64,000 nucleotides of DNA from the NCBI GenBank assembly GCA_902625325.1, contig CACOAW010000001.1, positions 66,537 to 130,536 of the forward strand, in the 5' to 3' direction. The position numbers were made by a program, and so were the translations under genes. Each line of letters begins with the position of its first letter. Within the stretch, counting starts at the first letter, position 1. Source of the DNA: an uncultured Candidatus Poseidoniales archaeon. GTDB lineage: Archaea; Thermoplasmatota; Poseidoniia; Poseidoniales; Thalassarchaeaceae. This document shows, one piece after another, positions 1 through 64,000 of the stretch. The notes beneath the pieces were generated by a model that worked only from the letters and a program-made list of their open reading frames with translations, was not told the DNA's origin and ran no database searches.

Positions 1-2592
1 GTCGATACCCACACCAACAAGTATAGATCCGATCATAACTGTCACAAGAGATAGTGATAAGCCCCACGAATCCATTACCAACCACTGCATGGCAACGGTG
101 AACCCTACTGGAATTGTGGTAAGGAAGGCGTATCTAATGTCTCTGAAAACCAGAGCGAGGGTAATTATCGTGAATCCCAGTGCGAAAGCAAGAGAGGTCC
201 ATTGAGAGTCCACTATCAAATTATTTACTTCTATAGTTATCGAAGCAACACCGATAAGTGAGTCGCCCAATACATTGATTGGGTTTTCTGAGTCTCCAGC
301 GGCCTTTGCCCAGTTGTTAATCTGCTCTGTAGTTATTGCAGTACTCTTGACATCCATGAATGGCATGTCTATGTATATCAGAGAACGCTGATAATCTGGA
401 GAAATGAACAGCTCCCTCATTTCTTCTGTCATACTGTTGTAGAACACATAAAGTAGGAAATTCTGAGCCTGTCTGCCCCCATCATCCTCCTGTGCATCCA
501 GTGTATCCAAGATAGTCCAAAAGGAGACATTTCCAGATTGGTCTCTGTCGAAGATTAGCTCTGCAATCTCCTTGATCGGCTCTGGAAGGGGCGTATCTTC
601 GATGAAATCGTTTATTGGGGTGCCAGAAACGTTAACTCCCACTGCGATCGCCTTCATCAGGAAGACTATCGAAACCGCAGTAGCATTTTCAACATCATTG
701 CATCTGGATTCTAGATTCTCTATGCCCTCAAGATTAGCGTATGGATGTTCAGGGTTTATCGACCCTAAGCCGATATCAGGCTCAGCCTTGATGTTTGCAT
801 CAACAAGTAGGAAACCAGGTTGACCTGCTTCAAACTCATCTGAGTATACGCCCATCTTCTGTACTGCTTCAACTTCACTGGGCGCCATTTCTAGGAGATC
901 TATGTTCTCCTCTACGTTTTGCCTATTGTAACCAGCAGAGATAACCATCAATGCAATGAATAGGACGAGTGTAATTCGAGACCATTTGACAGGCATGTTC
1001 ACTGCAGCAACGAAAACTTTTGGAGGAGGATGTGAGGGCTTTTTTAGATCCAGTAGTATTGTAAGATTGGGGACCATTATCATGGTGAGGATATATACTA
1101 CAACAATGCCAGCCGCTAACGCCCATCCAACTGTCTGAATTGGCTTCATCGGAGCAAAAGTTAGAGAGATGAAACCAATAATCGTGGTCATAGCAGAAAG
1201 GAAAACTGCGCGTCCTGTTGATTGTAGCGCTGCAGCCATCTTTTCTTGAGGGGTTCCCTTAGATTCTGCGTATCTATTCGTAATATGCAGTCCATAGGAA
1301 ACTCCCAATGAGAGTACGATTGGACCTACCAGTATTACTGTCATAGTTACTTCATAACCGGTGAGTCCAATTAGACCCAAGGTTACCCAGACTGCACAAA
1401 GTGTGGGTAATCCCGATATTATGACAACCTTAACTCCTTGAACAAATCGAATTCTCCCTGTTTGTAGTAAATCGCAATGAAATAGAAACAGCATAGCTGC
1501 AACAATTACGACACCTACTGGAAACACTTGCCAAAATAATTTGAATGACTCTTCAGTGACTGCGTTTGTAAGTGGCGCGGGGCCGGTTAGAGTCATCCTA
1601 AGGCATAATGATCCATGGTCGGGTTCACACCCTTCTGAACCAGGGGTGCCCCAGTTATTGTTCACTGCAATTTGATCGATTGTACCTTGAGTTTCTGAGA
1701 CGATATCCCCAACTGTCTTGTTCCCTGTATCGTCGGATATTCCTATAATGATCACAGCTCGACTCCAACCATATGAGGTCTTGATTTGATTACCGGTGCC
1801 TATATTCCTGACCAGCTTGTTAAGAGCATTCTGAGGCATCTCCTGTAGTATTTGATCAACCCGCTGTTGTTCATCGGGTATTGCGTAATTGCCAATAAGG
1901 TCGCTTTGCGAGTCTATTGTCTCGTTTATTTCATCCGAGAGTTGTTGATTTCCAGTTGCTTCGGCAAGGCCCGAAAAGAAGGCCTTTACGACGCGACCAG
2001 CGCTGGAGTTCACTTCTTTGATAACGGTAGAGATGGAAAGAACGTATTCCACGTCGTCTTCTTCGCCCTTGTCGTTCCTAGCATAATTAATCGCTCGCTC
2101 AACCTTGTCTATCTGTTCTAAGATGTTGATCTGGCCGTTTGACCCACACTCAACGCATGTAACATTATAATCGTAAGACTCTACATAAATTACCATCACA
2201 TTAGTGGTCCAATCATCCTCAACTTGTGCGATCAGGTTTTTCACACTGAGCGGATCTGAATCCGTTGGAAGGTATACCTCTAAGTCTCCATTCACATTTA
2301 GTGCAGGCTCTTCCTTGCAGTAGCTTGGATTATCGAATCCATCTCTACAGTCTAATACTCCTGAATGAGGCAAAAGTGATACTGTGAAAATCAGTGAGAC
2401 CAGGACCGCCATAACAGGAAACATCGTTAGGAAACTGGAACCCTCATGTTCTCTGACCTTCCTACGTATTTGGTTGGGGACTCGCGATAGTGAAGGTATT
2501 AGCTGGAAATCCTTTGGAACTATGTGGGAAAATCTTTCCTTGGCGGCCGACAAAAAGCTGCCAATGCGGTTCTGAGAGTCTTCCCTAGCCAT
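1..2592 (-). CDS. RND/MMPL-type (HAE3-like) membrane exporter, 3' end cut by window edge
   Basis: Absent from the supplied ORF track because there is no stop inside the window. My translation of the reverse strand from ATG (complement 2590-2592) reads MAREDSQNRIGSFLSAAKERF... and stayed open in every segment I translated, down to base 1 (864 codons). Architecture: N-terminal TM (FPVMAVLVSLIFTVSLL), a large extracytoplasmic domain, a TM bundle (GLPTLCAVWVTLGLIGLTGYEVTMTVILVGPIVLSLGVSYGLHITNRY), a second soluble loop, then the start of a second TM bundle ending ...GSILVGVGID. This is the duplicated RND/MMPL architecture. Confidence 0.7.
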   Translation of the reverse strand, partial: MAREDSQNRIGSFLSAAKERFSHIVPKDFQLIPSLSRVPNQIRRKVREHEGSSFLTMFPVMAVLVSLIFTVSLLPHSGVLDCRDGFDNPSYCKEEPALNVNGDLEVYLPTDSDPLSVKNLIAQVEDDWTTNVMVIYVESYDYNVTCVECGSNGQINILEQIDKVERAINYARNDKGEEDDVEYVLSISTVIKEVNSSAGRVVKAFFSGLAEATGNQQLSDEINETIDSQSDLIGNYAIPDEQQRVDQILQEMPQNALNKLVRNIGTGNQIKTSYGWSRAVIIIGISDDTGNKTVGDIVSETQGTIDQIAVNNNWGTPGSEGCEPDHGSLCLRMTLTGPAPLTNAVTEESFKLFWQVFPVGVVIVAAMLFLFHCDLLQTGRIRFVQGVKVVIISGLPTLCAVWVTLGLIGLTGYEVTMTVILVGPIVLSLGVSYGLHITNRYAESKGTPQEKMAAALQSTGRAVFLSAMTTIIGFISLTFAPMKPIQTVGWALAAGIVVVYILTMIMVPNLTILLDLKKPSHPPPKVFVAAVNMPVKWSRITLVLFIALMVISAGYNRQNVEENIDLLEMAPSEVEAVQKMGVYSDEFEAGQPGFLLVDANIKAEPDIGLGSINPEHPYANLEGIENLESRCNDVENATAVSIVFLMKAIAVGVNVSGTPINDFIEDTPLPEPIKEIAELIFDRDQSGNVSFWTILDTLDAQEDDGGRQAQNFLLYVFYNSMTEEMRELFISPDYQRSLIYIDMPFMDVKSTAITTEQINNWAKAAGDSENPINVLGDSLIGVASITIEVNNLIVDSQWTSLAFALGFTIITLALVFRDIRYAFLTTIPVGFTVAMQWLVMDSWGLSLSLVTVMIGSILVGVGID

Positions 2593-2712
2593 GTCCCTCC
2601 CGCCATGACGTGAAACGGCATACCTTCAACCCCTCGGCAAAGATGTCTATTTCAAATAGATTTTACAACTACACGGCAATGGTCAATAACACGACTCTCT
2701 GCCAATTATTCG

Positions 2713-5208
2713 GTGGGGTTCATGGGACAGCCAAAGATTTCAGATAAGCGGTGGAGTGTAGACCTCGAGAAACGAATACAATCGGAGCATTACGACGAAG
2801 AGTCTTATCAAAAAAGATATGCATTCAATAAAGAAACAGATAAGGAGATATTCGTTATTGATACCCCTCCTCCATATCCCAGTGGAACATGGCACATTGG
2901 AGCTGTAGCCCAGTACAGCATGATAGACGTTATTGCAAGAAGTCAAAGATTATTGGGTAAAGAAGTGAAGTTCCCCTGGGGGGTGGATCGAAATGGCATC
3001 AATATCGAGTTCACTGTTGAAAAGAAGACAGGAAGGAAGATGAGGACTTATGATAGGGCTGAATTCCTAGAACTTTGTTCGGAAACTATTGAGGAATACA
3101 CCAAGGCTATGCGAAATACTGCAAAGAGAGTCGGGCTATCCTGCGATTATGAGAACGAATATCTCACGGATGCCCCCGACTACAGGGCAGTATCGCAGTC
3201 TATTTTTGTTGATCTTTTCAAGAGCGGCGATATTGTAGAAGACCTTAGGCCCAATATTTACGATCCAGTTGAAGGAACCACGATCGCCGATGCGGAGGTC
3301 CAAAGGGTCCAGAGGGAGACCAAACTATGCAATGTGAAGTGGCACACTGAGGATGGCGAAGAAATCATAATTTCAACTACAAGACCCGAAATGATTTGTG
3401 CTTGTGGAATAGTAGTCGTAAATCCTGAGGATAATAGATACGGCCACTTACTGGGAAAGAAGGTGAAACTCCCCCTGGAGGTAGCAGAAAGAGACCAATA
3501 TGTCGAGATAGCCTCCCATCCATCAGTAAAAATGGATTTTGGTAGTGGGGTTCTGATGGTTTGCTCCTATGGTGACCAGAATGACGTTTCCATTTTCAGA
3601 GAGCTTGGGTTAAAGCCATTCGTAGCGATTAACCTTGACGGTGAGATGACAGGAATTGCAGGACCATTATCTGGCATGAAGGTAATTGAAGCCCGAACAA
3701 GAGCAATAGAAATACTACGAACATTAGGAAATCTAGTCTCTACGGAAGATCGTATACAAGAAGTACCAGTCAGCGAAAGGGGAGGAAACCCAATAGAGAT
3801 TATTCTACTGAAGGAATGGTATGTGCGACAGACTCATATTCTGGAAAGGATAATAGAACTTTCAAAAGAAAGTAGATTTATTCCGGAAAGGAATCGGCAG
3901 TACTTGCATGATTGGATAGACGGCATATCCATTGACTGGCCCATCAGCAGACGTAGGTGGTACCATACAGAAGTCCCAATCTGGTATTCCGAGGACCGAA
4001 CCAAAGTAGTCGTTCCTCCAAGAGGATCCTATGTTCAACCATGGAAGGACTCACCACCTATTGACTCCGAAGTGGTTGATAGGGAGAGCAAGGAAACGCT
4101 TGGAAACTATCAGGAATTACGTTCGACGCTTGGTAAACTTACAGGCGAGGAGAAGGTGTTTGATACATGGATGGATTCATCAAATTCCAATCTTTATGTC
4201 TCAGGTTACTTGACAGATCCGAAATTGTTTGATAGGGCATTTCCGACTTCAATCAGGCCTCAGGGTAAGGAAATTGTCAGAACGTGGTTATACTACACAC
4301 TGCTGAAGAGTGCGCTTTTACTAGAACGTCCTGGCTTCCAATGTATTTGGGTAGACGGACTTGGAATGGACCCATGGGGTAGGAAGATGTCAAAGTCATT
4401 AGGAAATGGCATAGACGCAGATAGCGTTCTCGAATGTGGAGCTGGCGGTAGGACCGGTTCATGGAAGATTAAGGGGGCCGATGGCAAGCAAGTAGTACTG
4501 AAGGCAAACAAAATCGGAAGCGAGTGCTTTCGACTTTGGAAGGCCTGCGATGCGCAGGTGGGTGATGACTTCCATATTAATCCAGAAGAGATTGAGACAA
4601 AGTATTACGGCGTACTTACTAAAATATTCAACGTAGCTAGGTTTGCTAGCCAATTCGAAACTCCTCATGATTTTTCTTCACCCCCTGAATTGAACATAGA
4701 GGACATATGGATACTGTCTGAATTTGATCAGTCCATGGCCACAGTGGAAAATGCATGGAAAGATGTGGATATTTACACTGCAGCACAGACGCTGAAGTCC
4801 TTTGGTACGGGGATTTTTCCCAGTCATTGGCTCGAGATGTCAAAGACTAGACTCTATGAGGGAGATATCTCGGCTAGTTGGACAATACACAGGGTAGTGC
4901 GTGATCTTCTCAGTGCATTTAGCCCAATATGTCCATTTTTCACACATTACCTTAGTACAACACTTTACGCCTCCAGCTCGGTGGATGTCAGAGCATTCCC
5001 AAGGCTTCCTTCGTTTCCCGGTTCCGAGTTGTTCGAAGAACTTAGAGGCAAGACCGAATCCTTGGAAGAGTTCAATTCGATGATTTGGAAAGCAAAGAAG
5101 GATCGCGGACTTTCTCTTAAATCTACAATTTCAGATATCCAAATTCCTGGATCCCTGATTTTATTCTCGGATGCTTTGGTAAAGATGCACAACCTAGAGT
5201 TACAGTAG
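2713..5208 (+). CDS. valS: valine--tRNA ligase (class Ia aminoacyl-tRNA synthetase)
   Basis: 831 aa. Shows VIDTPPPYPSGTWHIGAV (HIGH region), TTRPEMICACGIVVVNPEDNRY, FGSGVLMVCSYGDQNDV and KMSKS (KMSKSLGNGID). Length and block order fit archaeal ValRS better than LeuRS or IleRS. Confidence 0.8.
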   Translation: MGFMGQPKISDKRWSVDLEKRIQSEHYDEESYQKRYAFNKETDKEIFVIDTPPPYPSGTWHIGAVAQYSMIDVIARSQRLLGKEVKFPWGVDRNGINIEFTVEKKTGRKMRTYDRAEFLELCSETIEEYTKAMRNTAKRVGLSCDYENEYLTDAPDYRAVSQSIFVDLFKSGDIVEDLRPNIYDPVEGTTIADAEVQRVQRETKLCNVKWHTEDGEEIIISTTRPEMICACGIVVVNPEDNRYGHLLGKKVKLPLEVAERDQYVEIASHPSVKMDFGSGVLMVCSYGDQNDVSIFRELGLKPFVAINLDGEMTGIAGPLSGMKVIEARTRAIEILRTLGNLVSTEDRIQEVPVSERGGNPIEIILLKEWYVRQTHILERIIELSKESRFIPERNRQYLHDWIDGISIDWPISRRRWYHTEVPIWYSEDRTKVVVPPRGSYVQPWKDSPPIDSEVVDRESKETLGNYQELRSTLGKLTGEEKVFDTWMDSSNSNLYVSGYLTDPKLFDRAFPTSIRPQGKEIVRTWLYYTLLKSALLLERPGFQCIWVDGLGMDPWGRKMSKSLGNGIDADSVLECGAGGRTGSWKIKGADGKQVVLKANKIGSECFRLWKACDAQVGDDFHINPEEIETKYYGVLTKIFNVARFASQFETPHDFSSPPELNIEDIWILSEFDQSMATVENAWKDVDIYTAAQTLKSFGTGIFPSHWLEMSKTRLYEGDISASWTIHRVVRDLLSAFSPICPFFTHYLSTTLYASSSVDVRAFPRLPSFPGSELFEELRGKTESLEEFNSMIWKAKKDRGLSLKSTISDIQIPGSLILFSDALVKMHNLELQ

Positions 5209-5209
5209 G

Positions 5210-6178
5210 TCAATTGAGAGAATTGTTGCATCTCCCTGTTTCAAAATACTCTATGAGCAGACGTGCCATTTCAGTTCCAATCCGAGCCTGCGCCTCCATA
5301 GTCGAAGCAGCGATATGTGGACTACCATGGAAGGAGTCGTGGCGTAGCAGATCACTATCTGCAAGAGGTTCTACTTCGAACACATCGAGTGCTAGTGATG
5401 TTAGTTGACCCGATTCCAGAGCCCTAGAAGCAGCAGACTCATCGACCACTCCTCCCCTGGCGCAACTAACTATGTGATTACCGCATTCAATCCCGTCCAT
5501 GCCTATTCCAGGCATCATGGATATTCGTGCGAAGTTTACCAGATTCCTTGTTTGTTCATTCAGATTACAATGCACAGATATGTGGGTACAGTCTCTGAAA
5601 ATTTCATCCAAATCGTCATGTAATTGAACACCCACTGGAGATTCATCGACGAAGGGATCGAAAGCATGGACTTCCATGCCGAATGATGAAGCAATCGAGG
5701 CTACTCCTCTGGCTATTCTTCCGAACCCAATTAGGCCCAGCCTTTTCCCACCTATCTCAGAGCCTCTCAATTGTTTCTTTGCCCATTCTCCATTTCGAAG
5801 CGTCCGATCTGCAGTTGCTATATGTCTTGTAGAGGCTATCAGATGACCAATGGTTAACTCCACGACACTGCGGGTAGACTCCCCGGGAGTATTGCAAACT
5901 GTGATTCCTTTACTCGTCGCTTTAGAAATGTCGATGTTATCCACTCCCACTCCTGCCCTCCCAATGAATCTAATACCGCCGTTATCTTTCACCGATGCTG
6001 AAATCTGTTCTGATGGAAGTTTTGTGGCGCTTCTGATTACTACCGCATCAAATTCTAGGAGCGAGCCATTTGCGATTTCATCTGGCTCGTGGTGCCGCAA
6101 TACTACCTCATGACCCGCATTCTCAAGAATTTCAACTGCTTCATCGGAGATTCCATCAGTTACAGCGACACGCGCCAT
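5210..6178 (-). CDS. D-isomer-specific 2-hydroxyacid dehydrogenase (short SerA-like 3-phosphoglycerate dehydrogenase)
   Basis: Motifs [27 protein letters not shown] and the NAD fingerprint [13 protein letters not shown]; no ACT domain. The ORF is open to 6223, but MARVAVTDG (start about 6178) fits the family N-terminus and leaves room for the divergent sod promoter. Confidence 0.7.
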
Positions 6179-6268
6179 AACTACATCCTGAGACATTACG
6201 TGCATCAACATTGTGAATATCATGCCGGTGGGTTGATATTTAGTACCCCTAATTCAATACCAGATACA

Positions 6269-6862
6269 ATGAGATTTGAACTACCTGAACTTGAATATGC
6301 TTATGACTCGCTAGAGCCCCATATTGACGCGGAGACAATGGAACTACACCATTCCAAGCATCATGCTGGATACACCGCTAAACTGAATGCCGCAATCGAG
6401 GGTACAGAAATGGAATCTCTGGGTATTGAGGATTTGATGATTAACCACATGGACAACGCGGCAGTTAGGAATAACGGAGGAGGATTCTGGAACCATGGAA
6501 TTTTCTGGGAGACAATGAGCCCCGATGGCGGAGGAGAACCCGAGGGAGACCTCGCAAATGCAATTGCAGACTCTTTCGGATCTTTCCAATCTATGAAAGA
6601 TCAATTTAGCGATGCAGCCATGACGAGATTCGGCAGTGGTTGGGCATGGCTGTGCGTTGCAAATGGTCAACTTTCCATATGCTCCACTCCAAATCAGGAT
6701 AACCCACTCATGTTGGGCGAAGGTATACCAATTCTAGGCCTAGATGTCTGGGAGCACGCATACTACAAGAATTACGGGCCAGGCAGAGGAGATTACATCG
6801 CCGCTTGGTGGAATGTAGTAAATTGGTCTGCTGTGAGTAATAACTACAACGCCGCAATATAG
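6269..6862 (+). CDS. sod: Fe/Mn superoxide dismutase
   Basis: [35 protein letters not shown] ... DVWEHAYY. The listed ORF starts at 6089, but the family N-terminus begins at the ATG at 6269 (197 aa). Confidence 0.9.
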
Positions 6863-6918
6863 CCGAATAACTGTAGTGCCAACCGTTCCATTATAGCGCT
6901 CTTTGGATACGCGACCGC

Positions 6919-7992
6919 GTGGTCGACGACTATGAAGCAATGTTGACAGCGGTATTGATATTGGTATCGCCGGTTATTTTTGCACTCCCTGTGTCATTCG
7001 CATGGAGATGGTGGGTCGGTATTGAACCAGAGCATGAGCACTATCGAGAAAAGGTTCGCAGGGTACTCGATGCAGGGATGCCTCTAGCACGATACAGAGG
7101 GGAGTTGGATGCAGAAGCAAGGAAGGTACACATATCATCTGACAGGCAAGGCAGGATAGAGTCGGATTTACTTCACAGACTTCGATTGCAACATTTTCTC
7201 CTTTTCCCTAGTCTCATTTTGTGGCCCCTAGTAGGCATCTTCGCTGCTATCATCAGCATCCCGATGATGCCCTTACTGAAGCTAGTCGAATGGATTTTAA
7301 TCAAAAAGAAGGCGCTTTCCGGAGTCGCGATTATTATCCAGAAATACACAAGATGGGAAATCATAGGAATCCCTAGGCTTGATGACGGTTCCAAGCAGTT
7401 CGGCAAGGCCCTAGCTTCAATTCACAGAATGCCAACAACAGTATTTCTCGGACTTTTTGCTTACTTAATCGTATCATATTCACCGATGAGCTCTTTCAAT
7501 GTCCTTCTCCTAAGCGCACTTGTATACATCATACTGGTCTCTGCAATCTCAGTCATCAGAGCCGCTACAGAGAGTACTCTAACATTTGCAGATCCTACCA
7601 ATAGGAGGATAATACCCATGGAGTCGTATGTTGACGAGAAACTTGGGCCATGGGTAGGGGTAGGGCTGATTTTCCTATTGTCCAGGCAGCTAATGTATGG
7701 ATCGAAGATTCGAACAGGCGAACTTTTAATTGACCCAGTTCCGTTTTCGATTAGTGTTCTACTTGTCTTGTATACAGCCACAATAATAGGCATAACTGTC
7801 GAGATACTTTTCTTCAGGAGCAGAGGCGAAGAAGTCAGAATGACGTTTCAAAAACAAATGGTCGATGTTTTTCAACCGGATGTGTACCTCTTCAATAGGA
7901 ATTTAGGTACGTTGAGGCTAGTCCCACTAATGCCCCTATCACTTTGGCTGGAAACAGACGAGGATTATGATGACTTACTCAAAGATACGTAA
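6919..7992 (+). CDS. hypothetical polytopic membrane protein
   Basis: 357-aa ORF with several hydrophobic segments (AVLILVSPVIFALPV, LLFPSLILWPLVGIFAAIISIPMMPLL, VFLGLFAYLIVSY, LLLSALVYIILVSAISVI, ISVLLVLYTATIIGITVEILFF). I recognise no family motif. Confidence 0.5.
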   Translation: MVDDYEAMLTAVLILVSPVIFALPVSFAWRWWVGIEPEHEHYREKVRRVLDAGMPLARYRGELDAEARKVHISSDRQGRIESDLLHRLRLQHFLLFPSLILWPLVGIFAAIISIPMMPLLKLVEWILIKKKALSGVAIIIQKYTRWEIIGIPRLDDGSKQFGKALASIHRMPTTVFLGLFAYLIVSYSPMSSFNVLLLSALVYIILVSAISVIRAATESTLTFADPTNRRIIPMESYVDEKLGPWVGVGLIFLLSRQLMYGSKIRTGELLIDPVPFSISVLLVLYTATIIGITVEILFFRSRGEEVRMTFQKQMVDVFQPDVYLFNRNLGTLRLVPLMPLSLWLETDEDYDDLLKDT

Positions 7993-8887
7993 GGGACTCT
8001 ACTTTCCAGATGGCCCCATCCAGATTTACATATCCAGATTCAATATCATTAACTCGTAGCTTCGCAATTCCGTACGATACACTGTCTGACGACTCGCATG
8101 ATGTAATATGGGCAGGCGAGCCATTCGATAGCCGGTATTTCCCTGGACTAATGGCTGCCTCACCCGTTAGGAGGCAAAGCCTCTTGACAGTCCTGCCTCG
8201 GCTTTCCAACCTTGCATGAACTTCTTGTCCCGGATAGCACCCCTTATCATTACTAATCAGATTTATCATCCCACATTCATTAGGAAGATTCCCACTGATG
8301 TCAGTTAAGGTTGGAATACAGACTCCTAATCTGACGAAGTTCCACCTATCATCACTCATTTCAGAATATTCCGCGGTCTCAAGTATCGACATGAAATCAT
8401 CCATCTGGTTTAGTGGCAATAGGATATCGAGAACTGAGCCGCCGGGAAATTCAGATTTTACAGCGATCATATCATCGATTTCAATTACTCTGTTTCTTTC
8501 GAGTTCTATCCCATCTAATCCCATCCTAGTGAATATTGATTGAAAGTCATCAGAAACTAGAGTGACCCTTCCAATCGCTTCATCTGCGATGATTAAATCG
8601 CAATGCTCATTCCAGGATTTACCATCAATCAAGGTCTTTCTCGTTTTATCACCCATCACTTCTGATGACAATAGCAGTATTTTTTCCTGTATCTTGTATA
8701 TCGAACCGATATCTGTAATCCGGCCGTTGTAATCACAGAATAGTACGTCTACACCATGGCTATCCGGAGAATCAACAATCCTGGTTGAGACAACCCTATC
8801 GATCACATTGATTGAGTCATTGCCCTGCAAGAGTGTTACACTCTGTGAGCGCACGTAATATTCCTCTCCAGAGGCGTTATTGCGCAA
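7979..8887 (-). CDS. ygfZ: YgfZ/GcvT-family folate-binding protein (Fe-S cluster maintenance, COG0354-like)
   Basis: Contains the COG0354 signature K-G-C-[YF]-x-G-Q-E (DKGCYPGQEVHARLESRGR). Size of about 300 aa fits, and it sits adjacent to an A-type Fe-S carrier gene. Confidence 0.65.
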   Translation of the reverse strand: MRNNASGEEYYVRSQSVTLLQGNDSINVIDRVVSTRIVDSPDSHGVDVLFCDYNGRITDIGSIYKIQEKILLLSSEVMGDKTRKTLIDGKSWNEHCDLIIADEAIGRVTLVSDDFQSIFTRMGLDGIELERNRVIEIDDMIAVKSEFPGGSVLDILLPLNQMDDFMSILETAEYSEMSDDRWNFVRLGVCIPTLTDISGNLPNECGMINLISNDKGCYPGQEVHARLESRGRTVKRLCLLTGEAAISPGKYRLSNGSPAHITSCESSDSVSYGIAKLRVNDIESGYVNLDGAIWKVESLTYL

Positions 8888-8896
8888 TGAATTACC

Positions 8897-9313
8897 TCAG
8901 CCGAATGACTGCCCGCAGCCACATGCCCTGTCAGCATTGGGGTTCTCTATTTGGAATCCCCCTCCCATCAGAGTTTCCTTGAAATCAACCAAGATACCAT
9001 TCAGCATTGAGCTGTCCTTGTTGTGGACGAACACATTAATTCCGTCTATTGAAATCTGCTGAAATCCTACATCCTCTGGCTTTTTTATTATTTTCATGTC
9101 GTAAAGATACCCTGAGCACCCTCCGGATTGTGCGCTGATTACCAAAACATGGGTATTTTCGTCTCCATTCATGTTTTGTTTTAGCGCGCTTATTGCTTTG
9201 TCAGTAAAATTCAGTTTGACATCAACGACTTCTGTTTCAGAAACGACGGGTAGGGAAAATCCCTCACCACCCAGTATGCCCATGTTTCTTGTGTACAATC
9301 GGTAATATTTCAA
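8897..9313 (-). CDS. iscA: A-type iron-sulfur cluster insertion protein (IscA/HesB/ErpA family)
   Basis: GGCSGYLYDM ... and a C-terminal ACGCGQSFG, giving the three conserved Cys of HesB/IscA. The true start is probably the internal MGILGGEG (about 9283). Confidence 0.8.
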   Translation of the reverse strand: MKYYRLYTRNMGILGGEGFSLPVVSETEVVDVKLNFTDKAISALKQNMNGDENTHVLVISAQSGGCSGYLYDMKIIKKPEDVGFQQISIDGINVFVHNKDSSMLNGILVDFKETLMGGGFQIENPNADRACGCGQSFG

Positions 9314-9366
9314 CAGTTGCTTAGATCACTCGTCACACATATCAATCACCCTGCTATCGTAATGTC

Positions 9367-10170
9367 GTGGACGGGATGGAATCTAGGGAGATTGCTAGGC
9401 TCAGTCATGCCGGAATAGCTAGAGAATTAGATTATGTAACGTCTGAATCACCCCTATCAATTAACGTAACTGACAGCAAAAATAACACGTTTGAGATGGG
9501 AATTACCATGAGGACTGAAGGTGACGACAGGAGGTTGATTCTAGGATTCCTATACTCAGAAGGAGTAATTGACTCTATAGCAGACGTTTCTAGCATAAGC
9601 ATCGGAGATGGAATTGGATCAATAGTTCTCAACGAGTCATCATCTTTCGACTCTACCTTACATCGAAGGAATAGTACCGTAACATCTTCTTGTGGACTCT
9701 GTGGAAGATCAGACATTAATGGACTTCTTAAATTGGAAAATACCGTTCTAGATGAGGAAATGTCAATTTCTCTAGAGGCAGTTTCGGTCTGTCTTAACTC
9801 AATACATTCTGAACAGCCTATTTTCTCTCTTACCGGCGGATCTCACGCTTGTGCAAGTTTCAGAGTCGACGGGTCGATAGATCGTGTATTCGAGGATGTT
9901 GGGAGGCACAATGCATTCGATAAAATGGTAGGGTATTACCTAGAAATGGGTTTGTTACCAAAGCCTGGATTTGGTGCATTCGTATCTGGAAGGGCCTCAT
10001 TTGAATTGGTACAGAAGTGTATAAGGGGTGGCTTCCCAATAATGATTGCAATCGGTGCTCCGAGTAGCCTAGCTGTCGATATATCGAACGAATATGGGCT
10101 CACTTTGGGTTGTTTCGCAAGGGATGATAGTTTGACTTTATTCAGTGGAGTTAGGAGGGTTGTAGATTAG
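9367..10170 (+). CDS. fdhD: formate dehydrogenase accessory sulfurtransferase FdhD
   Basis: 267 aa with VTSSCGLCGRS (the catalytic Cys loop), GGSHACA and GRHNAFDK blocks typical of FdhD. Confidence 0.8.
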   Translation: MDGMESREIARLSHAGIARELDYVTSESPLSINVTDSKNNTFEMGITMRTEGDDRRLILGFLYSEGVIDSIADVSSISIGDGIGSIVLNESSSFDSTLHRRNSTVTSSCGLCGRSDINGLLKLENTVLDEEMSISLEAVSVCLNSIHSEQPIFSLTGGSHACASFRVDGSIDRVFEDVGRHNAFDKMVGYYLEMGLLPKPGFGAFVSGRASFELVQKCIRGGFPIMIAIGAPSSLAVDISNEYGLTLGCFARDDSLTLFSGVRRVVD

Positions 10171-11103
10171 TGATGGGGATTGGTACTTCCTTTCCTTCAT
10201 ATCATTATGGTACCTGAGTCCCAATGTGGTGCCATTTTCTTCAATCCATTCTGAGAATTTTATAACCCCTAGTGGTTTTTCATCTGATGCCATCAGTCCA
10301 TCCATAAGTCCGCGAATTTCAGCCCTAGTAATGACTCTGTCACTGACAAGAATACCTACTACCTTACCAACAACCCAAGCAACTATCGGGGGAACGGGAA
10401 TAATCGCTCTTCTGACTCCCATAGAATGAGAGATTAGTTTGACGTACTCATAGTAAGAGAATTTTTCGGGCCCTGCAACGTCCAAAACCACATTCTCAAT
10501 CAGGGCTCCTTGTTCCACTGCAACTCGAGCAACATCCGTGATGTGCACAGGCTGTATAGGGTAAGATCCTAGGCCAAAGACACCGAAAACCGGAAATCTT
10601 CGTATAAGCCATGCCATATTGTTGATCAATACATCTCTCTTACCACCGAAAAATACCGTAGGCCGCAGTATTGCATGTGATAACTTGGATTCAATTATCA
10701 TTTTTTCAACTTCCATCTTACCATTGAAATATGTCCAATCGGGGGCCTTGTCTGGATGCGCGACTGAAAAGTGCACTATTCTCCTTATTCCTGCATCCTT
10801 AGCAGCGGAGATTAGCTTCTTTGTATTTGAAACGGCTAAGTCGTGAGTATATCCGCCCTTCCTGTCTTTGTAGCGTACCCAATATGTGTTGTACAGAACA
10901 TCGGCATCAGAAAGAGATGATACCATCGAATCATGGTCTGTAAAAATAATTGGTCTTACTTCCAATTGTCCATTAAATGGATCGTCCCTTCCTATCGCGT
11001 TCGTAAGAGTTCTGACTTTGTAGCCGCAATTTAACAACTCCTTGGCTATCCAACGACCTGAGTAGCCAAATGCTCCAGTAACAACGTGAACATCTTTTGC
11101 CAC
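10138..11103 (-). CDS. NAD(P)-binding NmrA/epimerase-like SDR (NDUFA9-like)
   Basis: N-terminal Rossmann motif VTGAFGYSGRWIAKELL. Length of about 320 aa fits the extended SDR family. Confidence 0.55.
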   Translation of the reverse strand: MAKDVHVVTGAFGYSGRWIAKELLNCGYKVRTLTNAIGRDDPFNGQLEVRPIIFTDHDSMVSSLSDADVLYNTYWVRYKDRKGGYTHDLAVSNTKKLISAAKDAGIRRIVHFSVAHPDKAPDWTYFNGKMEVEKMIIESKLSHAILRPTVFFGGKRDVLINNMAWLIRRFPVFGVFGLGSYPIQPVHITDVARVAVEQGALIENVVLDVAGPEKFSYYEYVKLISHSMGVRRAIIPVPPIVAWVVGKVVGILVSDRVITRAEIRGLMDGLMASDEKPLGVIKFSEWIEENGTTLGLRYHNDMKERKYQSPSLIYNPPNSTE

Positions 11104-11164
11104 GAGGTTGGGAATACGCGAGTGGACATTATCTTAACCGCATTAATTTGAAGAGCACTGCCAT

Positions 11165-13453
11165 GTGTTTTGTTACATGAGGGTGCCACCTGAGCCTACC
11201 ACGCCGCTCGAGGATAAATCACCTAAGAGGAAACCCCCGAGTAAATCTGCCGCGGGACTTCCAGCAATTATCTCAACAACAAAGCACGGGCTAATGAAAA
11301 TGGGATTGATGGGTTCATTGACTAATTTTTACAATGTCAATAAGTTTCAGGGATTTGACTGTCCGGGATGTGCATGGCCAGATCCTGAGGGTTCGCGTAC
11401 AATTGCTGAGTTTTGTGAGAATGGTGCCAAGGCAATAGCTGATGAAGGTACAAAGAAAAGGGCCAGTCCTGAATTCTGGTCTAAATGGACTGTTAGGGAT
11501 CTATCGCTGAAATCAGATAAATGGCTAAATTCACAGGGCAGGCTGACACACCCACTTATTCTTAGGAAAGATTCAGAGTACTACGAGCCCATATCATGGG
11601 ATGATGCGTTTGAGGTAATTGCGAATGAGATGGCTCCTTTACGGCCGGACCAGGCGGTATTCTATACATCTGGTAGGACAAGTAACGAGGCTGCGTTCAT
11701 GTGGCAGTTACTCGCTAGAAGGTATGGGACTAATAACCTCCCAGATTGCTCCAATATGTGTCATGAATCTTCAGGAGTGGCTTTGAAAGAAACCATAGGA
11801 ATAGGGAAGGGGACCGTTAGACTTGACGACTTCGATAAATCAGACTTGATAATTGTTGTAGGGCAAAACCCTGGGACTAATCATCCAAGAATGTTGACGG
11901 CTCTGAGGGATGCTAAGAAAAACGGCGCATCAATTGTATCGATAAACCCTCTAATTGAGGCGGGCATGATTAGATTCAAACACCCTCAGAACCCTTTAGA
12001 GGTTCTAGGTTACGGTACTGAAATTTCTGATGAGCATGTCAGGGTACGTTTGAATGGTGATCAGGCGCTGTTCAGAGGTTTTGCTAAGGTAGTACTTGAA
12101 GCATCACTAGAGGATTCCGGATTTATCAGCGGATTCACGAAAGGTTACGAGGACTACGAAAAGCTGGCTAGAAACACATCTTGGGATCTTATCACCATGT
12201 TGTCCGGAGTCGAAAGAAATGAAATAGAGAGAATTGGGAATTTGATCGCGAAGTCGAAAGCCACAATATGCTGTTGGGCAATGGGCATTACTCAACACAA
12301 GAACTCCGTACCAACGATACAAGAAATCTCCAACCTTCTTCTGCTTGGAGGGCACATTGGTAGAGAAGGCGCTGGATTGTGCCCTGTTAGAGGACATTCT
12401 AACGTCCAAGGCGATCGAACTGTAGGGATAAACCATAATCCTTCATCGGAGTTTATGGATTCTTTGAGAAGAGAGTTCGGAATACAGAAACTCCAAACCA
12501 GAGGATTAGATTCTGTCGATGCAGTCAGAAGTATGCTACAACGAGAAGCCCGAGTCTTCCTTTCTATGGGTGGCAATTTCGTATCTGCAATGTCCGACAC
12601 AAATGCTACTTCCGAAGCGATTAGCAAATGCTCCCTTACAGTCCAGATTTCAACCAAGCCCAATCGGTCTCATCTGATAACCGGAAAGATAGGAATAATT
12701 CTACCATGCTTAGGGAGGACGGAACGCGACCAGTCTGGAGGTAGTGAACAGTTTATTACAGTAGAGAACTCGATGGGCGTGGTACACAAGTCTGTTGGAA
12801 CACGTCCGCCCGCTAGTAATAATCTGAGATCCGAGGTGAGCATTGTATCTGGAATAGCCCTGGCAATTGAGGATAAAATAGGATTTTCCGATATTAAATG
12901 GAGAGAACTTTCAGCAGATTATGATACTATAAGGGATAGTATTGAGAGGGTGGTTCCTGGATTTGATTCGTACAATGAAAGATGTAGGGAAAATGGAGGT
13001 TTCTATTTACCTAATCCTCCGAGGGACTCGAGAATATTTCCTACCAAAACTGGCCTAGCAAATTTCATTTCCAATGACTTAGTTTCAATATCCCCTAACG
13101 ATGGTGAGTTTCTCATGATGACAATTAGATCTCATGATCAATACAATACTACGGTTTACACTGATAATGACAGATACCGTGGAATCTACTCTGGAAGGAG
13201 AGTTGTTCTGATGAATAAATCGGATATGGAGGCAAATAGTTGGGAGGAGTTTGACGAGGTGTCAATCACATCTGAATTCGAACAAAAAGTGGTGACATCA
13301 GATAGATGGAGAGTAGTTGAGTATGATATTCCTAGGGGGAACGTTGCTACTTATTTCCCCGAGGCGAATGTGCTCATCCCACTAAACAGCGTAGCCGACA
13401 AGAGCAATACTCCTACTAGCAAATCAGTGATCGTTAATATCACGTCTACCTAA
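11165..13453 (+). CDS. molybdopterin oxidoreductase, FdhF/YdeP-like alpha subunit
   Basis: FQGFDCPGCAWPDP (typical of the YdeP / Fdh-alpha-like family), CSNMCHESSG and GQNPGTNHPRM blocks, with a C-terminal MopB barrel. An fdhD gene lies nearby. The exact start is uncertain (11165 to about 11300). Confidence 0.75.
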   Translation: MFCYMRVPPEPTTPLEDKSPKRKPPSKSAAGLPAIISTTKHGLMKMGLMGSLTNFYNVNKFQGFDCPGCAWPDPEGSRTIAEFCENGAKAIADEGTKKRASPEFWSKWTVRDLSLKSDKWLNSQGRLTHPLILRKDSEYYEPISWDDAFEVIANEMAPLRPDQAVFYTSGRTSNEAAFMWQLLARRYGTNNLPDCSNMCHESSGVALKETIGIGKGTVRLDDFDKSDLIIVVGQNPGTNHPRMLTALRDAKKNGASIVSINPLIEAGMIRFKHPQNPLEVLGYGTEISDEHVRVRLNGDQALFRGFAKVVLEASLEDSGFISGFTKGYEDYEKLARNTSWDLITMLSGVERNEIERIGNLIAKSKATICCWAMGITQHKNSVPTIQEISNLLLLGGHIGREGAGLCPVRGHSNVQGDRTVGINHNPSSEFMDSLRREFGIQKLQTRGLDSVDAVRSMLQREARVFLSMGGNFVSAMSDTNATSEAISKCSLTVQISTKPNRSHLITGKIGIILPCLGRTERDQSGGSEQFITVENSMGVVHKSVGTRPPASNNLRSEVSIVSGIALAIEDKIGFSDIKWRELSADYDTIRDSIERVVPGFDSYNERCRENGGFYLPNPPRDSRIFPTKTGLANFISNDLVSISPNDGEFLMMTIRSHDQYNTTVYTDNDRYRGIYSGRRVVLMNKSDMEANSWEEFDEVSITSEFEQKVVTSDRWRVVEYDIPRGNVATYFPEANVLIPLNSVADKSNTPTSKSVIVNITST

Positions 13454-14714
13454 TGCCACGAGCTTGTCTTTTTGCTTGTTCCCTAGCTAAAACCCTGCAT
13501 CTACTAATCTGCTTCTTGCAGAGTTCAGCCTCCGACTTATCGAGATCCCTTTCTAAGGATTGGTAGAAGCACTTAATTGCATCATCAAACATTTCTACTG
13601 CGGCATAAGATGAACCCATATTGAACAGAGTCCTGCCTGATACGGATTTGGGATCTAAACCTATAGCAGCATGATATGCGACAATACTCTCGGCATATCT
13701 ACCTTCATTGTACAACGCATTACCTCTTCCATTCTGAGCCTTTACCCTAAGCTCTACTTCACTTGAAGGACATCCCCCAATAGCCTTCTCGAAGCTCGAA
13801 AGCGCCTCATCGTTCTTTCCTTCATTTAGGAGGTTAATCCCCATGTTATACCAACCCAGAGAATCGTCTAGGCTTCCTCTTTCTTCGACCGCCGGTACTG
13901 ATCGAACCTCATCTGCTGCAATAAGTAAAAGCTCATCATCGTCAACAAAATCTTGAGTTTCGGTACTTATCTCTGGTTTAGATTGCACATCGGTATCTGA
14001 TTCAATTTGATCGGCCCTCTTCATACATTGAATAGAACGATCTACGTAGCCCGCTGAACTCAAAGCCTCGCCGAGTCCCCTCCAAACTTCTGGAGAATCT
14101 GGAGTCTGCTCTAGAAGATCCTTCCAAATTGAAACAGCAGTCGAATGATCGCCCGATGAAGATAGTGCACGGGCCTCTTCATGTCTGCTAGACTCATCGG
14201 AAACAGGGGAAATGCCAATATCTAGGACTTGATTAACTGGATTTTCAAGAATCGGTTGTGACTCTATGAAAACTAGGTCTTGGGTTATTTCGGGTTTGGA
14301 TATTGAGGCAATGTTACGAAGTTTCTCATCTTGTTCGAGGTGCGGAAGTGCTCTTTTAGCAAAATCACTGGCCCTCTCTGGCTCACTTTCTAGTAAAAGA
14401 TAGGCTAGATTGGCTAGAGTCGGCGGGTGATCTGGATACTCCTCGTCACATTTCTCGAAGGCCTTAACTGCATCGTTCAATGATCCAGTCTTGCAGTACA
14501 GTACTCCTAGGCAGAACCAGGCTGTAGGATTATTCTCGTCCATATTAAGAGCATCAAGATAAGTCAGAATAGCTGTTGAATAATCTCCGTTATCGGTTTG
14601 AGTGGCGCCTAATTTCAAAGACTCAATGAGTCCACTCATGACCACTGGGAAAATCACCAATGAATAAGTATTCTGAAATTTAGCAGAAAGGTACAATTGA
14701 AGACTGGGGGCCAC
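13446..14714 (-). CDS. TPR-repeat protein
   Basis: Repeated TPR-like helical pairs (AILTYLDALNMDENNPTAWFCLGVLYCKTGSLNDAVKAFEKC; NGRGNALYNEGRYAESIVAYHAAIGLDP). The start is possibly the internal MSGLIESL. Confidence 0.6.
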   Translation of the reverse strand: MAPSLQLYLSAKFQNTYSLVIFPVVMSGLIESLKLGATQTDNGDYSTAILTYLDALNMDENNPTAWFCLGVLYCKTGSLNDAVKAFEKCDEEYPDHPPTLANLAYLLLESEPERASDFAKRALPHLEQDEKLRNIASISKPEITQDLVFIESQPILENPVNQVLDIGISPVSDESSRHEEARALSSSGDHSTAVSIWKDLLEQTPDSPEVWRGLGEALSSAGYVDRSIQCMKRADQIESDTDVQSKPEISTETQDFVDDDELLLIAADEVRSVPAVEERGSLDDSLGWYNMGINLLNEGKNDEALSSFEKAIGGCPSSEVELRVKAQNGRGNALYNEGRYAESIVAYHAAIGLDPKSVSGRTLFNMGSSYAAVEMFDDAIKCFYQSLERDLDKSEAELCKKQISRCRVLAREQAKRQARGIR

Positions 14715-14716
14715 TT

Positions 14717-15274
14717 GTGTTGTTCATGGGCGAGCCAATAGTTGTGATGGGCATTTGTGGTTCTTACGACCTAAATTCAGCTAACGGCAGAATGTTAGAG
14801 CTTATTCTCAGGGAGTGTAGTAATCTCGGAGCAGAAACAATAGTCTGGGACCATGGAAAGAGGCCTTTGCCCCTTGTCGGAGCAGAAGGTTCGTGGGATG
14901 ATTCAAACGTCAAAGACTTCCAAGAAATGGCAGTTTCTGCAGATGCCTATGTCCTATCGAGTCCAGAATACCACGGAACCATGAGTGGCGTGATGAAAAA
15001 TAGCCTCGATTGGCTATATTCGAAGCATACATCAGGAAAGGTTTTCGCTTTAGTTTGTACTCTAGGGGGTCAAGCTAGCAATAACACACTGAATCATATG
15101 AGAATAGCAGCGAGATGGATACATGGCTGGGTGATTCCAGAGCAGGTTGCCGTGCCACACATCAAGAGTGCTTTCGACGAAGATGGAGAGCTTCTGAACT
15201 CAGATATCAATGATCGTGTTCTGTCGGTTTCGGCATCATTGATAGAAAATACTACCAAATTGAGGAGGCAGTAG
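14717..15274 (+). CDS. NADPH-dependent FMN reductase family flavoprotein
   Basis: FMN_red pattern: IVVMGICGS...; ADAYVLSSPEYHGTMSGVMKNSLDWL; GKVFALVCTLGG. Confidence 0.7.
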   Translation: MLFMGEPIVVMGICGSYDLNSANGRMLELILRECSNLGAETIVWDHGKRPLPLVGAEGSWDDSNVKDFQEMAVSADAYVLSSPEYHGTMSGVMKNSLDWLYSKHTSGKVFALVCTLGGQASNNTLNHMRIAARWIHGWVIPEQVAVPHIKSAFDEDGELLNSDINDRVLSVSASLIENTTKLRRQ

Positions 15275-15447
15275 TGTCTGGCGAAACCCTCACTCCCGAG
15301 TTAGTATATTCGTTACTGCTGATGTCTATGGCCGGAGTTACTGCTTGGTGGTCTAGGTACGTCATAGAGAATATCGTTGCACTAAGAATTGCAGTTTTTG
15401 TTGGCGTTTCGTCCTCTATATTCATGCTAATCAATATCCCAGGATGA
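15274..15447 (+). CDS. possible small membrane protein (57 codons, GTG start)
   Basis: Not in the ORF track (under 60 aa, non-ATG start). My translation: VSGETLTPELVYSLLLMSMAGVTAWWSRYVIENIVALRIAVFVGVSSSIFMLINIPG*. GAGGAGG lies 6-12 nt upstream. The start overlaps the preceding stop (TAGTG) and the ORF ends 7 nt before the next gene. It has two hydrophobic helices. Confidence 0.3.
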   Translation: MSGETLTPELVYSLLLMSMAGVTAWWSRYVIENIVALRIAVFVGVSSSIFMLINIPG

Positions 15448-15454
15448 AGCGGTT

Positions 15455-15814
15455 ATGGACATATTTCCAGTTAGATGCCAAGTAGAATGGACGACCCTGG
15501 AAAGCGGATGTATTGAGATCACTTTAGACAAGAAACTCACCAAGATAGAAGCAAAAGTGGCTAGGATTTTGGGTGCTCCAACGTTTGTAAGACGTCCAAT
15601 GGATAGAATGAACAGCACCCTCTGGATATTAATGGACGGATCGCGAAACGTTCGAGAAATCATAGAAGAAATGGATGCCCGATTTGATGAAGCGATTTCT
15701 CCAGTGGACGAGAGAGTGAGTAATTCTATTGCGCAGTTTGTAGAATTGGGATTGGTGTCGCTAACTAAAATGAAAGGTGACTTCGATTGGCATATCGGTC
15801 CCTCCGGGGTCTGA
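15455..15814 (+). CDS. PqqD-like (RiPP-recognition-element-like) protein
   Basis: The C-terminal 75 aa match the PqqD family pattern: MNSTLWILMDGSRNVREIIEEMDARFDEAISPVDERVSNSIAQFVELGLVSL. Confidence 0.55.
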   Translation: MDIFPVRCQVEWTTLESGCIEITLDKKLTKIEAKVARILGAPTFVRRPMDRMNSTLWILMDGSRNVREIIEEMDARFDEAISPVDERVSNSIAQFVELGLVSLTKMKGDFDWHIGPSGV

Positions 15815-15816
15815 CA

Positions 15817-16644
15817 TTAATCATCGACCGATGCTCTTTTGCCCTCGTTGCGTTTTTCCCTATACCTTGCAGAGAAGTAAATCATCAATGGTATTACCAG
15901 AACGAGGAAAAAGCATCCAACCAGCGCAGAGAAACTGTATACGGTCTCTTGGACTGGATTGATTTTGTACTTCGACAAGGAAACAAGTTCATGGGAGGAA
16001 AACTCTGATTCGACGAGCATTCCTGCACTAGGATTAGTTTCACCATCGCTAACAATCTTAATCTTCCATGTGATTGTCTTTTGCGCACTGGAAATTAGAG
16101 AGACGGCTTCTTCCTGAGCACTCGCTAAGTTCTCACTCTCCAAATACCCCTTGCCCTTGATTGGCAATTCTAAAGATACTCGACCTCTAAGAGTTCCACT
16201 GCCATTGACTAAATCCATAGTATGCGTTCTACTATACTCACAAGTATCTAGGATGTCAGAATAATCTGAGTTTGGCTCATTGCAAACATAGCTCTGATCG
16301 GTTAGACCTAAATTTGGCGAGTGGGACCAATTCGTACCCTCTGCTTCGACGATTAGGGTAGAACCTGAAGGTGCGTCATATACGGTGAAATTTACCCAAG
16401 TTATCGCATCTGTTGTGGTATAGTACCACTCGGCTAGTCCCTCCGACTCTTGAGTAAGGTCCATAGATTCATGCTCATTTGTTGTATTGTATTCGTAGTA
16501 CTCGGAATCAACAGTGTTTGAGTATACTGCATAGGATAGAAGTACGATTAACGTCATTCCCGTTCCTATCATGGTACGAAGCATGTTCGGATTCTTCGAC
16601 AGTGATTTTTTCACATTTTTTTGCAAATGGCCCCATTTATTCAA
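15817..16644 (-). CDS. hypothetical secreted protein with N-terminal signal/anchor and C-terminal TM anchor
   Basis: N-terminal MLRTMIGTGMTLIVLLSYAVYS, a Thr/Ser/Glu-rich ectodomain, and a C-terminal LVGCFFLVLVIPLMIYF followed by a basic tail. Confidence 0.45.
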   Translation of the reverse strand: MNKWGHLQKNVKKSLSKNPNMLRTMIGTGMTLIVLLSYAVYSNTVDSEYYEYNTTNEHESMDLTQESEGLAEWYYTTTDAITWVNFTVYDAPSGSTLIVEAEGTNWSHSPNLGLTDQSYVCNEPNSDYSDILDTCEYSRTHTMDLVNGSGTLRGRVSLELPIKGKGYLESENLASAQEEAVSLISSAQKTITWKIKIVSDGETNPSAGMLVESEFSSHELVSLSKYKINPVQETVYSFSALVGCFFLVLVIPLMIYFSARYREKRNEGKRASVDD

Positions 16645-16740
16645 TGCTTGTTGTGAGAAAACAACGAATGAGAATCAGCAAAACCGTGTCATCACGGTTA
16701 AATACGGTCTGTTGAACGGCCGGGACGCACGGGTGATGTT

Positions 16741-17211
16741 ATGACGACTTACTACGACGTTCCAGCAGACCTTCTAATCGCTGGTCTTTCTGTGAAGTTG
16801 AAGTCTTATGACAAGGTTTCTCCACCAGATTGGGCATCTCAGGTTAAGACTGGCACTCACAGGGAAAGGCCACCCGTTCAGGAAGATTGGTGGCACACTA
16901 GAGCGGCCTCAGTACTTAGGAAGGTGGCATTAAAGGGTCCAATAGGTACTAATAGAATTTCACAAGAGTTCGGGGGATCCAAGGATAGAGGGGTCAAGAA
17001 GAATAAGGCTGTGGCAGGTTCAAGAAACGTCGCTAGGAAGATTTTGCAGCAACTCTCTGATTCGGGTTTGTTGGTCGAATCACTGAATACAGCTGGTAAT
17101 GTTAACATGGGTAAAATCGTAAGTTCCGAGGGACAAGCTCTTCTCGACGAGGTGGCACATTCAGTAAGGTCGAAAGCAGAAGAAAGGTACCCAGGTCTGG
17201 AGAAGTATTGA
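16741..17211 (+). CDS. rps19e: 30S ribosomal protein eS19
   Basis: YYDVPADLLIAGLSVKLK..., PDWASQVKTGTHRERPP.QEDWWHTRAASVLRKV. Confidence 0.9.
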   Translation: MTTYYDVPADLLIAGLSVKLKSYDKVSPPDWASQVKTGTHRERPPVQEDWWHTRAASVLRKVALKGPIGTNRISQEFGGSKDRGVKKNKAVAGSRNVARKILQQLSDSGLLVESLNTAGNVNMGKIVSSEGQALLDEVAHSVRSKAEERYPGLEKY

Positions 17212-17220
17212 GGTGGAACC

Positions 17221-17376
17221 ATGGCAAGGAACAAACCATTTGCGAAGAAGAAGCGCTTGAATAAAGTGACCAAGCAGAATAAGCGTGTTCCGGTTTGGGT
17301 CGTGATGAGAACAAATAGGAAGACCAATTCGCATCCCAAGAGACACATGTGGAGAAGATCCAAACTACAAAGGTGA
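17221..17376 (+). CDS. rpl39e: 50S ribosomal protein eL39
   Basis: Not in the ORF track (51 aa). My translation: [51 protein letters not shown]. It sits between eS19 and eL31, as is typical in archaea. Confidence 0.85.
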
Positions 17377-17380
17377 AATA

Positions 17381-17644
17381 ATGGCAGAGGTTAAGGAAAT
17401 CACAATACCACTCAGAGCTGCTTGGAAGGTTCCACGTACAAGCAGGGCAAAGAGAGCCATGGCCGAAGTGAAGATTCATGTTTCAAGACATATGAAAAGA
17501 AGTGACGACGAGGAAATCTGGATAGATGAGTCTGTTAATCATGCAATTTGGGCAAGGGGTATGCAAAATCCACCTAGAAAGATTAGAGTATTGTGTACTA
17601 GAGAAGAGGGTTTTCCGTTAGAAGTCAAATTATTGGAGGATTGA
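17381..17644 (+). CDS. rpl31e: 50S ribosomal protein eL31
   Basis: [33 protein letters not shown]...[15 protein letters not shown]. Confidence 0.85.
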
Positions 17645-17645
17645 A

Positions 17646-17837
17646 ATGGGAAATATCAGGCCTTCGTTTATCAAAAGCAGAGCATTGAGACTCGTGGAGA
17701 TGTATCCCGACCAATTCACAGATGATTTCGACACTAACAAGCATCTAGTTTCTGAGTTCACTGATGTAGGAAACAAAAGGATGAGGAATTGGATTGCTGG
17801 TTACATCACCAGATATAAACAGCGCAGAGTCGATTAG
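17646..17837 (+). CDS. rps17e: 30S ribosomal protein eS17
   Basis: [35 protein letters not shown]...[13 protein letters not shown]. Confidence 0.85.
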
Positions 17838-17873
17838 GGCATCACTCATCACTAGTTACGCATTCGGTGTATC

Positions 17874-18632
17874 ATGGGAGATAGGAGGACTCAAAATTTA
17901 CCTACCTTTTCCCAAAACGTATGCGTTATCTTAGTAAACCCCGAACATGATGGTAACATTGGCGCAGTAGCACGTTCAATGTTAAACTTCGGAATTAACG
18001 ATCTCAGAGTTGTCGGTAGGGATGGAATTTGGTCAGAGGAAGCAAGAAGGAGAGCAAAGAATGCCCAAACAGTCCTTGATGGGGCTAAAGTCGTTAATAC
18101 CTTTGAGGAGAGCGTTGCGGACTGCTCATTAGTAGTGGGGACCTCTGGGAAGAGAGAAGAGGGCGAGAAGACAGCGAAGAGGCATTTCCTGCTTCCTAAG
18201 GAGCTCCCGAATAGGCTATCTGGGACAGAGGGTAGAGTGGCAATAGTATTCGGACCCGAAGGGAAGGGACTATTGAATGAGCAGTTGGAGATGTGTGATC
18301 TGCTCATAACTATACCCACGTGGGAGGGTTATCCCATACTCAACCTAAGCCATGCTGTGTCTATAATCTGCTATTCTTGGTACGTAAACTCTGATACAAC
18401 TAACCCACCGGGGACTGGAGGTAGGCTACTTAATTCGGAATTGAGAGCCCAACTGAGGTCTGAGACTAAGAGGCTAGTAGAATTAATGCCAACTAAGGAC
18501 CATAAGAGAAAGGGGATAGAAAGTACTCTTCTCAGAGTATTATTCAGGGGTCTCCCTAAGGATGATGAGATACACAGGATACTAGGCATCATAACACAGG
18601 CTGCCGACTCATTTGAACAATCTCGATTCTGA
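17874..18632 (+). CDS. trmJ: SPOUT (SpoU/TrmJ-type) tRNA 2'-O-methyltransferase
   Basis: ILVNPEHDGNIGAVARSMLNFGINDLRVV, IVFGPEGKGL and LNLSHAVSIICY motifs of the TrmJ/SpoU class. Confidence 0.7.
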   Translation: MGDRRTQNLPTFSQNVCVILVNPEHDGNIGAVARSMLNFGINDLRVVGRDGIWSEEARRRAKNAQTVLDGAKVVNTFEESVADCSLVVGTSGKREEGEKTAKRHFLLPKELPNRLSGTEGRVAIVFGPEGKGLLNEQLEMCDLLITIPTWEGYPILNLSHAVSIICYSWYVNSDTTNPPGTGGRLLNSELRAQLRSETKRLVELMPTKDHKRKGIESTLLRVLFRGLPKDDEIHRILGIITQAADSFEQSRF

Positions 18633-19085
18633 CTAATCGATGTACCAGCTTGCCCATGATTTAGGAGTCTCCCTGACATGAAATGCTCTCAGAATTAGAG
18701 AATTCCCGTAAGATGATGAGATATGGGGCTCTACTTGTTCAAATGCCCACTTAGCAAGGTTCTCAGCTGTAGGAATGAAATGGAGAATCACGGTTCTATG
18801 CCCAGTCTCCATCTTCCTGAGCGCATCTAGTGCTACTTCGTCATCCTCAAACACCAGGAAGGCATGATCTACCACATCGTGGATATACGTATTTAGAATC
18901 TCAGAAACCTCGGAAAAGTCGATGAGCATACCCTCTTCTGACACTCCCCTCTTTGTCACAACATCTCCCTCCAACTCTGCCTCCCACCTATATCTGTGAC
19001 CGTGCATATGCCTGCATTTGCTACTATGATTGGGCACTCTGTGGCCTGTATCTGTCTCGACCCATCTTCGTATTCTATTCGGCAT
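18633..19085 (-). CDS. queD: 6-carboxy-5,6,7,8-tetrahydropterin synthase QueD
   Basis: HRVPNHSSKCRHMHGHRYRWE (the CxxxHGH motif). 150 aa, located within the preQ0 gene cluster. Confidence 0.8.
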   Translation of the reverse strand: MPNRIRRWVETDTGHRVPNHSSKCRHMHGHRYRWEAELEGDVVTKRGVSEEGMLIDFSEVSEILNTYIHDVVDHAFLVFEDDEVALDALRKMETGHRTVILHFIPTAENLAKWAFEQVEPHISSSYGNSLILRAFHVRETPKSWASWYID

Positions 19086-19509
19086 CCTCTACCTCCATTT
19101 CGAAGTCTATACTCGCTGAGTTAATGCAGTATCTCTCGCCACCGAATTCAATAGGTCCGTCATCGAAAACATGACCCAAGTGAGCATCACATGAGCCGCA
19201 CCTTACTTCTATTCTCAACATTCCATATGAGGTGTCTCGTATCCTCTTAATTCCGGCATTTTGATCCTCTGAGTGAAATGCTGGCCAACCACATCTAGAT
19301 CTGAACTTCATCTCCGAGGTAAATAGTAAATGTCCACAGCAAATACACCGATAATCGCCCTCTCTGTCCTCCTTGTAGTGTATTCCTGAATTTGGTGGCT
19401 CAGTTCCTGCTTCCCTAGTAACGTGATATTGCAAATCTGTGAGCCTTTCTCTCCATTCCGAATCCCTTTCTGGGTCGAATCTTGGAAGATCGTCACTCAT
19501 CTTGCCCAC
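19075..19509 (-). CDS. msrB: peptide-methionine (R)-S-oxide reductase MsrB
   Basis: YRCICCGHLLF...GWPAFH...VRCGSCDAHLGHVFDDGP...RYCINS. Confidence 0.9.
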   Translation of the reverse strand: MGKMSDDLPRFDPERDSEWRERLTDLQYHVTREAGTEPPNSGIHYKEDREGDYRCICCGHLLFTSEMKFRSRCGWPAFHSEDQNAGIKRIRDTSYGMLRIEVRCGSCDAHLGHVFDDGPIEFGGERYCINSASIDFEMEVEDAE

Positions 19510-20290
19510 CCTGTCTCTCCTGGTCTAACGCATAGTTCAGAACTGAGTCCCAATCGTCCATGTATTGCAGTGGATCGACTCTTCCTATGGCGTGGAATGC
19601 TAGTATCCTCTCAACATCAGCACCGGACCTGCCAGAGCTTCGCCCAATTGTGTCTGGATTGTACGATGTATTGGTATTGGAAAATACAATATCAAAATCT
19701 AACCCAAGTGATGCACAGGATTCCAAAGCGTCCCGAAGAATACTCGTTTTGTCAAAAGAGAGGTATGGGAGATGGAAAGAAACGCGGCTGCTACCCCAGT
19801 TTCCGAGTGAGAATGCCTTCTCCAACGAATGATAGAATTCGGGTCTGCAATCGGGATATATTTCATGATCGCCACTATGCACACCTAAGGCAATCCTAAC
19901 TTGGCAATTTTTAGAGATAGCAGTACTTAGAGCCTGAGCGTATAGTATCGATGAGAAAATAGCATTCCTATTGGGGACTACCGTCTGCTTCATTTGCTCT
20001 GACTCATAATGCCCCTCTGGAACAACTATCTTTTCGCTAGTCAGTGCGGAATGTAGAGACTTCATTGCAGAGCTAAGATCTATTACAAGGTGCTCGACAT
20101 TATGACCATTCTCTCTCAGATAATCTATGTTGTCTCTAGCCCGATCTATCTCGATGAGATGCTTCTGTCCGTAGTCATAGGAAATGCAAGTGATATCATC
20201 TCCTTCTGCTATCATCCTCAATAATAGAGATGTGCTGTCCATTCCACCAGACAACGACATTACCGACTTATTCATAGTACTCCCATCCAC
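19493..20290 (-). CDS. queC: 7-cyano-7-deazaguanine (preQ0) synthase QueC
   Basis: SLSGGMDSTSLL PP-loop motif, 265 aa, in the preQ0 cluster context. Confidence 0.8.
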   Translation of the reverse strand: MDGSTMNKSVMSLSGGMDSTSLLLRMIAEGDDITCISYDYGQKHLIEIDRARDNIDYLRENGHNVEHLVIDLSSAMKSLHSALTSEKIVVPEGHYESEQMKQTVVPNRNAIFSSILYAQALSTAISKNCQVRIALGVHSGDHEIYPDCRPEFYHSLEKAFSLGNWGSSRVSFHLPYLSFDKTSILRDALESCASLGLDFDIVFSNTNTSYNPDTIGRSSGRSGADVERILAFHAIGRVDPLQYMDDWDSVLNYALDQERQGGQDE

Positions 20291-20892
20291 TTATGTGTCT
20301 GAAGGCTTAATCGCCAACCAGGACTATCCTTGACCAGTCGCTCTGCTATCTGGAAGCTCCTGCCATTTTCCTCAATCGATTCATCCTCGACATAACAAGG
20401 CTGAATGTAGAGATGGGTGAAGCCTTCCTTCAATTCATCATACAAACCCAAATCTTGTCCACAATATACTATTTTTAGTTCATCACCAGTTCTCTGCTTT
20501 ATCGAAACATTCGGGTATAGTTGATCCTTGGGGCTAACACATATCCAGTCGACGATTGGATCGACTGGGATTGTCCCATTGGTCTCAATTGAGATGTTAA
20601 TCCCATGTTCTTTTAGCCTCTTACCAATAACTGAGAGGTCTTGCATTGCAGGTTCTCCACCGGTGAATATCACTCTGTCGCATTCGTAGCTCAGTACCTC
20701 TTCGATAATCGAATTGATATCCATATCTTCGAAGGCCATAAAGTCGGTATCGCACCACTCACATCTAAGATTGCAATTCCCAAATCTGATGAAAACATGC
20801 GGAATACCCGTATGAAAACCCTCCCCCTGGACAGAGTGAAAAATCTCAACAATTGGATATTTCTGCAGATAATCACCCTTGCAAATTTCCAC
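20272..20892 (-). CDS. queE: 7-carboxy-7-deazaguanine synthase QueE (radical SAM)
   Basis: IFHSVQGEGFHTGIPHVFIRFGNCNLRCEWCDT, the QueE-type CX14CX2C cluster motif. Confidence 0.85.
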   Translation of the reverse strand: MEICKGDYLQKYPIVEIFHSVQGEGFHTGIPHVFIRFGNCNLRCEWCDTDFMAFEDMDINSIIEEVLSYECDRVIFTGGEPAMQDLSVIGKRLKEHGINISIETNGTIPVDPIVDWICVSPKDQLYPNVSIKQRTGDELKIVYCGQDLGLYDELKEGFTHLYIQPCYVEDESIEENGRSFQIAERLVKDSPGWRLSLQTHKWMGVL

Positions 20893-21460
20893 TTCTGATA
20901 AGTTGTAAAATCTCTGTTCTAGCCTCCTGTTTATCGAAGAAGACGCCTCGCATAGCGCTGGTTGTCATAATTGAATTCTGCTTTCTAACTCCTCTGCACT
21001 TCATGCATCCATGTTGGGCCTCCAGAATAACAGCGCAGCCAAGAGGATGGAGATTCTCAACAATATCATTCGCTATAGATTGCGTAATTCGCTCTTGGTT
21101 CTGAAGCCGTTTAGAATGCATGTCCAGAAGTCTAGCTAACTTGCTAATACCCACTATTCTATCCACTGGAATGTAAGCGATATGCCCCTTGCCAGAAAAT
21201 GGTTGAAGATGATGCTCACAAGTACTATGAAACTCCATATCCCTTAGCAGGACTATTCCATCATAACCTTCGGCATTGAAGGTAGAGTCCAGAATTTCAC
21301 TGGCATCATCTGAGTATCCGCTGAATATTTCCTCATATGACTGGATCACTCTCTCGGGCGTATTCTCAAGTCCTTCCCTCAGATCCGACTCAGACTGTTC
21401 TATGTAACGAATTATAGTTTCAATTGCTTCCATCGCCTTTTCTTTACCCGGTAGTTTCAC
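20873..21460 (-). CDS. folE: GTP cyclohydrolase I (FolE)
   Basis: STCEHHLQPFSGKGHIAYIP and SKRLQNQERIT blocks. The ORF is open to 21571, but GGAGGTGAAAAC-GTG (start 21460) or ATG 21433 (MEAIETI) fit the family length of about 185-195 aa. Confidence 0.85.
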   Translation of the reverse strand: MKLPGKEKAMEAIETIIRYIEQSESDLREGLENTPERVIQSYEEIFSGYSDDASEILDSTFNAEGYDGIVLLRDMEFHSTCEHHLQPFSGKGHIAYIPVDRIVGISKLARLLDMHSKRLQNQERITQSIANDIVENLHPLGCAVILEAQHGCMKCRGVRKQNSIMTTSAMRGVFFDKQEARTEILQLIRSGNLQG

Positions 21461-21632
21461 GTTTTCACCTCCCGTGTCTTGCGTCAATTTCGTCCAATTG
21501 GTCCAGCATCTTCCTACATGCAGTTCTAATTGCGTCAGCCAAACTAACGAATTTCTTTGAGTCGCCGACATGGTTCTTTAAATCAGAAACAATCTCTCTT
21601 GGCATGTCTAAGCTGATTTTCGGCATGAACAT

Positions 21633-21671
21633 ACGAAAAACGGTCTAGATATAATATTACTTGAGTAATAT
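21633..21671 (-). terminator. possible terminator: AT-rich hairpin plus T5 run downstream of the 21679-21981 gene
   Basis: Inverted repeat atattac-ttga-gtaatat at 21654-21671, starting 7 nt past the stop codon. It is followed on the minus strand by ...ccgTTTTTcg. Archaeal terminators are oligo-T tracts. The stem is weak (7 AT-rich bp). Confidence 0.3.
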
Positions 21672-21678
21672 CAGAGTA

Positions 21679-21981
21679 TTATTTACGTAGATTCTCGACT
21701 TTTTCATCCAAACCTGGGTATTTCTCCTCAAGGAGATGAGCCCTAGATTTGAGGCCTTCTAACTGTGAGAAAGCCTCATCTTCAGAAATTCCTTGTGAAA
21801 TCAGATTCAACAGAAGTGATAGCCCACCTTGAATTGTTCCAGCATCTAGAAATGCGTCATTTGATATTTCACCAGTCGCTCTAAGAACTTCTAGAGAATC
21901 CCTTACAAAATCTCTCTGTTCCTCTATCACACCTAGGGAGGAATTTCCCAGTGATTCTATCTTGTCTAAAGTACCGATCAT
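21679..21981 (-). CDS. hypothetical small helical protein
   Basis: 100-aa acidic ORF with no antisense competitor and no recognisable motif. Confidence 0.4.
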   Translation of the reverse strand: MIGTLDKIESLGNSSLGVIEEQRDFVRDSLEVLRATGEISNDAFLDAGTIQGGLSLLLNLISQGISEDEAFSQLEGLKSRAHLLEEKYPGLDEKVENLRK

Positions 21982-22015
21982 AAAATTCCGAAATAGATTT
22001 GCTTTTTGATGATTC

Positions 22016-22423
22016 TCACTTGTTCGATTCGACGAGTTCTATCAAAACTCCGCCTGCCGAAGAAGGATGGACAAAAGCAATTCTATGACCATCTGCGCCA
22101 AGAGTTGGTGATTCCGAGACCATTTTTATTCCAGCGCTGACCAAACTAGAGATTGCTTCTTCTATATTTGCTACTCTAACTGCTATTTGCTGTACTCCGG
22201 GTCCATGCTTGGACATGAACTTCCCCACAGGGGTATCATCCCCTAATGGTTCCAATAATTCGATTCTCGTGGATGTATTACCGTGCATGAATCTAATTTT
22301 CACGCCTTGCTCAGAATTTATCTGTTCATCCTCCTTTGTGAATCCCAAGATAGTCCAGAGGCGTTGCGACTCATCGAGCGAAGCGGTTGCAATTCCTATA
22401 TGGTCAATCGTTCCGTCTGTCAT
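22016..22423 (-). CDS. mce: methylmalonyl-CoA epimerase (VOC/glyoxalase fold)
   Basis: IDHIGIATASLDESQRLW..LGF, IELLEPLGDDTPVGKFMSKHGPGVQQIAVRV and GVLIELVE. It lies directly downstream of mcm. Confidence 0.8.
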   Translation of the reverse strand: MTDGTIDHIGIATASLDESQRLWTILGFTKEDEQINSEQGVKIRFMHGNTSTRIELLEPLGDDTPVGKFMSKHGPGVQQIAVRVANIEEAISSLVSAGIKMVSESPTLGADGHRIAFVHPSSAGGVLIELVESNK

Positions 22424-23977
22424 TCAAACACCACTAGGCGAAACCCATGTTCCAAACTCCTCTCTGAGTACTGAGTTAATCTCTCCAACTGTAGTTTCAA
22501 CCTTTACTGCACTGATTATTGGATTCATGAGATTTGAGCCATTTCTGCAGCTTTCTCTTATCCTCTGCAGAGAATCGTCAACTAGTGATTGGTCCCTATT
22601 TTTCTTCATTTCTGACAATTCGGAGGCCTTTCGATGTTCTGCATCGGAATCGAGGACCAACCCCTCAAAATCTGGTTCGGCTTCATTGACATGAGAGTTA
22701 ACGCCAACAATGAGCTCGTCGCCATTCTCAACCCTTTGTAAGTGAGTCCAAGCGCTTTCATGAATCGCCCTCTGTTGGAAGCCGGATTGTACACATTCCA
22801 TTGCCCCGCCAAGAGACTCTATTTCGTTAATCATATTTCTCGATTCTTCGATTAGCGAATCTGTCATGGTTTCAATCACTATAGAACCGCCGAGAGGATC
22901 CACATGTTCCCTGACTCCGGTCTCTTCTGCGATAATCTGCTGTGTGCGCAGGGCAATTCTAGCAGATTCTTCAGTAGGTAAACCGAGTGCCTCGTCGAAG
23001 CTGTTAGTGTGTAGAGATTGTGTTCCTCCTAATACAGATGCCATTGCCTGATATGATACTCTAATTGCGTTGTTCATTGGTTGTTGTGCCGTGAGTGTAA
23101 CTCCTGATGTTTGGGTATGGAATCTAAGTTGGGATGACTTTGGATTTGATGGTAAGAATTCTTTTTCGACCATCTCGTACCAGAGCTGTCTGGCCGCCCT
23201 AAATTTGCTTACCTCCTCTAGAAAGTTGTTATGACAAGCGAAGAAGAAAGAGATTCTTGGTGCGAAATCATCTACATGCATCCCTTTTTTGATTGCTTCT
23301 CTGACATAGTAAATTGCGTTTGATAATGTCATAGCAATTTCTTGAACGGCTGTACATCCTGCCTCTCTCATATGATATCCGCTAATTGAAATTGTATTCC
23401 ATCTGGGCGCATTTGAGGCGCACCATGAAATTAAATCCGTCGTCAAGCGTATGGACGGTTTGGGGGGGAAAATGTACAATCCTCTGGAGATATATTCCTT
23501 TAGGATGTCATTCTGAACTGTACCAGAGAGATCGGAGCTGGGAATTCCCTTCTCTTCTGCCACTGATACGTATAGGGCGAGGAGGGTAGTTGCGGGGGCA
23601 TTGATTGTCATGGAGGTGGAAATAGACGACATTTCTATGTCTTCGAATAGGTTCCTCATGTCGTGAATTGAGTCTATTGCAACACCTACCTTACCAACCT
23701 CTCCTGAGGAAAGTGGGTCATCTGAGTCCAAACCTAGTTGCGTGGGCAGATCAAATGCTACTGATATTCCTGTTTGCCCATTTTCAAGGAGTCTTCTAAA
23801 CCGAGAGTTAGTCTCCCTTGGCGACGAGAAACCGGCATACTGCCTCATTGTCCACAGTCTATCGGCATACATTCCAGGATGGATGCCCCTTCTATATGGC
23901 GGATCACCTGAAGAGCCCAGATTGTGGGCATAATGAGACTCGTCGATGGTTGACATGATTCGGCCAAGTGGTGACAT
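22424..23977 (-). CDS. mcmA: methylmalonyl-CoA mutase, large (catalytic) subunit
   Basis: PYRRGIHPGMYADRLWTMRQYAGFSSPRETNSRFRRLLENGQTGISVAFDLPTQLG. No B12-binding domain is present in this ORF. It is open to 24028, but a start at MSPLGRIM (23977) or MSTIDE (23956) avoids overlap with the upstream gene. Confidence 0.85.
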   Translation of the reverse strand: MSPLGRIMSTIDESHYAHNLGSSGDPPYRRGIHPGMYADRLWTMRQYAGFSSPRETNSRFRRLLENGQTGISVAFDLPTQLGLDSDDPLSSGEVGKVGVAIDSIHDMRNLFEDIEMSSISTSMTINAPATTLLALYVSVAEEKGIPSSDLSGTVQNDILKEYISRGLYIFPPKPSIRLTTDLISWCASNAPRWNTISISGYHMREAGCTAVQEIAMTLSNAIYYVREAIKKGMHVDDFAPRISFFFACHNNFLEEVSKFRAARQLWYEMVEKEFLPSNPKSSQLRFHTQTSGVTLTAQQPMNNAIRVSYQAMASVLGGTQSLHTNSFDEALGLPTEESARIALRTQQIIAEETGVREHVDPLGGSIVIETMTDSLIEESRNMINEIESLGGAMECVQSGFQQRAIHESAWTHLQRVENGDELIVGVNSHVNEAEPDFEGLVLDSDAEHRKASELSEMKKNRDQSLVDDSLQRIRESCRNGSNLMNPIISAVKVETTVGEINSVLREEFGTWVSPSGV

Positions 23978-23996
23978 CCCAAGAACAATTCTCAGA

Positions 23997-24869
23997 CTAC
24001 CGACGGATTGTATACCCGTCCACGACACTCGCTAATGATTCCATTTGGTCATCATCTATGATGCCTTCATCTAGCTTCTCCTGTAGGAAATCCTTGGCCT
24101 CCTTGCTGGTCTGCCTCTCACCTCTGGCCCATATTGTCGCTAAGAGATTTGAACGGAACTCCTCCGGGACGCCAATTTCTACTAGGAGTCCTCGCATCTC
24201 ATACTTGTATTCCATGTGTCTGCTCCTGTCCAGTCTTCTAGCACGGTTAGCAGGCTGATATGATGATGTCTTGCTACGGAATTTTTTCTGGGGTTTCTTA
24301 GGCTCGGATTTTGTTTCCGATGGGGTTTTCTTGGAAACACTAATTGTTTTTTCTTTCTCCGCTGCAAGTGAGGCCCTTAGTAAGCTATCTTCTATAATCT
24401 GCCTGGCCTTTAGACTCTTACCGGAGGTCTCGACCTTGGGTTCTACCTTAGTTGTAATTTCAGCGGCCTTCTTTTTCGCCTTCGTTGATTTTTTCTCCTG
24501 AGATGGCTCTTCAACGTTTTTTACACCAAGAATCTGACTCTCCAGTATTTTTTCCTCTCGCTCTGCAATTTGAGGAACAGCGGATTGCTCTCCTGACTCT
24601 ACGGAATCAGTTTGTTGATCCTGCTTGATTTCCTTAATTGTAGAGGGTCGCGGCTTTGGCACGGGTTTGGGCCTTGAACCAGGTGCAGATGGGGGTGCTG
24701 CTCTTGGTGACCTGGGTTTGGGCGATTTTGTTTTGGAAACACTGCCTGATTTTGCTTTGGAAGATGTTTGTGAAGTTGCTCCGAAAATGTTCTTCGGCGC
24801 TGCCTTCTTTCTCCTTCTCCTCTGCACTGTGTAATCAATCCTCATTCTTCCGGCCCTAAGGACTCTCAT
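23997..24869 (-). CDS. hypothetical protein: long basic Lys/Pro/Ser-rich low-complexity region plus an ~85-aa C-terminal folded domain
   Basis: 290 aa. The N-terminal 200 aa are dominated by K, P, S and E (SKPRSPRAAPPSAPGSRPKPVPKPRPS; KKSTKAKKKAAE). The C-terminus reads HMEYKYEMRGLLVEIGVPEEFRSNLLATIWARGERQTSKEAKDFLQEKLDEGII.... It lies between kae1 and mcm on the same strand. Confidence 0.45.
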   Translation of the reverse strand: MRVLRAGRMRIDYTVQRRRRKKAAPKNIFGATSQTSSKAKSGSVSKTKSPKPRSPRAAPPSAPGSRPKPVPKPRPSTIKEIKQDQQTDSVESGEQSAVPQIAEREEKILESQILGVKNVEEPSQEKKSTKAKKKAAEITTKVEPKVETSGKSLKARQIIEDSLLRASLAAEKEKTISVSKKTPSETKSEPKKPQKKFRSKTSSYQPANRARRLDRSRHMEYKYEMRGLLVEIGVPEEFRSNLLATIWARGERQTSKEAKDFLQEKLDEGIIDDDQMESLASVVDGYTIRR

Positions 24870-24884
24870 AAGAGTTCGCGACTA

Positions 24885-25892
24885 TCATGGCCAAACTACT
24901 GCGGTGTTATCGGTTCTAAGTGATGGGTCGATTCCACTATCCATTAGTTTTGTTTTTAAGCCACATTCGAGCATTCTACGCCCCAACTCGGCAATCATGG
25001 TGCCGTTATCAATACAATATGGCTTGTCTGGCCAGAAACATTCTGCACCCCTATCTTCACACATCATCTTACTCATTCTTCTGAGCCTCTCATTACAGGC
25101 AACCCCTCCACCAAGCAAAAGCTCATGCTTTCCCGTGTGCGCTAATGCCCTCTCGGCCACTTCTACGCACGTCGCGAATGAATGTTCCTGGAGAGACCAA
25201 CAAATTTCTTCCAGGGACTTGCCCTCAGCAACTTTCTGTACTGCTGATGTAAGCATCCCCGAGAATGCCAAGTCCATACCGTGAACCCCATATGGCAATA
25301 TTGCCTCATCCAGGCTAGTGTCACCTTTCTCAGAAAACTCTTTTGATAATTTTTCAATTTCTGGTCCTCCCGGGAACGGGATTCCCTGTGTTCTAGCGAA
25401 TTTGTCTAGCATATTCCCAATTCCGATGTCAAGTGTTTCTCCTAGAACTCTATATCTTCCATCCGCTCTAGCGATCACCTGGGTATTCCCACCACTGACA
25501 TATAGCAAAACAGGGTCCTTGCAACCAGTTTGGTTTCTACCTACCTCTATATGAGCAACGCAGTGATTAACCCCCAAAAGTGGTACAGAAAGTCTAGTAG
25601 ATAGAGTTCTAGCTACAGACGCGCCTACACGAAGGCACGGTCCTAAACCCGGACCCTGGCTGAAGGCTACAGCAATAATTGAATCCCAAGAAAAATCCTC
25701 GGAGCTAGACAGCCTCTCCAACAAAAGGGATGTCGTCTCAGAGTGATGATCTGCGGCTTCTCTTGGATGTATCCCCCCCTCCTCAGGACGATAAAGAGAT
25801 GAAAATGAAGGGAATAGTTCTCCAGAGGTACTAACCCTTCCAAAGGAGAAAGTATGAGCAGTGCTTTCTATTCCTAAAATAATGCCTTCCAC
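24885..25892 (-). CDS. kae1: tRNA N6-adenosine threonylcarbamoyltransferase Kae1 (KEOPS catalytic subunit)
   Basis: GIESTAHTFSFG, LLGVNHCVAHIE and LLYVSGGNTQV blocks. 335 aa, not fused to Bud32. Confidence 0.85.
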   Translation of the reverse strand: MEGIILGIESTAHTFSFGRVSTSGELFPSFSSLYRPEEGGIHPREAADHHSETTSLLLERLSSSEDFSWDSIIAVAFSQGPGLGPCLRVGASVARTLSTRLSVPLLGVNHCVAHIEVGRNQTGCKDPVLLYVSGGNTQVIARADGRYRVLGETLDIGIGNMLDKFARTQGIPFPGGPEIEKLSKEFSEKGDTSLDEAILPYGVHGMDLAFSGMLTSAVQKVAEGKSLEEICWSLQEHSFATCVEVAERALAHTGKHELLLGGGVACNERLRRMSKMMCEDRGAECFWPDKPYCIDNGTMIAELGRRMLECGLKTKLMDSGIDPSLRTDNTAVVWP

Positions 25893-25942
25893 GAGTCCCG
25901 GACGAGCGGGAGTTCTTTCAACTATCGGATTTTGGACCCATC

Positions 25943-27235
25943 ATGAGGACTATCTTACATAACTGTGGGGAGATAGCACACCTTTCTACTGGAGACGATG
26001 ACGACCCACTTTCTGGAGAGAGGCTTCTCGACAGAGAGTCACTAGTTCATCCGGCAGGTATGGCTATAATGATCAGTGGCGGAATTGTTCAGAAAATAGC
26101 ACCTTCCGAGGAGGTTTTGTCAGAGTATGCACCATGGTACCCAACAAATAGCGCAAGTAAGAGTGTAGAAGTGATAGATATCGGGGGGATGTCCGTAGTA
26201 CCTGGTTTTGTCGACAGTCACACACATCTTCCTTGGTCTGGAGATAGGACGAACGAGCTTGCCATGAGATTGAGGGGTAAGACATACCGGGAAATATCCC
26301 AATCTGGAGGGGGAATTATGAAGACGGTGAGGCATACAAGAAGTACGCCTAAACGAAACCTGGTAGCTAGTGGAATATCTCGCGTGCAGGAATGTATGCG
26401 TAGTGGAACGACGACCATGGAGGCTAAGAGCGGTTATGGATTAGACTTAGATTCTGAAGTAAAATTATTAGAATCAATATCTGAAATCAATCGCTCCACT
26501 GATATAGACATAAGTGCAACTTGGCTGGGTGCGCATGATTTCCCTCCAGAGATGGGGAGGGGAGATTATGTTGAACACTTAATCTCAGATCAACTACCTG
26601 TGATTTCCGAGCTCTCTCTGGCAAAATGGGTAGACGTGTTCTGTGAACAAGGATGGTTCACAAACGAACAGACAGAAGATATAGTCAAGGCTTCGAAAGA
26701 TTATGGAATGAAATCGAGATTGCATGTGGATGAATTCGTAGATAGTGGAGGTCTCGCACTGGCTGCCGAGCTTGGATCGGTTAGCGCTGATCATGTTGCA
26801 TGTTCGAACGATGATTCCAGAGTTAGTGCAGCAGAGGCCGGAACGGTGCAAACATTTCTACCCGGTACACCCTATATTCTTGGGAAGAGTCTAGAGTTGC
26901 CGATAAAAAAGTGCATTTCTGAAGATTGGCCTTTCTCCATAGCCACTGACTTTAATCCAAATTGTCCAATTACCTCACTTCCATTGATTGGAAGCTTCGT
27001 AACACACAGATTAGGAGTTGATCCCATAGCAAGTTTAGTTGCAGTAACGAGAAACCCCGCAACAACGATGTTTGACGGAGAGGAGCCGCGAGGAATAATA
27101 TCTGAGGGAAGTTTTGCAGACATGAATGTCCTTTGGTCATCTTCTGCAGACTCATGGTGCCAAACTCCGGGATCTTCGCCTGTGAGAATTACGCTCAAAA
27201 ACGGAATTGTTGTAAATTCAAACAAGACGTATTGA
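25943..27235 (+). CDS. hutI: imidazolonepropionase
   Basis: VVPGFVDSHTHLPWSGDR, GGGIMKTVRHTR, TTMEAKSGYGL and HVDEF. It sits in the hut locus. Confidence 0.85.
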   Translation: MRTILHNCGEIAHLSTGDDDDPLSGERLLDRESLVHPAGMAIMISGGIVQKIAPSEEVLSEYAPWYPTNSASKSVEVIDIGGMSVVPGFVDSHTHLPWSGDRTNELAMRLRGKTYREISQSGGGIMKTVRHTRSTPKRNLVASGISRVQECMRSGTTTMEAKSGYGLDLDSEVKLLESISEINRSTDIDISATWLGAHDFPPEMGRGDYVEHLISDQLPVISELSLAKWVDVFCEQGWFTNEQTEDIVKASKDYGMKSRLHVDEFVDSGGLALAAELGSVSADHVACSNDDSRVSAAEAGTVQTFLPGTPYILGKSLELPIKKCISEDWPFSIATDFNPNCPITSLPLIGSFVTHRLGVDPIASLVAVTRNPATTMFDGEEPRGIISEGSFADMNVLWSSSADSWCQTPGSSPVRITLKNGIVVNSNKTY

Positions 27236-27492
27236 TACTAACAGTGTAAAATAATGATATCCATAAGAATTATTTAGTAAAATCATATTTTCTATATTTA
27301 GTATCTAGAAAATGACAAAATCCAGTAAAAATATCGCCCTATATTGTACCGATAACATAAGTTATCAGAATTTCATTCTACAAGATTTTCAATAATATGC
27401 TCTCAGTATATCGATTTGTAAAAAAAAATGTAATTTTACCAAATAACCCCTACTATATCAAAAATTGAATACTTGAATGATTACCACGGCAT
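27236..27492. other. unusually long, visibly AT-rich non-coding spacer
   Basis: About 257 nt with no ORF, much more AT-rich than the flanking DNA. It carries repeated GTAAAA(T) and TATTTAGTA words and an A9 run. A TATA-like tactatatcaaaaa at 27451-27464 lies about 30-40 nt upstream of the next ATG. Confidence 0.6.
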
Positions 27493-27648
27493 ATGACATC
27501 GGCACATAGTGGGTTCTGCATGAAATGTAAGAGCTACGTAAGGGTTTCCGGACCAGAGTTTATCAGGATGAGTAATGGCAGAACAAGGGTTGCAGGGAGA
27601 TGTTCAGTTTCAGGTTGTGATGGAAGGATCTCAAAAATTGTCTCATGA
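27493..27648 (+). CDS. small zinc-ribbon protein (DUF5679-like)
   Basis: Not in the ORF track (51 aa). My translation: MTSAHSGFCMKCKSYVRVSGPEFIRMSNGRTRVAGRCSVSGCDGRISKIVS*. The pattern CxxC...NGR...G.C....C...I.KI resembles DUF5679. An alternative start is ATG 27520. Confidence 0.5.
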   Translation: MTSAHSGFCMKCKSYVRVSGPEFIRMSNGRTRVAGRCSVSGCDGRISKIVS

Positions 27649-27693
27649 ACCATCAGAATCATTCTTGTGTGTGTTTCAATTCGAAGGAGAGCC

Positions 27694-27769
27694 GGGCTCG
27701 TGGTCTAGGGGTTATGACGTCGCCTTGACATGGCGAAGATCGCAGGTTCAATTCCTGCCGAGCCCACCA
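27694..27769 (+). tRNA. tRNA-Val (anticodon GAC), CCA encoded
   Basis: Hand-folded cloverleaf. Acceptor GGGCTCG/CGAGCCC; D arm GTCT/TGAC with one 13:22 mismatch; anticodon stem TCGCC/GGCGA; loop TTGACAT; T arm GCAGG-TTCAATT-CCTGC; discriminator A then CCA. Confidence 0.9.
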
Positions 27770-27790
27770 ATAGAATTGTTACTATTATAT

Positions 27791-28516
27791 TCAATTATCA
27801 AAGGAGTATGAAATTCTCAATCTTCCTTTCCCCTTGTTCTTCTTTGAAATGAACTTGACCCTGGGTATCATAGAGGTGTTAGAAGCGTGGGTTCCAGCAC
27901 ATGGACACAAATCTATACCTTCGATTTCAACTACTCTTAGATGTGTGATTGACTCTGGAATCCTGTGCATGAACTTTGTATGTCTCATATTCTCGTGTGA
28001 CATTATTGTCCCCCTGTCCCATTCATGGACATTCACAGGAATTTTGGAATTAAGAATAGAATTTACTTTGTCGATTATGATGTCCGGATCGAAAACGTCT
28101 TTGTCATCAAATAATAGGTCTACTCTGGAGCTTTCTACGCCAATTTGGTTTCCCACGGTTTCAGCTCCCCAGATATCTTCAGACATTGCGGAGAAGATAT
28201 GCTGTGCGGTGTGCATGAGGGTGAGTGCATTCCTTCGATTTCGATCTATTGTACAAATAACTTCTTGACCTTCTGTGAATATGGACGCATCTTCAACGGG
28301 ATGTATGATCATTTCTCCTGGCAGTACCTCCTCCATTTTGCATGATTCTCCTTCTATCGATGTGATTGCCCCGGTATCTCCTGGCTGCCCACCACCCCTT
28401 GGATAGCAGAAAGTTTCCTCCAATAGCAGCGTGTTCCCATCCTTCCCTAAGATCCGCGTAGTGAACGGCGGAGGATCGGTTCCAGGGTGTTGAGTCATGT
28501 GCAATTTTTCTTGCAT
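27791..28516 (-). CDS. alaX: alanyl-tRNA editing protein AlaX
   Basis: HTAQHIFSA (HxxxH) and CPCAGTH (CxxxH) zinc motifs of the Ala/Thr-tRNA synthetase editing (second additional) domain. 241 aa. Confidence 0.8.
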   Translation of the reverse strand: MQEKLHMTQHPGTDPPPFTTRILGKDGNTLLLEETFCYPRGGGQPGDTGAITSIEGESCKMEEVLPGEMIIHPVEDASIFTEGQEVICTIDRNRRNALTLMHTAQHIFSAMSEDIWGAETVGNQIGVESSRVDLLFDDKDVFDPDIIIDKVNSILNSKIPVNVHEWDRGTIMSHENMRHTKFMHRIPESITHLRVVEIEGIDLCPCAGTHASNTSMIPRVKFISKKNKGKGRLRISYSFDN

Positions 28517-28520
28517 TCAT

Positions 28521-30068
28521 TCACCCGAAAATTTCTGTTAATCCGCCGTCCAGAATAGATTTTGATAGTCTTTCGCATTCGATTGTCATCGATTTGTCAC
28601 CATCCAGTCTGTCGACATGGGAACGGACCCAACTGACTATCTTTCTGACCCCTATCCCCGGGGATTCTTCTATCGCTTCCATTGCCTCTGTGGAGCAAAT
28701 GAATTCATTCGCTAAAACCTGTGACAATAGTATCGATGATTTTAGTGACCTGTGTGCCCCAGTAGCGCCCATTGAAGCATGATCTTCCTTGCCCATGCTT
28801 ACAGGGACATTGCTAATTGTAGCCGGACTAGAGAGAATATGTAGTTCCGATATGATTGCCGCTGCTACGTACTGAACGATCATCAATCCGCTTTCCAATC
28901 CCTCCTCGCCGGCGAGGAAGGCTTTCTGGCCGCTCCAATTTGGGTCAAGGATCTGATTAATCCTTCTTTCAGAAATACTGGCAAGCTCGTGGCAAGCTAC
29001 GGCAATGGCGTCACTGGCTAGAGCCAGGTTTTGACCGTGGAAATTGCCCCCGCTGATTATTGATGCTCCGTTATCATCGACAAACACTAGAGGGTTGTCT
29101 GTAGCGCTGTTGATTTCTATCTCTAGAATTCTCCTGGCTTCCTTTGTCATATCAATAACCGGTCCGTGGACTTGAGGGGCACATCGAAATGAGTAGGCGT
29201 CTTGCACCCTTTCACAGTTCTCATGAGAAATTTCGATATTTGACTGGGAAAGGAACGCAGAAATTCTGGCGGCTGAGATTGATTGTCCGACCTGCGGCCT
29301 AGAATCGTGCACTCTCCTGTCGAATGGCTTGTGAGAACCCCTAATTGCCTCCACTGAACATGCTATGGAGGCGTCTGCAGTTAGACACAAGGTCTCCATG
29401 TTTAGTACAGTTTGTGTGAGGTAAGCACACATTTGACTTGTCCCATTAATTAGGGAGAGTCCCTCTTTTGCCTGCAGTTTAACTGGTTCCAATCCTGCTT
29501 CCCCTAATGCGGTTCGGGAATCTTTGCGGACCCATTTGTCCCCGGTTTGCACGAGGCACTCGCCCTCGCCCATCATTCCCATTGTCATATGGGAAAGTGG
29601 AGCTAAGTCTCCTGAGGCTCCTAATGATCCTATTCTGGGGATTGATGGTGCTATTCTTGAGTTAACCATCCCAAGAAGAGTGTCCACCACAGATGGTCGG
29701 ATTCCAGATACTCCCTTTGCAAGAGAGTTTGCCCGAATAGTCATCATCATCAGAACTAACTCCGGGTCCATTATTTCGCCAATACCGCAAGCATGACTTC
29801 TCACTAGATTTGATTGTAGTTCCTCTAATTGGCTGTCTTCTACACGAACAGATGAAAGCGCACCGAATCCTGTATTTATCCCGTAAACAACTTCTCCTGT
29901 GTCTAGGATGCCTTCTACGGCCTTTCTAGAAGTCTGCATCCTCTCTCTTGAATCAGATGATAGAGATGCTTCCATTGAGCCCCTCGATACGGCTTTAACC
30001 ATCTCGAGGGTTAGATTATCTCCATCGATGACAACAGTTTCCATGGACCTTGCGTCGAGGTCTGTCAA
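28521..30068 (-). CDS. hutH: histidine ammonia-lyase
   Basis: GSLGASGDLAPLSH (the Ala-Ser-Gly MIO-forming triad). 515 aa. Confidence 0.9.
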   Translation of the reverse strand: MTDLDARSMETVVIDGDNLTLEMVKAVSRGSMEASLSSDSRERMQTSRKAVEGILDTGEVVYGINTGFGALSSVRVEDSQLEELQSNLVRSHACGIGEIMDPELVLMMMTIRANSLAKGVSGIRPSVVDTLLGMVNSRIAPSIPRIGSLGASGDLAPLSHMTMGMMGEGECLVQTGDKWVRKDSRTALGEAGLEPVKLQAKEGLSLINGTSQMCAYLTQTVLNMETLCLTADASIACSVEAIRGSHKPFDRRVHDSRPQVGQSISAARISAFLSQSNIEISHENCERVQDAYSFRCAPQVHGPVIDMTKEARRILEIEINSATDNPLVFVDDNGASIISGGNFHGQNLALASDAIAVACHELASISERRINQILDPNWSGQKAFLAGEEGLESGLMIVQYVAAAIISELHILSSPATISNVPVSMGKEDHASMGATGAHRSLKSSILLSQVLANEFICSTEAMEAIEESPGIGVRKIVSWVRSHVDRLDGDKSMTIECERLSKSILDGGLTEIFG

Positions 30069-30074
30069 ATAGAG

Positions 30075-32096
30075 TCATCGAGTCTTTTCAAACAGGTCAT
30101 CAAGGATGAGTGAATCCACTAATTTTGGTAAGGTCACGTCTAGTTTGGGGTCTTTTTCCATAGCCTTGGTAATGGTGAAGGTTGCCCCGGCATTCCTTGC
30201 CCATGACCTCCTTGCAATTCCATTATTCACGTCCCATGAAATCATCGAGTCTATGTTTTTCTCAGATTCCAATGACCCATCTATTACCATTCCGAAGCCT
30301 CCGTTGACTACCTCCCCCCATCCGACTCCTCCGCCGTTATGCAGGCTGACCCACGTGGCTCCTCTGAATGAGTCGCCAACGAAGTTGTGTACTGCCATAT
30401 CTGCAGTAAACATCGACCCGTCGTAGATGTTAGCGGTTTCTCTGAATGGGCTGTCCGTACCTGCTACATCATGATGATCGCGTCCTAGGACTATCGGTGC
30501 GGTGATCAAACCTTCAGAAATGGCCTCATTGAAGCGGAGGGCAATTTGTCTACGACCTTCCTCATCCGCGTACAATATTCTTGCCATACTTCCAACTACC
30601 AAATCGTGTCTCTCTGCTTCAGAAATCCACTTGATATTATCCAAGTACTGCGTCCGAATTTCTTCAGGACATTGAGAAGCAAGGCTTTCCAGTACCTCCA
30701 GTGCTATTTTGTCTGTTGTCGCGAGATCCTTTTTTGTGCCGGAAGTACAGACCCATCTGAAAGGACCGAAGCCATAGTCGAAGCACATAGGCCCCATTAT
30801 ATCCTCAACATATGAGGGGTATCGGAATGAGCCGTCTTCTGAGAATACCTCAGCATCGGCCCTTCCTGATTCAAGTAAGAAGGCGTTCCCGTAATCCCAG
30901 AATTTTGTTCCCATCTCAGATAGAGTATTTACGGCGTTGACGTGTCTATTCAGGGACAATTGAACTAGTTCTCTGAATTTCTTCGGATCTGAGCTTATTA
31001 GAGTAATGCCCTCATCGAATGAAACGCCTGCCGGGATATAACCGCCTAGCCAAGGGTTGTGTAAACTCGTCTGATCGCTGGCTAAATCGGGAGTAATGCC
31101 CCTCTCTATAAGATACTCCAGCAAGTCGACAATGTTTCCCAGGTATCCCAACGATACCGCTTCCGAATTAGCGACTGCTTTCTCGGCTCTATTGCAAAGC
31201 TCATCAAGGTCATCGAATAACTCAGTTAACCAGCCCTGAGAGTGACGCTTCTTAGCAGCAGTTGGATCTATCTCAGCAATAATACAGACAGCCCCGGCAA
31301 TGACTGCGGCCTTAGCCTGGGCGCCCGACATACCGCCTAATCCAGACGTCACATAGAGGATCCCTCCGAGGCCACTCTCAGATGTCTTACCGAGGTATTT
31401 CCTAGCTGCGTTAAGTATCGTAATTGTAGTGCCGTGTACGATTCCCTGAGGGCCGATGTACATGTAAGATCCTGCTGTCATCTGCCCAAATTGGGTAACT
31501 CCTAATGCATTCATTCTCTCGTAGTCTTGCTGTGAGGAATAGTTTGGTATGACCATGCCATTCGTAACAACTACTCGGGGGGATTCTGATGATGATGGGA
31601 ATAGTCCCAGTGGGTGTCCAGAATACATCACTAACGTCTGGTCTCCTTCCATTTTGGATAGGTAATCCATTGTCACGAGGTACTGGGCCCAATTCTGGAA
31701 TACGGAGCCGTTTCCACCGTAAGTTATCAGTTCGTGGGGGTATTGAGCGACTTTTGGATCGAGGTTGTTCTGAATCATTAGCATTATTGCAGCGGCACTC
31801 ATAGTGTTGGAATTGTATTCGTGGATAGATCTTGAGCGTATCTCATGCTCTGGTCTGAATCTGTGCATGTATATGTGGCCTAGACTATCCAGTTCCTCGA
31901 GAAAATCTGTAGCAAGTTCCTTGTGCCATTTCTCTGGGAAATATCTTAGTGAGTTCTCAACGGCTAGCCTTCTCTCTTTTTGAGTGAGAACCTGAGGCCT
32001 AACCGGAGCATGCGGAACTGAATCGTCCCTCTCCCTTTTTGGAGGAAGGGATTCTGGAATTCCATATTTCTCTAATTTTCCATTCAACATTACCAC
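30075..32096 (-). CDS. hutU: urocanate hydratase (long, ~670-aa type)
   Basis: YGGNGSVFQNWAQY, GLGGMSGAQAKA and WVSLHNGGGVGWGE blocks. Confidence 0.9.
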   Translation of the reverse strand: MVMLNGKLEKYGIPESLPPKRERDDSVPHAPVRPQVLTQKERRLAVENSLRYFPEKWHKELATDFLEELDSLGHIYMHRFRPEHEIRSRSIHEYNSNTMSAAAIMLMIQNNLDPKVAQYPHELITYGGNGSVFQNWAQYLVTMDYLSKMEGDQTLVMYSGHPLGLFPSSSESPRVVVTNGMVIPNYSSQQDYERMNALGVTQFGQMTAGSYMYIGPQGIVHGTTITILNAARKYLGKTSESGLGGILYVTSGLGGMSGAQAKAAVIAGAVCIIAEIDPTAAKKRHSQGWLTELFDDLDELCNRAEKAVANSEAVSLGYLGNIVDLLEYLIERGITPDLASDQTSLHNPWLGGYIPAGVSFDEGITLISSDPKKFRELVQLSLNRHVNAVNTLSEMGTKFWDYGNAFLLESGRADAEVFSEDGSFRYPSYVEDIMGPMCFDYGFGPFRWVCTSGTKKDLATTDKIALEVLESLASQCPEEIRTQYLDNIKWISEAERHDLVVGSMARILYADEEGRRQIALRFNEAISEGLITAPIVLGRDHHDVAGTDSPFRETANIYDGSMFTADMAVHNFVGDSFRGATWVSLHNGGGVGWGEVVNGGFGMVIDGSLESEKNIDSMISWDVNNGIARRSWARNAGATFTITKAMEKDPKLDVTLPKLVDSLILDDLFEKTR

Positions 32097-32734
32097 TCCA
32101 GCCTTTGGTTAACCATCAATGCTACATTATTTGCTGATTTTATCGATTGCTCAACGGCTTTATTTATTTTCGAATTTAGTAAATCCACATCTTCCCCTTC
32201 GATGTACTCCAAATTGATTCTAACGTTAAATGATGCAATCTTAGCCGCTGAAAGAGCCATCTCAGAAGCAGAGGCAAGGTCAGTAAGTGCATTGGGGTTG
32301 CAAGAAGCAGATTGTTTTTCCAAATTGGATAGTAGTTTTTGAGCGCTCGATGCAGTATTGAGTGGTGCCAATGCAGCCCCAATAGTGGCGTTCCTTATTT
32401 CCTCTGATCGTTGTTCTCTCTCCTCCTCTGTTTCCCTAGGTAGGCGGTATGCAGAGATAACTGATTCGAATGCTTCAGAGTCTGAGATAGCCAGAAGAAT
32501 CGCCTCTTCCAAACCTGGTTCTGATAGTTCTACAGAAGCCCTTGCGGCATTGTGCCCTTCTGCCCACTTATCCTTCGCCAATGTCAGTCTCGCTACCATC
32601 AACGACAATGAGTGTGCGTGAGCCAACGAGAGCGCTGCGACCGAGCCGCCTCCCGGAGTCGGTTCTGAATTGGCTATAGACCTTAGAATATCCATGTAAC
32701 CCTCGTTCATCAAACCACCTTTTTGATTGCCCAT
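32090..32734 (-). CDS. formimidoyltetrahydrofolate cyclodeaminase (FtcD C-terminal-domain homolog)
   Basis: PTPGGGSVAALSLAHAHSL motif, all-helical, 214 aa. It overlaps the formiminotransferase gene by 25 nt. Confidence 0.75.
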   Translation of the reverse strand: MGNQKGGLMNEGYMDILRSIANSEPTPGGGSVAALSLAHAHSLSLMVARLTLAKDKWAEGHNAARASVELSEPGLEEAILLAISDSEAFESVISAYRLPRETEEEREQRSEEIRNATIGAALAPLNTASSAQKLLSNLEKQSASCNPNALTDLASASEMALSAAKIASFNVRINLEYIEGEDVDLLNSKINKAVEQSIKSANNVALMVNQRLEW

Positions 32735-33762
32735 TCGATTATGCTCGACTCTGGATCGAAGTCATCTAACATGTCTAGCATTAGGCCAGATATGGCTTTT
32801 TGTACAAGCACTCTTTCATCGTCTATGGAATCATTCTCGATGTAGTGGCTCCCTGCAGTAAGCATCGCTTTTAGGGGAACTAAACCGACTAGCTCTCCTG
32901 CTGTTACGTTAAGTCCCATAATGGAGGCCTCCTTCCTGATTGCCTCCGTGACATCGTGGAGTCCGGTTACAGAGAAATCTAGTAGATTCATGGATACTTG
33001 TGCTGTAGATTCATCATACATCCAACCTGCAGCCTGTAGTGATTTGAATAGACCGGGTTTTCTAAGAGGCTTGCCGTCTTCACCGTAGATTTTCTTTCCT
33101 TGTTCGTCTTTGACCAGAGATCCGCTAGTCCTTACCGATGAGGCAATAGCATTTGCTTTGGCCTTATCGTCGGTATCAAGATTGACATTGTATGCAATTA
33201 GAATTTGACGGGCTCCTGTAGCGGTAACTCCCATTCTGGAGTTGAATATAGAAGGGCCAAAGTCTGGGGCCCAATCAGGATGTGATATTTTTTCTTCAAA
33301 TCCTTCATATTCGCCTCTTCTGATATTTGGAAGACTAACTCTATTCGAATTTGTAGCGGCCTTCGCATATAGGTAAATTGGAAGATCCAGCTCGTTGGAG
33401 ACTGACTCGGCATATCTCTTTGAGAGATTCACACATTGTTCCATTGTGATTCCGGATATCGGGATGAATGGGACTACATCCACAGCCCCCATTCTGGAGT
33501 GCTCACCAGTGTGCTTGCTCATGTCTATTATGCTGGTTGCGATTCTAGTACATTCAATGACTGTTTTGAGTACCTGTTCTGGCTCGCCAACCATCGTGAC
33601 AACCGTCCTGTTGAAATCAGCGCCCATATCTACGTCTAACAGGTAAACTCCGGTTTGATCGATAATGGGTTGTGTAATCTGGTCGATAATCTGCTGGTCC
33701 TTGCCTTCACTGAAATTTGGTACACACTCTACAAGTTGAGCCATGTGCATCGGGAGTGCCAC
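32710..33762 (-). CDS. glutamate formimidoyltransferase (FtcD N-terminal-domain homolog)
   Basis: LVECVPNFSEGKD N-terminal signature. 350 aa, in hut context. Confidence 0.8.
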   Translation of the reverse strand: MALPMHMAQLVECVPNFSEGKDQQIIDQITQPIIDQTGVYLLDVDMGADFNRTVVTMVGEPEQVLKTVIECTRIATSIIDMSKHTGEHSRMGAVDVVPFIPISGITMEQCVNLSKRYAESVSNELDLPIYLYAKAATNSNRVSLPNIRRGEYEGFEEKISHPDWAPDFGPSIFNSRMGVTATGARQILIAYNVNLDTDDKAKANAIASSVRTSGSLVKDEQGKKIYGEDGKPLRKPGLFKSLQAAGWMYDESTAQVSMNLLDFSVTGLHDVTEAIRKEASIMGLNVTAGELVGLVPLKAMLTAGSHYIENDSIDDERVLVQKAISGLMLDMLDDFDPESSIIEWAIKKVV

Positions 33763-33779
33763 TTCATCAAGACCTTTCC

Positions 33780-35012
33780 TTAGGTGTATATCCCCTCAGA
33801 GTTTGAATCGGCTGGAGCCTTCCGATTGTCTTGTACCTTTTTTATTGCGAGAGCGAAATCTTCTTTTGATACGGATTTCCTTTTATCGGATATGGCTGAG
33901 ATTCCTGCTTCCAAGACGGTGGACTTGATTTCAGCACCACTGAATCCCTCTGTCATAGATGCTAGTTTGCGGACATCGATGCCCTTACCCTTAGGCATTT
34001 CACCGCAATGAACTCGAAAAATCGCCTCTCGGGCCTCTACCTCGGGTAACGGTATTTCGATTATCCTGTCAAACCTTCCTGGTCTAAGCAAAGCTGCATC
34101 CAAAAGTTCAGGACGATTTGTGGCAGCAATCACCTTCACGTCCTCTAGACTATCGAAACCATCTATCTCTGAAAGCAACTGCATCAATGTCCTTTGAACT
34201 TCGCGATCACCTGACGTGGAAACATCTAGTCTCTTTGAGCCAATTGAGTCTATCTCGTCTATGAAGATGATGGATGGAGACCTTTGTCTCGCCATCTCGA
34301 ATATTTCTCTGACCATCCTACCCCCTTCGCCTATGTACTTCTGAGCTAGTTCCGCTCCTACTAGTCCAAGAAAAGTTGCATTCGTGGAGTTGGCAACGGC
34401 CTTCGCTAGCATGGTCTTACCTGTCCCAGGCGGACCGGTCAAAAGAACTCCCTTTGGCGGCTCAATCCCCATGTCAGAGAACGCCTTTGGATTTTCGAAT
34501 GGTAGCTCGATTGCTTCCTTGAGATTCTTGATCTGCTCCTCTAAACCCCCTATTGAGGAATAAGGGACATCAGGAGTGTCGATAATCTCGGTATTGCTAA
34601 CAAGTGGGTCCCAAGAGTCAGCAAGTATCTCGACTACGGAAAGAGTGTCCTGATTGAGTGCTACTCTAGTTCCTGGTTTAATTTTCGATCTATCCAGGCG
34701 ACGGTTCACAGAGACTAGGAATACTGTGCCATTTGAGCTTCTAACTATAGCCTGCTCATCTACTATGTCCTGAATAAAGCCTACAATTAACGGCGGAGTT
34801 CGAATGTTACTGAGTTCATCCTCTAGTCTGCTTGAGCGCTTCTTCAGTTGGTTCAACTCGTTCTCTAGGAATAGTTTCTCCGTCAATAACTGTTGAGCCT
34901 TCTCAGAGAGGTCCTGATAATCTTTAGTGAGCCGATCTAGAAGGGCCCTGTTTGGATCACCTTTTTCCAGAATGTTGTCATCCAAACTAGACTCATCGGC
35001 CTCTGATGACAT
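33780..35012 (-). CDS. pan: proteasome-activating nucleotidase (AAA+ ATPase)
   Basis: N-terminal coiled coil, OB domain, Walker A GPPGTGKT, Walker B IIFIDEIDS, and a C-terminal HbYX-like IYT. Confidence 0.9.
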   Translation of the reverse strand: MSSEADESSLDDNILEKGDPNRALLDRLTKDYQDLSEKAQQLLTEKLFLENELNQLKKRSSRLEDELSNIRTPPLIVGFIQDIVDEQAIVRSSNGTVFLVSVNRRLDRSKIKPGTRVALNQDTLSVVEILADSWDPLVSNTEIIDTPDVPYSSIGGLEEQIKNLKEAIELPFENPKAFSDMGIEPPKGVLLTGPPGTGKTMLAKAVANSTNATFLGLVGAELAQKYIGEGGRMVREIFEMARQRSPSIIFIDEIDSIGSKRLDVSTSGDREVQRTLMQLLSEIDGFDSLEDVKVIAATNRPELLDAALLRPGRFDRIIEIPLPEVEAREAIFRVHCGEMPKGKGIDVRKLASMTEGFSGAEIKSTVLEAGISAISDKRKSVSKEDFALAIKKVQDNRKAPADSNSEGIYT

Positions 35013-35067
35013 GGTCCTGTCATAAAGAGGATACTTATGACCCCTACGAAGCCCTCATGTTGCCCTC

Positions 35068-35646
35068 ATGCCTCGCCATGGTATGGGTGCTTGCGAGCTC
35101 TGCGGAAAGGAAGGAGTGGCCACTAGGAGAGCAAAAGTATCCCAATCCATTCTAGAGTGCTGCTCTGGATGCGTATCCTCGATGGGATTGGTAGTAGAGC
35201 AAAGACCCACGAAGGTAAGCAGTAATAATGAGCAAAAGAGCCTAGTTACGGGAAGGGGGGTTTCAGGAATGGACATCATGACTAAGGATGCAGTGGAGCT
35301 TGCAGGGGATTTTCACTCGAGGATAAGAGAAGGCCGGAAAATCAAGGGGATTTCCCAGGAAGATTTAGCTAGAATCATGAGTGTGAAGAAGGGCGTTATC
35401 CAGAAGGCGGAGAATGGCAATAGGCCAACTGACTCCATATTGGAAAAATTCGAGAAGGCCCTGGGAATTTCGCTTTTTGTTGAAGCCATATCCCGAAGCG
35501 AAACCATGGTGGCAAATGAATCATCGAGTCAAATGACCATCTCTGATGCGAAGAAAGACGTGGTAAACAAGACTAGGAAAAGGCCCGAAAGGAAAAAGCG
35601 TCGTCGGTTCGGAGTTTCTAGATCTGGTTCTCGTTCCAGGAGATAG
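35068..35646 (+). CDS. mbf1: archaeal multiprotein-bridging factor 1 (zinc ribbon plus XRE HTH) with an extra basic tail
   Basis: CELCG...CCSGC zinc ribbon; HTH IREGRKIKGISQEDLARIMSVKKGVIQKAENGNRPT; atypical C-terminal tail KRPERKKRRRFGVSRSGSRSRR. Confidence 0.75.
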   Translation: MPRHGMGACELCGKEGVATRRAKVSQSILECCSGCVSSMGLVVEQRPTKVSSNNEQKSLVTGRGVSGMDIMTKDAVELAGDFHSRIREGRKIKGISQEDLARIMSVKKGVIQKAENGNRPTDSILEKFEKALGISLFVEAISRSETMVANESSSQMTISDAKKDVVNKTRKRPERKKRRRFGVSRSGSRSRR

Positions 35647-35650
35647 TATT

Positions 35651-36175
35651 GTGCAAAGCGTACCCCTCCATGTTATTCATCTGAATCAGGATGACCCAAA
35701 GAAGTGTACATCTAGAAAGTTGCAACAGAGTGGACTGGTAAATCTCCACGAATCCGCTAATTCTGCTCCTAGGAGAGGGTACTTGTTGGATCCTCGTGCT
35801 AAGACTGTACTGGCCCCTGAGGATGGTGGGCTAATTTCTTTGGGCGGTTCGATTGTAGTGCTTGACTGCTCGTGGAAACAGATAGAAGAGTCTCTAGATT
35901 TGATTGACGGTAGAACCAGACTGGAAGGTAGGATTCTGCCATTGCTGCTTGCTGCGAATCCAGTTTCTTGGGGAAAGGTGGGGAGGCTCTCATCTGCAGA
36001 GGCTCTCGGAGCATCATTAGCCATTTTTGGACTATGGGAGCAAGCAAGGGCTGTTGTGGAGCCGTTCCCTTTCGGAAATCAGTTCTTAGATTTGAACAGA
36101 GAGCCATTGGAAGCTTACTCAAATGCAGGTTCAAGGACAGACATCCTAGAAATCCAGACTGAATTCTTCAATTGA
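35651..36175 (+). CDS. tsr3: 16S rRNA aminocarboxypropyltransferase Tsr3
   Basis: VIHLNQDDPKKCTSRKL and VLDCSWKQ blocks of the Tsr3/DUF367 family. 174 aa. Confidence 0.75.
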   Translation: MQSVPLHVIHLNQDDPKKCTSRKLQQSGLVNLHESANSAPRRGYLLDPRAKTVLAPEDGGLISLGGSIVVLDCSWKQIEESLDLIDGRTRLEGRILPLLLAANPVSWGKVGRLSSAEALGASLAIFGLWEQARAVVEPFPFGNQFLDLNREPLEAYSNAGSRTDILEIQTEFFN

Positions 36176-36250
36176 GAGAGTTTTCTAGCGTCGGTCGCGT
36201 TTAGGTCGAGGAGTTCTCCCAACCTGCTTTCCTTCATTGGTATCTATTAA

Positions 36251-36640
36251 TTAATCATCGGAGTACTCTGTAACTCTGATGCCGAGCTTCCCCGTGCGGG
36301 CCTTCCTTGTCATTACCTTATCCATCTTCTTGTGGAATTCGCCTTCGAGATCCACTTCCATTGCAAGCGAGTGCCCCAGGAGGAGGATGAGCAGGTCTGC
36401 CAGCTCCTCGGCTGCCTCTTCGTCTGGCTTGCCCTTAGTGATCGCAGCTGAGAGTTCACCAAGTTCTTCTACAGTCAATGCGATGCGGAATCCCATGTCG
36501 TGACCATGGTTCTCTTCGGATGAGAATCTGTGTTTATGGTGGAAGCTGGCCACTCTGGACATCATGGTAAGCCATGATCCATCGGGAATATCGGAATGCT
36601 CTACACTCAACCAATCATCAACGCTCAGCCTTCTGGTCAT
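36251..36640 (-). CDS. MazG-like nucleoside triphosphate pyrophosphohydrolase
   Basis: LTVEELGELSAAITKGKPDEEAAEELADLLILLLG, the EExxE...ExxD all-alpha NTP-PPase pattern. Confidence 0.6.
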   Translation of the reverse strand: MTRRLSVDDWLSVEHSDIPDGSWLTMMSRVASFHHKHRFSSEENHGHDMGFRIALTVEELGELSAAITKGKPDEEAAEELADLLILLLGHSLAMEVDLEGEFHKKMDKVMTRKARTGKLGIRVTEYSDD

Positions 36641-36679
36641 GGTTATCCTACAGGCAAGGGGGCCATCAAGGTAGTGATT

Positions 36680-37441
36680 TCATACATGTCCACAAAGCAG
36701 AGCAATAATGCAGTGGGATACCAAATCACGCATGTTTGCTGCCATTGAATCGACTGATTTGTGATCTATCTCCGCTTCAGGTTCGCCCGGAGTCCGTCCT
36801 GCGGCCCAGTTAGAAGAACAGAGCAGTGACACGTGAGGGATGCCTGTCTCGGATACTAACCTCTGCTCAGGACCAAGAGTCATACCCACCACATTGGCCC
36901 CTAATCTCTCTAGTGCATCTATCTCATTGGAACTCTCGAATTGTGGTCCGATGCACTGGGCCACCACTACCCCTTTTGGAGCGCTTCCTTGTTTTTCAAT
37001 CAGAGTTTGCGCGCAAATTTCAGAGTAATGGTCGTCGAATGGCTTGGTCCTATCGGAATGGAACGCATCCTCGTCGTGGAAAGTCCACGGCTTTTCTGAG
37101 AGATCCAGAATCCCAGTGCCGACCCCTATTATCCCCGGAGGCATAGTTTCGATCATAGAGCCAACAGAGTTCACGCTGACTAACAAATCTGGTTTGCAAC
37201 TCGACGCAGCGTGGACGTTAGCCCTATGTTCGATAGCATGTGGAGGGGTTCTTGATTCACCAGGGGAATGGTGCCTATCTATGACAAATACCACTCCCTT
37301 GGCCGTTCTGACGATGTTAATGGGTACTTCTCCCCATTGGGATTCCACGATAATCAGCTCCGAGGTTGCCTCCACCAAGGATGACAGGGTCGTGGAGAAA
37401 GCACTCATACCAGTTCCGCACAGCACCGCTATGCGGTCCAA
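36680..37441 (-). CDS. purine nucleoside / 5'-methylthioadenosine phosphorylase family protein
   Basis: IAVLCGTGMS N-terminus, FVIDRHH and VVGMTLGPE blocks resembling the MTAP/PNP (PNP_UDP_1) family. Confidence 0.55.
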   Translation of the reverse strand: MDRIAVLCGTGMSAFSTTLSSLVEATSELIIVESQWGEVPINIVRTAKGVVFVIDRHHSPGESRTPPHAIEHRANVHAASSCKPDLLVSVNSVGSMIETMPPGIIGVGTGILDLSEKPWTFHDEDAFHSDRTKPFDDHYSEICAQTLIEKQGSAPKGVVVAQCIGPQFESSNEIDALERLGANVVGMTLGPEQRLVSETGIPHVSLLCSSNWAAGRTPGEPEAEIDHKSVDSMAANMRDLVSHCIIALLCGHV

Positions 37442-37445
37442 CTTC

Positions 37446-38348
37446 TCACTCCGTGAGTCGTGCTATCAGGTCTGCCTTCTTGCCGGAAACAGGCAAGCCT
37501 TCTTTCTTCAGCAGTTCTTTTAATTGTGTTACGGTCATAGACGCCAAATCTGCTCGTGCGTCTTCTGATGTATCCTCCTCCGTAGGAGAGTCTTCACCTT
37601 CGACTTGATCATCAGTCCTTACCTCATTAACCTCGGTCTCTGTTGGGTCAAGAGATTCTTTAGATTGGTCAAGGGATTCTTGAGTTTCCTTGGCTGCCTT
37701 CTCCTCAGCCTTAATTTCCTCCAGAGTTGGGCCGTCATCTACCACTACACCTTCCTGAATAAGCTGACTTCTCCTGAAGAATACCGCTCTTACTGGCTGA
37801 ATCTTGGAGATTGCTTTAGATACGCTCTCCTCTAACGAGCCGTTCATGATTGCCTTCTGAACATTAATCCAAGTAGACTGTGCGCAAAACTTCAGTACTA
37901 CGTCTCTGGCTACGCTGCGAGTCTCGCTCTTCTGGCTTGCTTTTACGGTAGATCTGGTTACGATAAATGGCTTAATTCGAACGAAGAAGCCGTCATCGGT
38001 AACCACATCTATTGTATCGTCTATCTTACCCCTATCTCTCCGGATTTGACGCCTGACAAAGTCCTTCATCACATCATGACCAATGAACTCGGTTATTGCG
38101 TCGTTGCCAACGACATCAGATATCCTAAACTTGAGTTTGACATGCATCTTGGTGAAGTCACCGTCAAGTTCGTTCTGCATTATCTCGTAGGGACGCCCTA
38201 CCAGTAAGGCCTCCTCCTCAGCGAGAGTTTCCCCTATCACCTTGAAGGACCATGGGTTCCTGGGAGCTCTTATCGAGTACCACCTCTTTGCCTTCCACTT
38301 ATCCTTTTGCCTGCGAGCCGCAGCTCTAGCAGATGCGCCTTTGGCCAT
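37446..38348 (-). CDS. rps3ae: 30S ribosomal protein eS1 (S3Ae) with C-terminal acidic linker and SAP-like domain
   Basis: KDKWKAKRWYSIRAPRNPWSFKVIGETLA... is the S3Ae core (about 200 aa). It is followed by about 60 acidic residues and a terminal MTVTQLKELLKKEGLPVSGKKADLIARLTE. Confidence 0.85.
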   Translation of the reverse strand: MAKGASARAAARRQKDKWKAKRWYSIRAPRNPWSFKVIGETLAEEEALLVGRPYEIMQNELDGDFTKMHVKLKFRISDVVGNDAITEFIGHDVMKDFVRRQIRRDRGKIDDTIDVVTDDGFFVRIKPFIVTRSTVKASQKSETRSVARDVVLKFCAQSTWINVQKAIMNGSLEESVSKAISKIQPVRAVFFRRSQLIQEGVVVDDGPTLEEIKAEEKAAKETQESLDQSKESLDPTETEVNEVRTDDQVEGEDSPTEEDTSEDARADLASMTVTQLKELLKKEGLPVSGKKADLIARLTE

Positions 38349-38440
38349 TGAAATGTCTCCATAATTCGGGGGCTGCCCCGTTTGCGAGCCGTGCGAACTA
38401 CAACCAGTATTTGAACGGAGTGCTACGAAATAATTCTTGA

Positions 38441-38911
38441 ATGGGTGGCATTCAAGACATGTTCCGGTTAGGCAAATGCATGAGTGTGCACCGAGGAGAG
38501 TGGCGAGTTCACGCTAGTGCCGTAGACGATATTCGGGTTATTGAGAACTCATTAGTATGGTTGTGTGGGGATGGAGTCAACATATCTACAGAAAAAGAAA
38601 AATCCAGCCTAGGGGCTCCTATGTACACAATCTCTGCAAGTATGAATGCGAAGCAATCTATGTTTTCACTGGGTAAATTGGAGAGAGATTCTATCGAGGG
38701 GATCTTAAACTCAGGGGTTGAATCTAGGATAGACGAAGACAAGTTCCTTCACTTGAGGATAGATTTGGCTGAACTATCTGGAGGGAAGGGAGTAGTAACT
38801 ACGGACAATGACACAATGGTTGCTAAGGGGAGGTTCAAGTTGGAGGTTTACCCAGGCCAATCGTCATATAAAGTAGCCACGAGTATTTTCGAAGGCCTCA
38901 TTTGTAAATGA
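38441..38911 (+). CDS. hypothetical protein, possibly archaeal RNA-binding protein (DUF54/COG1931-like)
   Basis: 156 aa. Weak resemblance by eye to the PH1010-type family (DDIRVIENSLVWL ... FLHLRIDLAELSGG). Not verified. Confidence 0.35.
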   Translation: MGGIQDMFRLGKCMSVHRGEWRVHASAVDDIRVIENSLVWLCGDGVNISTEKEKSSLGAPMYTISASMNAKQSMFSLGKLERDSIEGILNSGVESRIDEDKFLHLRIDLAELSGGKGVVTTDNDTMVAKGRFKLEVYPGQSSYKVATSIFEGLICK

Positions 38912-38953
38912 TGAAAGTATTCATATGCCGATAACTGACCTCATTCCCCCAAT

Positions 38954-39229
38954 ATGCCACACGTAGTTACAAGTGCCTGTGTTCGATGCAAGTATCAAGA
39001 CTGCGTCCATGTTTGCCCAGTAGAAGCCTTTAGGGAAGCCGAAGAATATCTCGTTATAGATCCCGATGAGTGCATAGACTGTGCGGCTTGTATTCCCGAG
39101 TGTCCAGCAGAGGCGATATATGCTGATACTGACCTACCAGATGAAGAACTGTCGTGGCTAGATAAAAACGAGGAGGAGGCCCCTAGCCTTCCCATCGCAG
39201 AGGGAGACTCTCCTGTTCTAGCCGACTAG
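38954..39229 (+). CDS. fdxA: 7Fe-type ferredoxin ([3Fe-4S][4Fe-4S])
   Basis: [14 protein letters not shown] and [12 protein letters not shown] cluster motifs. 91 aa. Confidence 0.85.
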
Positions 39230-39280
39230 TAGTCACGGGCCAGAACATAAGTTCTTGAGTATCGACTGAGAGGGGAGTCC

Positions 39281-40270
39281 ATGAAGAAGAGGATTGATTT
39301 GGGCGAAATGAGGCACGGTACGGAGCTCCTCAAGAGAGGTTTCGCAAAGATGCAAGAGGGAGGAGTCGTAATGGATGTAGCCACGGTAGAACAGGCTCAT
39401 GTTGCAGAGGACTCGGGAGCAGTCTCTGTGATGGCATTGGAAAGAGTCCCTGCAGATATCCGTTCTGCGGGTGGAGTTGCGAGGATGAGTCACCCTCAAT
39501 TGATAAAAGAAATCATGGAGACTACTAGCATACCAGTCATGGCAAAGGCCAGAATTGGACATGTTGAAGAGGCAAGAGTGCTAGAGTCCTTGGGTGTCGA
39601 CATGATTGATGAATCTGAGGTTTTGACTCCGGCTGATCCTTTCTACCATATCGCAAAGAACGATTTCACGATACCTTTTGTCTGTGGTTGTACCAGTCTA
39701 GGTGAGGCAGTAAGGAGGATTGCGGAGGGTGCGGCAATGATCAGAACCAAGGGAGAAGCGGGCACAGGAAACGTAGTCAGTGCGGTTAAGCATGCTAGAT
39801 TGCTCGAGGCGGAAATTGAGGCCTCCAGAAATGCTGATTCAGATTCAAAAGCAGATATTGTCGAGAAGATTCTCGGAGGCTACAGGAGGTTGGAAGAAAA
39901 CTCCGAGATTGCTGGAAAAGTGGTGAAGACTCCCTTCGGAGATATTGAATCCATTAGAAGCAATCTTGCGAGCGTTCTCGAAGAGGTAATTGATCTCGAT
40001 AGGCTGCCTGTGGTAACTTTCTCTGCTGGAGGTATTGCAACACCATCGGATGCGGCCCTGATGATGAGTCATGGTATGGATGGTGTTTTCGTCGGATCTG
40101 GTATCTTCAAGAGCTCTGACCCTGCAAGAACCGCGGAAGCGATAGTTCTAGCAACTCATCATTTCGAAGATTCGCAAGTAGTTGCAGAGGCTTCTGAAAT
40201 GGTGGGAGAAGCAATGCCCGGACTAGAAATAGAAACTCTAGAGGTAAAGCTCGACGAACGCGGATGGTGA
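39281..40270 (+). CDS. pdxS: pyridoxal 5'-phosphate synthase subunit PdxS
   Basis: [45 protein letters not shown] and FVGSGIFKS. No pdxT gene is adjacent. Confidence 0.9.
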
Positions 40271-41260
40271 CTAGCGCTTTCCGCCACGTGAAGTTCCGAG
40301 TCTCCTAGATTTCCGCTTTGACGAAGATTTGCCTCCAACTTCTTGCGATTCACCCTCTCTAGACACTAGGCCTCCGAAAGTGACTGAGTTTCCTTCTAGA
40401 AGCATGTCAGCTAGGGAGTCTGCCAATTCTTCGTTCTGATCGGGCCCTCTTAACGCCTGCCTGACGGATTTGTTGTGATCTCGTACCATTTTCTCTCTCT
40501 GCTCGTGCTGTGAACGTAGCTCGTCCCTAATCTCGTTAACCTTGGATAGCATCTCTACAAGGGATGCATGAGTCTCGTCTGCCTTCCCTCTTTCATGAAC
40601 GAAAAGTGCATGCAACCTGTCTCCTTCGCCTCTGAGGAAGTCCCGCTCCTCGAGCAACGGCTTTATGTCATTCCAAATTTCGTCGGCTAAAGAATTCTGT
40701 TCGAGCATTAGTTTGTGTTCGTTATCTGCCTCAGCCCTCAGCCTCTGAATTGACTCGTCCATGTCATTCAAATCGATTGATATTATCCTCTGCTGTTCGA
40801 CATGTGGAATGAGCTCGTCCCTTCTAGAAATCAAAGACCTCAGCTTCTTAATCATCGAATTCTCTTTTTCCAAGGTCAACGCGCCGTCGGTCATGATTCT
40901 TTCCTCGATCCTCTCTATCTCGCCAACTGTCTCTGAGAGCTGAATGGCTACGGACTTTCCAGGACCTTGTTCCCTCGTACCCTTCTTCCTAGCGATGACC
41001 TCCCTGATACTCTGCTGAAACTCATCCCTACTGGCTTGGTGAAGCTTGGCCTGAGCCCTGACTTTCTTTTGTTCGTCCATCTTTGCGGATATTGTTTCGT
41101 GAACTTCCTTCCTCTTCTCGTGAGCTGAGTTCCTCTGGTCCGCAGCACTCCTGGCAGAATCGTTGTGTGCGTCTCTTTGGTTCCTAATTCTGCTAAGTTT
41201 TGATTCCATGGCATGGAGCCTTGTCCTTAGGTCTTCAGAACCCTTATCGTCATGCTCCAT
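40271..41260 (-). CDS. archaeal coiled-coil protein (COG1340-like), paralog 4, RGG-like basic tail
   Basis: 329 aa of heptad-rich helix (IRNQRDAHNDSARSAADQRNSAHEKRKE...). Central motif IERIEERIMTDGALTLEKENSMIKKLRSL. Tail SSKRKSRRLGTSRGGKR. Confidence 0.6.
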   Translation of the reverse strand: MEHDDKGSEDLRTRLHAMESKLSRIRNQRDAHNDSARSAADQRNSAHEKRKEVHETISAKMDEQKKVRAQAKLHQASRDEFQQSIREVIARKKGTREQGPGKSVAIQLSETVGEIERIEERIMTDGALTLEKENSMIKKLRSLISRRDELIPHVEQQRIISIDLNDMDESIQRLRAEADNEHKLMLEQNSLADEIWNDIKPLLEERDFLRGEGDRLHALFVHERGKADETHASLVEMLSKVNEIRDELRSQHEQREKMVRDHNKSVRQALRGPDQNEELADSLADMLLEGNSVTFGGLVSREGESQEVGGKSSSKRKSRRLGTSRGGKR

Positions 41261-41294
41261 GCAATTCGGACTAGTTTCCCCTTATTGAAGAGAC

Positions 41295-42881
41295 CTAAAG
41301 ACCGAATAATCTCGCTGCGAAAGGAAGAATGGGAGAAATAACCGCTAGAGCAGCACCAAACATGAATACTGCTCCTGTAGTCATTCTCAATCTTGTGAAT
41401 AAGTCAGAGCGAACCTGGGATGTCAGTACCTTTCCGGAGATTAGATTTCCTGATGAGTCCTCAAGCCTTACAGTGACAGTGGCATCTCCCATAGAAGAAG
41501 GGATCAGAGTTTGCCAGACAATCCTGGACTTTGACATAGAGGAAGATATTCTATGATATTCCGGTTTACCCTTTTGTGGTTCTTTTTGGGGTTCAGACCT
41601 CAGTTTGTAGACGCACTCGTTGGGCCTGAAATCAGGGGTCTGGACACGAAGAATGAGGTCTTGCACATCGTTGGTGTGATTGAGGACGTAGGCGAAAAGA
41701 TTAGCCTGCCCAAGGGTTAGATTCTCCATGTCAACGTCGAACCAAATACCTCCATTTGAAGGGCTTCCAAGATGCATGCGCATTCTGTCATTAAGTCTGA
41801 AGAAAGGCGCACACCGCTCCCTTGCGTGCATAAGTAAGCGGTCGAGGGTCTCTTCACCTAATTCTTCATGATTGATAATTTGATCTATCGTCCTAGAATC
41901 AACCAATTCTGAAAGTGCGAGATGGAACTCATCCTCTTCGATGAGTCCAGACCGATACATGTCTAAAATCAGGAGAAGGTACTCCTGTAAATCGGAGATA
42001 TTCACGCCCTTCTTAAGGTCTGAATTGAAAGAAGATACATACTTCGAGAACCTGACAGCCAAAACGGGGTCGACATGAGCCCTAATTACGTCCGTGAAAG
42101 GTCTGTTTAGCAATGCTGGGTGCATTGGGGGGGAGAATGCTTCCAGAAGACCCCAGGGCTCTACCGTGTTGAACCTTGGTCGATTGGAAACCATGTATAC
42201 GCTATGGCCGGAAAGTAATGCCCCGGTGGACAACGCGATTAGAACCGGTATCCCATCGGTTTCTGATGGGAACAATAACGCAAGTCCGAGCATGATCGTG
42301 GATAGTGTCATCAGTGTCGTAGTGAGATTAAGTTGGTTTGAAGCTCCGTCAATGACTGCTTTCATCTCGCTATAGCCGTGTGCGCTACGGAAAGTAATGC
42401 CAGTAGAGACTATTTCATTCGTCTCAATTTGGAAAATCCTCTTTGTGACCCATAGCAAGTAGTGCAAGACGAATAACAGAAGTAGGTCTGCCACCATAAG
42501 AGCAAGAGAGAAAAGGTATACCGATTTTGAAAATGATAAGTCTAGGAATAGTTCTCGTACCCCGCCTTGCCACCAATCAGGATCGGAGCTCCGATAAGAC
42601 TGAGCCAATCCAAACAACACTACAACAACGATTGGTAGGAATAGAATCAACCGAGCGCCGCGGCTAATTAGTAGGTCATCGATGCCGGCAAGTATAGCCT
42701 CTCTCCCCTTCAATGTAGACTTTTGATCAGATTCACTTGGATTTTCCTCGGATTTCGTAATCTCTTTGATATCAGGAGCCGGGGGAGCTTCTGACCGAAG
42801 TACAGACACCATCGAGTCTATGTCGCTCTCCAAGTCAGTAACGGCGGAGTTTTCTTCTTTCACTGACATTTTTTTAACCAC
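41295..42881 (-). CDS. hypothetical membrane protein (about 4 N-proximal TM, ~280-aa soluble region, C-terminal TM)
   Basis: TM segments LILFLPIVVVVLFGLAQ, LFSLALMVADLLLLFVLHYLLWV, LMTLSTIMLGLALLF, VLIALSTGALLSGHSVYMV and a C-terminal GAVFMFGAALAVISPILPF. It has a SHOCT-like stretch LLILDMYRSGLIEEDEFHLALSEL. The start overlaps the dtxR stop by 8 nt. Confidence 0.5.
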   Translation of the reverse strand: MVKKMSVKEENSAVTDLESDIDSMVSVLRSEAPPAPDIKEITKSEENPSESDQKSTLKGREAILAGIDDLLISRGARLILFLPIVVVVLFGLAQSYRSSDPDWWQGGVRELFLDLSFSKSVYLFSLALMVADLLLLFVLHYLLWVTKRIFQIETNEIVSTGITFRSAHGYSEMKAVIDGASNQLNLTTTLMTLSTIMLGLALLFPSETDGIPVLIALSTGALLSGHSVYMVSNRPRFNTVEPWGLLEAFSPPMHPALLNRPFTDVIRAHVDPVLAVRFSKYVSSFNSDLKKGVNISDLQEYLLLILDMYRSGLIEEDEFHLALSELVDSRTIDQIINHEELGEETLDRLLMHARERCAPFFRLNDRMRMHLGSPSNGGIWFDVDMENLTLGQANLFAYVLNHTNDVQDLILRVQTPDFRPNECVYKLRSEPQKEPQKGKPEYHRISSSMSKSRIVWQTLIPSSMGDATVTVRLEDSSGNLISGKVLTSQVRSDLFTRLRMTTGAVFMFGAALAVISPILPFAARLFGL

Positions 42882-43533
42882 CGAGAGAGTTTATTCTGGC
42901 TAGAATTCTCATAGAGAGGGAGTCGGAAATATTGAGGAGATTCCCATCGCAAGTCCTTGAGTCAACAAATGTTTCGATAACCGATCCAATCGTTATTCCG
43001 CACTCTCTGATAGTTACTGCCTCGATCTCTGAAGAAATTATCAGCTCCACTGCAGCAGAAGAATGGACTGGAAGTTTGGAAAGAGGAAGAAGGGTGGATA
43101 TGCCTGTAATTTCGAATTCTCGCTCCACACTGGGTATTCTCTCCCCTTCACTCGAAAACTCCGGATACCCGAGTAGACGATCTAGAGTGGATTCAAGATC
43201 GGAGCCAATTGCGTGTTCCATCTTACATGCCACCCCATGGACATCTCCATCAAATCCGATTATATCAGTAAGAAGTATCTCCAGAAGGATTTCCCTCCTC
43301 TTTATCCTTGCAGCAAGTTGGAACCCAGAGGGCGTGAGCCTACATCCGCGATAGGGGATGTGTGTGACCATGTCTCGGCTCGAGAGGCGTTGTATCATTT
43401 CAGTCACTGATGCTGCGCTGACTCCCTTGATGTCTGCAAGTTGAGTGGTCTTTACGATGGCAGCGGGATTATCCGCGTGTATCTCGAACATAGTCTTCAG
43501 ATACATCTCCTCTATTTCACTAAAATCAGACAT
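42874..43533 (-). CDS. DtxR/MntR-family metal-dependent transcriptional regulator with FeoA/SH3-like C-terminal domain
   Basis: EMYLKTMFEI, winged HTH TTQLADIKGVSAASVTEMIQRLSSRDMV, dimerisation/metal region RREILLEILLTDIIGFDGDVHGVACKMEHAIG, and a C-terminal FeoA-like segment. Confidence 0.8.
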   Translation of the reverse strand: MSDFSEIEEMYLKTMFEIHADNPAAIVKTTQLADIKGVSAASVTEMIQRLSSRDMVTHIPYRGCRLTPSGFQLAARIKRREILLEILLTDIIGFDGDVHGVACKMEHAIGSDLESTLDRLLGYPEFSSEGERIPSVEREFEITGISTLLPLSKLPVHSSAAVELIISSEIEAVTIRECGITIGSVIETFVDSRTCDGNLLNISDSLSMRILARINSLGG

Positions 43534-43534
43534 T

Positions 43535-45085
43535 CTACACCTCCTCTGCTTCGGCCATGAACTGAGTCTTACAAACCGGGCATCTAGACATTACCGGTCT
43601 CTTCTCAATCTGTACCCTGAGGGCTTGATCGCATGTTGGACAATGGAGTATATCATCAGAAGATTTCACCACGTTGAGTTTTTCTGGTTCCACATTTGAC
43701 TCAACTGGCCCTCCAACCATGAATTCCATGGAGCACGATGGACACCTGACCCCCCCTACGTGGTCATTCGGAACCATAAGTCTCTGATCGCAGAAGCTAC
43801 ACTCAATCTCTCTCTTTTCAATTCTTAGTTGACTGCTCTGTGACTCTTTTGCATCCCTTAGACGTAGATTGGAGGTAGTTGGAGTCCGAGAGGAGACAGC
43901 TCTCCAAGAGAAAGTCCCGACAAGTATGATGAGAATGCCCGCGAGAATCCCATATCCTGCCGCAAAAATATCGAATGGTAGCCCGAGTCCTTGGGCGTCG
44001 ATTTTTGGCTCGATTGAATAGATTCGCGTCGAGATAACGCCGTTTGATGACCATTGAACTTCCACGTCCACGTTATCATGCTCAATCCATTCAGAGATTG
44101 ACATCTCTGTAGTCACAATTGATCCAGGCATCAAAGATGGGACTGTAGATTCAGCGAGAATCGTTCTCTCTGAGGACGATATCAGTCGCAATATCCCTGA
44201 TTGAGTGTTATGGTCATCGTCATTACTAAGTGTAACTGTAACCAAAACTCGATTCCCGGGTGAGGGATTTTCTGGATTGAAAATAGCTTCCAATTTGATG
44301 GATGATGGATCGATGTGGGGAGCAGCAACAGTTTCTGTTGTAATGTTCTGAGAAAAAATAGATGACGTCCATTGTACAGGAATTGCCTGAATAGTAATCT
44401 CTGTGGTTTCTGGATTTCCTAAGTGTAAATCTATCAGTCTGCGTCCAGGGTTTGCTTCAAGGAGGATTTCCTGTAAATTCTCATTTACCCCGGCCACTTC
44501 AGAAGATACGGCTAGTATAATTGGACGCGCCTTTCCCTCAGATAGGAAGACTGAAACGTCAACTTCAAGGCCTTTAGATGCAGACCAGGAAATTGAGTCT
44601 GTAGTTAGATTGAGAGTCTGACTATTTGAGACCTCAATAGACAGGTTCCCTTCCAAGTCAGTGGGCCCTGATTGCCCCAAGACTGACAGTTGCCAATTGA
44701 ATTCGTTGGTTCCGGGAAGATCCAGTATGAAGCTGGTAGGAACCTCTCTGGTTGAGCCGGGGGAAATGGAAATATATTCTCCCTGAAATATTTGTTCACT
44801 ATCGGAATGTTTGATTTGAAGAGATACAGAACCGCTGGAGTTGCCTTTATTGGTTACCATCAATGAGGCAATGAGCGCATCTCCGACATAGGCAGGCTCA
44901 CCTGAGATCACTATGCTGGAATCACCTGATGAAGTGAAATTGGTTGAGTTACTAGGACTGTCAGATCGCATTTCTGAGTTTATGTCATCAAGAATATCTG
45001 ATTCAGAGGAATTGTGAACGATGAGAATTTGAAGAAGAATGACCATGACAGGAATGAGGATTTTGTTCCTCGATGTCCCTTTCAT
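43535..45085 (-). CDS. single-pass membrane protein: signal/anchor, CARDB-like Ig-fold ectodomains, TM, two cytoplasmic MJ0042-like zinc ribbons
   Basis: N-terminal ILIPVMVILLQILIV. CARDB-like blocks (YVGDALIASLMVTNKGNSSGSVSLQI; SPGNRVLVTVTLSNDDD). TM FAAGYGILAGILIILVGTF. Tail CSFCDQRLMVPNDHVGGVRCPSCSMEF and CPTCDQALRVQIEKRPVMSRCPVCKTQF. The stop lies 1 nt from the dtxR start. Confidence 0.55.
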   Translation of the reverse strand: MKGTSRNKILIPVMVILLQILIVHNSSESDILDDINSEMRSDSPSNSTNFTSSGDSSIVISGEPAYVGDALIASLMVTNKGNSSGSVSLQIKHSDSEQIFQGEYISISPGSTREVPTSFILDLPGTNEFNWQLSVLGQSGPTDLEGNLSIEVSNSQTLNLTTDSISWSASKGLEVDVSVFLSEGKARPIILAVSSEVAGVNENLQEILLEANPGRRLIDLHLGNPETTEITIQAIPVQWTSSIFSQNITTETVAAPHIDPSSIKLEAIFNPENPSPGNRVLVTVTLSNDDDHNTQSGILRLISSSERTILAESTVPSLMPGSIVTTEMSISEWIEHDNVDVEVQWSSNGVISTRIYSIEPKIDAQGLGLPFDIFAAGYGILAGILIILVGTFSWRAVSSRTPTTSNLRLRDAKESQSSQLRIEKREIECSFCDQRLMVPNDHVGGVRCPSCSMEFMVGGPVESNVEPEKLNVVKSSDDILHCPTCDQALRVQIEKRPVMSRCPVCKTQFMAEAEEV

Positions 45086-45178
45086 GTATCACGGCTCGAA
45101 TGGGCATCGTATGAATCAAACGCTGAAAGACACTCTGGATAGTGCTATAATAGGGGCATTTGTTCCAATCGAACATAA

Positions 45179-46006
45179 ATGGACATTAGTGAACTGATGA
45201 GGGCGACTCCGGATGAAATTGCATCCGCCCTACTTAAGAGGAGAATGTTGCTCAAAGATAGCTTGCCGGGGGTAATTAGGAATCTTGAGGCTGAAGAAGA
45301 AATCCTATCCCCAAGGCTTGATAGAATGAAGAAATCGTTCGATGAAGCCAATGAAAAGGTCGCCAAATTCAAGGCCGAGAGGGACCGTTTTCAGACCAGC
45401 GCTGGCACTCTAATTCCCGATGTCAAACGAATAAGGGAAAAACTGAATGAGTCTGGGGGAATGATTAGTCTTGATCCTAAATGGAAGAAGATGATGCTGC
45501 TGGAACAAATTGAAGAGATTGAGAACAAGATTCAGACATCAGCGTTAGATCATAAATCCGAAAGGAAACTACTAGAGAAGAGAAGATCGTTAATTTCCGA
45601 AAACGATAAATGGATTAAAGATAGAAAGGAATCAAACCCGGAAATGTCCGAGTATCTGGAAAAGAATAAGGAGATGTCTAAATTATTCAAGAAGGCGGAT
45701 AGGTCACATTCTCAAATGATTGGTGCCGTTTCAAAGGCACAACCGCTCTATGAAAAGGTGACTAGTGCATCAGCAGAGATTAGAGAAATTAGGAGCCAAT
45801 TGGACCGTGCCAAGGAATTGCTCGACCAGAGCGATAAAGCAATTGAATATTGGGAGAAGAGGATAGAAAATGGATTTGGAGATTTGGGACCAGGTTTCAG
45901 AGACCTTCTCAAGGGGCAAAAAAACGTTGAATTGGGGGGCATTTCTTCTTTCGCAAAACGCTCTAGGAAATTGAAACAAACGAAATCGAGAGGTGAAGAG
46001 GAATGA
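45179..46006 (+). CDS. archaeal coiled-coil protein (COG1340-like), paralog 1
   Basis: 275 aa, helical and heptad-rich. Central motif LEQIEEIENKIQTSALDHKSERKLLEKRRSL. C-terminus ...VELGGISSFAKRSRKLKQTKSRGEEE. Confidence 0.6.
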   Translation: MDISELMRATPDEIASALLKRRMLLKDSLPGVIRNLEAEEEILSPRLDRMKKSFDEANEKVAKFKAERDRFQTSAGTLIPDVKRIREKLNESGGMISLDPKWKKMMLLEQIEEIENKIQTSALDHKSERKLLEKRRSLISENDKWIKDRKESNPEMSEYLEKNKEMSKLFKKADRSHSQMIGAVSKAQPLYEKVTSASAEIREIRSQLDRAKELLDQSDKAIEYWEKRIENGFGDLGPGFRDLLKGQKNVELGGISSFAKRSRKLKQTKSRGEEE

Positions 46007-46962
46007 ATGAGTCTGCAAAGGTTTACGAAAGTGATTTCCAGGACCTATCTGCAGATGAAATGGAAGCAATGATTGCTGATAAGAAGAGCACTTTGAGATT
46101 ATTGGATTCAGAGAAGAGGGATCTACAGACGGAAAGGAAAGAGCAAGTGCATATTGTAAAGGCGCTCAGATCTGCAGTGGTTGGAATAGAGAAATCGGGG
46201 TCTGGGAGAAAGAAGCTGCTGGGAGAGTTTCATTCCAAGAGAAAACAAGCCATGATTCACAGAGAAAAAAGGGATGAAATCAACGTAAGAATCCCTCCTC
46301 CTTCAAAAATTCTAGAGGAGTGGCTTGGCGAGACCTACCTCACATTGACGAAAATCGACAATGACCTGACTACAGTACCAATGTTGAATCCAGAACTATC
46401 GGCATTTAGCAGATTCTTCGAGATTCAGTCTTCAATCAAAAAGAAGAGAGAAGCAGAAAAATCTCATTCCGCATATATCTCCAAATTAAGTGAGATGCGA
46501 AAGATCTCTACCAAACTAGATCAAAACAAGGAAGAAATCGGCAAGGTAAAATCTAATTTAAACGAAAACGCCAAAATCGAAGTAGAGAAAATTAGTAGGA
46601 AGGACATACGCAAGGTCAGTAGAAGTATTTCCTCAATTGATGAGAGAATTGAGGCGATCAAAATAGAAAGAAATAGAGAAAGGGGTTTGTTGAAGAAGCT
46701 CCAGAAGCTTTCGAAGCTAACTGCGGTCAGAGGTTCCTCAAGCATAGATGATATTCGTGAAATTGCAGCAAAGGGAGGTTATCTTAGCTCTGAAGAGTTA
46801 GAGATGATACTAGAGACTGGTGGTTTTTCGTCAATCAATGAGACGAAGGATTCACATAAAGAAGCACCAAAACAGGGTCGATTACGTAAAAAAAGGACTA
46901 GGAAACTTGGTGTTGCTAGAAGAGGGGGCAGAAAGGGAAAGTCTGCCAGTCGTAGGGACTAG
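46003..46962 (+). CDS. archaeal coiled-coil protein (COG1340-like), paralog 2, RGG-like basic tail
   Basis: 319 aa. 4-nt ATGA overlap with paralog 1. ...AAKGGYLSSEELEMILETGGFSSI... Tail RLRKKRTRKLGVARRGGRKGKSASRRD. Confidence 0.6.
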   Translation: MNESAKVYESDFQDLSADEMEAMIADKKSTLRLLDSEKRDLQTERKEQVHIVKALRSAVVGIEKSGSGRKKLLGEFHSKRKQAMIHREKRDEINVRIPPPSKILEEWLGETYLTLTKIDNDLTTVPMLNPELSAFSRFFEIQSSIKKKREAEKSHSAYISKLSEMRKISTKLDQNKEEIGKVKSNLNENAKIEVEKISRKDIRKVSRSISSIDERIEAIKIERNRERGLLKKLQKLSKLTAVRGSSSIDDIREIAAKGGYLSSEELEMILETGGFSSINETKDSHKEAPKQGRLRKKRTRKLGVARRGGRKGKSASRRD

Positions 46963-46987
46963 AAGCAAAATAATCGGTATTGCTTAA

Positions 46988-47884
46988 ATGGAAACCCAAA
47001 TTCGAAAGGCTAGAGGGTTTACTTTGGAGCTCAACGAGTCGAATATCTCATCAGTTTTCGAAAAGAACTCCGAGTTAGTCAGCAAGAAGTTGGCAGAATA
47101 CAAAGATCGTCGCGATGAGTTGAACGTTAAAGTAAGGAGTCAGCTGGATAAAAGAAACGAGATAAATTTGCAGGTAAAGCAGCTAATCACTGAAGTTCAG
47201 AAGCAAAAGAGTCTGAGGAACGAGGCTAATAGCAAGGTAGCTGAATTGAGGAAAATTAGACTAGAGAGGACAAACGAATTGAAGGATATTAGGGCAAAAC
47301 TAAGGAGTTCGGTTGAGAAGAATGGTAGTCAATCGGGAACGAAAAGGAAAGGTCCTAGTTCTCGGGGTATAAAGGAACAGATGAACAAGCTTGAGTGGCG
47401 CCATCAAACTGGACAAATTAGTCCGAGTAAAGAAAAGGATTTCTTCGCAAAGATGAAGAGGCTGCAGGTAGATTTTAAGAGGCTCAAGAAAGAAGAGGAA
47501 GTTAGTAGTTCAAGCATTTTGAGAGAGGTTAGACAGGCAGAAAAAAAGCAGCAGAAGGCTCATGATGCAGTCACTGATGCATCAGAGAAATCTGAAGAAG
47601 CCCATTCACTAATGATGGAGTTATCAAATGAAGTTGACAGATTGAGGGGCATGGCAAATTCTGAGCACTTGGGCCTAACTTCAACTAAGTCAAATGCTGA
47701 TGAGTTGCATAACAAGTATATCATTTCTCTAAGGTGCATTCATTCTATGCAGGACATCCTGAAACTGTCTGGTTCCAAGAAGGAACACGAAGAAGAGAGA
47801 ATTGAGGTTTCCGACTTAATGTCCAGACTAATGAGTGGTGATACGCTTTCGGATGAGGACATGATGCTACTTCAGAGAAACTAA
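46988..47884 (+). CDS. archaeal coiled-coil protein (COG1340-like), paralog 3
   Basis: 298 aa. YKDRRDELNVKVRSQLDKRNEINLQVKQL...; central MNKLEWRHQTGQISPSKEKDFFAKMKRL; C-terminus DLMSRLMSGDTLSDEDMMLLQRN. Confidence 0.6.
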   Translation: METQIRKARGFTLELNESNISSVFEKNSELVSKKLAEYKDRRDELNVKVRSQLDKRNEINLQVKQLITEVQKQKSLRNEANSKVAELRKIRLERTNELKDIRAKLRSSVEKNGSQSGTKRKGPSSRGIKEQMNKLEWRHQTGQISPSKEKDFFAKMKRLQVDFKRLKKEEEVSSSSILREVRQAEKKQQKAHDAVTDASEKSEEAHSLMMELSNEVDRLRGMANSEHLGLTSTKSNADELHNKYIISLRCIHSMQDILKLSGSKKEHEEERIEVSDLMSRLMSGDTLSDEDMMLLQRN

Positions 47885-48844
47885 GTCATATAATCGGCCA
47901 TTTCTTCCATGCAGAACCTTATCTGATTCGAGATTAATCAGCCAGCCTGGGATGAATACTCTGAAGTGATCGAACATTGCCATTTGCATATCCAAGACCC
48001 ACTTTTCTAATAGCATGCTCCTAACAGTGCCGGAGATGCTCACCACACCAAAGTCCCCTCTTCTCCTTTCCTCTACTATCTTGGAAATCTCGATTTTTAG
48101 CCTGTCATCGCATAGCCAATTTCCTTTGGGTGGTTCTATTGACCTGATCTTCGGGGAATTTTGCATACTTTCTGATTCACCGATGATGCTGAGCCTCTGA
48201 GACCATGGATCCTCCAGTATTGTCCAATCGCCTCTTTCACTACTTCCACTAGGTCCATGCAAATCTCCCGATACTCTCCAAATTCGAGCCTCTAGCAACA
48301 TTGGTGATGATGAAAATCCCTCTATTCCTCGGCTCGCAGACCAAGAGTCTAAGTCAATCTTCGATCTGAGAACCCGCATCCTCTCCTCATTGGAATAAGT
48401 GGAAAGGCCATTAGATTCTGTGATACTTGAGTCCTCAGGAACAGCCGAGGCCACAAGGTCTCCGGAAAGAACCGCGCTTCCAATCCACTGGGAAACCTGG
48501 TCTGGCGAAATTATTCGGAATTTAGTTTCATTAATGGGATCGCAATCAGAATGAGTCGGTCGCTCACTCAGGATCAGGTGGAAGCCACCCGGGGCATCAA
48601 TCTCGAATCTGTCTAGCTCGCTTCTAGTAATTGGTAGAATTTCCGAAGGAGCATACCAAATCAAGATTCTTCCTGTATCGATACCGAAATCGGGCACTGC
48701 TGTGGCTAGGCCAATTGGTTTGAATGGGGATTCGGGCATCACTATATTGAATGAGTCGAAGTCCACTGATCTTATCCTAAGAAGCGCTCGTAATACATCC
48801 TCCATAGCTCTAGGCTTACGGTCACGTCTTTCAATGGAACGCAA
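47867..48844 (-). CDS. hypothetical protein
   Basis: 325-aa ORF on the same strand as, and immediately downstream of, rpl30e. I recognise no motif. Confidence 0.4.
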   Translation of the reverse strand: MRSIERRDRKPRAMEDVLRALLRIRSVDFDSFNIVMPESPFKPIGLATAVPDFGIDTGRILIWYAPSEILPITRSELDRFEIDAPGGFHLILSERPTHSDCDPINETKFRIISPDQVSQWIGSAVLSGDLVASAVPEDSSITESNGLSTYSNEERMRVLRSKIDLDSWSASRGIEGFSSSPMLLEARIWRVSGDLHGPSGSSERGDWTILEDPWSQRLSIIGESESMQNSPKIRSIEPPKGNWLCDDRLKIEISKIVEERRRGDFGVVSISGTVRSMLLEKWVLDMQMAMFDHFRVFIPGWLINLESDKVLHGRNGRLYDLVSLK

Positions 48845-48874
48845 GTATTCAAGCTCGAGACCCTGATTTTTAAC

Positions 48875-49177
48875 TCAGACGTTTGGGGCTAACTGCAGTA
48901 GATCGCTCTGTCCCGGATTGATTACGCACAGTGAGCTGACAGGGAATGGCTTTCCGCATGCAGCTCCAAGTTGTCGATTTACCATGGTGACCTGATGAAT
49001 TGGTACTGACGGATGCGTTTTCCTCAAATCATCGATAAACGATTCGGGGCAATTTGAGGCGACCAGTACTAACTTTGCACCTCCTTTGGTACAGTTTGAT
49101 ATTGTCTGTCTTTGGCCGAAGACTAGTTCTCCTGAGTTAATTCCTTGCTTCAGTTGTCTTGCTATGTCCATATTCAA
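48875..49177 (-). CDS. rpl30e: 50S ribosomal protein eL30
   Basis: AKLVLVASNCPESFIDDL... 100 aa, in the canonical position after rpoA2. Confidence 0.8.
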   Translation of the reverse strand: MNMDIARQLKQGINSGELVFGQRQTISNCTKGGAKLVLVASNCPESFIDDLRKTHPSVPIHQVTMVNRQLGAACGKPFPVSSLCVINPGQSDLLQLAPNV

Positions 49178-49180
49178 ACC

Positions 49181-50761
49181 TCAGTTGTTTTCCTCGGGGA
49201 TGTAGAATAGTTCGACGCTGCCCGTTCCAAGCGATACCGGTTGGCCCACGATGATATTCTCTGTCACTCCCGATAGGTTGTCCCTTTCGCCGATTACTCC
49301 TGCCTTTAGCAGATGTGTAACTGTGACCTCGAAAGCCGAACGAGCAAGGATTGAGTGCTTTGTCCCGCTTACACCGTGACGGCCAATCGCCCTCACCTCT
49401 CCACCAGTAGTCATCACATCTGAGACCATAATCAGGTGCCTCACGTCGACATCGAGACCTGCACCCTCTAGAGTATCCCACATTTCGTTAATTATGGCTT
49501 GTCTTGCGGCCTCTATACCTAGGTAGTCATGTATCTCATTGATATTGTTCGTATACGTTCTTGTTCTGTCCACGCCGTCGAACTCACTGACCTTCGATAG
49601 GTTTGAGCCGATTGTCGAGATGTAGTATTCACCTGTTTCTGACATTGGTCCCTGTACTGTCGCTCTGCTAATTCCTGGTAGTCCCTTCAATCGCAGTTTC
49701 TTGATCTTGTCCTCGAGTTGCAAAAGAGCTGTGTAAGTAGGTGGATCGGATGCAAGGGACTCAAGATCTTCTTCCTTAGACACTCCAGGGATGATTCGTA
49801 GAGACTTTGGGCGGTCATCGTCATCGGCCTGCACGTACAGCCTTAGAGCGCGTGACAGCTTGTCTCTGACCTCTGCACCAGTCATTTTCTTCAGCTTCAT
49901 GTTTTTGTTGTTTAGCTGGAGTAATATGTTCCGCTGAGCTACATCTACGTCAATAGTTGCGATATCTATAGCGGTGGTTGTCTCTATGGATGCTGCTAAG
50001 TCTCGAACCAGCTTTTCATTGGTCCTCAGTGGCTTCCCTTTGGAATTCTTCTCGTCCAAGTAAATAATCATGGTCGGGGTTTGGGGTACCTTCCTGGCAT
50101 CGACAATCTCGATTATCCTAGGTAGACCCTGGGTAACGTTCACTGTAGCAACACCTGCATAGTGGAATGTACGCATAGTCATCTGAGTACCGGGTTCTCC
50201 GATAGACTGGGCAGTGGTAATTCCTACCGCCTCATGTGGAACGGCCTTTGCGTCATTGTAGAAGTTACTTGCCGAGTTGATGATTTTCTTGGCCTTAGCG
50301 GCTGTGATCTTCTTCTCCCCCCTGTTGTGCAACCCTTGGACAAGTTGGTCGATCATCCTCGGAGTCAGGTTTGAGGCGCTTTCCTCAGCGGCTTTGTTCA
50401 GCTGGATGAACATCTCATCATCGCTATCGACATCACGGAATAGTTGCTTCATCTTGGTCTTATAGTCATAATCTTGCAAGGGTAATGACTTCTTCGTTCT
50501 CCTAGCTCGGGACACTGTTCTTCTGCGGACAATGGTCTTCTCAGTACTGGCGGCAGAAGCCCTGCTGGACTTTACGGAGCTAGCCATTACATCGTGGATT
50601 CTCTGAGAAGTTCCAGAGTCGATTCCACATATCTGAGCGATTTGCCCTGGAGAGAGTCCCTTTACATCGTCCCATTTGCGATCATCCGCTAACTTGTGAG
50701 CATACTCTTCTTCTATCCCCAGATCCATCAACTTCTTCTTAGTTGCACTCTTGACTACCAT
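49181..50761 (-). CDS. rpoA2: DNA-directed RNA polymerase subunit A'' with ~95-aa N-terminal extension
   Basis: [28 protein letters not shown] and downstream A'' blocks. 526 aa against the usual ~390. The N-terminus is [27 protein letters not shown].... Confidence 0.9.
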
Positions 50762-53700
50762 CAGTTAGCACCTCCTAGCGCATCGTTTAGCACCTGATCT
50801 ACATCAAATGGGCTGCCCTTTCTACTTCTGGCAGGATCGGTCCCATCCTCTCCGTACTCGAATTGTATAATCCGGTTTGCAGTATTTCTTACTGAGGCCT
50901 TCGTGTCATTAGAAACCTTGAGATCATCCATGGCGTTAATCAATCTTCTCTGCATATAACCAGACTTACTCGTTCTTACTGCGGTATCGACTAGTGATTC
51001 CCTACCGGAAACTGAAAGCATGAAGAATTCGGTTGGTTCGAGGCCTCGCTTGAAAGAAGAAGAAACGAAACCCTTCTCCTTTGATCCCTTAACTTTCCTA
51101 GGGAAGTGGGAAAGGACTCTATCTTGATAGCCCCGCTCAAGTCGCTTGCCTCTAACTTTCGGCTGTCCAATGGATCCCGCCATCATTGCTAGATTGTCCA
51201 TTGAACCCCTCGCTCCAGAGGTCGCCATAAGAACGGCTGAATTGTCATCGCCAAGTTGTGCCTTCGCGACGTTTCCAGTTTCAGCCTTTGCGGCGTCTAG
51301 GATTGTCAGTATGTTCTCCTCGAGAGTTTCGTGTGGAGTTCTTCCTGGCCTGGCCTCGTACTTCCTTCCGTCCTTTCCGAACTTTTCTAGTTCGGAGTCA
51401 ACACTAGCGCTGGCCTCAGAGTTGATTCTCATGATCTCTTCCTTAGCCTCAGGAGGTAGGTCTTCGTCATCTATTCCAGTGGTGAATCCCATTGCTGTGC
51501 AAATGGCGATTGTCATCTTTGTCATCTTGTTGATGAAGTCTGCCCCTCTATCAGTTCCATGTGTCTGTACGACCGCGTCTAGAAGACGACCATCCTCCGC
51601 TCCAATTCCTCTCTTGTCGATAGAACCGGAGACGTCTCCTTGAGATACCTTGACTTCTTCTCCAGCACGATTCTTGAAGTTCAGAGTGAATCCTCCCTTC
51701 ACAAGAAGACTGAAGACATCGTTTCCTAACAATCCGGTCTGTCCATTTCTCTCCACTGGTGGGGGAATTTCACCCTCCCATCCAATAGAGCTGAGGACAT
51801 CCATTGCAACCGGCATTGGAAGGAAGGCCTCTCCATGCGTCAAAAGGTAAGCACCCGTGATGTGATCGTGTATTCCCCCAATGACGCTTCCCCCATATCT
51901 TGGCGATATAATGTGCTCTTGGACCCTCATGAGGATTCTAGCCTCGGCCCTAGCTTCCTCACTCTGTATTACGTGTAGGTTCATCTCGTCCCCATCAAAA
52001 TCAGCATTGTAGGGTGTACAGTCCGCGAGGTTGAATCTGAATGTCTTGCCTTCCATGACTCTTATTTCATGGACTAGCATTGACATCCTGTGGAGTGATG
52101 GTTGTCGATTGAAAATGGTTACATCTCCGTCAATAAGGTGCCTTTCGACAACAACTCCTGGCCTTGGGTTGCCGTCTCTATCGTAGGTGCTTAATCGATC
52201 CTCTACTTCTGTAGGGTAGAGGTTGCCATGTTCATCCTCGATGTCGGGGCTTCCGCAATGTGGACATTTCACCTCGAGGTGATCGGGAAGGTACTCGTCC
52301 GGATTTTCTACTTCCCACTTCCAGCGATGATGTATTGCCCCATCCTGATCGTCCTCGGCTAGGGGTTTTCCGTCTTCTCCCTCTCCTCTAAGGTTTGACA
52401 GAGTCCTATCCAAATCTACGCTCCACTCGGGAAGGAGCTCGTCTGTCATGGGGTCCCTGCGCATTTGCTCCTTCAGAACGAGCCCGGGGAGGAAGTTAGG
52501 AGCAGGGAGGACCTCATTCAAATCAGGCCTGTAACCCATGTATGGTTCCTCTTCAGTACCACAGTGGCAATCTGGATTCAGACACCTAAATCCTGCCCAG
52601 ATGTACTTCGTTCTATCAGTAATCCTAACCCTGAATCTATCTCCTCTAATGATGTAGTTGACACCAGGGTGAACATCTGGGCCCCTAAGAATCATCTGTC
52701 TGAGTTGTTCCCTGTTCCTACTTGTAGCTCTGATAGGCACTGTCAGCTCCTTAGCCGTCTTCACTGGGACGCCCACTTCGTTGATCCCGAGGTTCGGATC
52801 GGGGCTGATTACCGTTCTAGCACAAAAGTTAACTCTCTTTCCAGATAAGTTACTCCTGAATCGACCCTCCTTCCCCTTTAGCCTCTGAGATAGGGTCTTT
52901 AGTGGCCTTCCGGATCTGTGTCGAGCCGGCGGAATGCCACTGGTCTGATTATCGAAATATGTCGTGCAATGATACTGCAATAGTTCCCAGAGATCTTCAA
53001 CGATAAGTTGTGGGGCTCCTGAATCACGATTTTCTCTGAGTCTCTGGTTTATCCTCAGGACGTCTACTAACTTGTGTGTGAGGTCATCCTCGGATCTATC
53101 TCCGCTTTCAAGAGTGATAGATGGCCTAACAGTTATTGGCGGAACTGGTAATACCTTCATAATTGTCCATTCTGGTCTGCTAACGTCTTTCTCCATTCCG
53201 AGGAAAATTAGATGCTCATCGGGTATCTTTTCAAGCCATTCTCGGATATCGCGTGCATTCAGTTTGTGCTCTCCCTTGTCCGCCTTCTTTTCTTTGAAGG
53301 TTGTTGGTTTATCCAGAATTACCTTACCCTGCTCTGCGCCGCAATGCATGCATATTGCACGCTTGGGGCCCGCGCAGATATTCTCAATATCCTTAATGAT
53401 TTTCTTGAATTCTCTGCCTCCGACTCCGTGCTTCAGGATGATGTCGTTCACTCTGTCTCTGTAGTAGTCCTGCTCAGACTTCTCTGGATCAGTGGGATGT
53501 GTTTGGGGAGCATCGTGCAGTAAGGCCTTACTGCATGTGTTGCAGGTAGTCTTCAAACACGTCTTGATTAGGCCGGTGAATCCTATGTGCATAACAGGTA
53601 ACTCTAGGGCTATGTGGCCGAAGTGACTTGGGCATTCTTCGTGCTTGTTTCCGCAGGTTTCACACCTGATACCAGGGTCAATTACCCCCATCTTTGGATC

Positions 53701-53856
53701 CATCAAACCTTGTTTGAATGCATGGCCATCGTCCTTGTATGTGTCTGCTGTCTTTACCTCGACGGATGACATCTTCCTTATCTCGTTCGGATCCATCAGC
53801 GTGAATCTAATCGAGTCTATTCTCTTCGGTATTTTTGCTGCATCTCGAGCGCTCAT
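50761..53856 (-). CDS. rpoA1: DNA-directed RNA polymerase subunit A' with internal insertion
   Basis: N-terminal zinc motifs ([17 protein letters not shown]; CMHCG), [11 protein letters not shown] and [13 protein letters not shown]. 1031 aa. The extra segment spans residues ~418-566. Confidence 0.95.
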
Positions 53857-56800
53857 CTTCTGTCCTCCAGTTCTAGTCTCATTGCTACTCCAAGACTCTT
53901 CATTTCGTCCAGGAGGAGTTTGAATGCGTAGGAGGTCTGGACGCTGTGGACATCTGATCTATCGCCGCAAACAGGACAGATCGTTGTCCTTCTCTTCCAA
54001 TCATAGTATGCGATATGGCCGCATCTGGGGGTGTTGCAGACCATTAGATTCCAGCCATCTGACTCGTCGAGAAGTCGGTCCTTGATTACCATGGATGCAC
54101 CATGAGAAATCAGACAGTCACGCTCCATCTCTCCGAATCTGAGGCCTCCTTGCCTCGCTCTACCTTCTGTTGGTTGCCTAGTAAGGATTTGTACCCTTCC
54201 TCTGCTTCGAGCATGGAGTTTGCTACTTACCAAATGATGGAGTCTCTGATAATAGATAACACCGACGAAAGTATCGACAGGGAAACTCTCTCCCGTCTCT
54301 CCGTTAATCATCGGCTCCCTACCTGTGTGCCTCAAACCGTTTCTGATTAGTCCCGATCTAAGTGACTCTTCCTTTTCCCCGGTGAATGCGGTTCCATCTA
54401 TTCTTCGTCCTTCCATGGATCCAACCTTTCCACCAATCATCTCCAACACGTGGGCCACAGTCATTCTCGAAGGAATAGCGTGAGGGTTGATGAGTAAATC
54501 GGGTATTACCCCGTCTTCTGTGAATGGCATGTCCTCTTCATTTACCAGTCTCCCAATTATTCCCTTTTGTCCGTGTCTACTGGCGAACTTATCTCCAAGT
54601 TCAGGAACCTTATTTGTCCTCAGAGTTATCCGGACTAGCCTGCCTGAGTCTAGGGACTCCGTAACGAAGATGTTGTCCACCCAACCCTTCTCACCGTGAC
54701 GAACTAGCATAGAGGACTCCCTACGTTCCTGCGCCTGCAGGAATGCCCCGTGTGATTCTTCTAGGAATCTGGGCGGGCTAGTTTTACCTACGAGTATAGA
54801 CCTACCTCCTTCTTGGCTGGTCAGCTCAACCTCTGGAACTGGAAGTCCGTCTCTTTCCAGATGAGAGTATGAATCCCACGACTTGAGCCCCTTGATTTCA
54901 TCGAGGCCCGTACCTGGAACCTCGATCCTCTCCTCTTGTCCGCCCGGGAATCTCTTATTCTCTGCATTGTAAGTCCGGATGAACGCAGATCTTCCTAGGG
55001 CCCTTTCAACGGACGCTTTGTTCATAATCACGGCGTCTTGCATGTTGTAACCGTGATGGCTAACTATCGCAACTACGAAATTCTGACCTCCGGGTCTTTC
55101 GTCGAATTTAGTGGACTTCATAGCCCGGGTCCCCACAATTGACCTCTGGGGGTAGTGCATCACGTGTGCACGAGTATCGGGTCTAAGTCTGAAATTCGCA
55201 CTGGCCACTCCTAGGCTCTGCTTGACCATGGCTGTTCCACCCGTAACCCTTGGTGTTGAATTGTGTTCAGGATACGGGACTAGAGAGGCGCAAACGCCCA
55301 TGATGAGTTGGGGGTCAATCTCTACGTGAGTGTAAACCAGAACTGTGTGATCCTTTTTCTCCTTCCTCTTGAGGGCGTCCATATTCTCTTGGTAGTAGTT
55401 TAGTGGGACCTTGAATTTCTCTTTCTTTGACTCGCCATTGGGCATAGTTACTTCTGCAGAAACCTCTGCATGTGATATTCCATGCTCGCCAAGGTTGGTC
55501 CACTCTACCTTCGCTGGATTTATTGGGCGTTTGTTCTTTGGAGAAACTGCAGGCAAATCGAAAGGTCTTGGAGCTATCAAGAGATCTTCTTCTTCTTCGG
55601 CATCTACCCATTCCACAACCCCTCCAGAGACAAGGTCTGAGAATGTAATCTCGCCAGACTCTAATGCTTCCAAGTGCATCTTGGTAATTTGCAGGCTACC
55701 ATGGTCTATTATGAGAAGGGGGCGCAGCATTCTACCCCTATCGGTGTTGATGAAAACGTCACGATTCTCGTGGTCATGCCTGATGCTAACCTCTGGTCTA
55801 ATCCTACCCGATCTGCGTCTCCTTTTGAATTGGCTTACAAGCTTGTGCGGTCTCTTATGAAGGCCGAAAATATCCCCGTTAACATGTATCCTAGAACCGT
55901 CTGCCCAGCCTTCGGGATTATCGTCTACTCCAGCTTCCTTCAATAGTGCCTTGACGTCCTCTTCAGGAACTTCCTCTGAGACGTCTATCATCTGTGCTGC
56001 ATTCTTTACAAGGCCGCAATTTTGCCCCTCGGGAGTCTCATTGGGACAAAGTCTGCCCCATTGTGTAGGATGCAAATCTCTGGCCTCGAAATGGGGTTGG
56101 CTCCGAACCAATGGGCTCGTGACCCTCCTCATGTGAGATAGTGCAGACAAGTATGTCGTCCTGTCAAGGAGTTGGCTTACTCCTGACCTTCCCCCGACCC
56201 AATTTCCTGTTGCGAGGGCATGCATAATCTTGGTCGTAAGGACGTCAGGACGAAGGCACGAAGAAATTCTTAGTTCCCTTTTCCTGTTGTGGTGTCTCTC
56301 CAATTGGTACTTCAAGTCCCGAGCCAGTTGTTGTAGGCTTACCCTGAAGAGATCCTCCACGAGATCGCCGGCCAGCCGGACTCGCTTGTTCGCGTAGTGA
56401 TCTTTGTCATTAGGATCCTTGTCCATTATGGCCATCTCAAGAACTTGTCTAGCAATACGGCCTAGGAAAATTGCTTTCTTCTCCCTATTATCAAACTTCG
56501 ATCCTAAGTGAGGCAGTAACTCGTTATCGAGTAAGTTTTGGATTCTAGATTCTCTGTACTCCTTCTGCTGTCCTGCCGCGAACTTCTTTTCCAGCCAGGC
56601 TAGAGCCTCCTCAGATGTGTCGACACCATACTCCTCGTTATCCCTAAGATCGTTGAGGTTAGCGACAGTATACTTCATGGCCTCGGGAGGTCCTGCAATG
56701 GAGGCGAAGATATCCATATCCTTAGCCACTCCTAGTGCTCTCATCAGGAGAACTAGAGGAATTGGGGTAGTTCCGGCACTAGGAATCTTCACCATCAGCA

Positions 56801-57545
56801 TTCCATCTCTTCTCTTTTCGACATTCAGTGGCTTCCTTACGCCGTCTTTCTGGGAGAATATTTTGGCAACCTGGGTTTCATGGGCATACTTCTTGTTCTT
56901 CTCTACTGTTACTCTGTTCGGAGCGAGATCCTCCATAGAAATCAGAACTCTCTCTGTCCCGTTGATGATGAAGTAACCTCCGGGATCAAGAGGATCTTCA
57001 CCGTACTTTCGTAGAAGTTGTGTGTATCTCTCCGAATCCTCAGTGGAAGTTTCGGGAGAGAGCCGTCGATTCTCGTCTGCATGGTTTGGGTTAAGGTTGC
57101 ACCTAGCCGATCTAACCATTATCGGTAAATTTCCTATGTGGACGCTGGTTTCCTCCTGGAATCCCATCTCGGATCCAGGAGATGGGGGCAAATCGTCACG
57201 AAAAATCTTGAAGTCTAGATAGACGGGTGAGAAATATGTAAGCTTCCTGAGCCTACATTCCATTGGGGTCGCATTGTGTTCTGCCCCGTTGGCCTCCTTT
57301 ATTGTGGGCCTGCCCAGCCTGAGATTCTTGAGTCTAACAATAATTTCTTTATCCAACAGATCGAGTTTGACCAAACCTCCCTCGTCGTCTTCTACTGGTT
57401 CGTCACTACCAATCCTGATGTTCCGCACGATGTTCTCCATCCGACTCTCTTTACCATCTCCGATAGGGATGCAGTCATTGTACGAAGCAAGTTGGTGGTT
57501 AACTAGGCTTCTATGCTTGAAATAACTCTCAACAATCTCTCTCAA
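53853..57545 (-). CDS. rpoB: DNA-directed RNA polymerase subunit B (unsplit)
   Basis: 1230 aa. GRSGVSQLLDR, SRHGQKGI, GGLRFGEMERDCLISHGA and a C-terminal zinc motif CNTPRCGH...CPVCG. Confidence 0.95.
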   Translation of the reverse strand: MREIVESYFKHRSLVNHQLASYNDCIPIGDGKESRMENIVRNIRIGSDEPVEDDEGGLVKLDLLDKEIIVRLKNLRLGRPTIKEANGAEHNATPMECRLRKLTYFSPVYLDFKIFRDDLPPSPGSEMGFQEETSVHIGNLPIMVRSARCNLNPNHADENRRLSPETSTEDSERYTQLLRKYGEDPLDPGGYFIINGTERVLISMEDLAPNRVTVEKNKKYAHETQVAKIFSQKDGVRKPLNVEKRRDGMLMVKIPSAGTTPIPLVLLMRALGVAKDMDIFASIAGPPEAMKYTVANLNDLRDNEEYGVDTSEEALAWLEKKFAAGQQKEYRESRIQNLLDNELLPHLGSKFDNREKKAIFLGRIARQVLEMAIMDKDPNDKDHYANKRVRLAGDLVEDLFRVSLQQLARDLKYQLERHHNRKRELRISSCLRPDVLTTKIMHALATGNWVGGRSGVSQLLDRTTYLSALSHMRRVTSPLVRSQPHFEARDLHPTQWGRLCPNETPEGQNCGLVKNAAQMIDVSEEVPEEDVKALLKEAGVDDNPEGWADGSRIHVNGDIFGLHKRPHKLVSQFKRRRRSGRIRPEVSIRHDHENRDVFINTDRGRMLRPLLIIDHGSLQITKMHLEALESGEITFSDLVSGGVVEWVDAEEEEDLLIAPRPFDLPAVSPKNKRPINPAKVEWTNLGEHGISHAEVSAEVTMPNGESKKEKFKVPLNYYQENMDALKRKEKKDHTVLVYTHVEIDPQLIMGVCASLVPYPEHNSTPRVTGGTAMVKQSLGVASANFRLRPDTRAHVMHYPQRSIVGTRAMKSTKFDERPGGQNFVVAIVSHHGYNMQDAVIMNKASVERALGRSAFIRTYNAENKRFPGGQEERIEVPGTGLDEIKGLKSWDSYSHLERDGLPVPEVELTSQEGGRSILVGKTSPPRFLEESHGAFLQAQERRESSMLVRHGEKGWVDNIFVTESLDSGRLVRITLRTNKVPELGDKFASRHGQKGIIGRLVNEEDMPFTEDGVIPDLLINPHAIPSRMTVAHVLEMIGGKVGSMEGRRIDGTAFTGEKEESLRSGLIRNGLRHTGREPMINGETGESFPVDTFVGVIYYQRLHHLVSSKLHARSRGRVQILTRQPTEGRARQGGLRFGEMERDCLISHGASMVIKDRLLDESDGWNLMVCNTPRCGHIAYYDWKRRTTICPVCGDRSDVHSVQTSYAFKLLLDEMKSLGVAMRLELEDRR

Positions 57546-57557
57546 TTATATTCCTCC

Positions 57558-58145
57558 TTATGCGCTCTCCACTATTAGCCTGAATGCCACTGATTGTCCT
57601 GCAGATCTGCTGTATCGAACGACCTTGACGACTCTATTTGCCAGCCATCCCGCAGGAAGCTCATCGTTCTCAGATTCTTCGACTTCCTTGATAACCTGGA
57701 TTGCAGGATCGGTAATCAGTATCTTTGGAAGTAGTTCCTTTGCGAGCCTGTCCTTTCCGAAGGCATCATCCGTTTTGAGCCCCCATGGCTCTAGGATTTG
57801 TGCTTCATCCTCGATAGGGACTAGTTCATGATGAGGCACGAGCACATGGTTAAGCACATTGAATCTGTAGTCCCCAGTAGGGATGTCTTCATCCAAAAGC
57901 GCTTTGCGGGAAATAGTGATTCTGTTGCTCTTACTTCTCTTACGAGAGCCTACGTGTTCACTAATCACGCCCATTATATGCTCGAGTTCAGAGACCCCGT
58001 CATCGAGGCCTACCTTTTTCGCAACCTGCTCCCTGGACATTCTCTTGATTGTATCCAGGTTTGCGTCGTCCGCCAACTTGTGTGCGTGATCTTCTGGAAT
58101 CCCCAGCTCTATCAGTCTCTTTTTTGTTGAGCTCTTTACTGCCAT
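57558..58145 (-). CDS. rpoH: DNA-directed RNA polymerase subunit H with ~95-aa N-terminal extension
   Basis: The C-terminal ~100 aa carry the RpoH/Rpb5 core (FNVLNHVLVPHHELVP...LPKILITDPAIQ...VVKVVRYSRSAGQSVAFRLIV). It sits in the canonical position upstream of rpoB. The N-terminus is MAVKSSTKKRLIELGIPEDHAHKLADD.... Confidence 0.85.
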   Translation of the reverse strand: MAVKSSTKKRLIELGIPEDHAHKLADDANLDTIKRMSREQVAKKVGLDDGVSELEHIMGVISEHVGSRKRSKSNRITISRKALLDEDIPTGDYRFNVLNHVLVPHHELVPIEDEAQILEPWGLKTDDAFGKDRLAKELLPKILITDPAIQVIKEVEESENDELPAGWLANRVVKVVRYSRSAGQSVAFRLIVESA

Positions 58146-58191
58146 GACTCTTCCCCCGCCCTGAAAAGCGAGGGCCTGAGGAGCTGTCGGG

Positions 58192-58265
58192 CGGGCCTGA
58201 GGGGATTCGAACCCCCGGCCACCGGGTTAAAAGCCCGGCGCTCTACCTGACTAAGCTACAGGCCC
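58192..58265 (-). tRNA. tRNA-Lys (anticodon UUU), CCA not encoded
   Basis: The reverse complement folds by hand. Acceptor GGGCCTG/CAGGCCC; D arm GCTT/GAGC; anticodon stem CCGGG/CCCGG; loop CTTTTAA; T arm GGGGG-TTCGAAT-CCCCT; discriminator G. Confidence 0.9.
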
Positions 58266-58435
58266 ATGGCTGATGCTGGGCTATCCTCGGACCCAAGGGG
58301 TCTTCAAAAGGCTTACGCATAACAAAGCTCTCGCAAATCGGCGGGGCACCTGAGAAGAGCCGCCTCGAATGCTATTTATTTCGCTCACGGCATAAAGTTT
58401 GTTGAAGTCGAGAATATCCGGTAGACACAACAATT

Positions 58436-59806
58436 TTGTCTTTAGGCGAGTTGAAGAAAATGATGACCAAGACCAAAGTCTCATTGGAAGGAATTGGGGA
58501 GTTGGTGGTAGTCTCACCTCAGACTGTCTACCCGCCAAGAGAGGATTCGTTATTACTATGCAGAGTCATTTCACAATTTACCCCCATTCCAGGAGTGAGG
58601 GCACTAGAAATTGGATGCGGATCAGGAATAGTTACTATGGTCTTAGCGACTCTTGGTTGGGAAGTTTCGGCTTGTGACTTGAATCCATATGCTGTATCGG
58701 CAACAAGGGGCAATATGGAGAGCAACGGGATTCTAGGTAGTCACAGAATAGTCGAATCCGGTGTTGGAGAAGATTTGGTAATTCCAAGTGGAACAGGATT
58801 AGTGGTATGGAATCTACCTTACCTTGAATGTGGAGATGAGGACCATCAATTCGAGAAAATAGAGGAAATTGCATGGTCTGATATTCCAGAGAAGGGTTGG
58901 GGTGGAGAGCTTCTAAACTTCTTAGATTCTCAACACAATGTGGATGAGTTGGTGGCATTGATAGTAATGAAGACAGAGCCCGAGGGGAAAAGTAAGGTCG
59001 TTGACTGGGAACAAAGAGGGTGGACATCTCGGACACTTGGTTCGGAGAGATTTGGGGAAGAGAAGATTGAGGTTGTGGCCTTTTGGAAGACCGGATCAGG
59101 ACAGACTCCAACTATCATTGATACTTGCACTTCGACAATGGAAGAAGTGATGGAAATATCGAATGGAGATTGGGTAAGAGTCATGGCAAAGACTCAGACG
59201 AATGGGAGGGGGAGGAAGAATTCCCAATGGATCTCAGAGGAGGGCGGAGTTTTCGCCACGTGGAAATTAGGATCGGGCCTGATTGACGAGTTCTCCCCTG
59301 GAATTATCCAAACTAGTGTTGGAGCTGTGGTTTCCACGGTTCTGAAAGCAGAAATGAAGTGGCCGAACGATATCCTCAACAGAAAAGGAGAGAAGATGGG
59401 AGGGGTCCTTGTTGAGTCTTCGAGTGACGAAGATAGCGGAATTAGAATAGGGATTGGGGTAAACCGATTTGGTTTTTCCAGAGAAGGGAAAATCCGGGGT
59501 TGCGGTTGGGAAGAGACCCTCGGTGACGTGGATGCGAAGGAGGTATTCAAAAAAATAGATAGGGGGATTTCTTCTATCTTTGAAAATACTGGTATCTTGC
59601 CCCTCCCTTGCAAGAATAGTCTGGTCATCCAATCTTGGATGGCTCTATCGAAATCCCTGTCCAGAGGTGTTGCTGTAAGATTGGACAATGAATTAGTTAG
59701 GCCTTCAGGATTGAACGAGTTAGGTAAGTTGCGGGTTTCTGGAGGGTCCATTGGAAGTGTAGATATTGGGGATCTAGACGTAATTGAGTGGTTAGGCTAC
59801 AGGTAG
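58436..59806 (+). CDS. fusion protein: N-terminal HemK/Mtq2-like SAM methyltransferase plus C-terminal biotin--protein ligase (BirA catalytic domain)
   Basis: N-terminal half: VYPPREDSLLL, LEIGCGSGIVTMVLA, VVWNLPYL (NPPY-like). C-terminal half: AKTQTNGRGRKNSQWISEEGGVFATW (the GRGRxxxxW biotin-ligase motif), KWPNDIL and GIGVN. The start is either TTG 58436 or ATG about 58460. Confidence 0.7.
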   Translation: MSLGELKKMMTKTKVSLEGIGELVVVSPQTVYPPREDSLLLCRVISQFTPIPGVRALEIGCGSGIVTMVLATLGWEVSACDLNPYAVSATRGNMESNGILGSHRIVESGVGEDLVIPSGTGLVVWNLPYLECGDEDHQFEKIEEIAWSDIPEKGWGGELLNFLDSQHNVDELVALIVMKTEPEGKSKVVDWEQRGWTSRTLGSERFGEEKIEVVAFWKTGSGQTPTIIDTCTSTMEEVMEISNGDWVRVMAKTQTNGRGRKNSQWISEEGGVFATWKLGSGLIDEFSPGIIQTSVGAVVSTVLKAEMKWPNDILNRKGEKMGGVLVESSSDEDSGIRIGIGVNRFGFSREGKIRGCGWEETLGDVDAKEVFKKIDRGISSIFENTGILPLPCKNSLVIQSWMALSKSLSRGVAVRLDNELVRPSGLNELGKLRVSGGSIGSVDIGDLDVIEWLGYR

Positions 59807-60090
59807 GACTTTACACGTTCCCTTACCAATCTAATCTTTCCGGAACTAGTAATAGTTTCAAATCCTGAAATCTTGTTCAGTCTTGCTGTAGCCAGTTGAT
59901 ATTCGGGGAGTGTTATTTTGATTATGGCATATGTTCTTTTCGACTGTTTCTCTGAGTCGTATAGTTTCCAGTCTAGCCCATCTAGGCTTTCTCCCAAGAG
60001 TTTCTTCAGACTATCTCTTTGAATCGATTTATTGACTTGCATGGCAATCCACCTGTGTTTACCCCTCGCTGCCTTATTTGGCCTCGGCAT
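59797..60090 (-). CDS. RNase P protein component Pop5 (Rnp2)-like
   Basis: 97 aa. KHRWIAMQVNKSI... (RYI-type N-terminal strand) and a C-terminal TITSSGKIRLVRERV resemble archaeal Pop5. Confidence 0.5.
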   Translation of the reverse strand: MPRPNKAARGKHRWIAMQVNKSIQRDSLKKLLGESLDGLDWKLYDSEKQSKRTYAIIKITLPEYQLATARLNKISGFETITSSGKIRLVRERVKSYL

Positions 60091-60139
60091 GGTACCCGGA
60101 AGGGGTTTACCTTAACCAATAGTAGGTTCGCGCGGATGT

Positions 60140-61354
60140 GTGAACAACGGTACTCCTGAAGATCTTCAAAAGTCCGAAAGCGCGTTTTACATATTCTCTG
60201 ACCCGTCAACTTTCCCGCACATCGTCTTACTCGTGATATTCTCAGGCTCTTTGTATGGTGCAATGAGTATGGATGTTTTAGGGTCAGAAAGCCAAGGCGC
60301 GGCAATATTTGTCTCCTTATCACTATCGTACATGGTCGCGGCATTGATTCGTCCCAGCAGACTAGGAAGATTCCTACTAACAGTTGAAAGCAATGGCGAA
60401 GGAATACTAAAGAGCAAATACCTAATCAAAGGCCTGATCAAGACTCTACCTGTTATTGCCCTAGCGAGCTTGATCTGGTACTTCTTTAACGCAAGTTTAG
60501 ATAATGAAAATTTGAACGATATAAAATTGATTCTAGCAATGATGTTCATTGCAATGTCGTTATTTCAGGGACTTACTCTGACAACAGGCTGGATTGAGTA
60601 CGGGAAGAAAATCAGAGGCCCGCCCAGAGATAGTAGAACTGGATTAACCCTAACGATATTGAGAATAGTAATTTCCTTACTTTTACTAGCGCCTCTGGTT
60701 TGGTGGTTTGGATATGGAGCAGTTAATCCCTTGAATGCGAATTTCTCGACCAACTTGGTATGGCTCATTTTTATGATCACTGTTGTATTTCTGGGAGTAT
60801 TGATGGAGCGTTATACCAAATCGTCCAGAGAGGGGGCGGAAGTAGATGGGGTAGCTCATGACAGGGTTTATTTTCTAATTTTCATCACTTCCTGCTGGCA
60901 CCTTCTAAGTTCATGGAGAAGGGCCCCGTTCACCGTAGATCAGTCCTCTGTCGGCCTCTTTTTTGAAGAGGTCATTCTGATGTCAATTACCATCGTTTTG
61001 GCGGTTTGGTCATTGTCAAAGAAAGGTCATAAGAGAGGTTGGAGGATATTCCAAGGGCAATCAGCAATTTTCTGGGGGGTTTGTTTTGGATTTGCATATT
61101 GCGGTAGTGTATCCTCCTTGACCGTGCTTTCTGAGGGCAGCCTAATGACAACAACTGCTATTGGGCATGCTATAACTGCGGTTGTGATGTTAGCGATTTC
61201 TCCAATCGCGCTCTCTCGTTTAGGTCTATCCGAGGAATTGGAAGAACGCTTTGAAGCTCCTGACCATTCACTGCCTCCTGAGGAAGAGCCCCATTTCCAA
61301 CCTGCTAGAGTTGTGGAGTCTGGTGATGATGATATTGTTGAGATCGTTGACTAG
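60140..61354 (+). CDS. hypothetical polytopic membrane protein
   Basis: 404 aa with about 10 hydrophobic segments and an acidic C-terminal tail (EEPHFQPARVVESGDDDIVEIVD). Confidence 0.5.
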   Translation: MNNGTPEDLQKSESAFYIFSDPSTFPHIVLLVIFSGSLYGAMSMDVLGSESQGAAIFVSLSLSYMVAALIRPSRLGRFLLTVESNGEGILKSKYLIKGLIKTLPVIALASLIWYFFNASLDNENLNDIKLILAMMFIAMSLFQGLTLTTGWIEYGKKIRGPPRDSRTGLTLTILRIVISLLLLAPLVWWFGYGAVNPLNANFSTNLVWLIFMITVVFLGVLMERYTKSSREGAEVDGVAHDRVYFLIFITSCWHLLSSWRRAPFTVDQSSVGLFFEEVILMSITIVLAVWSLSKKGHKRGWRIFQGQSAIFWGVCFGFAYCGSVSSLTVLSEGSLMTTTAIGHAITAVVMLAISPIALSRLGLSEELEERFEAPDHSLPPEEEPHFQPARVVESGDDDIVEIVD

Positions 61355-62256
61355 AGGCCGCTTACAACGGCTACAAGCCGTAACCTCCCAACTAAATCAT
61401 CGCTTGCTCTGGCCCCCAGAATAACCTGGCAATCCTCATCGAGGGTTGAAACAAACGCCTCTGAAACCATGTTCAGGTGACCAAGCGTCATGTCTGGCCC
61501 CCCCTCCACTTGTATCATACATCCTTTGGCTCCGTCGATCGTTATTTCTGATAGGGGCGAGTCTCTTGCCATCCTAACTACCTCATCTGGATCTGAAGTA
61601 GTCCCATTACCGACTATCAAGGTCGCATTACCTGGCCTACCAACTATTGTTCGAAGGTCCATTAGATCGAGATTCATCTTTCCGACCTTGGCTAGAGTTG
61701 TTACCAGGCCTTCGATTAATTCCCCTATCCATTCGGACCCCGTCTTCCAGTCAGATTCACGATGCCTGGCCTGCCAGGCAAGTCTCTCAAGGCTGACTCG
61801 AATGCATAGGTCTGAGTTCCTCTCTATCGCGGGAATAGCCCTGTCAGCAATAGCGGAACGTAGGGGTTGTTCGGCAAAGGGCATCCCGACTATACTGATT
61901 ACGAGGCTTCCTGACTCCGCGGATCGAGCAGCAATTTCTGCTGCCGCACCGGAACCGGTTCCACCTCCTAAAGCGGCAAGTACAATTACGAGTTCCGAGT
62001 TTTTCAGCAAGCCTTGGATGTTGGCTACTCCCTCGTTGAGCCGATGTGCAGCCAAATTTGGTAGTGCTGCTGTTCCTTTTCCACTTCCTGATGCATCCAA
62101 ATGAAGGCAGTGGGCTTCGAATCCGGAAGAGAAAGAAGACTCATCGGCGTCAATGAGTAATAGCTCAGAGAGTTCTTGACACCTCCCATGTGCACGTGAG
62201 GACCACTTGCAACCTATTCCACCAACGCCAACAATTAGTATGGAGCCCGGGTCCAT
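61351..62256 (-). CDS. divergent FtsZ/tubulin-superfamily GTPase (short, no C-terminal tail)
   Basis: ILIVGVGGIGCKW (degenerate G1/T1), the tubulin signature AALGGGTGSGAAAEIA (T4), a T7-like MNLDLMDLRTIV, and a C-terminal domain ...GCMIQVEGGPDMTL.... 301 aa. Confidence 0.65.
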   Translation of the reverse strand: MDPGSILIVGVGGIGCKWSSRAHGRCQELSELLLIDADESSFSSGFEAHCLHLDASGSGKGTAALPNLAAHRLNEGVANIQGLLKNSELVIVLAALGGGTGSGAAAEIAARSAESGSLVISIVGMPFAEQPLRSAIADRAIPAIERNSDLCIRVSLERLAWQARHRESDWKTGSEWIGELIEGLVTTLAKVGKMNLDLMDLRTIVGRPGNATLIVGNGTTSDPDEVVRMARDSPLSEITIDGAKGCMIQVEGGPDMTLGHLNMVSEAFVSTLDEDCQVILGARASDDLVGRLRLVAVVSGL

Positions 62257-62290
62257 GGATTTGGAACCTAGGTAGCCAGTTTATATTGTT

Positions 62291-62728
62291 CTAATCGTAA
62301 TCCAAGTATCTTCGATATCTTCTTCTTTCATCCCTTGCCCAAACATTTTCTGGTTCCAGCAACAGTACCTTGTCGTAGTACTCAATAGCGATCTCGAAAT
62401 CTGAGAGATGCCTGCCATTGAGGTGCCCGAGTACATTTAAGGCAGGGACGCAGTTTGAATCAGACTTAATCATTGAAAGAAGAATCTCCTCCGCTTCGCT
62501 AATTTCCATGGATTCCATCTTATCCTCTGCCTCCTCAAGTTGGGTGATTTGTTCGGGGCTGAGTGAATAGGTATTCTTCCACCCAGGGTTTGCCATGTTA
62601 CTGGATATTATGGTATGTCTTTCAATTTTTTGAAAAACGATATTACTGAGCGGCCCCGAAGGGGCCGTAGTGTAAGGTTCATATCCCCCTTTTTTCTGGT
62701 CAATATCAACAGATGCCTGGGGGGGCAA
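62291..62728 (-). CDS. small TPR-like protein
   Basis: AEEILLSMIKSDSNCVPALNVLGHLN...FEIAIEYYDKVLLLEPENVWARDERRRY. The probable start is the internal MANPGWKN. It lies 34 nt upstream of the FtsZ-like gene on the same strand. Confidence 0.45.
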   Translation of the reverse strand: MPPQASVDIDQKKGGYEPYTTAPSGPLSNIVFQKIERHTIISSNMANPGWKNTYSLSPEQITQLEEAEDKMESMEISEAEEILLSMIKSDSNCVPALNVLGHLNGRHLSDFEIAIEYYDKVLLLEPENVWARDERRRYRRYLDYD

Positions 62729-63534
62729 AAATGGCTACACAACGCAAGGTATTGAGTATCATAATGGTCTCTCTATTTGTGGCTGGGTCTGGTGAAGCTC
62801 TGCATAGTGGAGTGGGCGGGAATGCGAACGGACAGGGTGAAGTTTCAATTGCCGGGTGCACTTGTCATGCCGAAGAACCTGACAATTCAGTTACCGTTAT
62901 CATTGATGGGGTGCCATTCCACTATGCACCGGACAGTTCCTATGAGATGAAGTTGCAACTAATCGGAGGTCCTGAGGCAAATCTCGATTCACATACAGCC
63001 GGATTTGCTATGACTGTTACCCAAGGGTCACTCAGTGCCTCGGAAGGATTCGAGTCAATGGTTCAGAATTGGGAAGGAGATCCAGCCACCCTAACACACA
63101 CCGATGCGGGGTCGAGGACTTCTGATAGATCGTGGATGTTTGTTTGGACAAGTCCGTCCGAAGGGTCTGGTTCTGTGGTTTTCAATATTGCAGGGAACTC
63201 TGTAAATGGAGATTTGGCCCCATCCAGTCTAGACCGCTGGAATCGCCTCACAACCAGTATTGACGAAGGTGAGGACAATGGGAGAACGAAGACTGTATTC
63301 TCGGGTAATGGAGACATTAATCCCCCAGCCCCCATTGAGAGTAAGAAAGATATCCATAAAATGGGGGCAAAGCTCCTAGCCCACTGGCTGGGACTCCTTG
63401 GCTTTGGGGCAGTAATACTTGTGATTTTCTTCTGCGGTCTATTCCTCAGATATGGCTTCTCTAGGAATTACAAAGGAAGAAGCAACCTACTAAAGCTTAG
63501 GATAAAGCATCTGAGAAGAGGTGATCAACTGTGA
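62713..63534 (+). CDS. hypothetical secreted protein with C-terminal TM anchor
   Basis: Signal peptide VLSIIMVSLFVAGSGEA, a beta-rich ectodomain, and a C-terminal LLAHWLGLLGFGAVILVIFFCGLFL plus a basic tail. Confidence 0.5.
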   Translation: MPGGAKMATQRKVLSIIMVSLFVAGSGEALHSGVGGNANGQGEVSIAGCTCHAEEPDNSVTVIIDGVPFHYAPDSSYEMKLQLIGGPEANLDSHTAGFAMTVTQGSLSASEGFESMVQNWEGDPATLTHTDAGSRTSDRSWMFVWTSPSEGSGSVVFNIAGNSVNGDLAPSSLDRWNRLTTSIDEGEDNGRTKTVFSGNGDINPPAPIESKKDIHKMGAKLLAHWLGLLGFGAVILVIFFCGLFLRYGFSRNYKGRSNLLKLRIKHLRRGDQL

Positions 63535-63980
63535 AAGATGATGTAGTGATGAGACTGTTGCGAGAGGTAAAGGCCGGAAAGGTCAGTGTCGAAGACGCTA
63601 GGGTGGCACTTGAAGACGCTGCGTTGACAGAAGAGGCATTCGATGCTGCAGTGAATCACGGAGTATTCAACGAAGTCAAACCTGGGACTATTGTGAGGGC
63701 TAGTCTGGCACCCTCCGGAGAATCTTGGCTAATCATAATGGTGGGCCTCTGGGGCATTCTTTGGACTCTCTACTGGGCTGGCGCATTGGCATATGGCTTG
63801 TATCAACAGTGGGATCAACAATTGCTAGCATTTAACCTGGCAATGACACTATTGACGCTAATAATCATGGGAATTGTGTACCTAAAATATGTCCTTCCAG
63901 ATGTAGTGATAGTCAAGCACAGGAGAAACAAGTACATCACAAGTCACGATACAAACACCTGGAAAAAGTATGAGGTCTGA
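63531..63980 (+). CDS. hypothetical membrane protein (2 TM)
   Basis: 4-nt overlap with the preceding gene. Soluble N-terminal VVMRLLREVKAGKVSVEDARVALED, then WLIIMVGLWGILWTLYWAGALAYGL and LAMTLLTLIIMGIVYL. Confidence 0.45.
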   Translation: MKDDVVMRLLREVKAGKVSVEDARVALEDAALTEEAFDAAVNHGVFNEVKPGTIVRASLAPSGESWLIIMVGLWGILWTLYWAGALAYGLYQQWDQQLLAFNLAMTLLTLIIMGIVYLKYVLPDVVIVKHRRNKYITSHDTNTWKKYEV

Positions 63981-64000
63981 AAATGGCAAGGAAATTCAAA

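Follow-up and report, generated by a model that had tools for sequence, protein, structure and literature searches.

Predicted helical heads at the N-termini of the RNA polymerase subunits RpoH and RpoA'' of a Marine Group II archaeon, and their recurrence on proteins of virus-like contigs

In textbook accounts, subunit H of the archaeal RNA polymerase has no additions, and extra lower-jaw domains that bind DNA or factors count as eukaryotic (the Rpb5 jaw, an alpha/beta fold) or crenarchaeal (Rpo13) inventions. In bacteria, the C-terminal domain of the alpha subunit (alphaCTD) is small and helical, with a SAM-like/(HhH)2 fold (SCOP a.60). Archaeal H was described as lacking an N-terminal domain or extension (PMC3906176; PMC2847245). 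It is "strongly associated with subunit A''" and forms part of the lower jaw, and its cross-links with downstream DNA fall at positions +10 to +20 (PMC2847245). The Rpb5 jaw, of about 130–140 aa, is rigidly attached. Rpo13 binds between Rpo5/H and the clamp head close to downstream DNA (+8), for which it has been proposed as a contact; in Sulfolobales it fills the groove beside Rpo5, which in eukaryotes is taken up in part by the Rpb5 jaw (PMC2675907). Our literature search found no paper joining Marine Group II (MGII)/Poseidoniales with RpoH/Rpo5/subunit H or with a helix-hairpin-helix (HhH).

We analyzed a stretch of 64,000 nucleotides (the window), the source of which is a Marine Group IIb (MGIIb) archaeon (Thalassarchaeaceae, Poseidoniales). 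The polymerase genes follow the canonical archaeal order rpoH-rpoB-rpoA'-rpoA'', with rpoH first and all genes on the minus strand, on which all features of these genes given below also lie. The ORF of rpoH (57558-58145) encodes 195 aa and that of rpoA'' (49181-50761) 526 aa; between them lie an unsplit rpoB (53853-57545) and rpoA' (50761-53856), the product of which matches a solved archaeal Rpo1N with E=3e-278. Both rpoH and rpoA'' encode first a head, predicted to be a compact domain of five helices and about 60 residues, then a basic leash of 30–50 residues, and only after that the ordinary subunit.

In RpoH, the head comprises aa 1-64 (57954..58145) and is a predicted five-helix domain recognized by a profile of the head family (head HMM) with E=4e-23. 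The leash, aa 65-94 (57864..57953; GSRKRSKSNRITISRKALLDEDIPTGDYR), is a basic linker predicted to be disordered, with a net charge of +4 and pI of 10.4. The core, i.e., the Rpb5 C-terminal or assembly domain, occupies aa 95-195 and the stop codon (57558..57863). It belongs to Pfam PF01191 (Rpb5_C; aa 95-191, 49.4 bits against a cut-off of 23.5), which agrees with the length and the core boundary near residue 95 proposed in the first-pass annotation. In a phmmer comparison, aa 97-193 aligned with residues 3-75 of the 78-aa subunit H of M. jannaschii (1hmj_A), relative to which the core has two short insertions. From these Pfam and phmmer boundaries, the extension amounts to about 94 aa, exactly positions 57864-58145 of the window. 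The protein thus departs from the canonical architecture of archaeal H, which consists of the assembly domain only (~75–90 aa).

The RpoA'' head, aa 1-62 (50576..50761), is a paralogue of the RpoH head (BLASTP E=2e-15; head HMM E=3e-34). It is followed by a strongly basic leash, aa 63-112 (50426..50575; net charge +10, pI 11.0), which has no counterpart in solved archaeal A'' chains, and by the core (Rpb1 domain 5: trigger loop, jaw, and cleft; Pfam PF04998, 161 bits, above the cut-off) at aa 113-526 plus the stop codon (49181..50425). Residues 113-520 aligned with residues 7-390 of 2y0s_C (phmmer, E=1e-87). Since residue 7 of S. shibatae A'' aligns only from aa 113 onward, the RpoA'' extension is about 106–112 aa long. 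Start signals of the gene were read from the sequence at 50761..50775: a GGAGGTG Shine-Dalgarno motif at 50769-50775 and a TGA stop codon of rpoA' overlapping the ATG (TGATG).

The near-duplication of the two N-termini reported at the first pass was reproduced to the residue: ungapped, 19 of the first 27 and 29 of the first 56 residues are identical, and BLASTP of the full proteins gave 33/74 identities. At the nucleotide level, the first 168 nt of the two genes are 58% identical, with 36, 42, and 19 matches out of 56 at the first, second, and third codon positions, respectively; the similarity is therefore maintained in the protein and does not stem from a recent DNA copy. Recent gene conversion between rpoH and rpoA'' was ruled out by the same 58% nucleotide identity and by a third-position identity of 34%. 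The H and A'' heads are old paralogues. The A'' heads of MGIIa and MGIIb group together (40/56 identical), and the H heads of the two families share 25/56 residues, being no closer to each other than H heads are to A'' heads (29–30/56).

Both extensions are translated, as the first-pass annotation had supposed, and under purifying selection, and they are present in both MGII families. Across 80 species, the rpoA'' head accumulated 2184 synonymous versus 493 nonsynonymous codon differences (a 4.4-fold excess), and the arrangement GG[AG]GGTG-N6-T[GA]ATG, combining the Shine-Dalgarno motif with the stop/start overlap, was present in the 80 related genomes. Start codons alternate between ATG, TTG, and GTG at one position. 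In MGIIa as in MGIIb, conservation of the RpoH head is no lower than that of the Rpb5-like core: mean column identity across the two groups was 0.90 for the first 35 aa and 0.82 for the core. The RpoH leash, with 0.84, is conserved as well, although it is predicted to be disordered. Within the first 13 codons of the head, Ser is encoded by AGT in some sequences and by TCA in others, and synonymous positions vary freely. These two features ruled out a cause at the DNA level, such as an att site or a translation element, for the invariance of these codons.

More than 1000 RpoH homologues were found; among the 120 listed, nearly all were full-length (193–197 aa), the others being alternative start calls or truncated entries, and the named matches included Thalassarchaeaceae. 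MGIIa also carries the heads (RpoH of 216 aa and RpoA'' of 521 aa, both from Poseidoniaceae), and all MGII genomes sampled had heads on both of these essential core subunits. The head family comprised 185 clusters among 1.84 billion representatives, and its named sources were all Poseidoniales, generic archaeal MAG labels, or marine metagenomes. Solved archaeal chains are 78–84 aa long for H and 391–397 aa for A'' and have no head, which, together with the literature on archaeal H cited above, bears out the earlier statement that such a module is unusual for these subunits.

AlphaFold2 (AF2) modeled the RpoH head as helices at residues 5-14, 18-27, 30-35, 38-45, and 52-64 with pLDDT ~80 over aa 11-60; the underlying alignments were shallow (45 and 33 sequences, Neff ~2.7). 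Together with the BLASTP match, the models support the view that the two N-termini are paralogues built on a single folded helical module; structure prediction was a check that the first-pass annotation had named. The leash scored below 55 overall and below 50 at aa 68-81 and 93-99, so that the 30–50-residue leashes are probably disordered. In these models from shallow alignments, the five helices match an (HhH)2 layout of two helix-hairpin-helix pairs and a connector helix. The top Foldseek neighbors in PDB belonged to one fold class: the SAM domain of SARM1 (rank 1, E=0.88, probability 0.90), the FANCM-FAAP24 (HhH)2 domains, and the RadA/RAD51 N-terminal domain (E of 0.9–1.4 for the latter two). 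They superimposed with an RMSD of 1.7–2.5 A over 56–63 residues, and query-normalized TM scores were 0.4–0.54 for FANCM-FAAP24 and RadA/RAD51; no PDB neighbor reached E<=0.001. A Foldseek search of the BFVD viral structures returned nothing meaningful.

The first hairpin fits the pattern G-h-x-x-x-x-A-x-x-h. Its G15 is at least 90% conserved, and the position of the second Gly is taken by P/E/S/A/D, followed by an almost invariant Glu. The second hairpin is acidic and variable, with indels and with a Gly that is not conserved even among RpoH orthologues. Pfam searches with both full proteins and 45 heads placed the head in no known family above cut-off: with RpoA'', HHH_5 reached 11.4 bits, where the cut-off is 27; it did not match RpoH and was detected in only 2 of the 45 heads (best E=0.095). 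Likewise, phmmer and profile searches of the heads against all PDB sequences gave no relevant match at E<=10. Aligned by hhalign with the RAD51 N-terminal domain (probability 2%) and E. coli alphaCTD, the head gave nothing; both of these are weak tests. The head is thus predicted to have a SAM-like/(HhH)2 fold and to constitute a new sequence family of its own. The tandem (HhH)2 interpretation of the first-pass annotation agrees with the five-helix layout and with RadA/RAD51 and FANCM-FAAP24 as structural neighbors; it does not extend to a significant match or to a conserved second hairpin.

The head carries a net charge of -2 in RpoH and -1 in A'' (pI 6.0). Because it is slightly acidic and bears the near-invariant Glu after its first hairpin, DNA binding through the hairpins is not a given. 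Conservation is distributed unevenly: the first 13 residues are almost invariant across unrelated protein families, and the second half (helices 4-5) is the least conserved part (column identity 0.69), being swapped for unrelated sequence in most non-polymerase proteins.

Sequence comparison showed that the head also occurs outside the polymerase. It begins at least 12 unrelated ORFan or tail families at residue 1, encoded on virus- or mobile-element-like contigs, and the RpoA'' type of head is the closest to most of these non-polymerase copies. In two families it is internal (P0224, aa 93-144; P0218, aa 451-506). Its presence varies even within one protein family in syntenic elements, where P0275 has it and P0332 does not. 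One virus-like contig, which also encodes PCNA and ribonucleotide reductase, carries two head-bearing genes in tandem; a tandem pair of virus-encoded head proteins has 157 and 160 aa. The label "virus-like" refers to gene content only, because searches of catalogued viruses were empty: IMG/VR scanned with the head profile, P0275, a TFB homologue, and PCNA, and INPHARED searched by tblastn with the head and PCNA. Domain shuffling has spread the head onto many virus and mobile-element proteins. The first-pass annotation had presented the module as an unusual elaboration of the polymerase, to which it is not confined. This lack of specificity changes the likely purpose of the module: it appears to be a lineage-specific module for binding, located on the polymerase and also acquired by mobile elements.

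A head HMM built from 120 heads and run against all six-frame ORFs of the window detected only the two polymerase genes (E of 3e-34 and 4e-23). The protein encoded at 23997-24869, in which a weaker third instance of the motif had been suggested, gave no match to the head HMM at E<=10 and no Pfam match; it is not a member of the family.

We tentatively favor, with slightly less than even confidence, the reading that the heads are tethered accessory binding arms at the DNA-entry, downstream-DNA face of the lower jaw, with DNA or a factor as the ligand. H and A'' are direct neighbors in the lower jaw of the archaeal polymerase, beside downstream DNA, and because they adjoin there, the heads would act as accessory arms where DNA enters. 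Duplex DNA may be contacted by the basic leashes and by the N-terminal arm, which is rich in Lys (VKSxTKKK), and the head itself may bind either DNA or a factor. Such arms would play a role akin to that of the two alphaCTDs of bacterial polymerase and might fill the niche of the eukaryotic Rpb5 jaw domain and of Rpo13 of Sulfolobales. Virus and mobile-element proteins bearing the head could thereby reach the same ligand. Against this reading, no statistically significant structural or profile match to a DNA-binding family was obtained, and an acidic head with a near-invariant Glu and an acidic, variable second hairpin is unfavorable for canonical HhH phosphate contacts. The near-invariance of the first 13 residues across unrelated families is also easier to reconcile with one specific partner than with non-specific binding to DNA.

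There is a serious, although less probable, alternative: the head may be a module for protein-protein docking or oligomerization and not a DNA binder. It might act by SAM-like self-association, by (HhH)2-(HhH)2 pairing of H with A'' as in XPF-ERCC1 or FANCM-FAAP24, or as an "address tag" for one host partner; in a variant of this reading, virus and mobile-element proteins would carry the same tag to reach the host partner or the polymerase itself. Consistent with docking, the best Foldseek match is a SAM domain, followed by the heterodimerizing FANCM-FAAP24 pair; the charged surface residues K4, K8, K9, D27, D31, and K34 of this acidic head do not vary across unrelated proteins. Its recurrence at residue 1 of so many unrelated tails, its presence or absence among syntenic elements, and its tandem occurrence on the contig with PCNA and ribonucleotide reductase point in the same direction, and the positively charged groove beside Rpo5 (PMC2675907) would suit an acidic head. 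However, the SAM match is not significant, and contact with DNA would agree just as well with the basic leash, the Lys-rich arm, and the position in the lower jaw. A more specific proposal, which we regard as unlikely, makes the head a dedicated docking tag for the MGII transcription machinery: the H and A'' copies would bind each other or a common lower-jaw partner, and viruses and other mobile elements of these archaea would have placed copies of the tag on at least a dozen of their own proteins, which could then plug into the polymerase of the host or compete with the heads on it. This would be a strategy of takeover by molecular mimicry of polymerase subunit termini.

The possibility that the head is a helix-turn-helix (HTH) DNA-recognition domain resembling region 4 of sigma-70, with helices 4 and 5 reading specific promoter-proximal sequences, is very improbable. 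Weak Pfam Sigma70_r4_2 matches were obtained for 8 of 45 heads (best E=0.0078), and an IAxxxG-h-S/D-x-x-T pattern is visible in RpoA''. However, every one of these matches was below the Pfam cut-off, the loop between helices 4 and 5 has six residues with indels among orthologues, and it is precisely this half that is the least conserved and is replaced in most non-polymerase proteins; the Foldseek neighbors, moreover, are SAM and (HhH)2 domains and not HTH domains.

Equally improbable in our view is a targeting or processing signal (for localization, virion packaging, or N-terminal modification), comparable to the capsid-targeting peptides common to packaged phage proteins. The almost constant position of the module at residue 1, its near-invariant first 13 residues, and its wide occurrence on virus-like contigs would suit such a signal; a domain of about 60 aa that is predicted to fold, the internal copies in P0224 and P0218, and the heads on two essential core subunits in every MGII genome sampled would not. 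Finally, the reading of both extensions as an annotation artefact, with real starts at internal Met codons and a non-coding or accidental similarity upstream, is effectively refuted: some database entries do start internally (MELG..., 205 aa; MKSSTKK..., 193 aa; LGIPED..., 182 aa), but the excess of synonymous differences, the interchange of Ser codons with the residue unchanged, the conserved Shine-Dalgarno motif and stop/start coupling, the conservation from MGIIa to MGIIb, and the paralogue match all speak against it, as they do against the internal start that the first-pass annotation had listed as its own refutation.

One of the archaeal lineages most abundant in the surface ocean has independently given two adjacent lower-jaw subunits a duplicated tethered domain, recalling the two bacterial alphaCTDs; the MGII heads can be regarded as a natural experiment on polymerases gaining regulatory arms. 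What is newly found here is the head outside the polymerase, on at least 12 unrelated ORFan families. Its presence on many ORFans of virus-like contigs suggests that viruses of this uncultured group engage host transcription at an interface not charted so far, and its conserved N-terminal 13 residues may serve as a sequence marker for such elements and as a tentative link to a Poseidoniales host.

Among known systems, the Rpb5 jaw resembles the RpoH head of MGII in being an extra N-terminal domain of the same subunit, located in the lower jaw next to downstream DNA (PMC2675907; PMC2847245). In contrast to that jaw, the head is predicted to consist of five helices within about 60 aa and to hang on a disordered leash. 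A phmmer comparison of RpoH with Rpb5 (9mu7_E) aligned only aa 65-125 (Rpb5 108-167, domain E=0.29) and 169-191, leaving the head, aa 1-64, unmatched. The MGII H head and the Rpb5 jaw are independent inventions.

Rpo13 of Sulfolobales/Desulfurococcales is, like the MGII heads, a lineage-specific, small helical, partly disordered, and basic add-on. Unlike the heads, which are fused to H and A'' and present in two copies, it is a separate subunit with an HTH. Searches of the heads against all PDB chains (phmmer and hmmsearch, E<=10), presumed to cover the Rpo13 chains of Sulfolobus polymerase, gave no match to Rpo13.

The alphaCTD shares with the MGII heads a small helical build of the fold class predicted for the heads, two copies per polymerase, and a flexible linker that leaves the domain free to reach DNA or regulators. 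There is no detectable sequence relationship between them (hhalign, a weak test). The MGII heads are N-terminal, belong to H and A'', and would sit at the downstream lower jaw, whereas the alphaCTD extends from the upstream alpha dimer; the leashes of the heads, unlike those of alphaCTD, are strongly basic.

The (HhH)2 domains of RadA/RAD51, XPF-ERCC1, and FANCM-FAAP24 share with the head the predicted five-helix, two-hairpin layout and the G-h-x-x-x-x-A-x-x-h first hairpin. The head differs from them in its acidic hairpins, the second of which is not conserved, in Foldseek E values of 0.88 or higher, and in an HHH_5 score below the cut-off. SAM domains, mainly eukaryotic and typical modules of protein-protein interaction and oligomerization, have no sequence match to the head and match it in size and as a five-helix bundle, with SARM1 SAM as the top structural neighbor; a SAM-type protein-protein role would fit the use of the head on many unrelated proteins.

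The RpoH (subunit H; Rpo5, the counterpart of eukaryotic Rpb5) and RpoA'' proteins of the window opened with one and the same module of ~60 aa—the head—followed by a basic linker—the leash—connecting it to the core of the subunit. The duplication pointed out in the first-pass annotation was confirmed, and its identity counts proved exact: a gapless alignment gave 19 identities within residues 1–27 and 29 within residues 1–56, and the whole proteins matched with E=2e-15 (BLASTP). Because the first 168 nt of the two genes had only 58% DNA identity, and matching codon positions numbered 36/56 and 42/56 for the first and second positions vs 19/56 for the third, the two heads are an old duplication held similar by protein-level selection, not a recent DNA copy. 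In RpoH, the Rpb5 C-terminal domain occupied aa 95–191 (Pfam), and aa 97–193 aligned to residues 3–75 of the 78-aa H of M. jannaschii (phmmer); other solved archaeal H chains have 82–84 aa. The alignment of RpoA'' to solved archaeal A'' chains (391–397 aa) began only at aa 113, corresponding to residue 7. From these core boundaries, the extensions (head plus leash) are estimated at ~94 aa in RpoH and ~110 aa in RpoA''; the RpoH extension of ~95 aa, placed earlier at 57864–58145, coincides exactly with aa 1–94. Compared with H of M. jannaschii, the RpoH core (57558–57863, minus strand) contained two short insertions (aa ~126–136 and ~151–165), which are longer still in orthologues of Marine Group IIa (MGIIa, Poseidoniaceae), resulting in a 216-aa protein.

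The minus strand of the window encoded the canonical archaeal polymerase operon: rpoH (57558–58145, 195 aa), unsplit rpoB (53853–57545, 1230 aa), rpoA' (50761–53856, 1031 aa), rpoA'' (49181–50761, 526 aa), and the L30e gene (48875–49177). A tRNA-Lys(UUU) gene (58189–58266), likewise on the minus strand, preceded rpoH at a distance of 43 nt; thus, rpoH may share a transcript with this gene or have its own start directly behind it. The slot after L30e, usually occupied by nusA in archaeal operons, contained a 325-aa ORF (47867–48844, minus strand) without a Pfam match. An ORF on the plus strand (58436–59806, 456 aa) encoded a class I methyltransferase region (PrmA/MTS-like, aa ~40–130) fused to a biotin/lipoate protein ligase domain (aa 249–343). 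Compared with solved archaeal Rpo1N chains (880–910 aa), RpoA' carried an insertion of ~147 aa (aa ~420–566; 52159–52599, minus strand), flanked by positions equivalent to P. furiosus residues 401 and 409. The Cys pairs within it (CLNPDCHC ... CPHCGS) suggest a zinc-binding insertion domain, which would be another lineage-specific elaboration of this polymerase.

Both extensions are translated, as had been argued. When the 62 rpoA'' head codons of the window were compared with 80 species-level genomes, differences were concentrated at third positions (2456, against 534 at first and 254 at second positions), and 2184 synonymous vs 493 nonsynonymous codon differences were counted. In these genomes, GG[AG]GGTG preceded the rpoA'' start everywhere; the rpoA'' ATG overlapped the rpoA' stop (TGATG or TAATG). 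The RpoH head was intact in the best 120 homologues, save a few entries that are truncated or called from an internal start, and its start codon alternated between ATG, TTG, and GTG at a constant position. In the alignment spanning MGIIa and MGIIb (Thalassarchaeaceae), mean column identity was 0.90 for the first 35 residues of RpoH vs 0.82 for the core. Entries with an internal Met as first residue (MELG..., 205 aa) result from alternative gene calling, and we regard an annotation artefact as an explanation of the extensions with next to no probability.

Among 1.84 billion representative proteins, a profile built from the module matched only 185 clusters (E≤0.001). Named carriers belonged to Thalassarchaeaceae and Poseidoniaceae, the latter with P0293 (RpoH, 216 aa) and P0374 (RpoA'', 521 aa); further carriers were MAGs with the generic names "Poseidoniales", "Euryarchaeota", "Thermoplasmatota", or "Methanobacteriota archaeon". 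Thus, the head is a feature of Poseidoniales, carried by H and A'' alike in each of the two families, and, as anticipated, it is absent from ordinary archaeal H and A''. Several metagenome-derived head proteins (P0123, P0188, P0190, P0338) end in CLLYTSPSPRD... or SYTHLTLPT..., presumably translated sequencing-adapter sequence at contig ends; as assembly artefacts, they inflate the cluster count.

Beyond the original observation, our main result is that the head is not polymerase-specific. Among the best 150 of the 185 clusters, 14 were RpoH-like, 14 were RpoA''-like by their tails, and 7 more were MGIIa RpoA'' fragments; the remainder were fragments or had unrelated tails. At least 12 multi-member tail families and many singletons, ranging from ~120 aa to 1292 aa, opened with the head, nearly all tails being without a match in Pfam and PHROG. 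The head stood nearly always at residue 1, with the near-invariant start MVVKSATKK[KR]LMD, and was internal in an ATPase of 851 aa and another protein of 547 aa. Synonymous sites of its first 13 codons varied freely, Ser switching between AGT and TCA; therefore, the constraint acts on the protein. Non-polymerase heads were mostly of the A'' type (..DDRKWDDVK..), and a few were of the H type.

The head genes outside the polymerase operon lay in surroundings resembling viruses or mobile elements. Syntenic stretches L081, L084, L094, and L095 (contigs of 11–30 kb) contained a primase-like gene and genes for a TFB/TFIIB homologue, Holliday-junction resolvase, Cas4-like nuclease, XPD-like helicase, tRNA-Lys, and tRNA-Leu, and look like a conserved unclassified family of viruses or mobile elements; L081 and L094 carry tRNA-Lys(UUU), as does the window upstream of rpoH. 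In this family, the same protein occurred with the head (P0275, 337 aa) and without it (P0332, 272 aa). L099 and L100 (contigs of 160 and 51 kb), encoding ERCC4 nuclease, PCNA, ribonucleotide reductase, ParA-like ATPase, and tRNA-Arg, probably derive from a large virus of archaea. Each carries tandem genes of 160 and 157 aa (9468–9950 and 10001–10474 in L099; 6956–7438 and 7489–7962 in L100), both opening with the polymerase-type head. L101 and L102 (83-kb contig) encoded dCMP deaminase and a match to a PHROG "virion structural protein", the head gene of L087 was flanked by a tyrosine recombinase gene on each side, and other head genes lay in ORFan-only stretches. We call these contigs virus-like from gene content, since neither the head nor its carrier elements, L099 and L100 included, were found in IMG/VR or INPHARED.

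AF2 runs on the extension, with 45 diverse heads aligned, and on the entire RpoH, with 33 orthologues, agreed in predicting five helices (5–14, 18–27, 30–35, 38–45, 52–64; pLDDT ~80); the RpoH leash, aa 68–99, had pLDDT <55 and was followed by the folded core. We failed to find sequence support for membership in a known HhH family: no Pfam family reached the cut-off (HHH_5 on A'', 11.4 bits vs 27), the PDB gave no match by phmmer or profile, and hhalign gave nothing against RAD51 NTD and alphaCTD sequences, a weak test with approximate sequences. Among 45 heads, weak HHH_5 and Sigma70_r4_2 matches occurred in 2 and 8, respectively. Foldseek with the predicted head gave no significant match (best E=0.88); its top list was coherent—SARM1 SAM, FANCM–FAAP24 (HhH)2, and RadA/RAD51-paralogue N-terminal (HhH)2—with RMSD of 1.7–2.5 A over 56–63 residues. 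All three groups are classed as SAM-like folds. Of the two hairpins of the head, the first (L-G-[IV]-x-E-x-x-A-H-x-L) is in HhH register but lacks the second glycine and has a conserved Glu after that position; the second is acidic and variable, with indels. The predicted models place the head in the SAM-like/(HhH)2 fold class as a probable member. Thus, the first-pass reading of a real, translated, duplicated, helical module held, its (HhH)2 assignment in predicted layout and structural neighbours but not in a significant match or a constant second hairpin; the third copy was rejected, and the module proved not to be confined to the polymerase. The stretch LLVEIGVPEEF of the 290-aa protein at 23997–24869 (minus strand) is not a head; this protein has a long basic N-terminal part of low complexity, rich in Lys, Pro, and Ser, and a short C-terminal part that looks conserved, and it matched no Pfam family.

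Archaeal H lacks the Rpb5 N-terminal domain, is located in the lower jaw tightly bound to A'', and cross-links downstream DNA at +10 to +20 (PMC2847245); the groove adjoining Rpo5 is positively charged (PMC2675907). With H and A'' so located, two heads on basic leashes of 30–50 residues would sweep the DNA-entry face of the polymerase. Tethered accessory binding arms are the best-supported reading, which we favor tentatively: contacts with duplex DNA would fall to the leashes (+4, pI 10.4 in RpoH; +10, pI 11.0 in A'') and to the N-terminal arm, rich in Lys, and the ligand of the head would be either DNA or a factor, with DNA binding putative. A strong rival, somewhat doubtful in our judgment, is a protein-docking or pairing module, a SAM-like one or an (HhH)2 heterodimer; it is favored by the slight acidity of the heads (net charge −2 in RpoH and −1 in A'', pI 6.0), charged surface residues invariant across unrelated proteins, and the use of the head as an exchangeable tag at the N-terminus of virus proteins. 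An HTH and a targeting signal are minor alternatives, each rather improbable.

No description of the head was found in the searchable literature. Polymerase subunits bearing an accessory domain confined to one lineage are of a known kind; the link to mobile elements is unexpected. As tethered accessory arms, the two heads would parallel bacterial alphaCTDs, also two per polymerase, and would fill the niche of the Rpb5 jaw and Rpo13, of which the former partly occupies the groove adjacent to Rpo5 in eukaryotes and the latter occupies it in Sulfolobales (PMC2675907).
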